A stretch of 64,000 bases of DNA from the NCBI GenBank assembly GCA_951406725.2, contig OX597815.1:32736001-32800000 (forward strand), read 5' to 3'. Each line of letters starts with the position of its first letter. The stretch's first letter is position 1. The DNA comes from Octopus vulgaris (lineage: Eukaryota). Under the pieces are notes generated by a model, which had not been told where the DNA came from, made no database searches, and was given only the letters and a program-made list of their open reading frames with translations. The position numbers were made by a program, and so were the translations under genes. Below, piece after piece: positions 1 to 64,000 of this stretch.

Positions 1-108
1 AGACGTGTGGCTTACTGGTTAGGGTGTTGAGCTCATGATTGTAAGGTTGTGGTTTCGGTTCCTGCACCAAGCGATGCGTTGTGTTCCTGAGCAAAACACT
101 TCATTTTC
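1..108 (+). mobile_element. tRNA-headed SINE 5' part (family C)
   Basis: A-box-like TGGCTTACTGG and B-box-like GTTTCGGTTCC, then GTGTTCCTGAGCAAAACACTT; similar to 6849-7104 and 23768-24108. Confidence 0.75.
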
Positions 109-110
109 AT

Positions 111-388
111 GGAGGCACATGGCCTAGTGGTTAGAGCAGCGGATTTGCAGTTGAGGGATCACGGGTTCGAAACTCGGACCAGACGATGTGTGTATTTATG
201 AGTGAAACACCTAAGCTCCACATGGCTCTGGCAGAAGGTAATGGTGAAACTTCTGCTGACTCTTTCGCCACAACTTTCTCTCACTCTTTCCTCCCGCATC
301 TTGCAGCTCACCTGCGACAGACCGGCGTCCCGTCCAAGTGGGGAACCTATACGCCAAGAAAATCGAGAAGGAACAAACAAACCCGAGG
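111..388 (+). mobile_element. tRNA-headed SINE (family B)
   Basis: GGAGGCACATGGCCTAGTGGTTAG head and GGTTCGAAAC B-box; body similar to 54240-54624 and to the reverse complement of 2884-3191. Confidence 0.8.
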
Positions 389-969
389 AAAATAAGTAGG
401 GCTGCAAATTTTGGTTCTGCACTCCGCAAAAATTCTAGGGAGTGTGCTTGCACCCCCTGTTCCAGGCCCATGGTTGTACTAGGAAAGGTGTCCTAAATTT
501 CTTTTTTTTTTATAATTCTAAAGTATTCCTCAATATGTTAGTTATCTTTCACTGAACTGACCTACTTCATTCAAGTCGTTATGTATTGTATACACAAAGG
601 ATAAAAGTTTGTCATATCACTGTAAACACTCTATGTAAAAGGTTTCTAGTTGATGACCAATGAAATTTAGACATTTCATATTTACTTATATTGACTCTGA
701 ATATATTTATATTTATACGGAATAAATGAAATCCGTCTGCTGTTGCTTGTGCAGTTTTAAAATAAATCAAACACCATTAATTTGGTCTCCTGTCAGTTTT
801 TTTTTTTTTTCATTATAATACATTTAGTGTGGTTTTTTTTTTAATCTCATTTTCAATCAGAATGTACATAAAGGTAAGTGAAGTGCAGTTCTCATATGAC
901 ATTCCTTGATCTGAAGTTTTGAGTCAATGAAAGGAGATACAGAAGGACATTTCAAACAAATATCAATGT

Positions 970-1374
970 TACTCTCTCTTTACTCTTTTACTTGTTTCAG
1001 TCATTTGACTGCGGCCATGCTGGAGCACCGCCTTTAATCGAGCAACTCGACCCCGGGACTTATTCTTTTGTAAGCCCAGTACTTATTCTATCGGTCTCTT
1101 TTGCCGAACCGCTAAGTAACGGGGACATAAACACACCAGCATCGGTTGTCAAGCAATGCTAGGGGGACAAACACAGACACACAAACACACACACGCATAT
1201 ATATATATATACATATATACGACAGGCTTCTTTCAGTTTCTGTCTACCAAATCCACTCACAAGGCTTTGGTCGGCCTGAGGCTATAGTAGAAGACACTTG
1301 CCCAAGGTGCCATGCAGTGGGACTGAACCCGGAACCATGTGGTTGGTAAACAAGCTACTTACCACACAGCCACT
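970..1374 (-). mobile_element. tRNA-headed SINE (family A, about 400 bp, internal (TA)/(TG) tract, AAGAGT-type tail)
   Basis: Minus strand starts TGGCTGTGTGGTAAG...GGTTCAGTCCC; nearly identical to 28345-28758 and to the reverse complement of 18796-19222. Confidence 0.9.
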
Positions 1375-1850
1375 TAGGTAAAGTTTACAAAACTGTATAA
1401 ATGTATGGTAATAATACTCAATAAAAAGTGATTTAAATATACACAATGGCTTTGGAAGTAAGATTTCAAACTAAGTTCATATCCTATTACAAGAACTGAC
1501 TGTGACTTTGATTGTGACACAGAACTCAACCTCATCCCACCTCATTAACCTGTACAGAAGGAATTAAAATTAAAGTGATACTAGAGCAGAGCAGCAGTCA
1601 CAAGTAGTTGAGTGTTTCGTAGCTACACAATCTCTTTTGTAATACTCTGCTACTCATGACTCTCTTCTGAAAGTGATTTGGGAGTCATAACAAACTCTTC
1701 TCAGTCATATTGTCTCTTCATGACACTAACACATTAACTGTTCCTAGATAAATAATAATAGTTTCAATAACAATGTTAATAATAAATATTTCAATATGGA
1801 GGTTAGATTTTAGTGATTTGTTTTCTGCATACATGGAATATTTAAATAAA

Positions 1851-2040
1851 TTACGGCGATGTACTTGCATAACAAGTAACCTGATCTGAGATCGTGTACT
1901 AGAACAAAAACAATTGCAGCGTGGAAGGTGTTTATAAGCCATTTAAGAAACACACAAAAACCGTTAGAGTCACTTCAACATTCAAATTTAATTTGTCAAA
2001 ATATTTTCGTCACTTTGAGACTGCGACCTGTTCACTGACA
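1851..2040 (-). mobile_element. Single arm of the HHR(G3-C8)-bearing fold-back family
   Basis: Aligns along its length with 19735-19926 and with the reverse complement of 60398-60588. Confidence 0.85.
1994..2040 (-). ncRNA. Type-I hammerhead ribozyme motif, G3-C8 core variant
   Basis: Minus strand: UGUCA-GUGAACA-G-GUCGC(agucucaaa)GUGAC-GAAA-AUAU-U-U-UGACA; stem I, stem II and palindromic helix III all pair. Confidence 0.7.
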
Positions 2041-2639
2041 TAAATCCCAGAAGACTCAAAGACAAAGTTGAGTGGTGATTGAAATAAGAAATTCATCTAA
2101 ATAAAATGCAATAAATTTACTTTGGTACTGGTGCCATTTGGAAATCTGTGGATTAGCAACACATTGTCAGTGATTCTAATTCATTTAGGACCATAACAAA
2201 ATTATCAAATTTTTTTCTCAAGGTTAAAAAAAAAATGTGCTTATCAGAATGGAGATGGAATGTAAATAGACTATGGATGCACTTATATGGAGTATGGATG
2301 CAAATGTTATATGCCAATAGTGATATGATATGATATGAGTACCTTACACAGAAGATCACTATGGAAATATGTAGAGAGATCAGATCTGAAAATGTTGGGC
2401 TTCACAGATGACACAGGATGAAGAGAAGTGGCATATCCATCTAACTCATGCTGACATGAAAATATGGTCAGTAAAATAGTAACGATGCAGAAAGAAGATC
2501 CTGATAATAAGTCAACTGTAAAGCATAATCTCAATTTATATCTAATTAAATATTCTTCAGAATAATGAAGTTACAGCACACTCTAGATAAACTAGCTAAT
2601 TAAATGTTGCTACTACAACAGCCTCTAAACTACTTGTTT

Positions 2640-2815
2640 GCATACAGTCTTCATCCTTTCCTCCCGTCTCTTTTAATAACTGTATGAAATCGTTTTCCTG
2701 GTCGTCTTTCCTTTACCAGAATTGTAACTCTATGGAATTCCTTCTCTCTATGTTTCTCCTACAGACACCAATGCAGTAGTCAGGTAAACTGAATGTCAAC
2801 CACATCAATCTAACC
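2640..2815 (+). pseudogene. CR1-like LINE 3' end remnant
   Basis: Reads FTRIVTLWNS...LNVNHINL, resembling the C-terminus of CR1-group ORF2. Confidence 0.5.
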
Positions 2816-2883
2816 AATTTGAGAGATCTTGCAAAGTGTTCAGGGATTTCCCTTTCTTCACAGACTAGTTTATAATACATATA

Positions 2884-3191
2884 TCACGTGATCACGTGAC
2901 CAAACAAGACCATCAGATGTTGCTACACGTCGCTGGTCACAATGCGTTTGCATTGTTTTAGCCTTCGAATGACGCCACCCCGCTGGCTAAGCGAGCAGGC
3001 CAACAGAAAAAAGAGTGAGAGAAAGAGAGGTGAAAGAGTACAGCAGGGATCACCACCCCCTGCCGGAGCCTCGTGGAGCTATTTTAGGTGTTTTTTGCTC
3101 AATAAACACACACAACGCCCGGTCTGGGAATCAAAACTGCGATCCTCCGACTGCGAGTCCGCTGCCCTAACCACTGGGCCATTGCGCCTCC
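2884..3191 (-). mobile_element. tRNA-headed SINE (family B)
   Basis: Minus strand begins GGAGGCGCAATGGCCCAGTGGTTAGG, matching the head at 54240. Confidence 0.85.
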
Positions 3192-3744
3192 ATATATAAT
3201 ACATATATATTTTTTAAAAATCAACCTTAATATGAGGAAACTTGCTTGAGATCATCTTTGGTTCCATGATATCAACTTCTGGTTTTAAAGTGGTCTAAAT
3301 TAAAATCTACCGTTAAGATTTCATGTTAATCTTTGTTCCAAACAATATAATGACAAATATACTTTCCTAAATACTTCATTATTTTCAAAATTAATTGAAA
3401 CAAAAACAGTGTATCTCAACAAAAATATGGTAATGATAGGGTTTACTAATTGACTTTTAAAACATTCATTAGAAAGTTACTGGGACATGTAGAAGCAGGA
3501 TAGTAATATGCAATTGGTTTTATCAAAAAGCTTTTGTTTGAAAGCAAATGAGGAAAATTTTATTTACTATTTTTCACTTTAAACATTTTTTTTCCTTCTC
3601 ATGCATTTTTATTTCTAGTAATAATTGTTGAAACTTTTTTGTTTTAGTATATCAATTAAAACATAGAATTAAGAGTGTGTCTATAGTTGTTGCATTTTTG
3701 TATGGTTGTGTCCTTTCAGATCATCTATGGTCAAGTGAGTTTTT

Positions 3745-4265
3745 GATACAATTTACACAGAACTTGAAAAATCTGTAGGAACAAGTGTTGCAGGAAGACA
3801 TATAGGTTATAATGAGGTATTGTATTTTATGTACAGTGTTGAGTTGAAACAAAAAGTGGAGTATTGAGGGTGGTGAGGGTGCTAAAGGTAGGACTGATAA
3901 GAAGTGCAATAAAGTCAACAAATTTGAAGGGTAAATTAGATAGTAGTATCATTAGAGGAAGCAGAGAATACTGTAAGGGTGAGTATTTTCAATAAGGAAA
4001 TGTTGTTTTTGTTGAGCGTATCTCTGGTCAACTATGTTGAAGACATATGGCACAGAAGCAACTAACAGTATGTGTAAAAGCAATCGATATCTTCAATCTA
4101 TGTAGATATAAGATCTTTGGTTGTTTACTTTGCAGGAGACTTCACTATATGATCAGCATTCTAGGAGGGGATCAGCTTATCAATATTGAGGAGATACTGT
4201 TTTAGGAATCAGAACCTGGAATGGGGTTTCATTTTAAAGACATTTCAGAATTTGCTGAAGATCTG
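3745..4265 (-). pseudogene. Degenerate CR1-like LINE remnant
   Basis: Frameshifted peptide traces resembling an ORF2 C-terminus; weak. Confidence 0.35.
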
Positions 4266-6174
4266 GCTGATACATTTACTAATTCACTATCACATAAATG
4301 ATGTCTATATGAGGACATATGAAGAATAAACTCATACACGCATACACACACACATGCATACATATATATACACACAACCTACGCATGCACGCACGCACAT
4401 ATACACACTCTCTTGCATCCACATACATGTACACACAAGGGCCTTTCATCCAGTTCCTGCTTGCTAATTTCAATCACATGGTATTAATCAGTCAGCTTCA
4501 GGCAATAGTAAAAGACACACGCACTAATTTTGGAGAGAAAATGCAATGTGCTTACCACTTTTTTGTCAGATTAAGCACTGTGAACATTTTATTGCAATAA
4601 ACTAATGCTTCTACCTTCACAATTATCTCACTTGTTTCCAAAATAAATTGTTTACTACTCAACTCCAACAGATAGGACATTCAATAACTGTCAAACATAT
4701 AAATGTACTCCATTTAGATTTGGAGTTTATGACAAAAATTAGCACAAAGAATACCAACAATTGTTAATTAGCAGCTTGAATTTTAAATAAATTACATTAG
4801 ACACTATATGGCTTTTAATAATTACTTCAAGTTGTGATGAGAACAGAAGCCTAACATTTTTGATAATGGAACATGCCTGCATGATTCAGGACAGATGTTT
4901 GAAGTAAAGGAGAGGCTTTAAAGCTTGGGTAAATTAAGACCTGAATTTGGGGCACACTATTTGGAATTAAAAAAATAAATGTTTTTAACTTAGAATATGA
5001 AGGTTTATAAATATTTAGCAACTAACTTGGCAGTAGAGCAATAGCTAATTGGTCAATGAATTGGGTGTAACCAAGTTTCAAATTTATAGCTGATGTTAAT
5101 GCGAACTTTTATATTATTAATGCCATTGAGAAAGTCATAAAAAGAGAAGAATCTAATTTAAAAGCTAATCTAGAATGGATGAAGCCTACTAAGTTTTAAT
5201 AAAATAAAGAAAATGAAACCCTTGGTAGCTGAGTACAAAGTTGAAAAAAAGTATTGAAATTTTTTGAGTAAAATAACTAGTGATCAAAATTAAAAATCAA
5301 TGAAAAATAATCAGGAATGTTGATTATAGTTAGGATGGAAGCTGTATAGTCAATCTGTTCAAATTCTCTTAGAAACTGGAAAACTGACAGAAACTATTAA
5401 CAATATTGATGACAAATAGTTGGATCGCTATTTGTCTTTCATAATTTCATTCATAATTAGGATGCATTTTAGGAATATAAATTGCTTCAGTGTTCACTTG
5501 GCTAGTACTTTATTTTATAGACTATGGAACAATTAAAGACAAAGTTGACCTCAATACCATTCGAGCTGAAAGCACGAAAGGCCACAGCTAAAAACTATGA
5601 AATATTTTGTTCAACAATCAATCATAATGATAAATATTTATGTTGAGACACTCATGCAATAAAACTAATTTCGTGACTTTTTATAACCAGACATTTACTG
5701 ACTGGTTGTTTATCTCCTGCACAATCCTGACTGAGCAGAGACATTCTAGTCATGATCATCCCATCATTTTTTCAGGATTAGTGAATGTGGCATTATGTCA
5801 TGACATCATGTAATATTACCCACCTTTTCTTTTTTGAAAACACCAAAGTGTAATGAGGGAGATTTGGCAGTTATTTCCAGCAGGTTGTGATTCTCTTGTT
5901 AACTCAAATATTAGAGAAGTGTACCTATTAGATATCAGTCCTACTGATCTTCACCCAGAAAATCAAATCTAGTATTAATGAAATGACAATATAAACTCAG
6001 AGCAAAGCGGAGGATTTTGTGCTAAGGAAAAATGTTTCAGCTTCCAATAAATTTTAAAGTACAGTAAAAAACATACTGGGTACTTTTACATTTAATGAAT
6101 AAAGGACAAGGGCTAGAATTTTGATTATCAATTCAGGGAATCAGCATAAGAACATATCGAAGAGTTATATCATT

Positions 6175-6700
6175 ATCATTTTTACATCTACTTTTCTTTG
6201 CTTGCATGAATTGGAAGAATGCTCTCCAACACAGCATCCTATTGTTAGTTGTGTTCCTTTGTGAGGTTCAGCTTCTTGAGATCAGCTCTTAACATTTCCT
6301 TAGTCTTCCTTTTCCAGTACCTTCTTCTGCATGAATCTCTTGGCACTTCTTCAGTCATTTGTCATAATCTACACACATGTCCATACCAGTATAGCTGTCA
6401 TTCTTGTAAATTACAATTTATTCCATTCATAATCCAGTTTCCCTTTCAGTAAATTTGTGCCTTGTTGTTCATGCACACTAAAATTACTCATTCAATGAAT
6501 CATACTTGTTTAATTTCTAACAGATGCATATGCTTGCATCCAATGTCCAAGTCTCAATACCATATAGCATTGCTGTTCATATTCATACATTGTATAACTT
6601 ATCCTTTGCTCAGACACAAAATCACTTTGTTATCAGCAAAGGAAATAACTTCTCTTTTTCCACCTTATTCTAATTCTGGCTACTATGCTTACAACTCCCG
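6175..6700 (-). pseudogene. RTE-like LINE 3' remnant
   Basis: Minus-strand traces like VRADLKKLNLTKE and the RTE-type tail (CTTTTCTTTGCTTGCATG next to a (CAT)-like repeat). Confidence 0.5.
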
Positions 6701-6848
6701 CCTCACTGGTTGTTTAGGTTGCCTAGATAACAGTAGCTATCATTTACTTCTGAGCATTGCAAGGAATTTATTTACTGGTGCTTTGAGGGCTAACTACTCC
6801 TATATACCTATCATAGGTAAAGTTTATATTTGCTATTAACCTGTCTGT

Positions 6849-7104
6849 GGAGGCGCATGGCTTAGTGGTTAGGGTGTCAGCACCATGATCGTAAGAGTGT
6901 AGTTTCGATTCCTGGACCAGGCGACGCATTGTGTTCTTGAGCAAAACACTTCTTTTCACGTTGCTCCAGTCCACTCAGCTGGTAAAAATGAGTAATGCTG
7001 CGATGGGCTGGCGTCCCATCCAGCTGGGGAACACATATGCCATAGAAACCAGGCCCAAGAGCCTGGCTAGGCTTTAAAAAGGGCGCATTTATTTTTATTT
7101 ATTT
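6849..7104 (+). mobile_element. tRNA-headed SINE (family C)
   Basis: GGAGGCGCATGGCTTAGTGGTTAGG head and (TTTA) tail; approximate TSD ATTAACCTGTCT/ATTAGCCTGTCT. Confidence 0.85.
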
Positions 7105-7119
7105 ATTAGCCTGTCTTGA

Positions 7120-7770
7120 TTCCACAACACTTCTTGTTCATCAGTAGATCACATTGGATACACCATCAGTAACTTTTACCCACGACTTGAATATTGAGCA
7201 TAGCCATTTCTTTGATGGTATCAGAGTCATGCCTTCTTCCCTGTTTACTAAAATGTTAGTCTTGCTAAGTTTACTCTGAAGCCTTTTGGTTCTAGGTTTT
7301 GTGTCTATGTCTGGGATTATTTCTCTAAAGCTTCCAGTCTCTACTATTAGAACTTAGTCATTAGCATATAGGAGTCCCCATGGGCAACCAATCTGAAAAT
7401 TCCTGTTTTGACCTAGAGGACAATAAAAAATAGGAAGGGGTTGAAAATGTGCTTGGTGTTCACCTATATTAACTCCAATTTCCTCCCTGAATTCATTACC
7501 AATCCTCATTTTACTAACTCGATCTTTGTATGTGGCTTGCACTGCCATGTTCACAATCATTCATGAACTCCCGGTTTCCTAAGAGACAACTAGCCTATAG
7601 ATCAGTGTCCCTTCTTAAAGCTTTCTCCAGATCAACAAATGCAAGATAGAGAGAATTACTTTAGGCTTCTCTATTGCTGTTTCACAATAAAGAGAGCTTC
7701 GGTAGTACACTGAATTGGGAAAATTCTAAATTGCATCTCAACTAAATGGATCCTCTTCTTAATCAATTTT
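7120..7770 (-). pseudogene. RTE-like reverse transcriptase fragment
   Basis: ORF 7354-7560 reads ...GNEFREEIGVNIGEHQ...GCPWGLLYAND (decayed YADD motif). Confidence 0.7.
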
Positions 7771-8097
7771 ACTGTCATGTGGGTGATTGATCATTTTACT
7801 GTCATGTGGGTGGTTGCTTGTTGGTGTGTAATGTATTGTTGAAGACCACTGTCATGTGATCTGGTTGGCTGTGAGCATAATAAAGGAAGAAAACTCATGA
7901 ACTTTTAAAATATTTATTTATGGACATGATATACTGTGTTGGCAACCTAGAAAAGAAAGATGCAGATACAATAACCACCAGCAGAAAGGAGAGAACTTCA
8001 CTGTGTCTTCTGGAAGGTTAGCTGCGGTACAGTGTGTGTGAGTGTATGAAGTTGTTTCTTGCTTGAGGTGGTCTGCCTGAGTGCCCCATATGCAGAC

Positions 8098-8232
8098 AAT
8101 TCCCACATGGCCTCAGACTCAACACAAAGGCCTACATCAAGTCCCTGGAGGAGGTTGTGCTGCTCTGGGTCAAGAGGGTGCCTGCTGGAAGACCCTATGT
8201 CTAGCAACAGGACTTTGCACCATACCACACAA
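8098..8232 (+). pseudogene. Tc1/mariner (maT/DD37D-like) transposase fragment
   Basis: FPHGLRLNTKAYIKSLEEVVLLWVKRV..GRPYV*QQDFAP; close match to 55690-55822. Confidence 0.8.
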
Positions 8233-8276
8233 TTGTCCTGTCTGTAAGTCATCTGTCAATGAATTGACTGCCTACT

Positions 8277-8385
8277 GAGTGCCCAAGGTGGTCTGCTTGA
8301 GTGCCATGGTGGTCCTTTCAAGTGCCCAAGGTGGTCTGCTTGAATGCCATGGTGGTCCTTTCAAGTGCCCAAGGTGGTCTGCCTG
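8277..8385. repeat. 43-bp minisatellite (about 2.5 units, each made of two 21-22 bp subunits)
   Basis: GCCCAAGGTGGTCTGC recurs at 8281, 8324 and 8367. Confidence 0.9.
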
Positions 8386-9202
8386 TGAGTTAGGCCCCAA
8401 ATTGTTTAAGTAGGATAAAGAGGAGGTGAATTTTAGATCATCCAAGAAGCCATATCACACCAGAGCTTCACGCTGATTGGTTGATCTATAGATCACTCAT
8501 ATGGCTCACTTGTATTCTCAGACTGAATATTTTGTGGTTGGAGTGTGAATCCATACAGTACTAACACTCCTGTTACATTCATAACTTGGTTCAACAGTGT
8601 GTTACTTCTGTAGTTTTTTTTTTTTCTTTTTTCAAGAGCATCTCCTTTGCCCTTGGGACAGTTGGTCTGACATCTCTCAGGACAGTTTGGTTGACTATAA
8701 AGGTGATTAAAAGAGATTGGTCATCTATCTATCTGCCTGTCTATATATCTATCTACAAGATGGGTGAAAAGTAAGTAGGCATTAAAAATTGGTAACAAAA
8801 TCAGTATTCCTTTTAAAAATTTATTGAAACAAATGACACATGTTCTTTATTACATGGAAAAATGGAAGTGGAAAAGTGGACATTGAAACGACAATGATGA
8901 GGATAATGATATGAACGAGAAAAGAGAGGACCCAATACAGAAAATATAATTTATTGGAAGCTGAAACTTTACCAATTCATACTCCGTGTTATTCTGATAA
9001 TCGAAAATATATGTATATGTACACACACCTTTGTTTCATTTGTCTTTAGAATTCTAACGGATTATCCCATTAGCTACATAGAGAATCCTAACAGAGCACT
9101 TACACACAGGCAAGCGCCAACAACATTCTGAGTCTGATATACACCCACATCATATCAGTATGATAAATAATGGGAATAACAAAATGATAATGATGAATCA
9201 TA

Positions 9203-9988
9203 GGAAAGACTTCCTCTCGTCCCCCACTATTTTATCCCGATTTTTCTTTCTTTTTTTTTTTGGGCAAAAAAACCCATTTTCGGATATGGAGATTCTGGAA
9301 AATTGCCAAAAATCGGCATTTTGAAATTTCGCCACCCCACAATTTCTTCATTTTTCACTTTTTCCCCTGACCCTAACCCCGGATCTTTCCGGTTTGAATG
9401 GCAGTTTTTTTCTAGCGGTGTCATATGAAATTGTCACCCATAATTATGACCTTAGTATCGATCTATTGCATTTCAATCTCTTTTAGGGTTAGAGGTGGGG
9501 GAAAGGCTATCTTTTTTTCTTCACAAATGTAAATAAACCCAATCTGTTTCTTAAACGAGGGACATATTCATACGGCACAGAATGTTTTTTACCTCAATAG
9601 ACGTCAGTGATTGGTTGAAATTGCAGAAATTTAAGAAAAAACAACAAATATCTTACAAACTATAGAATTTTCTCGATAAGGCCAAGAGAAAAAGATGTTT
9701 TAGAAACGCATTCTACTAGTATACGAAGTTTAAAATTTTTTAGTTACCTAGAAATTATGTTAAAAACTGCCGTTCAAACCGAAAAGATTCCTAACCCCTA
9801 ATCCTAAAACCCTAGTTAAAAATGAAGAAATGAAGGAGGGGGGGTAATTTCAAAAGCCGATTTTAACAAATTATTTTGCAAATTCGTATTATCCGTAGCC
9901 GAAAACGGGGGTTTGTGAAGAAAAAAAAGTTAAATTAAAAAAGGGGTGTTTTTTTTTTGCGAGGAAGGGGTACAAAGGAAGTCTTACC
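9203..9988. mobile_element. Long-TIR MITE with (CCCTAA)-like centre
   Basis: Ends GGAAAGACTTCCT / AGGAAGTCTTACC; further inverted blocks (TTTTCGGATATGGA vs TCCGTAGCCGAAAA; AAAATCGGC vs GCCGATTTT; ATTTCTTCATTTTT vs AAAAATGAAGAAAT); no clear TSD. Confidence 0.7.
9381..9790. mobile_element. Nested MITE with 29-bp TIRs and 8-bp TSD
   Basis: TIRs GGATCTTTCCGGTTTGAATGGCAGTTTTT / AAAAACTGCCGTTCAAACCGAAAAGATTC; TSD CTAACCCC at 9373-9380 and 9791-9798. Confidence 0.85.
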
Positions 9989-10779
9989 AAAAGGGGAGAA
10001 ATGATACATTTTCACGCAAAGTTATGAAAATCCTTAGGAAACGTCAAGTTAGGAAAAATAATGTAATTTCCCGCGCGTACTGTGTAAATGTTAAGGGTTC
10101 TGCGTGAGGTAACTGTTGGCAGAGCGGGCTAGTGTCCCTCCCCCATATAGCACAAACTTGTCAAACTTCTGTATTACGCGTAAAGGATATTAAACGATGT
10201 AATTATAACTAACAAGAAGCGAATAAAACATTTAGCAATAAACAAAATATTGAAAAACACACATAGATAATCCCCTTAAAATAAGTGTACGTACGCGTGT
10301 ATTTGTGTGTGTGTGTAGATACAAATATTCATATATTAGCTTTGTAACTATTATAAACATATAAGCACTCTTGAGAAATAAAGTAACACACACACATATG
10401 TATGGATAATATTAGTAGTATTGATATAGTTCATACATAAGGTGTAGCTGGAATAAAATATTCCAAAAGGTGTGAAATATGAAATTCTGCTTGGTATTAA
10501 GGTTAGCTTTCATAAATATGTTTTGGTTTCCAGAATAATAAATAAATATATGTGACGTTTATAAATACATTAGTGGAAGCAACTCCATATACCTTTTTCT
10601 TGCAGAGATAGGACATTTCTGTTGCATAATATTTTATATATATCTTATGTTAACACTGTTTCAGTAAACAGGAAAAAAAAAAAATATATATATATATATT
10701 CAGAAAGAAATAAAGAAAGAAAGAGACAGAGAGAGGGGATAGAGGGAGAGAAAGAGCAACCATTGGAGTAATCTAATTG

Positions 10780-10956
10780 AATGGTATCGCCCAGGAAGGG
10801 GGAGAGACGGGTTGTTAAGCTATCTCCTCGTCTTCGATGTTGTGCTGCTCCACGCTTCTATCGACTCCAAGGAAATGTAACCAAGTGGTCTAACTTCCTG
10901 GATTTAATTTCGTGGTCGGTGCCCTCATCGGTGCCAACCAAGGACTTTCGAAATGG
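10780..10956 (+). other. Candidate first exon ending ATG-G at a splice donor
   Basis: Unique CpG-rich block ending GAAATGG|GTAAGA (donor GT at 10957-10958); 5' boundary unknown. Confidence 0.4.
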
Positions 10957-13900
10957 GTAAGAGAATTTTAGTTGCTGGCATTTTGTTAAACTAAACAAAA
11001 AATATGTGATAACGGCTTTCGAGTGTAGACTTACACAAGGGCTCGTGCATAAGAAATTAGTGAGAATATGCACCTATCCTTTTCTTTCCGTTGCATGTAA
11101 CACCATTTTTCTTAGATTTGTCCTTTCTTGATTATTGATAGATCAGATTGAATAACGAAGGTTAACCATATATTCTATGTGAGTGATCTCCAAAAAAGTG
11201 AATTTTAACCGCAGTATAGGATAAAGTCATTTGAAAAGTGCATATTTTCACGGAGGTAGATTGCTTTGTAACACACAGACACACACACATAGATATGGTG
11301 ACACTTAGAATAGGTGAATGTTAGAAATATGCTGATTTTTGCCGAGTCTTGTGAATTGATCGTTACAAGCGTTTAATTAAATCGATTTTAATTTACTTGA
11401 TCCTCTAAATTCGCTTATCCCTCATACCTATCCAAAGTAATCACCTCTACATTGATTAATCTCTCTTATCATACAACTTTCAATGTCATTTAAATAATCC
11501 TTAAAGAAAATCGTTGATTTAGAATTTATATATAGATATATATATATATATCTATATATATGATGCAGTGGGTGTATAATAATGATGATGATAATAATGA
11601 AATAATGTATATGCATGTATATATATTGTCATTTAATGAAATGCAGTGCTTCACCGCTAAGATCGACTGTCAAGCTAGGTTAAATTGACATTAGTACTTT
11701 ACAAAGAAAATAGATTTTTCTTTTTTTACCGTTACAGTAGTCTTTTATCTCTATGCAAGAGAAGCAACTCGCTCCTGTTTACGAATACAATGTCATATTA
11801 CATTTTATTCCACGATCAAAATAGATTTTCATTTATTCACCTATTATATCTTTTGATCGTATTTCACATCTGTATGCTTGCTTAACTGTTGTCCGGTCAC
11901 TCCCTTGACCGGCTGCTTGACATCATTATTAGCTACTATATTTTATTCTTCGATGACTAATTGCTACGGGCAGGTGCATCTCTCACCGGCAACTTCTTAA
12001 CATAGCTTCCCGTCTTTTAATCAGCCGCCAGATCTATTCAAAATGGCGCCGACACGAAACATTCTTTACTTCTCCCTCATTCTCTCTTTCGCTTTCTTTC
12101 TCTTTGTCTTTCCTTCTTTCTATCTATCTCTTCTCTCCCTCTTTTCCTCAGTCTGTATCAGACTCTTTCATTCAGCGTGCCTTGTTACTTGCTGTCTCCA
12201 CTACAACACAATATCTTTCACACGCACACACACAGACACGAACGTTTTGACTAGTTCGATTCGACATCGTGAGACGACGATTTTATCGATCTTACTTGTC
12301 TGTTATTTATCTTGTCAGGTCATGTGTTGTTAATGATGTTCAGGATGGAACCACTATTAACTATTCGGTTTCCACACTCTCACACAACACAACAGGCGAA
12401 GAAGGGGGCGGGCGTAAAAGAAGGAAGGCTTTAAGGGGGTGGATTTCATACAGAGAAATGCGAAGGACCTTTTGCGTTTTAATTCTTGTACTGCCTTGTT
12501 GTATTATCTATGGTAGATGAGAAAATAAAATGCTAGCTTCTTTCCATAAGCGTCTTCCTCTGGCGTCTTCAGTGACAAATGCTGATGATATATATCAACA
12601 TAGCATCATGTTAGCACCTATCAGGTGAATCACTCTTACTCAAGTTAACAGTTGTAAAGCAACATCAACTCATGCGGAACGATCGTCTAATTTACTTCAC
12701 CTGTGTGTGTTAACTTTACGAGAAAGAATTGATAAAAGAAAGTTGATGACTCAACTCATTCTTTCATTTTTTTTCCTTCCTTTAAATCCCATTATTGCGT
12801 TTTGATTTCTTTCTTTCATTCTCTAACATTGCTAATACCAAAAAGCATTTCGCTTACTCGCGTTGTTGCTTGTTAAGAATTGTATTTGTTATTTCTGATT
12901 CCCATTTTCTTTTGACAAGGTCAAATTTTGTGGGGAAGAGCTTATAGGTAATTAGATCGCACTAGTGTATATTTACTGTCATTTAATCCCCCCCCCCCCG
13001 AAAGTATGAACGGTACAGTTAATATCAGTTTAATTTGAAGAGACGAGATCAAGTATGGAAGTAGTACTATGTTCTGTCAATTTCTGCCAACTCACTGCCT
13101 TTTGTATATGAATATAATGTTGGTAAATATATTTTTTATCCCCGACCACTTGAACAATTACACAAAACTGTCTTAGAGTCGAAGATAGTCCTACATAAAC
13201 TGAACACCTTTGTTGATAGACCTGTTCAATCAAAGCTAACCTGTGGCTAAACAACCATTGCTATATATTATATTATGTGCTTGAAATGTTTAGGCGACAG
13301 GAATTGAGAGGCTGTGAGCTGTGATTCTCATCCTATCCATTTATTTAATTTCGATGTAGTGTTGGTACTTGCGTTATCGATACTGAAAAAGAATGCCGGT
13401 ATCAGTAGGATTTCAGCACGAGAACGGAAGGCGTCCGAAAGCGATACCTTACAAATAATATATAATCGTTAGAATATGAGGCAAGTTATAAATGGTCTGT
13501 CGACAGTGAAAAGTAGGAGTAGAAAAATAAAATAAAAGATAACCTGTTGTGATGCATGAAAAAATATCTAACGTTTCAAGCTGACCCCTCTTGTATCAGT
13601 CATTCCGACATACAAAGGAGCCGCTTTGTAATCACTCGATTTATTAGAAATAGCTGCCAAATATCCTTCAAATCATACCCTTCTGGTTGAAAAACAAAGA
13701 CTGGATAGTCATGGCTGGAATACCTTTCCACATAAGTCTGCTCAGTTACAGTTGACGTGGGGCTAACCAACAACGGAGCCTTTACGCGGATGCTTTTCCT
13801 AGGTTGGCGCTTTACAAGGCAAATTCTTCAACACAAAGCAGGATACATTTGACAATTTAGTCCTGGCTATATTAAAGAATTAAGACGAGATAGTCGCCGC

Positions 13901-14962
13901 TGGAACACCTTTCATCATGCATCTTCCTTGATTAAGGGTGACGTGGGGATAAGCAAAACATATTTGAATCATAGGTTCCAAACGAAATTTTTAAAGAAAG
14001 AGAATAAAGAAATGATATTCGTATTCATATTTTTTTCTCAAGGACATTATCTACTCAAAAACTGAGATTCGAGACCGAATTGCAGACAATGAACGCAATA
14101 TATATTAACTAGTACTTGTTTACATAATTTTGTGATTTGTAAAACGTGTAAACAATTTTTTTTAATAGTCCCACGATGTTGAAATCACCGTGACAAGCAC
14201 TCTGTTTCGCTGCCGCAGTCAATCAATCTAGCTTAGCGCCCATTCACTTCACTGTGCCTATGTAAGAAATTATATGATGAAGATAATCCAATGACACTTT
14301 CAAATAACGTTGCTCACAAGATATCACTACACACGAGTATCATATATGTTATATGCCACAATATCGGGTTATACTACCATAACCAGTAATAAACTGTTCG
14401 GCGATATATAAAAATGTAACGACTTACTGACAACTGTCTGAGAATTATATATACACACACACACACACACTTGGATATATGTATGACATCTGGACATATA
14501 ATTAATAGCGTGTATAGCTTTCTGAATAGTTTGTGTCTACCAAATTCTACTCAAATCCCGAAGTTACTTGCTCAAGGTGCTCGTTGTGGTATCGAACCAG
14601 GAGCCACGTGCATGCGAAGCGAACTTCTTAACCACATAACCATGTTTGCACTTCTGAGCTTCTAAAAATAAAACTTGCCCAGCAACCACGACCATTATTT
14701 TTGCACAAGACGATATTTAAGGAAAGCAACTAGTACCGTACAAAATCCCTCTCTTACGGGTTTTTAATCAAATCCTTTTTCGTCAAACTAATGGTCGTTA
14801 AAATTTTTTTTTTTTATCACATCCCACGCATCTTTAGTTTGGGTACCTCTTCGATGATTGTAGAAACACCCTCATTTAATATCACCGAGATGTCACAATC
14901 GTTCTTGGTGTTATAATGTGTGTGTGTATGTATATATATATATATATATATATAATGATAAA

Positions 14963-15093
14963 TCCCTTCACAAATACTGATAGGGCACAGAAAGTGTGTC
15001 TATAGCCAGCTGGAGGAGGTGTCTTCCTGGGGCTACAAACTTACAGTAGCATCCACCCTTAGGGGTTAGCCATATTCAAATGGCAAATATACG

Positions 15094-15098
<5 letters not shown>
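14963..15098. repeat. Multi-hairpin dispersed element in (TA)n, copy 1
   Basis: Closely similar to 52507-52641; both end CACT-(TA)n. Confidence 0.85.
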
Positions 15099-15133
<35 letters not shown>

Positions 15134-16639
15134 TACATGCATACACACACACAGAGTGAACTCTGTGCGTAATGTAGAATGGTTCCTCATTTCACTAGAA
15201 TTCTATCACCTACGGCTGCAACAACTACTGCTGCTACTACAATAACAAAAGCTACTACTTTTACAAAAGTTAATAATAATAATAATAATGATTGTTGTAA
15301 AAGCTGTTGTCGCTGCCAACGAAAGTCTCTGCTACCGTTTGGTTATTCACATGAGGCGGGGGTGGCAGGTTGGATGGTGCTGGAAACACCACCGCACACA
15401 CATACTTACTCATTCTAAACCGCGCGTACTCTCTCTCATATACGCATACTTGCACACACACACACATATACACCGTATAGAAACGGTAAACTTACATTAA
15501 GGGCGTTGATATTTTCTCTCGTGTCTCCCTTCCTCTCACTCGAACTCTTCATCTCCCATGACTCATATTGCCTTCATTTATTTTTTTTTCTCTTTTTTTC
15601 ATTATGATGATGATTATTATTAGCATCATTATTGCTATTATCACACCCCTACCCACCCGCGTGCACACACAGACCACACACACGCACACATACATACATG
15701 CTTGCATTTATAAAGCAAGGTTTCAATTTTCATTTGTATTTACTGAAATGTAGAATAAGTATTTCAAACCAGAAATGTATAGTTGATTTTTAAATCATTT
15801 TTATTAAAATAAGGGGGTGGGGGCAGAACAAAACGAAAAAAAAAAAATTTTAAACCCCCCCCAAAAAACACACCATTATCGCATTTCAATTCGTTGTTTA
15901 CAAAGAATTTCCTTATAGTACTCGAGTGTGTGTGTGTGTAGCTAAGATGTTTAACATTCTTCTACACATCATCATCTCCATTATAAAATGTTGCGGAAAG
16001 ATTTTAAGCTTCGCCTTACAAATTATGTACAAATTATGTATGCGTATGTGTGTGTGTATGTGCTTGTAATGTATGTGTGTGCGTGTGTTCCATTGTTATT
16101 ATTCCGTGGCTAAACTGTGAAATTCTTCGGATATTTCTGGATATTTCAATTACATCTGTTTCTCACAAAGCCGCCTTTTTTAATCTACAAAGAGCCTGAC
16201 ATTAGAAGGATTTAATAAACACAAATAAATAAATGTGAAATAATAGCAAATAAGCATTAAAATATGTGTTGCATGTAATTTACTCCTTCACTGCGTGCCT
16301 CTGCGCTCTAGATATATTACGAACTTTAAATATCAATGTCTACTCCATAAATTCTTGAATTTAATCAAATAACACCCCCAGCAACATAACAACACACAGT
16401 TGAGCCAATCCAAGAAGAAAGCCTCTACACAGTTTTACAACTTGTTGGGAAATAGCAGCCAAATCTCTCTAAAATCATATCTTAGAAATGGACACATTGC
16501 ACAATGCAGTCCTACGTATACAAAAAAGATGGAATGGTCACAGTTGGAACACATTTGGTCATAGGTCTGCTTAATTAGAATAGATCAGTAGCAATGCCCA
16601 GTTGAGTGTGAGTCTCATTATAAGAAAGAGATTATTGGT

Positions 16640-16828
16640 TTTAAATTTCGGCACAAGGCCAGCAAGTTTGCATTACTTCACCTGATACTTGTTTTATCGA
16701 CCTCGGAAGAATGAAAGGAAAAATTGACCTCGTTGGAATTTGAGCTCAGAACGTATAAGATGGATGAAGAGCGCCTAAGTATTTTGCTTTGCCCGGTGTG
16801 CTAACGATTCTGCCAACTCGCCGCCTGA
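16640..16828 (-). mobile_element. SINE family D
   Basis: Minus-strand head AGGCGGCGAGTTGGCAGAATCGTTAGCAC; similar to 36999 and 56847-57065. Confidence 0.75.
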
Positions 16829-17954
16829 GTTAATGAAAACATTATTAAAAGGTTCATGTCTAAATATCAATGTATGCATACATCATACTGTTGATGAGTG
16901 AGAAGTACATTCTCTTAACCATTTAGTCACCTTGCACCACTAACAATTGTTAATGAGCCAATAGTAGAGCATCTATGTTCTTGCACCACTTACTAGAAAT
17001 AGCAGCCAAATCTTTTTTAAACCACACATACACTCTCATTTTTATATAAAAAAATAAAGACAGTGTAGTCTGGAATACATAAAGCTCGAAAAAAAGACAT
17101 GAAATGGTTTTGGCTAGAATCCCTTTTGTCAAAGATCTACCTGACTGGGACTGATCTGGGATCAAACAGCAACTTCACTGTGATAAATGATAATAACGGT
17201 AGAGTGTAGACAAATGTACTTTTGTAGTATTTAGTTATATTCTTTTATATTCTGAGCTAAAATTCTACTTACGGTCTGACTTTATTTTCATCTCCTCTGT
17301 AATTAATAAAATAAGTATGAGTCAAGTACAAAGATGGTGTAATCAGTGTGTCCTCTCACCTCACCTCCACTCCACTCACACCAAACACACATTTCTGGCC
17401 TTGTGTCAGTGATAAAAATCAATATGTACATGAAAATGGTTTCATATACTCATAAATTTATGTACGTGTGTGTTTTACTAAATGTAGACATGTGTTCATG
17501 CCTCAATGTGTGTGTTTCCGTGTGTACATTTACACGTATGTATGAATGTATCATCATCATCATCATCATCCTTGTTTTAACATCCACTTTTCCATGCATG
17601 CATGAATCTGATGGACATTATTAAGTAGATTTTCTTCAGACAGATGCCCATCCTGTTGCCAACCTTTATCTGTTTCCAAGCAACATAAATTAATATTTCC
17701 CTTTGACCAGACATGTTTTTTCTACAGAATATTGGAAATGAATGATATACTGTTTGTGCGACGATGACACTCGTTTGCAACAATCACTCGATGTCAGGAC
17801 AAAGTGACATAAACATACTGACACACACATGTATACATACATGTATATGTGTGTGTGTGTATTTACACTATTCATAGCATGTTTTTCAGGATGTAGCTGA
17901 AGACAACTTGATGCAGATGTCAGCATGTGTAGAAGATGAAGGTGCATCAGTCAA

Positions 17955-18355
17955 GCCTTTAGCATTGAGATTACTCTGTGAAATGTAATGCTTATTTATT
18001 CACATTGCTTCTCATTAATCATGCTTTATCTCATAGCTTTGAGATTATGATGATGATGATGATCATCATCATCGTTTAACATCCGTTTTCCATGCTAGCA
18101 TGGGTTGGACGGTTCAACTGGGGTCTGGGAAGCCAGAAGGCTGCACCAGGCCCAGTCTGATCTGGCAGTGTTTCTACGGCTGGATGCCCTTCCTAACGCC
18201 AACTACTCCGTGAGTGTAGTGAGTGCTACAATGATGTGATTATTTAATTTCGACATGACATTGCAGAGTAGGTGTGAGAGGCCAGATCTGGCTGGTTTGA
18301 ACAAAAACCAGGTAGAATATTTGGACTAGGTATGGCAGGTTTAGATGTTAAAGGG
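17955..18355. mobile_element. piggyBac-like MITE interrupted by an RTE-tail element (18063-18228)
   Basis: Same family as 38250-38469; ends AAAGGG-TTAA. Confidence 0.65.
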
Positions 18356-18795
18356 TTAAAGTCAAAGTGCATTAGCTTATGCTAGATACCCAAATCCATG
18401 CATAGGACAATTTACACGTTGAACAACTGAAATATGAAAATCAAAGTTGATGAAAGTAAATGGGAATGAACACACACATGCACACATTCTTTTTTTTTTT
18501 TTCACTTGCTGGTCTTGGAGTAAAGACCAGTGCACATGGTTTTTGTACTGGCCCTTTATGAGTGGTGAGATTGATACCCCATTGTCTGCTTTGACTGACT
18601 GACAAAATCCAGCACTAGGCAAAACTTAAGAAGCACTTTTAAACTTTTCAATGTAAAAATGTTTGATTCTGTACATAAATGTACTGAGTAATCTATCAAT
18701 TGTTTGACTGCTTTATGTATAACTATACAGGATAAAATGCACACATATATATGCAGTATATGTAATATATACATTATATGTCTGCATATGTAAAT

Positions 18796-18953
18796 GCAGG
18801 AGTGGCTGTAGTAAGTAGCTTGCTTACCACCCACATTGTTCCCGGTTCAGTCCCACTGTGTGGTACCTTGGGCAAGTGTCTTCTACTATAGCCTCGGGCC
18901 GTCCAAAGCCTTGCAAGAGGATTTGGTAGACGGAAACCGAAAGAAGCCCGTTG

Positions 18954-18990
<37 letters not shown>

Positions 18991-19222
18991 GTTTGTGTAT
19001 CTGTGTTTGTCTCCCCAACATCGCTTGACAACCGATGCTGGTGTGTTTACGTCCCCGTAACTTAGCGGTTCGGCAAGAGAGACCGATAGAATAAGTACTA
19101 GACTTACAAAGAATAAGTCCTGGAGTCGATTTGCTTGACTAAAGGCAGTACTCCAGCATGGCTGCATTCAAATGACTGAAACAAATAAAAGAATAAAAGA
19201 AAAAGAATACAAAAAGAAAAGA
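18796..19222 (+). mobile_element. SINE family A
   Basis: Full-length homologue of 970-1374. Confidence 0.9.
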
Positions 19223-19625
19223 ATATAATATATCATCATCATCATCATATATGCAGTATATGTAATATATACATTATATGCCCGCATATAAAATATATTA
19301 TATGGAGACATACCTGTATACCTCTATGCATAAATTTATATAATTAAATTTCTTGTGATTGTGTGGACTGAGTTTCTTCAAATCTGCTAGTTCAAGGCTT
19401 CTAATTTTGGTACTTGAAATTTTAGGGCCATTTTGAGAACAACCAGTAGACATAGGAGCTGATTGCTATTGGCTATTTTACAACTTTTTTTCATCTTCCA
19501 TATATTAACCATATATAATAGCATGCCTTGATAATGTGTGTACTGGGGGTTGAGAAGGCTCATTAGTCTTTTTTGAGGACATGACAACCTCTTTAGTGTT
19601 GGTGCCTTTATATATATATATATAG

Positions 19626-19721
19626 GGAGACTTTACGAAAAAAACGAAAGACAAAGACACGTGGTGTACAAAACAAACAGATGTATTAGTATAACGCTCA
19701 GGAATAGAAAAAATATTTTAC
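19626..19721 (-). mobile_element. Truncated copy of the HHR-bearing 52809-52994 element
   Basis: Shares GTGGTGTACAAAACAA...ATGTATTAGTATAACGCTCAGGAATAGAAAAA; flanked by (TA)n. Confidence 0.75.
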
Positions 19722-19734
19722 TATATATATATAG

Positions 19735-20051
19735 TTATGGAGATGTACTTGCATAGCAAGTGACTTGATCTGAGATCGTGTGCTGGAACGAAAACAATTG
19801 CAGCGTGGAAGGTGTTTATAAGCTATTTAAGAAACACACAAAAACCATTAGATTCACTTCACCATTTAAATTTAATTTGTCAAAATATTTTCGTCACTTT
19901 GAGACCGCAACCTGTTCACTGACAAAATTCCGTGCTGCATCTCAAAACGCTGAAAATATTTCGACAAATTAAATTTAAATGTTGAAGTGAATCTAACAGT
20001 TTTTGTGTGTTTCTTAAATGGCTTATAAACACCTTCCATGCTGCAATTGTT

Positions 20052-20052
<1 letters not shown>
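19735..20052. mobile_element. Fold-back element of the HHR(G3-C8) family in (TA)n
   Basis: 19791-19905 is inverted as 19940-20052. Confidence 0.85.
19876..19926 (-). ncRNA. Type-I hammerhead motif, G3-C8 core
   Basis: UUUGUCA-GUGAACA-G-GUUGC(ggucucaaa)GUGAC-GAAA-AUAU-U-U-UGACAAA; 7-bp stem I. Confidence 0.72.
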
Positions 20053-20095
<43 letters not shown>

Positions 20096-20099
20096 AGAA

Positions 20100-21003
20100 T
20101 TTAATGTGAAGGAGAAGGTGATAGTGACATATACCATAGAAGACAACTGGAAGTTCCTCCAGAGAAAACTTATGGAGGGCCACAGACCAAATTTGTGGCT
20201 GAAGCACAGTTCTACCCAGGCTTAGGATGACATGATGGTCGAACAGTGAAGTAGACAGGGCTATAAAAGCAAAGAAACAGGTAAGGAAGGACTAGAAGAG
20301 TAGGAGTGACAGACAAGTATATTAGGTAGCTCGAAGGGAAGTCAGATGATAGGTTATGTTTAGCTTGGGGAGAGGCAGAAAGAAGAAGTTTGCCAATGTT
20401 TTGTGACCTGAGAACCAGAGGCATGATGAGGTGTTCCAGATTGTTAGACAGTGTGTCAGAGAAAATCATGATGTTATAGGGGAGAAGTGTGTTCGTATGG
20501 ATAATGGTATACTTTCGCTTAGTGAATCTGTGAAGTAAGAGGCATGGAAGTGCCACTATAGAGGGCTGCTAAGTGTGGAGAATGCATGGGAAAGGGAAAA
20601 TTTTCCTGATGTGGACCTAACAGAGGGACTATTTATCTGAGCTGACAGCAGAATGAGAAAGCAATTAAGGATATGAAGACAGAGAAAACTCCTGGTCCAT
20701 CAGGAATTACTGTTGAGATGCTTCAAATATTTGGCAGAATGGGATATAGCCTGGTCACCTGTATAGTTAATCAGGTTGTCCAAGATGGTGTCATACCCAA
20801 TGATTGGTATAACAGCATTATTATCAACTGCTACAAAGGCATCAAATTACTGGACCAGGTCATGAAAGTTGCAGAAAGCATCATAGCTTAACAAATTAGG
20901 AAGTGAGTTAACCTAGATGAGATGTAGTTTGGTTTTGTGCCAGTGAGAAGTACTACTAATGATGCTGTCTTTTTAGTAAGGCAACTGCAGAAGAAGCATT
21001 TAT
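20100..21003 (+). pseudogene. RTE-clade LINE, N-terminal part of reverse transcriptase
   Basis: KAIKDMKTEKTPGPSGITVEML...IPNDWYNSIIINCYKG...IKLLDQVMKVAE...LDEM*FGFVPVRSTT; several stops. Confidence 0.85.
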
Positions 21004-21055
21004 CATTTAGCTAGTGACATTTATATATATATATATCTATATCTATATCTATCTA

Positions 21056-21086
<31 letters not shown>

Positions 21087-21099
21087 TCACACATGTGTG

Positions 21100-21340
21100 C
21101 GTGCATAAGAAATCAGGTGTAGTGTGCAGTACAGGAAAACTGCTGCACTGACATGGATATGTGGTGTGTTGGAAGGTTGACATTTGATTGTAGAAGTGCC
21201 AAACTACCCAAGTGAAATGAACTTGCGAAAGAGAAAGAAATGGTGAAAGCTGATTTTAAGATGTAGCTCCACTAAAGGTAACGAGGAACTGTAGTAAGTC
21301 AACTGACACATCCAACCCTTGCTAAGATAGATAAACAGTT
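21100..21340 (+). pseudogene. RTE-like LINE 3' remnant
   Basis: Decayed C-terminal traces and a tail resembling the RTE-tail elements. Confidence 0.45.
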
Positions 21341-21369
21341 TGTTGGTTGTAAGATGATGGTGATGATGA

Positions 21370-21750
21370 TCATGATCATCATTATCTTTAATGTCTGTTG
21401 TCCATGCTGGCATGGGTTGCATGGTTTGACCAGGGCTTGTAAGCTGAAGGGCTGCACCAGACTGCAGTCTGATTTGGCATGGTTTCTATAGCTGGATTCC
21501 CTTCCTAACACCAACCACTCCAAGGGTAATGGGTGCTTTTGCATGCCACTGGCACGGGTGCCAGTTGTGTGACACCAGTATCTGCCACAACTACAATTTC
21601 ACTTGGCTTGATGGGTTTTCTACTCAAGCACAGCATATTGCCAAAGGTCTCAGTCATTCATCATTGCCTCTGCAAGGCCTAAGGCTTGAAAGGTGCATTT
21701 TACACAGCACCAGTATGGGTACTAGTTACATGATACTGGCATTGGCCACA
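21370..21750 (-). mobile_element. RTE-tail short element with (GAT)n tail
   Basis: TCCATGCTGGCATGGGTT motif next to (CAT)n; family also at 22085-22290, 26715-27095, 58168-58363 and 62819-63038. Confidence 0.75.
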
Positions 21751-23076
21751 TTGCCTGCAGTAAAGTTACGTATGGTTTTACTTTGGTTTCATTTATGAGG
21801 ATTCAAATGAAATACTCACTGGATTGATGTCAAGGTTGCAGAGCATTCCCCAGATATTTTTATCTTTAATGTTATTCTCAGTCAGAATCAGTATGACATA
21901 ATATGACAAGACTATTACTTTTGAATTACAGATACAAACCATCTGATAAAATTTTTTATACAGTTTCTGTCCACTTTCATTTGCAAGGTATGTGTCAATC
22001 GAAAGTTACACAAAATGACATTTGCCAAACATTGAGCCTGTGAGCTCTTGATTGCGAAAAGAACTTGAGACATACGTATATATCATCATCATTTAATATC
22101 CATTTTCCATGCTGACGTGGGTTGAATGGTTTGACAGGAATTGGCTAGGCCATGGGCTGCACCAGGCTCCATAGTCAGTTTCAGTTTGGTTTATACAGCT
22201 GCATGTCCTTCCTAATGCCAACCACTTTACAGAGTGTACTGGGTGCTTTTTATGTGGCACCAGCACCGACACCACTATTTTTTATGTGCCACCTTTAGAT
22301 TCCTTGGAAGAAAGCAAGCGAATGTATAGGAAAACAAGGACAAAAAAATGGAGAAATGGTACACAAATACAAACAACAAGACATTAGCAACAGGTGTCAT
22401 TCAACTAAGGAGGAAGTAAATTAAGCTGGCGTGTGTGGAAGTGAAGCCTTACAGCAGGGACATACGAGATGAAAGTCATGGGAAGGAATATAGATGTTGC
22501 ATGGATGGTAGTCGAGCCAAGAAAGAATGGTTAGGTTTGGCAGAACACCGGTCACCTGGAAGGAGAGGAGAGTAGTAGGGACAGAGAGATAGAAGAATTA
22601 GGAACAGATGAGAAAGAAAGAAAAAAGAAAGGGACAGAGTGAGGTAAAAGTGGAGGCAAGGTGAGAATGAAGGGGAAGGCCAAGAAATGTGAGAGAGGCG
22701 GGTGAGAAATAGAGAAGGGGAAAGAACGAAATAAGTGTGAAATAAGGGGCTGAAAGAAAGAATAAGAGAGTTGTACAGAATTTATATATATATGTACTTA
22801 CATATAAGAGACCAAAAGTGTATGTATGCCACTATATGTATATATAAAAAAGAAAACAAAAGATGGAACAAGAACATAACAGGCAACAACAAAACATCCG
22901 GACAGTTAGATGATACAAAAAAGGACAGGAAAAAATAACGATGGGTTGTTTGGAATTTTCTATCTTCAGTCAAGTTCCAGATTTTCACAGCAGTTTCAGC
23001 CGGTTACACTTGAGACTGCTCCAATCTGGCAGCCCCAAGAAAATCTAAGCTAAATATATATATATATATATATATA

Positions 23077-23441
23077 TCTATTATATAAAATCTGTTCTGT
23101 CTCTGTGTGTGTGTATGTAAATACCGGCGGTATCAGGGCGTGTATAAACCTTGAAAAATTACAAAAATCGATTCCAGGTGAGAATGCGATCAATAAAGCC
23201 ATGGGAATGTGCTTTGTACGCGCAAGTACATCAGCTGTTGCGATCGATACTACACGTACGCGAGAAAAATGCAGTGTCTCAAATTTCGGTTAAGTCAGTG
23301 TTTCTCAAAGGGGAGGCCTAAGGGACGGTCGGACAAGTAAGTTGTTTCGAGAAAATTTGGTTTAAATGTTTGACAACTCAGCACCGTCCATTGGACGGAG
23401 GGGTGGGCGTTTTGCTCTTACAAGTAAAACGCGTCCAGCTG

Positions 23442-23442
<1 letters not shown>
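23077..23442 (+). mobile_element. Non-autonomous Helitron-like element
   Basis: 5' TCTATTATATAAAA after an A; subterminal hairpin GCGTTTTGCT...AGTAAAACGC; 3' end AGCTGT is an imperfect CTRR. Confidence 0.55.
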
Positions 23443-23475
<33 letters not shown>

Positions 23476-23495
23476 GATGTTTTTTTTTTCAATAT

Positions 23496-23696
23496 GTGAC
23501 TGCATGTGTATCGTTGGCGATTTTCTTTCTCCATCTTCCCTTCCTTGGATCTTTCCTTTTCCTATGTTTCTGACGAAGAGCTCCGCTTGAAACATTAATC
23601 CTCCTTCTTTCTTTCCTTTCCTGAGCGTCCAATAACACTATACTTGTTCCACGTCCTCGTGTTGTGTTTTCTCTTTGTTCATGTTTGGATTAGCTA
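23496..23696 (+). mobile_element. Short HHR-bearing PLE/retrozyme-like element in (TA)n
   Basis: Pyrimidine-rich leader, HHR at 23566-23600, downstream CCTGAGCG block shared with the reverse complement of 52809-52994. Confidence 0.65.
23566..23600 (+). ncRNA. Minimal type-I hammerhead motif (decayed)
   Basis: GUUU-CUGACGA-A-GAGC(ucc)GCUU-GAAA-CA-U-U-AAUC. Confidence 0.65.
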
Positions 23697-23767
23697 CATA
23701 TATATATATATATATATGGCAGAAACGTTAGCACGCCGGACAAAATTTCTTCCGTCTTTTTCATAGT

Positions 23768-24108
23768 GAAGGCGCATGGCTCAGTGGTTAGAGCGTCGAG
23801 CTTACGATCGTGAGGTTGTGAGCTCGAATCCCGGACCGGGCTGCGTGTTGTGTTCTTGAGCAAAGCACTTTATTTCACGTTGCTCCAGTTCACTCAGTTG
23901 TAGAAATGAGTTGCGACGTCACTGGTGCCAAGCTGTATCGACCTTTGTCTTTCCCTTGGATAACACTGGTGGCATGGAGAGGGGAGGCTGGTATGCATGG
24001 GCGACTGCTGGTCTTCCATAAACAACCTTGCCCGGACTTGTGTCTAGGAGGGTAACTTTCTAGGTGCAATCCCATGGTCATTCATGACCGAAGGGGGTCT
24101 TTACCCTT
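23768..24108 (+). mobile_element. tRNA(Arg)-like-headed SINE (family C)
   Basis: GAAGGCGCATGGCTCAGTGGTTAGAGCG...TTACGAT...TCGAATCCC head followed by the SINE body. Confidence 0.85.
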
Positions 24109-24356
24109 ATATATATATGACACACATAAGCACATTATATCCATTTGTTTGAAATTATGGTATGGATTCAATTACTGACTTATTTATACACATGCACATG
24201 TGTGGGCATGACTGCTCAGTTGGTATGACGTTTGTTCACGCAGTAGCAAGTTGTCTGCTGGTGTCCCCTACTATAACCAGATTTGATCGGCAGAAACTAG
24301 AGGCTTGTCGTATCTATCTATCCATCTGCCTGTCCCTGTCTGTCTGTCTGTCTGTC

Positions 24357-24387
<31 letters not shown>

Positions 24388-24522
24388 ATATATATATATA
24401 TACTCACACACACATAAGTGTAAGTACAAAGAACAATAAAAATGATAACACAGGAAGAATAAGGTTTAGCAAAAAGAAAAAAAAAATGGATTAGCTTAAT
24501 GCTTCAATGGAAAGAGAATGTG

Positions 24523-24558
24523 TCTTAATGTTTTGGATGTTAGTCCATCATCAGAAGA
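24523..24558 (-). ncRNA. Hammerhead relic (G12 lost, consistent with CpG decay)
   Basis: UCUU-CUGAUGA-U-GGA(cuaaca)UCC-AAAA-CA-U-U-AAGA; perfect 4-bp stem I. Confidence 0.55.
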
Positions 24559-24866
24559 AATAAAACATGGAGGGAATGAGAAAGAGGAATAGTCAGTGCA
24601 TTCCCAAAGAACTTTGGTAAAGTGTTAGAAATCAGTTGTATGAGTGCGTATTGTTCTTGTCATTATAATCAAAGTGATACTGTTCATATAGACAGTGTCC
24701 TTTGCAGTTCTCATTGAAATCATGTCTGACTGTTTGTTGTCCAAAGGACCGGCAGAATTATTATTTTGCTAGGTTGGTAACAAGAAGGGCATCCAACTGT
24801 AAAAAAATTCTGCATCACTGACTCATGCAAGCATAGAATAGTAGTTGTAAAAATGATGCCAATATA

Positions 24867-25706
24867 CAAGGTCTGATCAGTAAGTATCCGAACTGTTGCC
24901 ATAGTAATGAAGCTAAAGCATGCGGAGTGAAGGCACTGTGCACTAAGTTTTAATGTTCTATCTTACTTCCGCTGTTTGCATCAGTGCTTTGAAGGAAGGT
25001 GTGTAGCATGTGATTGTTGCATTGACTATGGCAGAGAAAGTTGTCATGGTGACACCTGCTCAGAAGCCTATGCAAAGTTGCAGAAAGTGTATGGAGAGGA
25101 GTGTATGAGCCGCACACAAGTGTACAAGTGATTAAGACATTTCCATGATAGCCGATAAAATGATATCAATGAACGTTCTGGGAGACCGCAAGCAGCAGAA
25201 CTGAGAAAAACATCGCAGACTTGTGTGCAGCTGTGAGGGGAAATCGTTGACTCACCAGCTGTGAATTATCAGGGAATGTGCAGATTAGTTACAGTTCAGT
25301 CCATTATCACTGAATATTTGGGTATGAGACGCTTGTCTCCCAAGTTTGTGCCAAAACTACTTTCAGGTAACCAAAAAAAACAAAAAAACAAACGGGTTCC
25401 AGTTGCACAAGATCTCCTTGATTGCGTTGAAAAGGATGAAAACTTTGCGTAGGCCTTTGAGCAGGTGTCCCCAAGCTTTTGTCAAAATTTGATGCTCAAC
25501 TTTCTCTGTCATGGTCAATGTGACAATCACATGCTATGCACCTTCCTGCATAGCACTGCTGTAAACTGCAGATGTGAGCTAGAACCTTAAAACTTAGTGC
25601 ACATGCACAACCGAGTTGAAGGTCAATCTGTGCTAAGCAGCTTCACTCTCTGTGTTTTAGTTTCGTTACTATAGCGGCAGTCCGGATACTTATTGATCAG
25701 AACATG
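24867..25706 (+). mobile_element. Mariner derivative with duplicated left end (fold-back) and truncated transposase
   Basis: TA-CAAGGTCTGATCAGTAAGTATCCG / CGGATACTTATTGATCAG; EAYAKLQKVYGEECMSRTQVYK, ERSGRP, LGMRRLSPKFVPKLL. Confidence 0.85.
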
Positions 25707-26371
25707 TGTGGATATATATATATATATATATATATACTCATACATTATGGAATATCATATTTGCTACAAATTGCTTGGTTGTTTTTTTTTCATTTTTTAT
25801 GCTAGGAGTAAGATAACTGGCTCAGCTTAAATCAAGCTGTGGCTATCCCAGCGTGAAAATGAAAGTAACTTTTGAAAATAATATATTAATAACTCTCAAA
25901 TGCATTGAGTGCTTTATTTTGCTGAAATTATCAACAAGCAACAGTACATTATATATATGTGGAAAGTCCTTTAGTAAGTGCAGGAATATTTCAACTCTTT
26001 TCTATCATTATCACATCAGCTAGCAGAGAATGTCTTGTGCACTCAGTGTTTTGCATAAAGAATGAGTTTATGTAAATATATAAACACACATATATATATA
26101 TATATATATGTATAAATAATGTAGATGCCCAAGGAAGCATACATGTGTAATGGAAGCATACCCAAGACTTATAAATATTATAAATAACATTTAGTAATAT
26201 CCTCACAAATGAACATGTGGGATGCAGAAACATATGTTGCAATATATTAATAAAATCTAGAAATTTCCATCCACATGTTGTTTTCATTGTTACAATAGAG
26301 TTATATATATATATGTATATATATATCCACACATATGTATACATATGCAGACATCTATATCATATATCTAA

Positions 26372-26677
26372 CTGGCACTCTGTTGGTTGCGATGATGAGG
26401 GTTCCAGGTGATCTGGTCAATGGAACAGCCTGCTCATGAAATTAAAGTGCCAGTGGCTGAACACTACACAGACCCACGTACCCTTAGCATAGTTCTCTGG
26501 GAGATTCGATGTGGCACAGTGTGACAAGGCTGATCCTTTGAATTACAGGTATGACTCATTCTTGTCAGTTGAGTGGACTGGAGCAATGTGAAATAAAACG
26601 TCTTGCTCAAGGACACAATGCATTATTGGGAATCAAACTCATGAGATGAATACCCTAATCACTAAGCTACACACCTT
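26372..26677 (-). mobile_element. tRNA-headed SINE (C-type head, 3' part shared with 54240-54624)
   Basis: GAACAGCCTGCTCATGAAATTAA is the reverse complement of the segment at 54546-54568. Confidence 0.7.
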
Positions 26678-27661
26678 TGTATCATATGTATGTATCCATG
26701 TGTGTGTGGCTGACGCCAGTGTCACGTAACTAGCAACTGTGCTGGTAGCATGTAAAAAGGACCTTTTGAACATTGGGCCTCATGGAGGCAATGACAAATG
26801 ACTGAGACCTGTGGCAATATGCTGTACTTGAGAAGAAGACCCATGAAGCCAAGTGAAGTTTTAGTTGTGTCAGATACTGGTGTCATGCAACTGGCACCCA
26901 TGCCAGTGGCACATAAAAGCACTCATTACACTCTCGGAGTGGTTGGCGTTAGGAAGGGCATCAAGCCATAGAAACCATGCCAAATCAGATAGGAGTCTGG
27001 TGCAGCCCCTCAGCTTACCAGCCCTGGTCAAACCATCCAACCGATTCCAGCATAGACAACAAATGTTAAATGATGATGATGATGATGATGATGATACACA
27101 TACACATATATTGACAGAATGGCTACATTGAGATTGCTAAGGCGAATGGACTATCTTAAGTTTCAGAAGTAGCCCTTCTTCATGGGTGAGATGACAGGAG
27201 GGAAATATAAGAAAGACAGCAGAGTTTTACATCCTTGGATTCTGTTTTATCAGATACATATGTATATACCAATGGAATATATTTATTCTATATCGTAAAT
27301 TAACACGGTAAGTCCTCCCTTTCACCTAAACTTACAAACATGACCAATTAAGGAATATACTTAACAAAATCAGGAATGCCCTCCTCAGATTTCTGCATTA
27401 TTTGGGGCTATTTACAATGTCTTGATAAATGAAATTTTTTGTTTTTCCATTTGGTGCATAGATGTAAAGATTTTTCTTACTTCCTACTCTTGAATGTTCA
27501 AAGTTAAGCTGACCATGGGTGAAACAGGGCTCTTCAAGGTGTAAACCAACAACTGAAATTGTTTGGAAGGATTTTGTAAGGATAGTTGTCTATCACAAAA
27601 ATGAAAGCAGACATTGCAGCGATGGATTTTTAAACAAAATGAAAGTAATTACATGCTATAT

Positions 27662-27709
<48 letters not shown>

Positions 27710-27919
27710 GGGGAGCAGCATGCATGAGAAATATACATATACAGAGGAAAGAGTGAGAGACGGTGTGGTAAATATATTTAGAAAGGGAGAAGCATAAAAG
27801 ACAGAGAGAGACAGATAGATATGACAAAGTTATGTTATTTCTTTTTATCAAATATTTTCTAATTATTATTTACCAAAAACTTTCACTTTAGGACACAGAT
27901 TTCAAAAATCGAATCCATT

Positions 27920-28281
27920 TTTCTTGAGGATGCACCATTTCAGAGACTTTTGGGACTATACACACATATACTGTCATCTGCAAAGTCTAGATCCTTGACG
28001 GAAAAGAATTCATCTACGAAGCAATTGCCCCAGCTCTCCTTCAGGGTTGGCAAAAGTGATGTGGTGGACAACGAAAAACCTGACTGATGACAGTCAAGGC
28101 TGATCTGGAACCCAACCTAGACCCCCATATCTACAGCATTCGCCACTGGAATAAGGAGTGGTTGGAGATCATGCGGTTGTTAGCCTCAAATCGCCAGGCC
28201 TGGTCAGCGTTTGAGATGCAGCATTGAGGATGAATGAAACCAGCTCAACCCACCCTGGGTGAATGCTGTCAAGTCAAGTCA
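27920..28281 (+). pseudogene. Non-LTR retrotransposon 3' end
   Basis: RGGQRKT*LMTVKADLEP...HWNKEWLEIMRLLASNRQAW; ends in (CAAGT) repeats. Confidence 0.6.
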
Positions 28282-28344
28282 CACATATACTCTCATTTAT
28301 ATAGTAAATGTTTTTTGTTTGTGTATAGATTGTTTGAAGAAGTA

Positions 28345-28758
28345 TACTCTCTTTTACTCTTTTACTTGTTTCAGTCATTTGACTGTGGCCATGCTGGAGC
28401 ACTGCCTTTAATCGAGCAACTCGACCCCAGGACTTATTCTTTGTAAGCCCAGTACTTATTCTATCGGTCTCTTTTTGCCGAACCGCTAAGTGACGGGGAC
28501 ATAAACACACCAGCATCGGTTGTCAAGCAATGCTAGGGGGACAAACACAGACACACAAACATACACGCACACATATATATATATACATATATACGATGGG
28601 CTTCTTTCAGTTTCCGTCTACAAAATCCACTCACAAGGCTTTGGTCGGCCTGAGGCTATAGTGAAAGACACTTGCCCAAGGTGCCACGCAGTGGGACTGA
28701 ACCCAGAACCATGTGGTTGGTAAACAAGCTACTTACCACACAGCCACTCCTGCGCCTA
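28345..28758 (-). mobile_element. SINE family A
   Basis: Nearly identical to 970-1374. Confidence 0.9.
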
Positions 28759-28768
28759 CAAATTCTAT

Positions 28769-29165
28769 ATATTAAGAAAGTCAAGATTTGGCTAAAAGCT
28801 ATGTAATTAGTGCTTTTGCCCCCTTCAGGGATTCATCATGAATGATTTCTTATTGAAAAGTCATACCTTTTATATGTATGTGAGTTAGATGAAATAAAAA
28901 GTCTGGAGTTGAATTTGTTTTCTTGAGTTTTGGAAAGAGGATATTTTGGGAGTGGTTATTTGAAATGCTCTTTGTCATTTGCAAACCTCTTTCTAAAACA
29001 CAAGGAAGCAAATTCAACTCCAGATTTTGTCTTCAACTAACTCGCATGTACATAAAAGGTACGAATTTTTCTATAAGAAAACATTCATGATGAATCCCTG
29101 AGAGGGGAAAGATGCTAAATAAATAGTTTTTATCCAAATCCTGATTACGTTCTTTTTCTTAATAT
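28769..29165. mobile_element. Fold-back element with arms of about 170 bp
   Basis: 28769-28940 is inverted as 28986-29165. Confidence 0.8.
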
Positions 29166-29229
29166 GTGTGTGTGTGCATGTGCATGTGTGTGTGTGCATG
29201 TATTTCTATATATGTAAATATATATGCAT

Positions 29230-29660
29230 ATCCATTTTTCTGTTAATATTAGAGTCTGTCTTGATTCCTACTTACTAAATGTTTGTTTTCGGTAGGTTTA
29301 CTCTCAGCCCTATTGATTTATAGGTTTCCACATCTGGAAGTTTTCTCTAAGTTTTCTACTCTCTCTCTCTCTTATAAAATCTGGGTTATCATTATGTAAA
29401 ATGTATCTTAAATTCTACTATTATGGCCTGGAAGACTAAATTAAAGATGTGGTGGCTGAGACCTGAATCTTGATGGACACCTTGTACTCAAAATTCCTCA
29501 CTGAACTCATTGCTAACTCTCACTTTGCTAAATGCATCTTTACATATGGGTTATACAAATATATTATCAAGGTATTGTGTTACAGCTTGATGCCCTTCTT
29601 ACCTCAAGCTTTGACCTGATTTTCATGTAGAGGAGCTTTGATTCTACACATCTTCAAAGC
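29230..29660 (-). pseudogene. RTE-like RT remnant
   Basis: Similar to 7120-7770 (AGGTTTACTCTCAGCC, CTGAACTCATTGCTAACTCTCAC). Confidence 0.5.
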
Positions 29661-30579
29661 CACATATGCCAGCTTAATATCAATTAAATAATATCTATTT
29701 ACACACAACACAGTGTAAATCAAAATCGAAGCCTTATTTACTTGGACTGCTCTCAAATGACATTCATTAACTTATAGTTTTCTTAGGAACAATTAACTTC
29801 TAGCTTGTATTATGCATATTGGGCTGTCCACTAACTTTTATAAGTAACTGATCTTTGTTATTGATTGGGGAAAGAAGGTGGCTATTTCTTCTGAGGGATA
29901 GTCAACAAACTATAAACAAACTTTTTTCTGAATATCATTATTCTAAAATGAATGTGTTTACATTCTTATTCTTCTTTAGCCCACAGTAAGATTTTATTAT
30001 AAAATTTACTTCACTTCTGATTTAGTCTGTGTTGTACATAAATAAGTATTATTTAAATAATAAGCTGTCAAAAACACAAATATGCAAATTAGGCGTTCCA
30101 TTTAGGTGCTAGCATAATTCACAATTTGTTTATAAATAACTGGTCTGTTGTAGGGGGAGTCCCTTTTTCCATGCACATCAATAATATGGATGGAATGTGT
30201 TTACATTCTTGTTATTCAGCTACATAATATTTAAATTTACTTCAGTTCTTCTTTATTCTGTATTGTGCATAAATAGATATTGTTTATTAAATTAAGACTT
30301 GGCATTTGTACCTTCAAAGATAAGGGAAATAATAGGTTGCTAACTTGAAAAACAGGACAAGGCTTGATGTGGGAAGTTTATCAGGCTGTAAAGCAATGAA
30401 TGTCTTAATAATATCTTTGTCTAACCCATGCTAATATGGGAAAAGGGATGTAAAGACAAGCAAATATGTTTATAGCTATAACTATATGTACCATGACAAA
30501 CGTATAGTTTACTAGAAAGAAATGTTAAATTTCATGCCGCTGTAATCTTCAGGCAGGACTTGCTACAACTTGACATCAG

Positions 30580-31420
30580 TGGTATATTTATATTCTTTGG
30601 TGTATGTGTGGTCTCATTCTTGTGTTGGTTCATTGGTTTGAGTTTTATGTTTGCTTATTGACTGTTATATTTCTGATGTTTCACTGGTTATTTTTTGTGA
30701 TGCACAGTGTTTATATTTTGTTCTTTGTTGATGAGGGTGTGTGTTTTTGATTTGCTTATTTGATTTAGCTGTTGATCTAGTAAATGCTGTTTTTTCTTTG
30801 TTAAGTTTGTTTCAGTATGTTTTTTGCTCAAGTTCCTCTTGAGTGTTGTGTTTATACATGTTGTTTTGGTCTTACTTGTGGGTGAGTTTAACTGTAAAAC
30901 TATTTAGGGACATATTTATTGTAAATGATGTTTCATCCCTGAGTGGTCTTAGTGTAGCCTATAGAAATTGTTTTGCTAAACTAATTAAAGATTTTAGTTT
31001 ATTTGAATGGGAGTATATTTCTGAATTATATAGTTCTTTTGGTGTGCTTGTTCATGTGTGTGAAAGAGAGAGAGAGAGAGAACATCTGGTTTTCATCTGT
31101 CTGGTTGACTGGTTATGACTATAGCATTTGGAAATTAATTTGGGTCAGTGTGAAGGATTCTTTATGACTTATTGATATTGTCTATTGTCTCGTTAAAAAA
31201 CAAAACTTGTTCTTTTATTTCATTAGTGCCATATGTTTTTTGACTTATATAATTCTTTATGTTTGTGCTTGTGTGTGATATTTTAATGTGTGTTTTGTCC
31301 TGTTTGGAGTTTGGGCCATTTTTTGGAATTGAATTTATTTTAGTGCCTTTAGAGAAATGACATTCATGTTTAAGTGTGCTGAAATATTTCAAAAATAGAC
31401 ATATTATTTGATCTTTGTTG
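30580..31420 (-). pseudogene. Penelope-like element ORF relic (RT thumb/linker and GIY-YIG)
   Basis: ORF 31162-31392 (ECHFSKGTKINS...IKISHTS...NETIDNINKS) resembles the PLE thumb region; SIGYTKTT at about 30941-30966 resembles the YIG motif. Confidence 0.55.
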
Positions 31421-31971
31421 CTTTGAGTGGTTATACTGAATTAATTCCAGCTGGGCAAGACTAAGCATACACTGGCAAATGTCTTGTTTGCTGTTTCCTA
31501 TATAGGAGCAGAAGTTCCTGTCTTGCTCATAATGGCTAAGACAGTATCACTAAGGAGCAGAAATCATGCTGAAACACTGCATTTGGTAGTCTGTTGACAT
31601 TACTTGGAGCTAAGTATTTTTTATACAATAAGTTTATAGTAAGAAATTTGTTGTGTAAGACATAATCTCCCAGTAAATGCCATTAACATACAGGTGTTTA
31701 GGAACATGTTTAAATATATATATATATGGTGGTTGTCTACTCCTTATGCAGAGTCTGATCACCTCTTGTACTTACACTTTAGATCTATCATAGCATGGGA
31801 TGTGGTTTTTTTAAACCAGACAATGTTTTGAAAAGACACCCACATAGATTGCAAATCTGATTTGGACCACCAAGAATTGCAGTTAAGTTCTTATCTTTGT
31901 AGATCTTAAGATGTCTTTTGAGGCCTCTGTTAGATTATATGTACACACACATCATCACACACACACACACA

Positions 31972-32433
31972 CAAGGTGTAACAGGTAAATTGGGACAAGT
32001 TTCAAATGGGTATATTTCTGATTGTACAGATTTTGCTTGAGTCTAAATTTTAAATATTACCAGCTTGAATAATCACTTGCACTATCTTTTATCACTGATT
32101 GACCAAATTATGAATGTTAATAAAGAATTAAACTGTAGATGTGTAATTGCCAAATTATTCTGTACTGGCAAAAGTGCTGGGAAGATTATTAGAGTTACAA
32201 AGTATGCCAAATCTACTGTTTTTAGAGTTGTAGTTAATTTGAAGAAAAATCAGGATGTTTGAAGAAAGCCTCATGACTTGCTCTGACTGAAAATGCACAT
32301 CTCACTTCTTAGCAGGACTTAAAAGGCAAAGTTGGCTCAAGATCGAGGAGTCAGTAAAATGACTATTTCTGGGGCTGTGAGACAAGATCTTCATATGAAA
32401 TCATACATGAGGAAACACCATAACATCTTAACT
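31972..32433 (+). pseudogene. Tc1/mariner 5' end with HTH domain
   Basis: IAKLFCTGKSAGKIIRVTKYAKSTVFRVV...RGVSKMTISGAVRQDLHMKSYMRKHHNILT. Confidence 0.7.
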
Positions 32434-33255
32434 ACCCACTCCCAAACCATTCAAGCTGAAAGAAATCCCGATGTTTGAGTAAGCAAGCAGCTGATGTAAA
32501 GACACCCAACTCCCACACACGCATATTGGTCTTTTGTCAGTTTCTGTGTTCCATGTCTGTTCACAAAACTTTTCTTGGCCTGGTGCTTTAGTAAAAGACA
32601 TTTGCACAATGTGACCGAACATGAAACCATGTGGTTAATGAGTAAACTTCTCATTTACACAGTCATGCCTTTGCCTGTCTATGCATATAAATATACACAC
32701 ACACACAAACACACAGTTTATGTATGTTGCTTTATGCCAAATGAATGAGAAAAGAGTGCTCAATACATAATGTAGAGTATATGGTTTTCTCTTTATTGAA
32801 ATTGATAAAGCCTCAGTTTGTTTCAATAAAACCCTACATATCTCTCTTGGTAACAAAAGGCCTTCTCTCTCAAAGTGAAAGGTAGATTGTATGTTGCTTC
32901 TGTACAAACAACAGCACTACACAGTAGTGTATATAGGTATAAATTAGTGCATCAAGCAAAAATACTTGTGGTTTAGGTATTGAGTTACATCCCTATATGT
33001 TAAATGTGAACTTAACAATTTGACATTATCATTGTTTTATTGTCCAGTTTTTCATGCTTGCTTGGATCAGATGGAATTCATCGAAGCAGATTTTGTCCTT
33101 CCTGTTTCCAACCATCACTTATTTCCAAGGGATCAGTAAAATAATTACCAAGTTGTGGACTGGTTTAATATTTATGACTACACACTTTGACAGCAGTACT
33201 GCAGCATAACCAATATCCAAAGACTAAATTACATTATATATATATACATACACAC

Positions 33256-34045
33256 AATGTGTGATAAGAAGCTTGCTTCCCAACCACATGGTTCCAGGTT
33301 CAGTCTCACTGCTTGGTACCTTGGGCGAGTGTCTTCTACTATAGCCTTGGGCCTACCGGAGTCTTGTGAATGGATTTGGTAGATAGAAACTGAAAGAAGC
33401 CCATTGTATATGTATATATATATGTCTAAGTGTGTGTTTGTCTGTGTTTGTTCCCACCACTGCTTGGCAACTGGTGTTGGTTTGTTTATGTCCCCATAAC
33501 TTAATAGTTTGGCTTAAGAGGCTGATATAAGTACCAAGCTTTAAAGTTAAAAAGACAATGAGTACTGGAGTTGATTCATTTGATAAAAGATAGAAGATAT
33601 GTATATGTGTGTGAAAGTCTGATGCTCTGCTAACAGAGCTGTGCAGGTGTGGCTGTGTGGTAAGCAGTTTGCTTTCCCACCACATGGTCTTGGGTTCAGT
33701 TCTGCTGTGTGGTACATTGAGTAAGTGTCTTCTACTATTGCTCCAGGTTGACCAAAGCCTTGTGAGATTTGGTAGAAGTAACTGAAAGAAGTTCACTTCA
33801 TATAAGTATACATGTATATGTATGTATACGTGTGTATGTGTGTGTTATTGTCTTCTTGTTTTAACTTCATGTTGACTTCATACAAGCAATGTATCTGTCA
33901 TTTGCAATCTCTGATAAAAACAGGTGTGATCATTGGAAGAAGGTGAGGGTTATGGACGGGAAGGGCTCCAGCTGTTGAAAATCTGGCTCAATAAATTCTG
34001 CCTGACCCATGAAAGCATGGAAAAGTAAATGTTAAAACAACATTA
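33256..34045 (+). mobile_element. Two tandem SINE family A-headed copies
   Basis: Heads near 33256 and 33642 with CCACATGG...GTTCAG motifs. Confidence 0.75.
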
Positions 34046-34497
34046 GTGTTGGTATATGAGTACGTGATTAAATGAAAGAAAGCACTCAACGCATTTAGTT
34101 TGTGTTTTAATTATTTAATAACAGGTGGGTTTAGCTGAGCCAACCTGCCAGCCCATTTAATATATCTATATATATGATTTGTATGTATGTGTAAGTCTGT
34201 GTGTGTATACATACACATGCACACGTACACACACATATACATATATACATTTGCACATACATGTACACACATGCACATGCATACAATACATACATAGAAA
34301 TCTATATACAAAAAATACTCCATAGATATTAACATTGTCATACATGTCATGGTCTGATGCCATGTTCAGTGGAATTCACCTAAATATAGAAACGTCCATT
34401 CTTACCTATCAAAATAGCTAAAGTGCATGTTTGCACACCTACAGGCAGGGACATTGTTATGCTTATTTGTATATGTAATATTGATTCATTTATGAGT

Positions 34498-34506
<9 letters not shown>

Positions 34507-34589
<83 letters not shown>

Positions 34590-34655
34590 TCATCATCATC
34601 ATCGTTTAACGTCCGTTTTCCATATATATATATGTATACATATATATATATATAT
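34507..34655. repeat. (TA)n microsatellite with a tiny RTE-tail fragment
   Basis: Long TA run plus CATCATCATCGTTTAACGTCCGTTTTCCAT. Confidence 0.95.
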
Positions 34656-36968
34656 TTCAATTCTGTAGTTGTATACTTTTTGTGCTTTGTGGTTACTTAT
34701 TGATAAAATTAATTTAGGGGTCTTTAGACAGTAAGAAATTCTGCAATATTTGATAATTTAAAACTAATATTGTAGATAATAACAAGACTCTTTTTTGCTC
34801 TATTTTACCTCTTTACTTAATTTTTTCCCTAGCCAAACCAGTAGTATTGATCTCCTGTTATGAACAGCTACCTATGTAATGCTAATGTAATAGTGTATGA
34901 ATAGTCCAAAAATCTCAGTTGTTTTATTAATATTAGTTTGTTTTTCATTGCCAAAAAAACCAAACAATAAAAACCTCTGAAAACGTGACTGCATTGAGTT
35001 TCTGCTGTACAATAGTTTGCGTGGACTGTTAACTGGATATTGAATTAATGAACCTGAACAAGTTCCATGATGTTAATTGTTACGTGTATGTTCTCCTCTG
35101 CTTGCGATATCCACTAAAAGTAGATTCATTTTTCAACTGGAGGTAACAGACAGCACTGTGTTGTGGTCGTTAAAAACTGTACTTTTATTCAATCTCAGGG
35201 GTATGTACCATGTAATTTTCTTTAATTGAATATTGCTTTTTTAATATATATATAGTTTTTAATTGATACTAAAAGGCAGTTTTTATATTTAGCTTTTCAT
35301 AGTGGCTGTTTTATTGACCTGCGTCAAAATAGCTAGAATATTGCGGTTTCATTTTCTTAATTGATTACAGAGAAATCCTCTTGAGAAATGTTGCCTTCCA
35401 ATGTTTCTGATACTCTATTAAATTTCCAGTATTTTAGCAATCAGCTCACATTAAGTTGTATATTAGGATAGATGAATTAATTGTTGCCATAAATCAACAA
35501 AATGGGGTTTTCAATTGACTTGGTCATTGTTTATTAATTAATTTTTTATTTTTGTGGTGGCTGTATATGTGTGTTTTCAACATATTGTAATTTTCATGTG
35601 GCAACCTTTATAGTTTTCATACTGTGTCTGAAACTTACAAACCAATCTAACAGAACAGCTCCCGAGGGAAAGTGTTGTTGATTAGTCCTGGATCATCCCT
35701 GATCAAACTGTTCTCTGCATAGAGTCATTCCAGCCATGACTATCATATCTTTTCTTTACTTGGCATAGGACTACCATTCAATATACTCTCCTTTTTTTTT
35801 AACACAGTAGAGTGTGATACTTGTGACATTAGCAGCTGTGCTTATCAATTTGAGCAACCGTTCTCTCTCTCATTGGCTTAATTGTATTTTTGTTGTTGCT
35901 GATGCTGTTGCGATGGTGTTATTATTGTCAGATGTTGTCAACTTCAGTTGAAAGGACATTGACTTGGTAGGAATACTTGATCAAATGTTCTTTGTAATTT
36001 GATTTGTAAGTCTAATAAGTTCAAGAAATGGTCTGATAGTTTCATCTCTTATGTTGTACATTCAACAGCATTTGTTTTCTACCAGTGGGAGATGCAATTC
36101 CATTCTGGGTCATAAAATTATTTATTATTTTATGAATGCTATGACAAGTATATTTAATACATACAGTTTCGATAAATTAAAAATTTTATCTGAAATATAT
36201 TCTTTCATTTTCATTAGAGACCAGAGTTGCAGTTGAGGAAAGACTTATAACTGCTGCACCATTTACTGATATTATTATCTATCACAGCCAGATTGGAATT
36301 CAATTCTACGTATTTAAATTATCAAGCTTTTAGTTAATTATATGCATTCCCTAAGTATGATGTACTAGCATCAAGTTACTCTTCCACTTTACTACTACTA
36401 CTAAGTGTACTAAGTACAATTGAATTAATCTTTTTCTTTTTTCTTAATGTTAGTGTGTTTGTCTTGTTTTATATTTACTAATCAAAAGGAAATCCTTTAA
36501 TTAATAGTTTACTCTAGATATTAAAATAATTACTATTCTAATAATCTGATGTATGACGTTAGCTACTAACTAGAGAATCTCAGTAGACAAAGTCTGCAAG
36601 GTTGTCATCCAATTGGCTGTTGGAGCAAATTAAAACCAGGGTCTGAGGAATCTAATGAAGCTTGTGCATCAGTAAATATCAATTGATAAAGTAGTGAAGT
36701 TCACATATTTGATTAAGATTATTTGATACAGGGAAACGTGAGCTCTAACTTTTCAGGTAAAGCCCTTCTTTGGAGAAAAAAAATTTATTCAACTTTTGAA
36801 TGGTGTATATCTTCCTGTTCTTCTGTTAAAACACAGGATGAAAAGTTGACGTTGACTTTGCCTTTCATCCTTTTGGGGTCAATGAAATAAGTACCAGTTG
36901 AGCACTGGTGTCCATGTAATTGGTTAGCCACCTCCCCCAAAATTTCAGGCCTTTCTATAGTAGAAAGG

Positions 36969-37000
<32 letters not shown>

Positions 37001-37272
37001 GGCGGCGAGCTGGCAGAATCATTAGCATACTGGGTGAAATGCTTAGTGGTATTTTGTCTATTGCTATGTCCTGAGTTCAAATTCTGCCGAGGTTGACTTT
37101 GCTTTCCATCCTTAAGGGGTCAATAAATTAAGTACTAGTTGAGTACTGGGGTTGATGTGATCAACTGACTCCCTTCCCACAAAATCCAATCCTTGTGGCT
37201 ATAGTAGAAAAGATTATTATTATTATTATTATTATTATTATGATTATTATTATTATTATTATTATTATTATT

Positions 37273-37575
37273 GAGTAAGAGAGCAATGCATGCCATCAAA
37301 GTGACACTGGGGTAATATATATGAAGCCCAATATACCCATCATGACTACACATCTGATAAGGGTACATGTGATCAGAGATGCACATATTGTCAGCCACTA
37401 AGGGACATGCCCCACTGGTTATGGCCAAACATCTGACAAGCAATTCTGTGGTATTGAGCAGAATATTTGTTGTAGCCCATCTTTTATACCAAGACAAAAC
37501 AATGTACACGATAACACTTCCAATCAGTTAAGATCAGAAGCCACGAGAGCCGCTGCCTGGTACTGCATCAGGGCA
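37273..37575. mobile_element. Unclassified element bracketed by (TTA)n
   Basis: About 300 bp of higher-complexity sequence with (TTA)n on both sides. Confidence 0.5.
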
Positions 37576-38249
37576 TTTATTATTATTGTTGTCGTCGTCA
37601 TCGTCATTGTTGTTTCTTTTATTGTTTCTTTTATTAACCACAGGGAATAAAAAATGTTTAATGGCATTTTATCCGTCTTTACATTCTGCATTCAAATTCC
37701 ACTGAGGTCAACTTTGCCTTTCATTCTCTCAGAGTTGATAAAATAAGTACCAGTTAAACACTGGGGTCAATGTAATCGATTTACCCCATCCCCCAAAACT
37801 GCTTATTATTATTATTATTATTATTATTAATAATAATAATAATAATAATAATAAGAAGAAGAAGAAGAAGGGAGCTGGAAGAATTGTTAGTGCATTGGGC
37901 GAAATACTTAGCAGCATTTCTTCCAGGTTTTACGTTCTGATTTCAAATCTGCTTGAGGTCAATTTAGCTTTTCGTCCTTTCTGGGTTGATAAAATAAAAT
38001 ACCAGTCAGTCAAGTACTGGTATTGATATAATTGACTGCCCCTCCTCCTAATTCTGCTGGCCTAGTAGCAAATCTGAAGGAATTATTATTGCTATTATTA
38101 ATCTTTGCTTTTGAGGCTTGAGTGAGGATAAATGATCAGTGTTGTTAGTAGCAGAGGTGTTATAGAATTGTTTTCTGTACAATGTTGAGTTGAAATCTCT
38201 CAATGGATAAGATCTGGTTACATATCAACTACGACAACAAATGTTTTAA

Positions 38250-38469
38250 CCCTTTAGTGTCCAGATTACTCTGTTAAATGTAATACTTATTTATTCACAT
38301 TGTTTTGAATTTATCATGCATTATCTCATAGATTCAAGATTTCGATAATGTGATGGCTAATTTTTAGAATGACATTGTAAAGTAGGTGTGGGATGCTGGA
38401 TTTGGTCAGTTTGAACATAAAACAGGTAGAATGTTTGGGCTGGATATGGCCAGTTTAAATGCTAAAAGG
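38250..38469. mobile_element. piggyBac-like MITE
   Basis: TTAA-CCCTTTAG...CTAAAAGG-TTAA. Confidence 0.75.
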
Positions 38470-38962
38470 TTAAAGGTTATATTCCCTGTTAAAGAACAGG
38501 AGTTACCCTTGTGTTCACATGACAATCTAATTGTACTCGGCACAGTTCTTTTTTTTTTTACTTCTTGGTAGTGTTTTATAGCCTGATATTCTTCCTGTTG
38601 CCAACTCTTTTAGTTACTTTCTATGACATGCAGGAATGTGACTCGCCTATTCCTGCATATTAGGAAAATCTTCACAAATACTTGTTGAGCTCTTTGGAAT
38701 CTTGAATAAACTCCTATACATTGTAATACTTCCCAGCTAATGATGATAGTTGAATACTGATAAAAACTACGATCATTTGCATCTTAACAATTTGCATGAT
38801 AATTTATTGTTATCATTAAGGAAGTAGATAGATTGATAGAATTAATAGTTTGATCAAGAAAATGCCTCTAAATGGTATTTAGTTAGATCACTTTATAATC
38901 TGCTGGCTAGAGCAATTAGAGCAAAAATTGTGTTGTGCTTAGATTACAAATTATTATTATTA

Positions 38963-39018
<56 letters not shown>

Positions 39019-39243
39019 ATTATTATTATTAAGGCAGCGAGCTGGTAGAATCATTAGTGTGCTGGATGAAATGCTTAGCAGTGTTTCACCCATTGCTACG
39101 TTCTCAGTTCAAATTCCACCGAGGTTGACTTAACCTTTCATCCTTTCGGGCTCGATAAAATAAGTACCATTTGAACACTGGGATCAATGTAATTGACTCA
39201 ACCCCTCCCCCTAAATGGCTGCCCTTGTGGCAAAGTTTGAAAC

Positions 39244-39285
<42 letters not shown>

Positions 39286-39514
39286 GATTAGTAGTAGTAG
39301 TAGTAGTATTTGTTGCTGCTGCTGTTGTTGATGTTCTTGTTAAGGCAGTGAGCCTAGATGAATTGTTATCGTACCAGATGAAATGTTGTCAAGGGTGACT
39401 TTGCCTTTCAGTATCAATAAAATAAGTACTAATTAGTCACTGGGGTTGATGTAATCGACTTCTCCTTTCCTGAATATTGCTGGCCCTGTGTCAAAACTTG
39501 AAAGAATTATTATT

Positions 39515-39616
<102 letters not shown>

Positions 39617-40084
39617 TATATATTTTCAAAGATTTATGTAACGTTGTGTGAAGAATAGATATTTATATCTTAAAACTAAATATGTATGCAGGACTTACAA
39701 GTCAGATATGAAGATGAACCAAGAGAAAGTACATTTTTTGCTCTCTCTCATATGCTATTTGTGTCGGTATTGACATTTACTTATTAATTTATTTAATCCT
39801 CTCCATACATTTGGGAAACCTTATGTTTTACCCTATGCTAGTCCCATTTTTAACCAGACCAAGCTTGTCCTTAATGCTATCCCCGTGTGATCTCCCTGCA
39901 TACATTTACACAGGCACACACAAAAATATGCTTCTGCCTTCTCTTTTATTCATCTGTGTATGAAAATGACTTACATATCTCTTTTCCCCTCCCACCTAAG
40001 TTTTTTTTTTGATGAGATCATGCATTGATTGTTTCCTTTCAAGCCAAAGCAAGTTACCACTTTATCATCAGCTGTTGCAGGTTT

Positions 40085-40098
40085 GTTACCTTGGTAAC
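40085..40098. promoter_or_regulatory. RFX X-box-like motif
   Basis: GTTACCTTGGTAAC; nearby ATTGG (40130) and ATGGCAAC half-site. Confidence 0.45.
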
Positions 40099-41375
40099 TA
40101 ACTGGTTGCTTACTATTGTCAGCGTAGAGATTGGCTCGCAGTATGGCAACAATGCAGACTGCTTTAAAAAAATTTTTTTTTTGATTATTATCTTTTCTGA
40201 TTTCCAGTTTGTTGGCATACTATTATGATTACTAGTCTCTCTACATTTAGTACTTTGAAAGCAATAAGAGATTAGGATTTATTTGGTTTTATTGTTCAGT
40301 TATTCATATCAATTGTAAATCCATGCTATAGCTTGATTAAGCAGACATTCAAGAAATGTTGAAGCTTTTCATTTTTGTCAGATTTGCTGAGTCCTTCAGA
40401 AGAAAATCATTAAAAATAAAATTATTTGCTCTTTATTTGTTTTCAATTTTTTTCCCACTTCGTCATATCAATTCTCTTGTGGTCATTTGACTGTATCTAT
40501 GCTGTGGTAGCATTTTCAAGGGTTTTAGTTAATTATATAATTAACTAAAACCTGTTTTGATTATATACTGGTACTTATTTTATTGATCCCTGTTTAATAA
40601 AAAGATGATGTTTACCTTTTTAATATAAGGGGTTATAACTGGAAGCACTGATTTATGCTATGCATACATACACAGGTACATGCGCATACTCACATACATG
40701 CATATGCATACACACATATGCACACACATGTATATGCATATGTATGCACACCTATGCACGCACACAGAATTTCCGTCTGCCAAATTATTGACCAATGCAA
40801 GACAACAGTAGATGACGCTTGCCTGATGTACTGTGCAGTGAGATCAAACCTCAGATCACTTGCTTGCAAAGTTAACTTCTTAATTACACAACTATGTCTG
40901 CTCCTGTACTTATTTATCTTACACAGTTGTTGTAAAGAAAGTTAACTGGTTGAGTTTTCCTGAGAGAGATAATATCCCTATTCCATGCCAGCATGGAGAA
41001 TAGATGCTACATGATGTTGATGATGAAATGAATCATCACCATTACCGAGATTAGAAATGTGGTTCCCCAAGTTACACTGCTGGAAGCATTGGATCTTGGC
41101 AATGCAAGAATGTTCACAAAAGCTTGAAATTCTTGGCAATTATAAAACTGCTCTCACTGTTAACCTGTGGTGATAATGTTGGTGGTGAGGATTGCACATT
41201 TAGCATCTGTTAACTGCTTATGAGAACAATCCAGTGAAAAATATTGTTCACTATGGCCACAAAAAGGTTTATAAGATACCAACTGCTGACCATTCTGGTT
41301 GTAGGCTGACCAACTTGCTATAAACTTGGTCTGTTACGGCCCCATTTTTGTCTCTGAATAGAACTTGTCATAGAC

Positions 41376-41845
41376 ATAGCTGTGTGGTTAAGAAACTTGC
41401 TTTCCAACCACGTGATTCTGCGTTCAGTCCCACTGCATGGTACCTTGGGCAAGTGTCTTCTATTATATCCCTCAGCCTACCAAAGACTTGTGAGTGGATT
41501 TGGTAGGTGGAAACTGAAAGAAGACTCTTGTGTGTGTATGTGTGTGTGTGTGTGTGTGTGTACTTTTGTCTAGACGTGATGGCTGTAAATGTGTGTCATT
41601 GTCATACAAGCAAGGTTGTTCGTTTCTTGTTTTCTGTGAAAAGCTTATCAAGTTGTAGGAAAATATTACCTTGCTTGGAAATAGGTGAGGGTTGGTTACA
41701 GCAAAGGTGTCATAGAAAATCTGCTTCATCAATTTTGTCTGACCCATGCAGGTATGAAAAAGTGGGCATTAAATGATGATGACAATGACAATGATGACGA
41801 CGACAACTACTACTACTACCACTACCACCACCACCACCACCACCA
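41376..41845 (+). mobile_element. SINE family A head fused to an RTE-tail body
   Basis: A-type head, then body ending GACCCATGCAGGTATGAAAAAGTGGGCATTAAATGATGAT; similar to 59630-60030. Confidence 0.7.
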
Positions 41846-44299
41846 TCAGTTTGAACTAATATTGGCACCAGAAATTTGAGATTTTTGGAAGCAAAAGAAG
41901 GATGAGTTGTGGCACTCTGTCTTATAAAGACATGAGCAATGTATAGAGGATCTTTGATCTCAATTTCGTTTTTGTTATTCAATTTTTGAAAAGCTATTAA
42001 CTCATTCTAATTGTAAATTTTCCTGTTAGTATATTTTATTATCGGCAGTAGATTGACAGAATTGGTAGAGAATGGACAAATAAATGCCTTTGATGCCAAG
42101 GATATCAGTTTTAGGGATAAATTTTTTGTGAGAACATTTACCTAGTTTGGGGCATGGGACCATACAGAGATGACAAGTGGGGGAGAAACAAGTGAATTGG
42201 GTATGACATGGCTTGCTAGACACTTTCAAGCTTGAGAAACCATTGTGGTAATGATAGAAAAGATAGTGAAAGAAGGTTTTCTTATCAGTCAGGTTGTTAT
42301 TATGATGAATGTATTTTAGAATGTTTGTATGTGTAGCAGCTGCTCTGTTCCAGTTACGTGAGCAGTACTCTGATGTAGGGAACACTCGTGATTGTTTGTT
42401 TGCTGGTGTTCAGTAAAATTAATTTCTGGACATGAAGTGTAGGCTAAGTGAGAAGAGACTAAGTGTTTGTGATGCAGTCTTTGTTATACTAGATAGATAT
42501 GTAATCAATGTAAGTGATTATGTACAATCATAAGACCTAGCATCTACTAAGACATAGTATTGTGTTTTCTTGTTATTGAAGTTTGTCTTGTCCTTATTGA
42601 AAGATATTTTCAAATAATTTATTCATGGAAATAGTGCATGTCTAATACAAGCTATCTGGGTTATGCTAATTAGATAAGCACTGTTGAAATAATTTCCCAG
42701 AGAGGCAAATATGTAATAAGGTTGGCTGTAGATTGGCAGAATTGGACCAAAATTCTACAGAATGACCTTGGTGATTAGATAACTTATTTTATTTACTGAG
42801 CTCAAATCCTGTCAGATTTAGGAAGATGATTTTTTTGCAAAGTGTTTCACTTCTCACTTATAGGTATATGGTATCTTTGTATGACATTCATGCTTTTAGT
42901 AATTTCCCATTTCTTTTGATGAAATGCCAGGTAAGTTGAAATACTTTTTGATATTTACATCTTCACTATATTTTGATTGGTTTGATCTCCAGTTGTTATC
43001 AAGTGTCGTTCGTAGATGTGTACATGGTACCAAACTGGGTCTGAACTAGGATTCTTCATTTTTAAACTAAAGATAATAATGTTCTTATTCGTTAAGCCAC
43101 TGACACAAATTTGTGACCTTATGCTTATGTAATGGAATTAACGTTTTTTTATAGAAAGTAATGTTTCTACTGAGAAATTTCCTCACCTTTGAAAAACTAT
43201 TTCAAGTGTGGTTGGATGTAATTAGTGCACTTTCTTACAAATACTATAGCAATATAGATAAAATATTGGCAACATATTTCTATGTAATATTGGCAACATT
43301 TTTGCATTATTACTGCTCTATATGAAAACTAAGTTTTGGGTTTTTTACTTGTATCACATTCTTGGCAAAAAATGTCTGTTAATCTTTATCTAGCTTACCA
43401 TTTTTGGAACTCCTCCATGTCATTGTACGTTTTTATGAGGCTTTCAACAGAGATAAGGTTATTAAGGAGAATCTCTTGGAGATTGGTATGTAGACAACTG
43501 GAAGTTTTAAAGTCCTGTTGCTTCAAAAGTTTGTGTTATGGCATTTATTATATAACAGCTGCTATCTACTGTATTATTTTTTGTTTTCTCTAATAGCTTT
43601 TTAAATCAAGGCATAGTTTATAGAGAGAATTAGACCAGTGTTTTTAAATTATTTAGTATGGTGCTTCTATATACCAACATTGCAGACATTGCCAAAGTAT
43701 ATCTATTTACCAAAAAATTTCAGATATTAAATCCCAATACATATCATAGAAATATTCATCTGTTCTAAAACAGACACAAATTCATAACCAACATTTCATC
43801 TCTCTCAACTGTCAGATTTTATAACTTAGTGTGTAGCTAGTATAATTATTCATATTACTTTTGTTTTCTCAAAACAGCTCACTAAGTGTAGGTAGCTTAT
43901 GGAGAGTTGGACCAATGTTTTTACATTATTTTGTGTGGTTTACTGTATTAAAACTTTTAAAAAAAAGTTTAAATGAGCAAAGAGTTTGACTCTTTCATCC
44001 CTCTGGAGTCGATTAGTGAATCCTCTCAGAAGCCATAGGTCTTTTCTTAAAGCTCAAGATACAACTGAGTTACACAAATGAAAGGAAAATCAACTCTTGG
44101 ATAGCTTGTTGATCTATTATTCTGAATATTCTCAGAAAATATAAATAATATTCTACTTCCTCCAGAATGGGTGCTGGATGGAACTGATACATGTAGAAGT
44201 AAGTGTTCTTCCAAGGCACACAACAAAACTTTTGTCCTGATCAGGTGGTTGAATACTTTATTTACTGAAAAACTTCAGTGTTATATAGTGAAATAAATA

Positions 44300-45000
44300 T
44301 TCTACTAATGTCAGAGGGTCTCTAAGTGTCTATGAAGATTGGTTGCAAAATCTATTCCAAATGACTTTCAGTTCAGACAATTTCTAGAAATTCCTAACCT
44401 GGCAATGTAGCTGAGGAATGTTGTTGATTCAGGATATTCACTACAAGCACGGAAGTGTTATTGTCTAAGTCTGTTTGAGAGGGATGCAGAGGTATGAAAC
44501 CATCTTGCATGTACTCATTCAGTGTCTAAGTAAGTACTGCTGGTTTGTGGAGTTATGTTGGAAACTTGCAGTTGCATAAAGAACCGTTTCAACTATTAAC
44601 TGAATCTTTCTTGGGGATTGCCCTGCATTCCTTCTTTCGTTGATAAGAGCAAGCAGTATGTTGTCTATGGCTTAAGAGATTGTATGATGGATGGCATAGA
44701 AAAGATTGAGGATAGACATGTTTCTCTGCAGGTCAATCACTCATCAACTTGGAGAAGTTGAGGGCAGAGAGGAAGGCACTGCTTTCTAGTAAATTTACTG
44801 AAAGGTGGGGATTATGGCAAAATAAACATGTGACTCATGACAAGTAAATCTAGCAATCAAAGTCCACATATAGTCTATTGTAAGGGAAGCACTTATATAT
44901 GCCAACAGCATTTCACATTCTGAAGATTAACCTGTGGAAGCAGTAAATTGGCTTACTATCAGCATGCACTTGTAGGTTGAAGAATACAGTTGGGAGAGGG
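44300..45000 (-). pseudogene. Degenerate CR1-like LINE (endonuclease region)
   Basis: Minus-strand trace LLDLLVMSH resembles the APE LDL motif; weak. Confidence 0.35.
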
Positions 45001-47432
45001 CAATTGCCTTTGTCAGTAAGGGTAATCCTGGGTCTGTAGGGTTCTCTTGTTTCATTCCAAGCAGGTGTCTCTATTGAGACATTTCATTTCCTTTACTTTT
45101 GTGCTGTTGTTATTTATATCAGTTTTCTTATACTCGATTCTCTGTAACCCACCCATTATCGTGTTAATTTGTCCTTGAAATGTCCTCTTTCTGTCAGCCT
45201 TATTGGTAAATAAAGAAATTATTATTATTATTATTATTATTATTAATACTATTGCACGCCAAGGTGAGGGTTATTATTTATAGCTTGTGAGAACTTTTCT
45301 GTATTTGGCTGAAGTGGTTATGTGAGATTGGTGCTGTCAAAATTGTACCTAATAATAATAGAGAGTGCATCAAAATTGTACCTAATAATAATAATAATAA
45401 TGATAATAATAATAATAGTGAATAATTTGAATTGGAATAAATTTTAAGATTTAATCCAGTATTTGAATTATTTGCATGAGCTTTTATTTGCTGATTCAAA
45501 ACATCTCTAGTTTCTTGGATTCTACAGTTTTACTATATGTGTATGTGTGTGTGTGTGTGTGTGTGATTTTTTCATTGCAATTAACTAGTTCTTGATGCAG
45601 CACTACCTATGAGACTTTGCATTATGAAAACATCTTAGATTGCACCACATGGAAATATAATTATTAGAAACATAAATGATTGCTGTTTCTCTGAGGAATT
45701 ATACACTCTGTTAGTATATATTTCAGCTTGAAGATATCTCTAAGTATCAGTTTCTGTTCTACTTGTCAGTTTCTTGTTTGAACCGCTTCTTGTTGATCAG
45801 GGGAAAAAAATCCATCTACCCTAATAAGATCATCCATTGGGGATTTACAAACTTAAAACCATGGTCATGATGCGAGATATTTTATTCCAGTTTATGCTGA
45901 TATTTACTTTTTTGTTGTTCTTAAATTTATGACAGATCTGTTTGATAGTTGTAATTTAGATAGTTATGATGAAGAATTTAATATGCAAGTTAGTCAAAGT
46001 GCTGTTCATTGTCATATGAATATTTTTAACATGTTCACTTTCATCTTCTCCATTCCAAGACAACTGATAACAAACTTCTAGTGCTCCAAATAATAAAAAT
46101 AATAATGCAGATCAGCCCTGATTTTTTGGAATTGACCTGTGATCACAGATATTTTAGCTTTGAGTATGCCATTTTGCTTCAAGTACAGTTCATCCAAAAC
46201 TATACAATGTAACTTTCACATTTAAGATAACAGGGTGATATTACAGGGGGTGTTTAGCTGCTAATTTTGCTGGACAAGCAACTGTGTGGAGGTCTCTTAA
46301 GTGTAACATTTCTTTCAATTAATTTCAGTTGTTAATCTCTATAATATATACTTCCATTAGTTTTCAGTTCTATACTAAAGATACATAGTAACTGACTTGT
46401 TGAATTATAAGAACTGAGTTGAGCATTGACAGTTTTGTGGAGATTGCTGAGTTTTATGGACCACATTGGATTATTTCTCAAGTAACACAATTGAATGGAT
46501 GGGTATTGATCATCATCCTCATCATCATTTAACATTCAAGTTCAGTACTGGCATGGGATATTTATTTATTATAATAGAAACAGTTTGTTGAAATAGTTAT
46601 GTTTCAAGAAATATCAGGTTAAATGTGCATAAACCATACCACAATTTGAATTATAAATGTTTTGCTTTTAATTTTATCATTATTATTGTTATAATTCCAT
46701 TTAATTTTTTCTTTTTTTTTTTGTGCATCCTTCTCTATACCTGATAAGTTCGTAGATAACTATGTTCTTTTACAACTGTTGCTAAGAGCAATTAGACAGA
46801 TATTTGTAATGATGTGAACCTGCATAATTGGAAAAAATAATTTAGGTGTTAGGTGATTTTTAGTTTGGATTCTAAACATCTAAACCATTGTGCATAGGTC
46901 ATGGTTTCAAGTTTGTCTTAATTGTCGGGTTGTGCCCTTGGGCACATTACTTTTCTAATCTCACTAAATCTAGTTGAAATATAAATGACTGAAGAATAAA
47001 GAAGACAAGAATTTTGCTATGAGCAGCAGCAGGGAACTTAGCTCATAAAGCTAATGTTTAACTATGGTTTCTGTGCATTAAGCTAACAATAGAGGAATCA
47101 CTACAAGAATAGCAAACAGGTCTATCATAGGTAACACTCTCAGAAGTGCTGTTACCAACTTTCAGTTGTTAAGTAAGGTAAGGAATGTAAAATTAATGGC
47201 TATCCCATAGATACAGCAACATGTTTACAATGGCTTTGAACTCTTGACCCATGATCTCATATTACATTATCTTATCTACTCCATTATTTGGCTTCAGTGA
47301 AAATGACTGCTAGACCCATTCATCAGAGTGATTAACATATTGAAGATCTGATATGTAAATGTGAAAGAATGCTAATGTAAAAAAAATAGTAAATGCAGGT
47401 GTAACATTATCCACACTATATTTTATGTTGTA

Positions 47433-48324
47433 TGAGGGGGTACCCAAAAGAAACTGGAATTATGCAATGTTATTTTACTCATTTAGTTTTACATGTTTAC
47501 ACTTTTATCACCTTCAAAGTATTCTTCATTTGAAGCAATGCATGAATCCAGGTAGCACATTTTCCACTATTCTAAGCAGTGCTGGAACTCTTGTGAAGTG
47601 ATGCCTTATAATGCCTCCATCTGCAAATTTCATAGCACCAGCTTTCATCACCAGTGATTACCTTCAAAGAAAGGTCTGGATCAACTTCCAACTGTTCTTT
47701 CAGTTCATGACATGCATTCAGCTGTGACTGCTTTTGATCTGTGAGATCTTCTCTGAGCAAGCAAGGCACAAATTTTGCTGCAACTCTTTTCATTTGCAAT
47801 TCCTCAATCAAAATTTGTTGGAGGAGCTCCAGGATATACCAGTCATATCAACAAATTCATCAGTTGTTCGGTGACAGTCCTCTAAGATCAGTTCATGAAT
47901 TTTCATGATGTTTTCATTCGTTCGAGAGGTCGACGGTTGTCCTGAACAAAATTGGTCTTCAAGTGACAAGTGACCATTCCTAAAACATGGGAACCACTCG
48001 TAAACTTGTGTTTTGCTCATGGAAGCATCCTTGTAATCTGTTTGAAGCTTGACAACTGTTTTGGCTGCCGTTTTCCACAGCAGAAGACAGAATTTCACAG
48101 AATCACATTGTTCCTTTGTTTCAGCCATCACAAAAATTGACGAACAGGGGAGAAGCTCTTCAAAACAAAGACATACCATGTGGCATTACAACTTCACTTG
48201 ATGCCACTGGTTGATCGACTGATGCCTGAGGGTTGCATCAAGTAGCTTGTAGCAGTGGAAGCCTAAACTACAGTAGGTTTTGTCCCACAGAGAATGTTTC
48301 CAGTTACTTTTGGGTATCCCTTTG
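47433..48324 (-). mobile_element. Internally deleted mariner element
   Basis: TA-flanked TIRs GGGGTACCCAAAAGAAACTGGAA / TTCCAGTTACTTTTGGGTATCCC; ORFs 47808-48179 (HTH, MSKTQVYEWF, SGQPSTS) and 47572-47811 (RVAAKFVP, ITGDESWCY). Confidence 0.9.
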
Positions 48325-48659
48325 TATTTTTACATCAAGCATTACTTTGTTGTTTCTCTATTGGTTGATTGGTTGTACAGAGATAGATTTTCTGAATTTG
48401 TGTTTTGTAGCCTTATACTTGGTCTCACACTAACAAACCTTAGTGGTAGGTGGTAGAGGACAATTTGTTTTAGTATAGTGGATTGATGTAAGTGCAAAAA
48501 TATCCTTTGTGTTATGAAAACTACACAGATATAATAAAAGTCTTTTTCTTTCATGATTCTCCAACAAAGGGTTAGTTTAGTGTTGTACCATTTCAAAATG
48601 GTTAGTTAGTGGAAATTCTTTAACATAAAAATGTGCAACTTTCAGGACCTGCTCATTTC

Positions 48660-48900
48660 AACCTAGTGTGATAAGCTAAGTTTCATTACAACTAGTTTTG
48701 CAGAACTAGACCTGACAATGACTTGTGGCATTAGGCTAAGCCCAACCATGACCAATGTCACAAGATTAATCATGTTTAATACCACTAGTGTTGCTAGGCT
48801 AAACTTTACTATAGCTATTAGTGTGAAACTAAACTAGATCAAAATTTAATGTCATTAAACTAGATATTATTGGTACCAATGAACACAATATAAAACCTAG
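48660..48900. repeat. Old minisatellite with a period of about 30 bp
   Basis: CTAGTGT...GCTAA-like units near 48663, 48692, 48722, 48752, 48785 and 48846. Confidence 0.55.
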
Positions 48901-51456
48901 TGACAGATTTTTGTACTATATCTTCTCAAACATACACCCTTAAAGTAATTAAGTTACTGGCAAACTTGATTTTTGAGATAACTGTATGTTTTAGAAAAAC
49001 CTACCTAAACAGTAATAGATAGGGTGACCAGCAATGTTACTTAACTCCAAAGTAATGCTTTGGGTTTTGTTGGAAAGTGGGGTGGTGAGGAAATGTGAGC
49101 ATAGATGAAGTGTTCATTTCCCTTGAAGAGACTAGCTATAATTTAAAAGTTTTTGCTTTTTTTTTTTAGATATCTTTTCTATTTCTTCAGTCCACTTTAT
49201 AATGCTGGGGGAGGAAAAAAACAGGTTTGGCTTTAAAAATTCTATTTAGTTTGTTATTAGTCATTTTGTATTTGTATGTGTGTGTCCTGAAAATATTCCA
49301 GTGTTGCAATGAACTGAAGCAGTTGAGTTGTTTTGCTTTAATATCTATCAAGTGTTGCTAGTTATAACCTGAACATTTGTTTCTTCATATGCATATTAGT
49401 AGCGAATTGTAGTTTTGATGAAAGAGGCTGTTCATAATTTTCATAAGTGCTGCTGCCACTACACAAGCTGGTTAATATTCTTGGATTATATGCTTCAGTT
49501 AAATGTTGTGATGGTTTATCTTGTAGTTATTAAAAACTTGCAAAATGGAAAAAATAAAAACAAGTGAAATTCTTTCTTCGACTTAAATTGAATTTATTTT
49601 CTCCGTAAATAAATCTCTTGCTCACTTGTATGAATTTGCTAACATCATTTGCTCAGTGATATTAAACTACCTCCTCAAGTAACTTCCATTTTCAACATTT
49701 AACTATTTGTTATTGCCAAATTTTTAACTGCTATTTTACTTTCTCTCTTCCCTCTTCTAAACATGTGTGTGTGTGTGTGCATGCGTGCGTGCATGCATGT
49801 GTGTGTGTGTGTGTATTTTTTCTTCTGTACCTCTGAGCTTTCTCCTACCATTAGTTAGCTTATCATTGTTTCCTTTTACAAACTGACAATTCATTTTGCC
49901 TTCTGTTTCCAATCTGAGAAATTATCTGAAGCTGGAATGATTTTCTCTCCAAACAAACCAATTAAATTTTCTTGTTTGTTTGAGTTTTTATCTTAGTTTC
50001 CTTCTGAAAGTCTATGTATCCAGATTCTAACCTTTCAAAAGTCATTTAGAAATATCGTTATTGCCATGTTATTTTGGGGGTAGTATTTTTATATAAAACA
50101 TTTTAAATATCAATCTTCAGCAACTAAATTAAATTACAGTGACAAGTTATATGTAATTTTTCTTTCAATTTATATTTTAGTTTTTACAAAAGTCATGTAA
50201 AAATTGTATGTAAATATCATTTAGCTGATGTATGATTTGTTTAAAAAATCAAGTGAAGTCTTAGAGGGGTTATATTAGTTCATAAAATTATCTCGACATC
50301 TTATTAAGAGAACATTTAGTAACCGCAACAGTGCCACTTTAACATCAACATGACTACACTTACCATAGGTTAGATGAGTCAACATGTCAACTTGTTGTTT
50401 TAGCCTCGACTCTCACTAACATTGCTACTGATTCCAGTTCTTCTTAGTTGACGATTGTCCCAGATTTACTCTCTATAGTTATTCATAATGTATCATCTCA
50501 AAGAAGGACTTGGCCAATTACTCTCTGAAACATTCAAGATAGAACAGGCAAGTAATAAACTTCAAATGAAATTCTACAGTTCGAAATATTGTGTCTGTTG
50601 CTAAGAACTAGATAATAGGGGAGAATTACACATTAGATGGTGTTGTAATAATTTATGATTGTTAAACTTGAGTTGAGAAAAAAAAATATTTTAGTAGCAT
50701 ATCTATCAAAGTTTTGGGAATAGATTTAGACATTTTGCAAGTATTTATAACTTAAAAATGCTAGAATAAACTCTGCAGATCACTGACTTCTAAATGATGG
50801 TCTCAGAAGTCTATTTGTAATGCTTTTTATATTTTCTGTTATATGCAAGACATTTATATTTTCATTTCTGTGAATATTAGACTCAACGATTATATACTAC
50901 CATAATAACATTATGAGGTACTTTCCTGAATCTATACTACAATATACTTTAAGTATTGTACTTTCAGTTCTTAAAAAAAAACAACTTCTGGTTACTCTTC
51001 TTAAATAACAGGAAGTGTTTAATATACTATAGATTAATTATTACTAATTTTATCTGTTCCAGAACACTGGTATATATATATATATATATATAACTGGTTT
51101 TACTACTATAAGTTATACACTTATGCTTGAAAAGTTTATACTCATGTACCAGACATCAAGAATACAAACTGTGCAATATGAATTAAGTTATTATTTTTAT
51201 TTGTTTGTAGCATTTAATTGCTGTCTGTTATTGTTTGGCTCTTTTTAATATTCACAAATCTAATTGTGGAACTCTGATCTGAGTGGCTTTAATACTTCTG
51301 CAGAAAATGTAGGATACAGTACAATAAGGACCCACTTGTCAAATTAGGGTGGAGTTTTTACTGTACTGTAGATGCACATATGTGTGTGTGTGTCTGTATG
51401 AGTGTACGTATTTACACAGACACACACACACACACATACTCAGACACACAGATGAA

Positions 51457-51541
51457 AAATTAGAATGACAAAGGAATAAACAATTATGTCTTGATCTTAT
51501 GAAGTTCAAAACAATTGTTTATTCCTTTGTCATTCTAATTT
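51457..51541. repeat. Perfect 29-bp inverted repeat
   Basis: AAATTAGAATGACAAAGGAATAAACAATT and its exact reverse complement at 51513-51541. Confidence 0.9.
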
Positions 51542-51651
51542 CTTACTATTGTTATTCTGTATTCAACTGATGCTTCATTTAGAAGCATATGTATATTGAG
51601 TCCTAATACTGGGTTGTTAGTATTGCTGTGTTTATGTGAAATATCAATATA

Positions 51652-51948
51652 TCTTTATATATAAAAGTGAAGTTGTGTGTCTGTCTCCTACGATTTAGAT
51701 TCCTAACTACTCCCACATTTTGCAGTGCAGTGTAACCAAAAGCGGGTATCTTATAGTAGTGATTCATATCGAGCCCTTCTGGGTATTAGCGCGCATCTAT
51801 GATGAGTCTATGATTTAAAAAAAAATTTACCATAATTTTTTCCCCATTTTTAATGCATTTTTTTTTGCTATTATATAAGGAAAGTAACTCTCTAAAAATG
51901 CTTATATAGTTATTTCCCTTACAAACCTGAGCCGGGCGATACTGCTAG
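51652..51948 (+). mobile_element. Non-autonomous Helitron
   Basis: A|TCTTTATATATAAAAG ... CCTGAGCCGGG hairpin remnant ... CTAG|T. Confidence 0.85.
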
Positions 51949-51965
51949 TATATATATATATATAT

Positions 51966-52443
51966 AAAATCAAAATAAGCAACAGGATATCAAGTAGTGA
52001 TGCAATACAACTGTTTCAAGTGGCTCCATTTAATTGAACAATGCAATCATTACATCAATTTAAATACAGTGCCATCATCAACTGCATTCCAAACAGACAC
52101 AGTCTTAGATTTAGTAGTTGATAAAGAGACAAATGAATTAGAAATGGACCACAATCCTTTACAAGCTATGACCCCTGTGGGCTTCATGCCATTCCTGGAA
52201 GTGTAGTTTATTCTTAGCTATAATGGTATCAACATAAATTTCTTCCGTCTTCTTGCTCTGTTAAAGTATTTGAAAAAAATTATATTAATGTGTCCAACTG
52301 GTTAAAATTCTATTTATTTGTGCTGCTGATGATGGCATGGCATTGCATTTAAATTGATGTAATGATTGCACTGTTCAATTAAATGGAGTCACTTGAAACA
52401 ATTTTACTGCATAGCTACTTGATACCCTGTTGCTTATTTTGAT
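51966..52443. mobile_element. Fold-back element with a hammerhead in each arm
   Basis: 51966-52087 is inverted as 52320-52443; TA-rich on both sides. Confidence 0.8.
52320..52412 (+). ncRNA. Hammerhead motif with long stem II
   Basis: GUGCUG-CUGAUGA-[about 60 nt hairpin]-GAAA-CAAUUU-U-A-CUGCAU; mirror copy at 52000-52087 (-). Confidence 0.55.
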
Positions 52444-52506
52444 ATTTTGATGTATATATATATTCAAGTCTGTGTGTATCATAGGTTGAAGATGGGAAGG
52501 ATGGTT

Positions 52507-52636
52507 TCCCTTTGCAAATACTGATAGGGCACAGGAAGTGTGTCAATAGCCAGCTGGAGGAGGTGTCCTCCTGGGGCTACAAGCTACAGTAGCATCCACT
52601 CTTAGGGATTAGCCATATTTAAATGGCAAATATACT

Positions 52637-52641
<5 letters not shown>
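52507..52641. repeat. Multi-hairpin dispersed element, copy 2
   Basis: Homologous to 14963-15098. Confidence 0.85.
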
Positions 52642-52702
<61 letters not shown>

Positions 52703-52808
52703 GTGAAGTGCAGGCATGGCTGTATGGTAAGAAGCCTGCTTCCCAATTACATATTTCCAGGTCCAGTCCCACTGCTTGGCACCCTGGGCAAGTGTCTTCT
52801 ACTATAGC

Positions 52809-52994
52809 GAGAATTTATGGAAAAAACAAAAGGCGAAGACAGGTGGTGTACAAAACAATCAGATGTATTAGTATAACGCTCAGGAATAGAAAAAGTCTTT
52901 TACGTTTCGAGCCTATGCTCTTCTACAGTAAGGAACACAGAAAAAAACAAGGAGAGAAAAAATGTGTGTAGTGGCTAACAATCTATCATGGCGA
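52809..52994 (-). mobile_element. HHR-bearing short retroelement inserted in a family A SINE (52708-53060)
   Basis: 10-bp TSD CTACTATAGC at 52799-52808 and 52995-53004; HHR-like motif at 52897-52932. Confidence 0.75.
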
Positions 52995-53129
52995 CTACTA
53001 TAGCCCTAGATCAGCCGAAGCCTTGTGAGTAAATCTGAAACAAGTAAAAGATAAAAGATAGCAGATGCGTACACACACACACACACACACACATACATAT
53101 CCTAAATTGATAGCCTAAAGAACCATAAT

Positions 53130-54228
53130 TTCCATATTAGACATATAATCTTTCCCATCTTTACCAGTTATCAGCCAAATTGAATCCTAACTGATCTTGT
53201 TTGGTATTTGAGTTTGACTACATCATCATATCATGCTTCAATTGGCAGATAATCTGTTAGTGTCTGTCAATTCTCCAGTCATCATCGGGTGTTGGCTTCC
53301 CTGTGAGTGGCTCTTCTGTCCTTTGACAGAATTTATTTTTAATCTTGCTGGACTGAGTGGTTTCTGTGTTTGTCTGCTCCCCATCATATACACTTGCTTC
53401 ACATAACATAATTCATAACTGCTATTGGGCTGCATCTCTCCAAAACTTTTCTATATAAAGCTTAACTGTATGTCATTGTTGTATTCAGATTGTGGCAGGC
53501 AAATTGTTTATTGTAGTACAGTATTTCAGGTGTTGTCAGCATGTGGAATCTGGATGGAGGAAGATGTCATTCTTCACTCTCTAGTAGAACTGAGGTTAGG
53601 GAAACTTCTGGTATTGGATATTCATTATAAAGCAAGATGTTGATGTGGAAAGCATTGAAGGTTATGTAGTTTTTTAGGAACCTATCTCTGGAAAGGTCAG
53701 TACAAATGTTTGAATGATATGGAGTGCTTTACTCTGCACTGCATACCATCCAAATGTTAGGAGAGCTAGGATCTCAACTCACAGGTGGTGATTTTGTACT
53801 TAAAAAACATGTTGTCAGTGCAGAACTTTAGAAGGGAGCCAAGGTATGCAGAGAGGAAGTCTGCTCATCTGCTGGTGAACATGGAGTATATATCCAGGCT
53901 GAAGGCTAGTTCTTGTCCAGTAGTGTTCTTAAGGGATGTTTTTGGAGATTTGGAGAAATTCTGTTGGTTGCCAATTGCTCTTGGTCTGTAGCCATGAGAG
54001 GAATCACTCCATTCTCTGGAATGACTGACAGTATTTTTAACCCACACTTTATTTTGTGAATCTTCATTAGTCTGTAAAACTGTGACATGGAGGATTTATA
54101 TACCAAGACACTTCTGCATGTGTGCATGTTAAGTTGTATGATCCCAGAAATGCTGTTCCTAAGGTCATTGCACTGACCCAAGCACTAATGGAATAAACAT
54201 TAAAACTTATTCCAGTAACATGGTTTCT
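53130..54228 (-). pseudogene. Degenerate CR1-like LINE remnant
   Basis: Frameshifted traces such as ADFLSAY; weak. Confidence 0.35.
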
Positions 54229-54239
54229 AGTTAACAGTT

Positions 54240-54624
54240 GGAGGCGCAATGGCCCAGTGGTTAGGACAGCGGACTCTCGGTCATAAGATCGCGGTTTCGA
54301 TTCCCAGACCGGGCGTTGTGAGTGTTTATTGAGCGAAAACACCTAAAGCTCCATGAGGCTCCGACAGGGGATGGTGGTGATCCCTGCTGTACTCTTTCAC
54401 CACAACTTTCTCTCACTCTTACTTCCTGTTTCTGTTGTACCTGTATTTCAAAGGGCCAGCCTTGTCACTCTCTGTGTCACGCTGAATATCCCCGAGAACT
54501 ATGTTAAGGGTACATGTGTCTGTGGAGTGCTCAGCCACTTGCACGTTAATTTCACGAGCAGGCTGTTCCGTTGATTCGGATCAACCAGAACCCTCGTCAT
54601 CGTAACCGACGGAGTGCTTCCACA
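54240..54624 (+). mobile_element. tRNA-headed SINE (family B), young
   Basis: Intact A/B boxes; 11-bp TSD AGTTAACAGTT at 54229-54239 and 54625-54635. Confidence 0.9.
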
Positions 54625-54872
54625 AGTTAACAGTTATTTGCCATGTTATTTTGTCACTTTACTGTTTACTATTTATTGTTATGTACTCATCCATGCCCCA
54701 CTCGTATACCCATCCATTTACTTGTTATTAGTCTGTCTGTAAACTTGTCACTTAAATTACACATAACTCCACTGATTTACTATTCACAGTATAACCAAGT
54801 TGCATAAGGTGGACCAACATGTGTTTATACACACACATACATACATATACATACACATTCATGCACACACAC

Positions 54873-54925
<53 letters not shown>

Positions 54926-55218
54926 CACACATTTACATGCACACTCACACAACACACTAGTATATGTGTGTGTGTGTATGCATGTATGTATATATGTTTG
55001 TATTGAAACCCTGCAATAGCACCATTGTTTTCCATCTCACGGCCTAGTTCAGAGGCAGATATATTGACTATGAAGAAAGTTGTGAAGCTTGAAACATTGA
55101 TACATTAGAGTTTACAATTACATTCAAACAAAAATAAATATACTCTGATTCAAGTGTGAATATAAACATTAACACGTAAACCAGCAACAAATCTCTTATC
55201 TGATATACACTATTCTAG

Positions 55219-55251
<33 letters not shown>

Positions 55252-55258
55252 GTTTAAG

Positions 55259-56186
55259 TTGGTGAATACTGTCATAAGCTTTGCCTTCAGTTCATCTTGG
55301 GCGCTACAAGGAGTTTTGTTGGTCTCTTCTCAACTGTGCCCCACACATAATAATCAAGCTGTTGCAGTCTGGAGACTTAGGTGGCCAGATGTTAGGGGTG
55401 ATGTGGTCACAGAAATTGTCTGACAGCCATGACTGGGTTCTCCCTCTTGACCCAGAGCAGCACTACCTCCTCCAGGCACTTGATGTAGGCCTCTGTGTTG
55501 AGTCTGAGGTTGTGTGGGAAGATGAACGGAGGCATAATGTTGCCATCACTAGTGATCACTCCAAACACCATCATGTTGGCTGGATGTTAATCTGAGGACA
55601 TGTACCAAGAGTGATAAAAATCAATCATCCTGTCAACATCATGGAGTTTGGAGTGATCACTAGTGATGGCAACATTACACCCCAATTCATCTTTCCACAT
55701 GGCCTCAGACTCAATTTAGAGGCCTACATCAAGTGCCTGGAGAAGGTAGTACTGCTCTGGGTCAAGAGGGTGGCTGCTGGAAGACCCTATGTCTAGTAAC
55801 AGGACTCTGCACCATGCCACACAAGCAGGAGAACCCAGACAATTTCTGTGACCACATCACCCCTAACATCTGGCCACCTAACTCTTCAGATTGCAACCCC
55901 CTTGATTATTATGTGTGAGGCACGGTTGAATGAGAGACCAACAAAATGCCTTGTAATACCAAAGATGAACTGAAGGCAAGAGTTATGGCAGTATTCACCA
56001 AGGAGACTGTCCAGAAGTGTTGGAGGAGATTCCGAAGTCGTCTGGAGGCTGTGGTTGAAGCCAATAGTGATTTTATTGAATAAATTTACTCTTTAGTATT
56101 TCAAGATATTTTTATGCAATTTTGGTAAATATATCTGTTAAAATGTTTTTGCGTAATTTAGATGATGGCTTATTCACCGCACCCAG
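55259..56186. mobile_element. maT/DD37D-like Tc1/mariner 3' half arranged as a fold-back
   Basis: Plus arm: FGVITSDG, QDSAPCHTS, IWPPNSSDCNPLDYYV; minus arm 55259-55587 is its inverted copy; ends CACCCAG-TA. Confidence 0.85.
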
Positions 56187-56846
56187 TATATTTGTGTGTG
56201 TGTGTGTATATAATATATATATCTATATTTTTGTTTATACTTTTAAATGTGTGTGTGTATATGAATGTGTGAGTGTGAGTGCCTGCTTGTGTGTATGACT
56301 ATTTATTTGTAAGTATTTATATAATTTTGTGTAGAGCTCTAATCCTCTCTGCAGCTATGTTATATATGATGAAGATATATAACAGCTCATATCAGCTCAC
56401 TGTCTATAGTTACATTCAGAATCTCAATTTGCTTTCTCATAGGTTGCTTTCAATTGAGTTCAAGGCTTGATGGACATCTTATGATAAAATCATTGCTTCA
56501 CACTTTGATTACTCAAATTCTCCAAGCATCTGTGCAGCTGTGTTACATATGATGGAAATTAGTTCTCCTCATAATAGTTAACAGTCTATGATTACACCAA
56601 GAATCTTGAGACTTTTTTTTTTTTTTTTTTTTGTAAAAGTAGCTACAATTTCAAATTGCAGTCCAAGATTTGATAGACTACTTTTCCGAAACACATTTAC
56701 TTAGTCATGATTAAAATGTTACTTTCCTGTCATCTTCCATGGATTCCATTCTGGTTTTATATCTATTTAAGCTCACTACTGCACTGTTACTTTCACATGG
56801 CGACTCATTGTTGCAAACAACTTTGAGTCATCAATGCAAATATACA

Positions 56847-57065
56847 TATTTCTTTACTACCCACAAGGGGACAAACAAGGACAGACAAACAGATTAAGTC
56901 GATTACATCGACCCCAGTGCTTAACTGGTACTTAATTAATCGACCCTGAAAGGATGAAAGGCAAAGTCGACCTTGGCGGAATTTGAACTCAGAACGTAAC
57001 GGCAGACGAAAATACGGCTACGCATTTCACCCGGCGTGCTAACGATTCTGCCATCTCGCCGCCTT
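56847..57065 (-). mobile_element. SINE family D, young
   Basis: 17-bp TSD ATCAATGCAAATATACA at 56830-56846 and 57066-57082. Confidence 0.9.
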
Positions 57066-57531
57066 ATCAATGCAAATATACAACTAATATTGAGAGAGTG
57101 TTGGAAACTGTGGATAGAAGTGGGTGAAATATTTTACTTTGTGAGTTCAATGCAGTGAAAGAGTGAAAGGGTAAAGTTAATAAATCACCATTTAATGTTG
57201 CTTTGCAACCACCTTATCAATTTCTTACATACTTCTTTGAATTTCTGTTTGATAGAGAATCTATTGTATCAGATTGTCTGAAAAGTTACTCTGATGTCCA
57301 AGACTGAGGATGCATACTTCCTAACATGTATTCAAGTAATTGGTTCGATGTTGGGGGGTGAAAAGACAGTGAAGAGGCTTTGCTTCATTATAGTTCGATC
57401 TGAAGCTAAGTTGCATTCTAGAATGTCTTGTACTTATTGTTACAGTGATTCTGCTTGAAGTATGTTAAGAATTTATGTATGTCTATATGTATATATCAGT
57501 GTGTGTGTATGTGTGCATGCATGCATGCACA

Positions 57532-57570
<39 letters not shown>

Positions 57571-57781
57571 GGGAGAGAGAGAGAGAATAAGTAAGAGCTA
57601 GATATGCTCAGTATAGAAAACATGCAGTAGTACTCAAATGAATATTTACTTAAACCCCAAATTCTTCATCCAGAAGTAAGGTCCGTGGCATCAAGAATGG
57701 CTATAAGAGAAATCCAAGACAAGTTGATATGGAGGTAGTAATGCAGATAAAGACAATTAGGCTAAATACTATATACATACA

Positions 57782-57828
<47 letters not shown>

Positions 57829-58107
57829 ATATGTGACAAGCCTAATTGTGTTTTTCTGCATCATTACCTCTCTCTACTCTCTCTCTCTTTCAATATATAT
57901 TTGCATACACATCTTTTGATATTCATATCTCAAAAAAAGGCATAAGTATCGCACACACACGCATGCATGCACACATGCATATATATATATATATATACAT
58001 ATTATGTGTGCGTGTGTGTGTATATATATCTATATATACACACATACATATACTAGGTGCATATGTATATATATATATACACACATATATATACTAGGTA
58101 CACGTGC

Positions 58108-58154
<47 letters not shown>

Positions 58155-58167
58155 TATGTTTATATTA

Positions 58168-58360
58168 CTGTGCCGGTGGCACATAAAAAGCACCCACTAC
58201 ACTCACAGAGTGGTTGGCATTAGGAAGGGCATCCAGCTGTAGAAACACTGCCAGATCAGACTGGAGCCTGGTGCAGCTTCCTGGCTTTCCAAACCCCAGT
58301 CGAACCGTCCAACCCATGCTAGCATGGAAAACGGACGTTAAACGATGATGATGATGATGA

Positions 58361-58363
<3 letters not shown>
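58168..58363 (+). mobile_element. RTE-tail short element
   Basis: Ends CCCATGCTAGCATGGAAAACGGACGTTAAACG(ATG)n. Confidence 0.85.
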
Positions 58364-58398
<35 letters not shown>

Positions 58399-58401
<3 letters not shown>

Positions 58402-58647
58402 GGAATAAACACATAAATGTGAAACAAGGTGGAAAAAAGAGTACTCAAATACCAGTGGTAGAGTAATATGCTTTATTCAAAGTAGCAGAAAATTCAACAA
58501 AACCTGTTACTCTGAGTTTCCCGTTGCCATTCGTCAGACAGTTTTTCTAGGCATATCGGTTCCATTCTAGCAAAAACTGTCCGACGAATGGTAACGGGAA
58601 ACTCAGAGTAACAGGTTTTGTTGAATTTTCTGCTGCTTTGAATAAAG

Positions 58648-58650
<3 letters not shown>
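58399..58650. mobile_element. Fold-back element with a hammerhead in each arm, in (TA)n
   Basis: 58468-58550 is inverted as 58567-58650. Confidence 0.85.
58504..58541 (-). ncRNA. Type-I hammerhead motif
   Basis: CUGU-CUGACGA-AUG(gcaa)CGG-GAAA-CUCAGAG-U-A-ACAG; mirror copy 58577-58614 (+) has CCGACGA. Confidence 0.7.
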
Positions 58651-58689
<39 letters not shown>

Positions 58690-58899
58690 ATATTCTAGCT
58701 TTAACTTACTTTAAGTTTCTCTTTGTTATATTTGTATGACTCACTTGCAGTTCATTTGAAATAATAAACTTCAATATTTGCAGACTTTCACACTCTATTC
58801 TTCAAGATGTGAAATCTTTTTATATGTAACTGCTTTCATAACTAGGCAAAGGCTATTTGTGTAGATTTTACATGGGAATTTGAAATTTGATCATTAGAT

Positions 58900-59211
58900 T
58901 TATATGTCATGAGTCATTTTTTGTTTGTTTGTGAGGTGCGCATGTTTGTTTATTTTCACACTGTGTTGTGTTAAGATTAAGGTTTCCATCATTAATCTGC
59001 TATTTTTGTGATTAATTTTATAGAGTAAAATTGTGTTGTCCACCAATGTTTTCCTTTCCAACTTTGTTTTATGTAGTGTGGTATATTGTTCTTTGTAAAT
59101 ACATAGTGAATCTACAAGAGAATGTTGTACTTGTATGACCAACGTAACAATTGAAATCATGAAGTTTACAACTTTTGCTTTTGCTCTTTTGTTGTAAATA
59201 TCTTTTGACAT
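58900..59211 (-). pseudogene. Penelope-like GIY-YIG endonuclease C-terminal relic
   Basis: KTLVDNTILLYKINHKNSRLMMETLILTQHSVKIN resembles the T.IL...RL..EAL.I...P.IN tail of PLE GIY-YIG domains. Confidence 0.6.
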
Positions 59212-60256
59212 AACAAATGCATATCATAAACAGGGCACAGTATAATAGTATTCCTGTTCGATTGTCTGCTCATATGTAGTTTAGCAGCTCAGGGTAGCCC
59301 TGTAAGCCGGTGGTATGAATGGTTAAGTAGTGGAATAGCTACTGTGGCAACCAATGGTGGGGACCGGAGTTGAAGGAGGATTAATAGAAGCAGTGGTTTG
59401 GAGGTAGGAGGTGTGTGGAATACAAAGGGAAAGGTAGATGAGATTAAGAAGCTCAATTTGCTTGTTAACCATTTTATATTAATGTTAAAGGGATTTTGAA
59501 TCATCTTGTATAATTCATGTCTGTATACACATATGTATATCTGTTTATTTTGTTTGTGTGTGTGTGTGTACATATATGTATGTATGATCGATTGATGCAG
59601 GTATGGGTGTATTTATGTATGTATTATAGGTGCAGGCATATGTGGTAAGAAGTTTGCTTCCTAACCACATGGTTCCAGGTTCAATCCCACAGCGTGGCAC
59701 CTTGGGTATCTTCATATGTAGTTCTGGGTTGACCAAAGCCCTGTGAGTGGATTTAGTAGACCGAAACTGAAAGAAGTTAATCATATATGTGTGTACATAT
59801 GTGTGTGAGTGTACGTATGATTGTCTTCTTGTCTTGACACTGCATGCTTGTTGTAAGTGAGTGTCACTCTCATACAAGTATTGTCATTCATTTCTAATAA
59901 TCTGTAGGAATACGTCTGGTCTTGAGGAAATATAACTTTGCTTGGAAATACATGAGGGCATCTCGCCATGGAAAATTTGCCTCCTTCCAACCCATGCAAG
60001 CATGGGAAAATGAATGTTAAATGGTGATGATGTATGTATATGAGTAACTAGTTGCAGTCATGGCTATGTGGTTAAGAAGTTCGCTATGGCACAGGCATGG
60101 CTGTGTGGTAAGAAGCTTGCTTTCCAACTGTTTTGTTCCAGGTTTAGTCCCACTGCGTAGCACCTTGGGCAGGTGTCTTCTACTATAGCCTCAAGACCTC
60201 AGAATGACCAAAGACTTGTTAGTGGATTTGGTAGATGGAAACTGAAAGAAGCTTGT

Positions 60257-60286
<30 letters not shown>

Positions 60287-60290
<4 letters not shown>

Positions 60291-60588
60291 GGAGATGTAC
60301 TTGCATAGCAAGTGACCTAATCTGAGATCATGTGCTGAAACAAAGACAATTGCAGCGTGGAAGGTGTCAGTGCTGCATCTCAGATGCAGCACAAAGTTTT
60401 ATCAGTGAACAGGTCATGGTCTCAAAGCGATGAAAATATTTTGACAAATTAAATTTAAATGTTGAAGTGAGTCTAACGGTTTTGTGTGTTTCTTAAATGG
60501 CTTATAAACACCTTCCACGTTGCAATTGTTTTCGTTCCAGCACATGATCTCAGATCAAGTCACTTGCTATGCAAGTACATCTCCGTAA
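60287..60588. mobile_element. Fold-back element of the HHR(G3-C8) family in (TA)n
   Basis: TTATGGAGATGTACTTGC ... GCAAGTACATCTCCGTAA; central palindrome GTGCTGCATCT-C-AGATGCAGCAC (60370-60392); decayed HHR at 60398-60448 (+). Confidence 0.85.
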
Positions 60589-60815
60589 TATATATATATA
60601 TATTATAAAATTTTTCTGCAGGTGATAGAACAGACTAAAGAGAAGAACTCAGAATATATGTATTGGTTTTGTATAAATGTTTAAAACATTTAGGTATTTG
60701 CCTTAGAAGAATTTTAACACAGTTTTAAAATAGAGGATTGCTATTTTATTTAGACAAAAAACATGAATCTGATATGCCTTCGGTTAGAAAATACTGTCTC
60801 CTCTCTCTCTTTCCT

Positions 60816-60865
<50 letters not shown>

Positions 60866-61379
60866 TACACATATAGTATTCATGTAGTTCCCAACTTAAA
60901 TAATTGATTGAGTTCTTGTGGAATACACATTCCCTGTAGAATACAACTATTCTTAATTTGCAATATTTATCACCCGAGCTATCTCTCAGCACAATTACTA
61001 TTACTGCTATAGTTATTTCTTTTGACCTTATCACATTAATTTGATATGAATATAGATGTAGTTGATTGGACCAACCAATCATCTATATCTGCAGGGTATG
61101 AATCCACGTATTGTATTCTTGACTGCTCTTTCCCCCCTTTAATCTCAGGCCTTGTTTGCATGCAAGAAATAATGGTATCAACGATTATTTAGGCACAAGG
61201 CCTGCAATTTTGTGGGGTGGGGTTTGGTCAAAACCATTGATCCCTGTACTTGACTAGTATTTTATTTTATCATTGTTAGAGGGATGATAGGCAAAGCTAA
61301 CCTTGAAAGGATTTGATCTTGGAATATAAAAAACCAGAACAATTACTAGAAGGTATTTTGTCCAACTCTTTACCATTCC

Positions 61380-61873
61380 AGTACTTTTTGGTTATCTCAC
61401 CCCCATTAAAAAATTTAATTATCTCCCCCATTTTACGAGAAATATCAGTACTTTTGGTTATCTCCTTCAACCAAATAAATTGTTTAACCCTAAATAAAAC
61501 ATAAAACAAAAAATGAAAAAATTAATAAACATAAAAAGTGAAAAGATGAAACATCGTTTGAAATCTGATAATATTTTTATGACAAATCATACAAAACTGA
61601 AAAAAATTACACATGAAAACAGAAAAAATTAATAGATATGGAAACTGAAAAAAATTAAACATCTTATTGGATCTAATAACATTTTTATAACAAATCATAC
61701 CATGCCTATTGAGGAGGCCAAATGTCAACAATGTGTTGAAGTATTGAATCAAAAGGATCTAACTCTTTTAATCCAATCTCTTGTTGCCACATTAACTCAA
61801 TTTTTTTAGTGGGGAGATAACCCAATTTTTTAATGGCAATTTTTTAATGGGGGTGAGATAACCAAAAAGTACC
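61380..61873. mobile_element. Merlin-like MITE
   Basis: TIR (G)GTACTTTTTGGTTATCTCACCCCCATTAAAAAATT fits GGNRM; 8-bp TSD ACCATTCC/ACCAATCC; sits inside a family D SINE. Confidence 0.75.
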
Positions 61874-62149
61874 ACCAATCCACCATTCTACAACAATAAC
61901 AAAATGGTGGATTGGTAGGGTTGGTGGTACTTTTTGGTTATCTCACCCCCATTAAAAAACAATTATAGTAATTGCCATTAAAATTGTCATTAAGAAAATT
62001 GCCATTAAAACTTGCCATTAAAAACCAACTATGGTAAAAATAATTGTTTCTAATTTAAGCAAAAGGTCATCAATTTTGAGGAGAGGCATCCATCAATCCC
62101 AGTACTTGATGAGTAAAAAAGACATTTGACATTCACTTATTTGAACAAT

Positions 62150-62750
62150 ATTAAGTAATGGAGTTTTGTGAAATCACTGTTTTTGTGTGTAGGACAGATT
62201 TGACTATTGGCTGAGTCTGTCGTAAAAGTTATTCCACAGCCTTCCTTTGGTAGAAGCAACAGATAGTTTTCCTCTCTTTGGTGGATATGGTAAAAGTGAT
62301 AATGTAGTGGATGTGATTCCGAGGTTTGAAGACAAGACATTTTCCTCATTTGGCAGGCGTTCATTAACTATTACCACACCTTTCCCTTAGAGAGAAAGGT
62401 GAAGGTACAGAATGAGGTCTGTCCCTCAGTAGTAAATTTGTTGAAAGGTGTTGCAACATGAGAATTGCAAACATGGCATGAGTGAATGGACCTACTCTCA
62501 GCATGCACTTGTAAGCCAGAGAATGATGGCTGAGAGGGAGTTCATATCCTTGGTTGTCAGGGTAAATTAAAGATTTGTGGAGTTCCTTGATTGGCCTAAG
62601 ATGGTTATTCTGGTCTCTTTTAAAATTTTGCACACTACCTATGCTTTTACAATTTTTTTTTTTCTCATTCAGTTTCAATGTAAATTTTTACAACACTTTC
62701 TCAGCCTATTTTGTCCAAGCCCCACATTTATTTTCCCAAAACATCTGTCC
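62150..62750 (-). pseudogene. Degenerate CR1-like LINE endonuclease region
   Basis: VGPFTH...STNLLLRDRPH resembles the APE FTH...LDL.LT motif; weak. Confidence 0.35.
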
Positions 62751-62781
62751 TAGCTTAAACAGATAAAATTAGTATATAATA

Positions 62782-62818
<37 letters not shown>

Positions 62819-62821
<3 letters not shown>

Positions 62822-63038
62822 TCATCATCATTTAGCGTCCGCTTTCCATGCTGGCATGGGTTGGACGGTTCAACTGGGGTCTGGGAAGCCAGAAGGCTGC
62901 ACCAGGCCCAGTCTGATCTGGCAATGTCTCTACGGCTGGATGCCCTTCCTAACGCCAACCACTCCATGAGTGTAGTGGGTGCTTTTTACATGCCACTGGA
63001 ACAGGTGCCAGATAAGGCTGGCAAACGGCCACGATCGG
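62819..63038 (-). mobile_element. RTE-tail short element
   Basis: Reverse-complement homologue of 58168-58363. Confidence 0.85.
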
Positions 63039-63249
63039 ATATACAGAAGTTCTAATTGGAATTTTAGTTTTAGCTTTATGCCCCAGTTACTTATGTCCCA
63101 TTCTGAAGTAACCCACACCCCACTGGTGGGGCCACAGGTGCCACAGGTGAGATGGGTGTTAATAGTACCTTTCATTTCCTGTAACCTGTTCATGTATTGA
63201 CCCCTTCATGTGGCAAATAAAAGAAAACATTGCTGCTGCTGCTGTTGTT

Positions 63250-63700
63250 AGGCTGTGAATTGGTAGAGTGTTTGACAAAATGCCTTCTGTTATGTCCTCT
63301 TTATGTTTGAAGTTCAAATCTTACCAAGATCAACTTTGCCTTTCATTCCTCCAGGGTTGATACAATTAGGTATTAATAAAGTACATGTGTCAATGTACTC
63401 AGTTAATCCCTTCCCTCAAAATGTGCTTGCCTTGTGCCTATGTTAAGAATAACTATTATTAATAATGGTTGTTCTTGTAGGAGGTAGACTGACAGAGTTT
63501 GTAGAGTGTTGGACAAAATACCTTCTGGTATTTGTTCTGGCTCTCTTGGTTCAAATCATGCCAAGGTCAACTTTGTTTTTTTTTAAAATCTTTTTGGCGG
63601 TCAATAAAATAACATATTAGTTCAATACTGAGATTTGATTTAATCAACTAACTCTCTCGCTTTACATTTGCTAGATTTGTGCTGAAATTAGAAACCATTA
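63250..63700 (+). mobile_element. Two decayed family D SINEs
   Basis: GTTCAAATC...CAAGNTCAACTTTG motif occurs twice. Confidence 0.6.
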
Positions 63701-63914
63701 TTATTTCTTTTTTTTTATATTATCTTTTGATTTTTATCTCTGTGTTGTGTGTTTGTGTTTAAATTTCCATATTAGATGTTTATGATAAATCTCAAGTTCT
63801 GGCACCATTCCCAGAAATATACACATTCATGTATATATCTTCTTTATCTGACGATTATTTGTTCGTGTGTGTGCTAGAGGGAAAAGGTTGTGAGTGTATG
63901 TAGTTTGGTGGTGG

Positions 63915-63964
<50 letters not shown>

Positions 63965-64000
63965 ATAATAATAATAATAATATAGTTTTTATAATGCTTT

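What the first reader, a model, noticed from the sequence alone, without database searches (positions are those of the whole stretch)
19735..20052. Best G3-C8 hammerhead copy inside a fold-back whose second arm starts in the stem II loop
The HHR at 19876-19926 (-) has a 7-bp stem I (UUUGUCA/UGACAAA), GUGAACA core, 5-bp stem II with two G-U pairs, GAAA and palindromic AAUAUU helix III. The inverted arm joins through TCTCA microhomology (GCATCTC-AAA), implying a template switch or deletion at the loop. The predicted cleavage triplet UUU is atypical. The same core occurs in all three copies, so it is a family trait rather than decay.
Basis: partly seen in the sequence, partly recalled or inferred. 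Interest (0 to 1): 0.8.

Follow-up and report, generated by a model that had tools for sequence, protein, structure and literature searches.

The report
Swapped-core hammerhead in Penelope retrotransposon
A common jumping-gene family in this animal genome carries a hammerhead RNA motif whose central C-G pair is flipped to G-C while two related families use U-A and C-G, so it likely still folds like a self-cutting RNA (cutting untested), and the fold-back around it is the family's usual insertion shape.

Summary
The motif is real. It sits in the 208-nt pseudo-LTR (5'UTR plus first 30 codons) of a Penelope-like retrotransposon (PLE) with about 56,000 copies in G000. Long open frames of the parent (GIY-YIG, RT motif) lie about 1 kb upstream of the same G3-C8 core. 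G3-C8 is the family norm (93 of 100 and 98 of 100 listed copies). Two homologous PLE families carry U3-A8 and C3-G8, with compensatory stem changes, so 3 and 8 covary. I found natural U3-A8, but only engineered G3-C8, in the papers I could read. Corrections: the two G-U pairs are CpG decay; a UUU triplet is already published for a PLE hammerhead; the fold-back is ordinary (32 of 66 insertions); the microhomology is 3-4 nt. In 29 of 32 inverted insertions a long and a short 3' end are paired, and either arm can carry an extra G, which favours two cDNAs over a snap-back. No sign of cleavage in copy ends or RNA reads; activity is untested. New variant of a known kind.

The parts
19735..19942 (-). 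Long arm: solo pseudo-LTR of the PLE, from +1 (inferred transcription start) to the distal 3' end at +208
19876..19926 (-). Type I minimal hammerhead-like motif with G3-C8 core
19920..19926 (-). Stem I, 5' strand
19913..19919 (-). Core G3-U4-G5-A6-A7-C8-A9 (G3 = 19919, C8 = 19914); extra G at 19912
19893..19911 (-). Stem II (5 bp, two G-U pairs from CpG decay) and 9-nt loop II
19883..19892 (-). G12-A13-A14, palindromic helix III AAUAUU, U17; predicted cut between 19883 and 19882
   Evidence: the cut site is inferred from hammerhead numbering
19876..19882 (-). Stem I, 3' strand
19737..19826 (-). First 30 codons of the PLE ORF; the start codon reads ATA in this copy
19735..19791 (-). 'Tail': 57 nt between the two 3' ends, present on the long arm only
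19940..19943 (+). Junction: TCT shared by both arms, plus a C that is either the copy of the mRNA cap or the short arm's own base
19940..20052 (+). Short inverted arm, element positions +39 to +151; lacks the core, so it holds no complete hammerhead
20052..20097 (.). (TA)n target, right side; a shorter (TA)n lies at 19721-19732 on the left
1850..2047 (-). Second family copy in the window, core at 2035
60288..60589 (+). Third family copy (60382-60589, core at 60405, stem II degenerate) with an inverted piece at 60288-60367; here both arms carry the tail

Best explanation
The motif is the hammerhead-like element in the 5' UTR (pseudo-LTR) of a Penelope-like retrotransposon, with the core pair flipped from C3-G8 to G3-C8; it likely still adopts the active hammerhead fold and would cut slowly, as a dimer or with the element's protein (untested), and the fold-back likely arose from two cDNAs joined head to head. 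Steps: (1, shown) the 208-nt unit continues into the ORF and recurs about 1 kb behind the stop of RT/GIY-YIG frames. (2, inferred) A capped mRNA starts at +1, 23 nt before G3. (3, inferred from PAc) Reverse transcription starts inside the ORF, at about +150 or +208, and runs to the cap, giving many solo copies. (4, inferred) Both nicked target strands are primed, one at each start site, and the two cDNA ends anneal through a few bases; here the cap-derived end met loop II. (5, inferred) The copied RNAs were mostly uncut, so cleavage is not what sets the 5' end. (6, inferred) Selection on the parent kept a Watson-Crick pair at 3-8 through at least two swaps.
For: Parent link: pLTR runs into the ORF at L377; G3-C8 core with perfect stem II in 10 of 10 top ORF loci L337-L346; 1025-aa open frame with GIY-YIG over the Pfam cut-off. 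Covariation: family B U3-A8 in 28 of 30 loci, ORF-linked; family C, found by protein similarity alone (54% identity), C3-G8 in 98 of 100. An unguided alignment puts the three cores in register; the 3-8 pair is Watson-Crick in 9 of 9 rows in three types, 7 of 11 pairs change on both sides, score reached by 0 of 500 shuffles. A scan allowing all 16 combinations at 3/8 over 400 kb plus the window found only C-G (7) and G-C (4). PLE hammerhead hallmarks match PMC4209133. The engineered C3G/G8C double mutant partly restores cleavage of a PLE hammerhead, which needs the protein (PMC11167929). Cap: 52 of 85 copies that break at +1 have an extra G against 18% background. Two 3' ends, 29 of 32 inverted insertions long+short; arms agree at subfamily sites, 26 of 26 at +73 and 17 of 17 at +42; short arms beginning with the extra G while the long arm stops earlier at L395 and L417.
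Against: No evidence of cutting: about 18-21 copies break at the predicted site against about 17-19 at a control site 7 nt downstream (counted by eye); no pile of read ends in three RNA runs (a weak test). Family C, which has many intact frames, has C in place of the conserved A9 in 96 of 100 copies, so catalysis may be relaxed in this clade. The covariation rests on only three related families, and the shuffle control ignores relatedness. The extra nucleotide is G, where the published consensus has A, C or U. The fold is not unusually stable. One window copy has two tail-bearing arms. Central deletions after insertion could mimic some short-arm-longer cases.
Confidence: 0.66

Rival explanations
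1. The structure is a former ribozyme kept as a 5' UTR element, for binding of the element's protein or for translation control, and no longer cuts.
For: A9 is lost in family C; no genomic or read-end trace of cutting; cleavage is dispensable for PAc insertion in vitro (PMC11167929); Naiad PLEs thrive without canonical hammerheads (PMC8557442).
Against: The 3-8 pair forms only in the catalytic fold (recalled from the full-length crystal structure), and it stays Watson-Crick in all three families; all other core bases are kept in the young subfamily.
Confidence: 0.25
2. For the fold-back only: a single cDNA snaps back on itself (self-priming or template switch), and the endonuclease later trims one arm, leaving the tail on the other.
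For: Self-priming was proposed for head-to-head PLE structures (PMC3846280) and endonuclease resolution for the tail (PMC8557442). Arms come from one source. In this copy the long arm reaches further 5', as a snap-back needs.
Against: The short arm reaches more than 5 nt further 5' in 16 of 29 long+short pairs, the long arm in 7, about equal in 6 (window copy left out); short arms can carry the extra G; the two 3' ends fit two reverse-transcription starts as shown for PAc.
Confidence: 0.25
3. G3-C8 is a chance match fixed by drift or by an overlapping signal (a core-promoter base at +24, or the UUUUGUCAG acceptor-like run), unrelated to the hammerhead fold.
For: Given two changed positions, about one in three outcomes pairs by chance (inference). 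G3 completes an AG after a pyrimidine run.
Against: 0 of 30,000 shuffles give the motif; homologous cores align with paired 3/8; no joint in the RNA reads that were shown uses that AG (19 joints not shown).
Confidence: 0.07
4. The unit is a non-autonomous SINE, retrozyme or fold-back DNA element rather than a piece of an autonomous PLE.
For: Most copies are solo 208-nt pieces; two loci hold tandem arrays (L024, L031).
Against: It is continuous with the ORF at its 3' end and with a 1-kb 3' UTR at its 5' end; junctions vary, so there are no fixed terminal inverted repeats.
Confidence: 0.03

Closest known systems
Minimal type I hammerheads of metazoan Penelope-like elements (Cervera and de la Pena 2014, PMC4209133)
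   Same: In the pLTR; extra nucleotide between 9 and 10.1; G10.1-C11.1; short palindromic helix III; U17 is common, and the Crassostrea gigas row has the same UUU triplet.
   Different: All 56 rows of their alignment start with C3 or U3; the only 3-8 covariation they report is U3-A8. Here it is G3-C8 and the extra base is G.
PAc (Poseidon of Anolis) hammerhead and internal initiation (Frangieh et al. 2024, PMC11167929)
   Same: pLTR includes the ORF start; two 3' ends that bound a tail; both strands nicked and extended; uncut RNA is the template; C3G/G8C partly rescues.
   Different: There G3-C8 is an engineered mutant, here it is the natural state. The tail is 57 nt rather than 30-40, the ATG lies about 57 nt after the predicted cut, and the protein has a Cys-rich RT-EN linker.
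Natural U3-A8 core variants (Perreault et al. 2011, PMC3088659)
   Same: Covariation of the 3-8 pair in nature.
   Different: The passages seen report U3-A8 only.
Head-to-head pLTR insertions of Penelope elements (PMC3846280, PMC8557442)
   Same: Inverted 5'-truncated copy, tail on one end, microsatellite targets, solo pLTRs.
   Different: Those papers favour self-priming or endonuclease resolution; the counts here favour two cDNAs.
Non-LTR retrozymes (PMC7229834; bioRxiv 10.64898/2026.07.22.740005)
   Same: Short high-copy repeats with a type I hammerhead, related to PLE pLTRs.
   Different: Retrozymes are tandem and non-coding; these copies are mostly solo or inverted and are the 5' end of a coding element.

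Membership tests
Type I hammerhead (PLE minimal form) | Literal core C3-U-G-A-N-G8-A9 | tested here: not met
   G3 and C8
Type I hammerhead (PLE minimal form) | Watson-Crick pair between 3 and 8 that covaries among relatives | tested here: met
   G-C, U-A, C-G in three homologous families
Type I hammerhead (PLE minimal form) | U4 G5 A6 A9, G12 A13 A14, A15.1-U16.1, H17, G10.1-C11.1 | tested here: met
Type I hammerhead (PLE minimal form) | Stems I and II; short palindromic helix III; extra base before stem II | tested here: met
   the extra base is G, outside the published A/C/U consensus
Type I hammerhead (PLE minimal form) | Match to an Rfam hammerhead model | tested here: not met
   none among 106 matches at E <= 1 in the window
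Type I hammerhead (PLE minimal form) | Site-specific self-cleavage after N17 | not testable with these tools
   indirect tests blank
Type I hammerhead (PLE minimal form) | Tertiary contact between stem I and loop II | tested here: inconclusive
   a leader/loop II pairing seen in the old subfamily is lost in the young one; other contacts not examined
EN+ Penelope-like element | Single ORF with C-terminal GIY-YIG endonuclease | tested here: met
   PF01541 at 25.4 bits, cut-off 22.6, residues 915-1005 of 1025
EN+ Penelope-like element | Reverse transcriptase domain of PLE type | tested here: inconclusive
   YVDD motif and 28% identity to another RT/GIY-YIG family of G000; homologues named RT domain proteins; no Pfam RT match and no PDB match
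EN+ Penelope-like element | pLTR that includes the ORF start, in partial tandem or inverted form, with a tail on one end | tested here: met
EN+ Penelope-like element | Target-site duplications or AT-rich/microsatellite targets | tested here: met
   duplications of roughly 9-13 nt read by eye at several loci, (TA)n at many
Neptune or Nematis clade | Cys-rich CX2-5CxxC linker between RT and EN | tested here: met
   C-x3-C-x2-C before the GIY-YIG; feature as described in PMC8557442
Neptune or Nematis clade | Placement in an RT tree with reference elements | not tested
   no named reference sequences were at hand
Non-LTR retrozyme | Non-coding tandem repeats with a hammerhead in each unit | tested here: not met
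   33 solo, 32 inverted, 1 other of 66 insertions; ORF-linked
MITE or fold-back DNA transposon | Fixed terminal inverted repeats | tested here: not met
   junctions vary from copy to copy

The most novel reading that the evidence does not exclude
This is a naturally active G3-C8 hammerhead, and this one genome holds PLE hammerheads with all four Watson-Crick pairs at 3-8 (G-C here, U-A and C-G in sister families, A-U in an unrelated family), a class that CUGANGA-based searches miss; in addition, the element's head-to-head insertions are made by a protein dimer that primes both target strands, one at each internal start site.
Probability: 0.4. Interest if true: 0.68.

Novelty: new variant of a known kind. 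Interest (0 to 1): 0.5.

Why it matters
The 3-8 pair was established with engineered swaps; in the literature I could read, nature had shown only C-G and U-A. A G3-C8 core fixed in a high-copy element with open frames, beside sister families with U-A and C-G, is a natural series for asking whether PLE hammerheads are selected for cutting or for shape, an open question for these elements. It also suggests that descriptor searches undercount hammerheads. Separately, the long+short rule and the extra G on either arm give a testable account of the head-to-head insertions typical of Penelope elements.

Tried and rejected
Rfam scan of the window: no hammerhead match. Pseudoknot between the 5' leader and loop II: rejected, since the young subfamily changes the loop without changing the leader. 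Splice acceptor as the cause of the sharp 5' end: a branch-point-like and pyrimidine run precedes +1, but no shared upstream exon appears and an extra G does, so a capped start is preferred. 5' ends at the cleavage site: no excess over a control site; 3 of 99 arms start at +61, but two of them are junctions through the self-complementary stem I. G3 in hammerheads with ACRYGT helix III: 38 matches against 54 for the reversed pattern, no family. A C3-G8 subfamily inside this family: none among 6 double variants. Selection cannot be read from copy-to-copy changes, which follow CpG decay. Sequencing runs: no RNA holder on record among the indexed runs. PDB search blank. Earlier findings of this scan: none. 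The paper by Lunse, Weinberg and Breaker on PLE hammerhead variants could not be read, nor one supplementary file of PMC4209133; either may already show G3-C8. Genomes of other molluscs were not available, so the range of the variant is open.

Full report
The observation. On the minus strand, 19926-19876 reads stem I (7 bp), GUGAACA, an extra G, a 5-bp stem II with a 9-nt loop, GAA, AAUAUU, U and the 3' strand of stem I. Stems I and II appear in the minimum-energy fold, which is no more stable than shuffles (z -0.72). A descriptor for this anatomy with any Watson-Crick pair at 3/8 was met by 0 of 30,000 dinucleotide shuffles of the 208-nt unit, and by 2 when relaxed. Rfam gave no hammerhead among 106 matches at E <= 1. 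The inverted arm is 19940-20052. All three copies in the window have GUGAACA.

The family. The window lies in G000, 2.8 Gb. A protein 98% identical to the sister family C protein is named from Octopus vulgaris, so the genome is probably an octopus. Forty stretches of 10 kb at fixed steps held 8 insertions, about 56,000 genome-wide (95% interval 24,000-110,000). With positions 3, 7 and 8 left free, the older loop type has 2,335 exact matches, 93 of the first 100 being G3-C8; the younger loop type has 1,986, 98 of the first 100 being G3-C8. Only 6 older-type matches differ at both 3 and 8, none as C3-G8. Over 107 arms the pair is G-C in 94; the commonest stem II is fully Watson-Crick, and the two G-U pairs of this copy are C-to-T changes at CpG sites seen in 14 of 109 and 10 of 120 arms. 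So this is a mildly decayed copy.

The parent. 1,104 matches continue upstream of the unit into a (CATA)n-rich stretch. About 1 kb further upstream lie frames with a YVDD motif, a C-x3-C-x2-C linker and a GIY-YIG domain; the longest open frame is 1025 codons (L359). All 10 top ORF loci carry the G3-C8 core with a perfect stem II. At L377 the unit runs on into the ORF, its 3' part encoding MAYKHLPRCNCFRFSTRSQIKLLAMRVHLR. The unit is therefore the pseudo-LTR of an EN+ Penelope-like element, 5' UTR plus 30 codons, as described for rotifer Penelope (PMC3846280, passages) and PAc (PMC11167929, parts 1 and 2 of 4). Pfam did not call the RT and the PDB search was blank, so the clade is not settled.

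Covariation. Family B was found with a pattern that excluded G3 and C8 but did not require pairing. It has 2,196 matches with one mismatch, U3-A8 in 28 of 30 loci, and an ORF start MTLPRHNRICFNTRTHIKNLANQIQKR. Family C was found by protein similarity alone (54% identity), starts MTIPKYNNICFNTRLHIKNLAQQIFKR, and has C3-G8 in 98 of the first 100 of 3,342 matches, but C9 for A9 in 96 of them; an older C copy has the full canonical core (L521). MAFFT aligned nine real copies, three per family and chosen by me, with the cores in register. The 3-8 pair is standard in 9 of 9 rows (C-G 3, G-C 3, U-A 3), 7 of 11 pairs change on both sides, and 0 of 500 shuffles reach the score. That control ignores relatedness, family B's shorter helix III is out of register for stem I, and three families give only two independent swaps. 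A scan of the 400 kb and the window that allowed all 16 combinations found 7 C-G and 4 G-C and nothing else. Other families of G000 add U3-A8, C3-G8 and A3-U8 with a 2-bp stem II (591 matches, 99 of the first 100); these came from searches that favoured paired cores and are not independent tests.

The 5' end. Of the first 100 of 176 exact matches to the 5' end, 15 keep the native upstream bases. Of the other 85, 52 have a G just before +1, where the parent has C or T and the genome has 18% G (counted by eye). No shared upstream exon appears. I read this as the copied cap of an mRNA starting at +1 (a mechanism recalled from LINE work). Some of these G's could also come from the partner arm. In 99 arms chosen by the ORF start, 41 begin between -3 and +12 and 4 between +58 and +64. 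Genome-wide, about 18-21 of 51 listed matches break at the predicted cut and about 17-19 of 91 at a control site (by eye). The copied RNAs were thus mostly uncut, as for PAc in vitro. Three raw RNA runs of one study, about 6% of each read, gave 2,006, 1,497 and 1,419 reads on L016, in both directions, 79% running on into other flanks, with no pile of ends. These look like passengers in host transcripts; I did not show that the runs are of the same species.

The fold-back. Of 66 insertions chosen by the ORF start (70 loci, 4 duplicates dropped), 33 are solo, 32 head-to-head and 1 other; 3' ends fall at about +150 or +208; 29 of the 32 pair one long with one short end, 2 pair two short ends (p about 5e-7 against an even split). 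The arms agree at subfamily sites (26 of 26 at +73, 17 of 17 at +42, 28 of 30 at +93). Leaving out the window copy, the short arm reaches more than 5 nt further 5' in 16 of 29, the long arm in 7, and they are level in 6. At L395 and L417 the short arm begins with the extra G while the long arm stops earlier. This fits two first-strand cDNAs, one from each start site, joined at their ends, better than the self-priming proposed in PMC3846280. Against it, the third window copy has two tail-bearing arms, and later deletions can shift junctions. In this copy the shared bases are TCT, or TCTC with the extra base, and the same loop II junction occurs in 4 of the 85, this one included.

What is known. 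PMC4209133 (parts 1 and 2 of 4; supplement file 2, parts 1 and 2 of 3) describes the same anatomy, low activity as dimers, and U3-A8 as the only 3-8 change; none of its 56 aligned motifs has G3, but its searches were built on C3-G8 and U3-A8. Its oyster row has the UUU triplet. PMC3088659 (passages) reports natural U3-A8. PMC11167929 shows partial rescue by C3G/G8C and protein-assisted cutting. PMC3884650 (abstract and passages) mentions an engineered G3-C8 that does better without C17, which fits U17 here, although families B and young C also have U17. PMC8557442 (passages) lists inverted copies, tails and (TA)n targets as PLE features. Passages of PMC6155905, PMC7229834, PMC6765202 and PMC11014351 and part 1 of the 2026 retrozyme preprint added nothing on G3-C8. 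Full-text searches for G3-C8, G3C8, C3G, G8C, GUGANCA, A3-U8 and 'positions 3 and 8' with hammerhead found no natural case, but most subscription papers and Lunse et al. 2017 were out of reach.

Verdict. It works like a PLE minimal hammerhead and meets every structural feature tested except the literal C3/G8 and an Rfam match; cutting is untested, and the A9 loss in family C warns that it may be weak or gone. The fold-back is ordinary for the family, though its statistics bear on mechanism. New variant of a known kind; interest 0.5.

Noticed in passing
L374 / L347-L358 (G000:C4:868557-868584 and others): An unrelated PLE family has a hammerhead-like motif with A3-U8, a 2-bp stem II and ACCGGU helix III; 591 matches, 99 of the first 100 A3-U8.
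   Followed up: partly
L361-L367, L363:6370-6450: Sister family C, with many 1310-1312-codon open frames and an Asn-rich insert, has C in place of A9 in 96 of 100 listed copies.
   Followed up: partly
L097, L102 and others: A young PLE family with 781-codon open frames and a U3-A8 hammerhead 400-800 nt after the stop.
   Followed up: partly
L127:3080-4560 and inverted copies (G000:C1:20.003-20.005 Mb): Tandem repeat of about 359 bp with a canonical C3-G8 hammerhead in each unit, retrozyme-like.
   Followed up: no
L062, L063, L066, L075, L081: C3-G8 hammerheads with a loop II of about 65 nt.
   Followed up: no
window 19940-19872 (-): An ATG at +3 opens a 22-codon frame across the hammerhead in the older subfamily; a 1-nt deletion shortens it in the younger one.
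   Followed up: no
L016:1500-1710: RNA reads show many A>G and T>C differences; editing of fold-back copies cannot be told from copy variation here.
   Followed up: no
L024:880-1702; L031:1025-2018: Tandem arrays of the pseudo-LTR separated by (TA)n, which could supply hammerhead dimers.
   Followed up: no
family B loci L257-L286: Several copies start at the same place with a G where the parent has C, suggesting a capped start only 13 nt before position 3.
   Followed up: no
window 55442-55770 and 51966-52446: Two other fold-backs, arms of 145 and 110 nt, of other repeats; not examined.
   Followed up: no
window 18807-19200, 1067-1373, 28350-28753, 33258-33847, 41384-41575, 60104-60295: Another dispersed repeat, SINE-like, next to the finding.
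   Followed up: no
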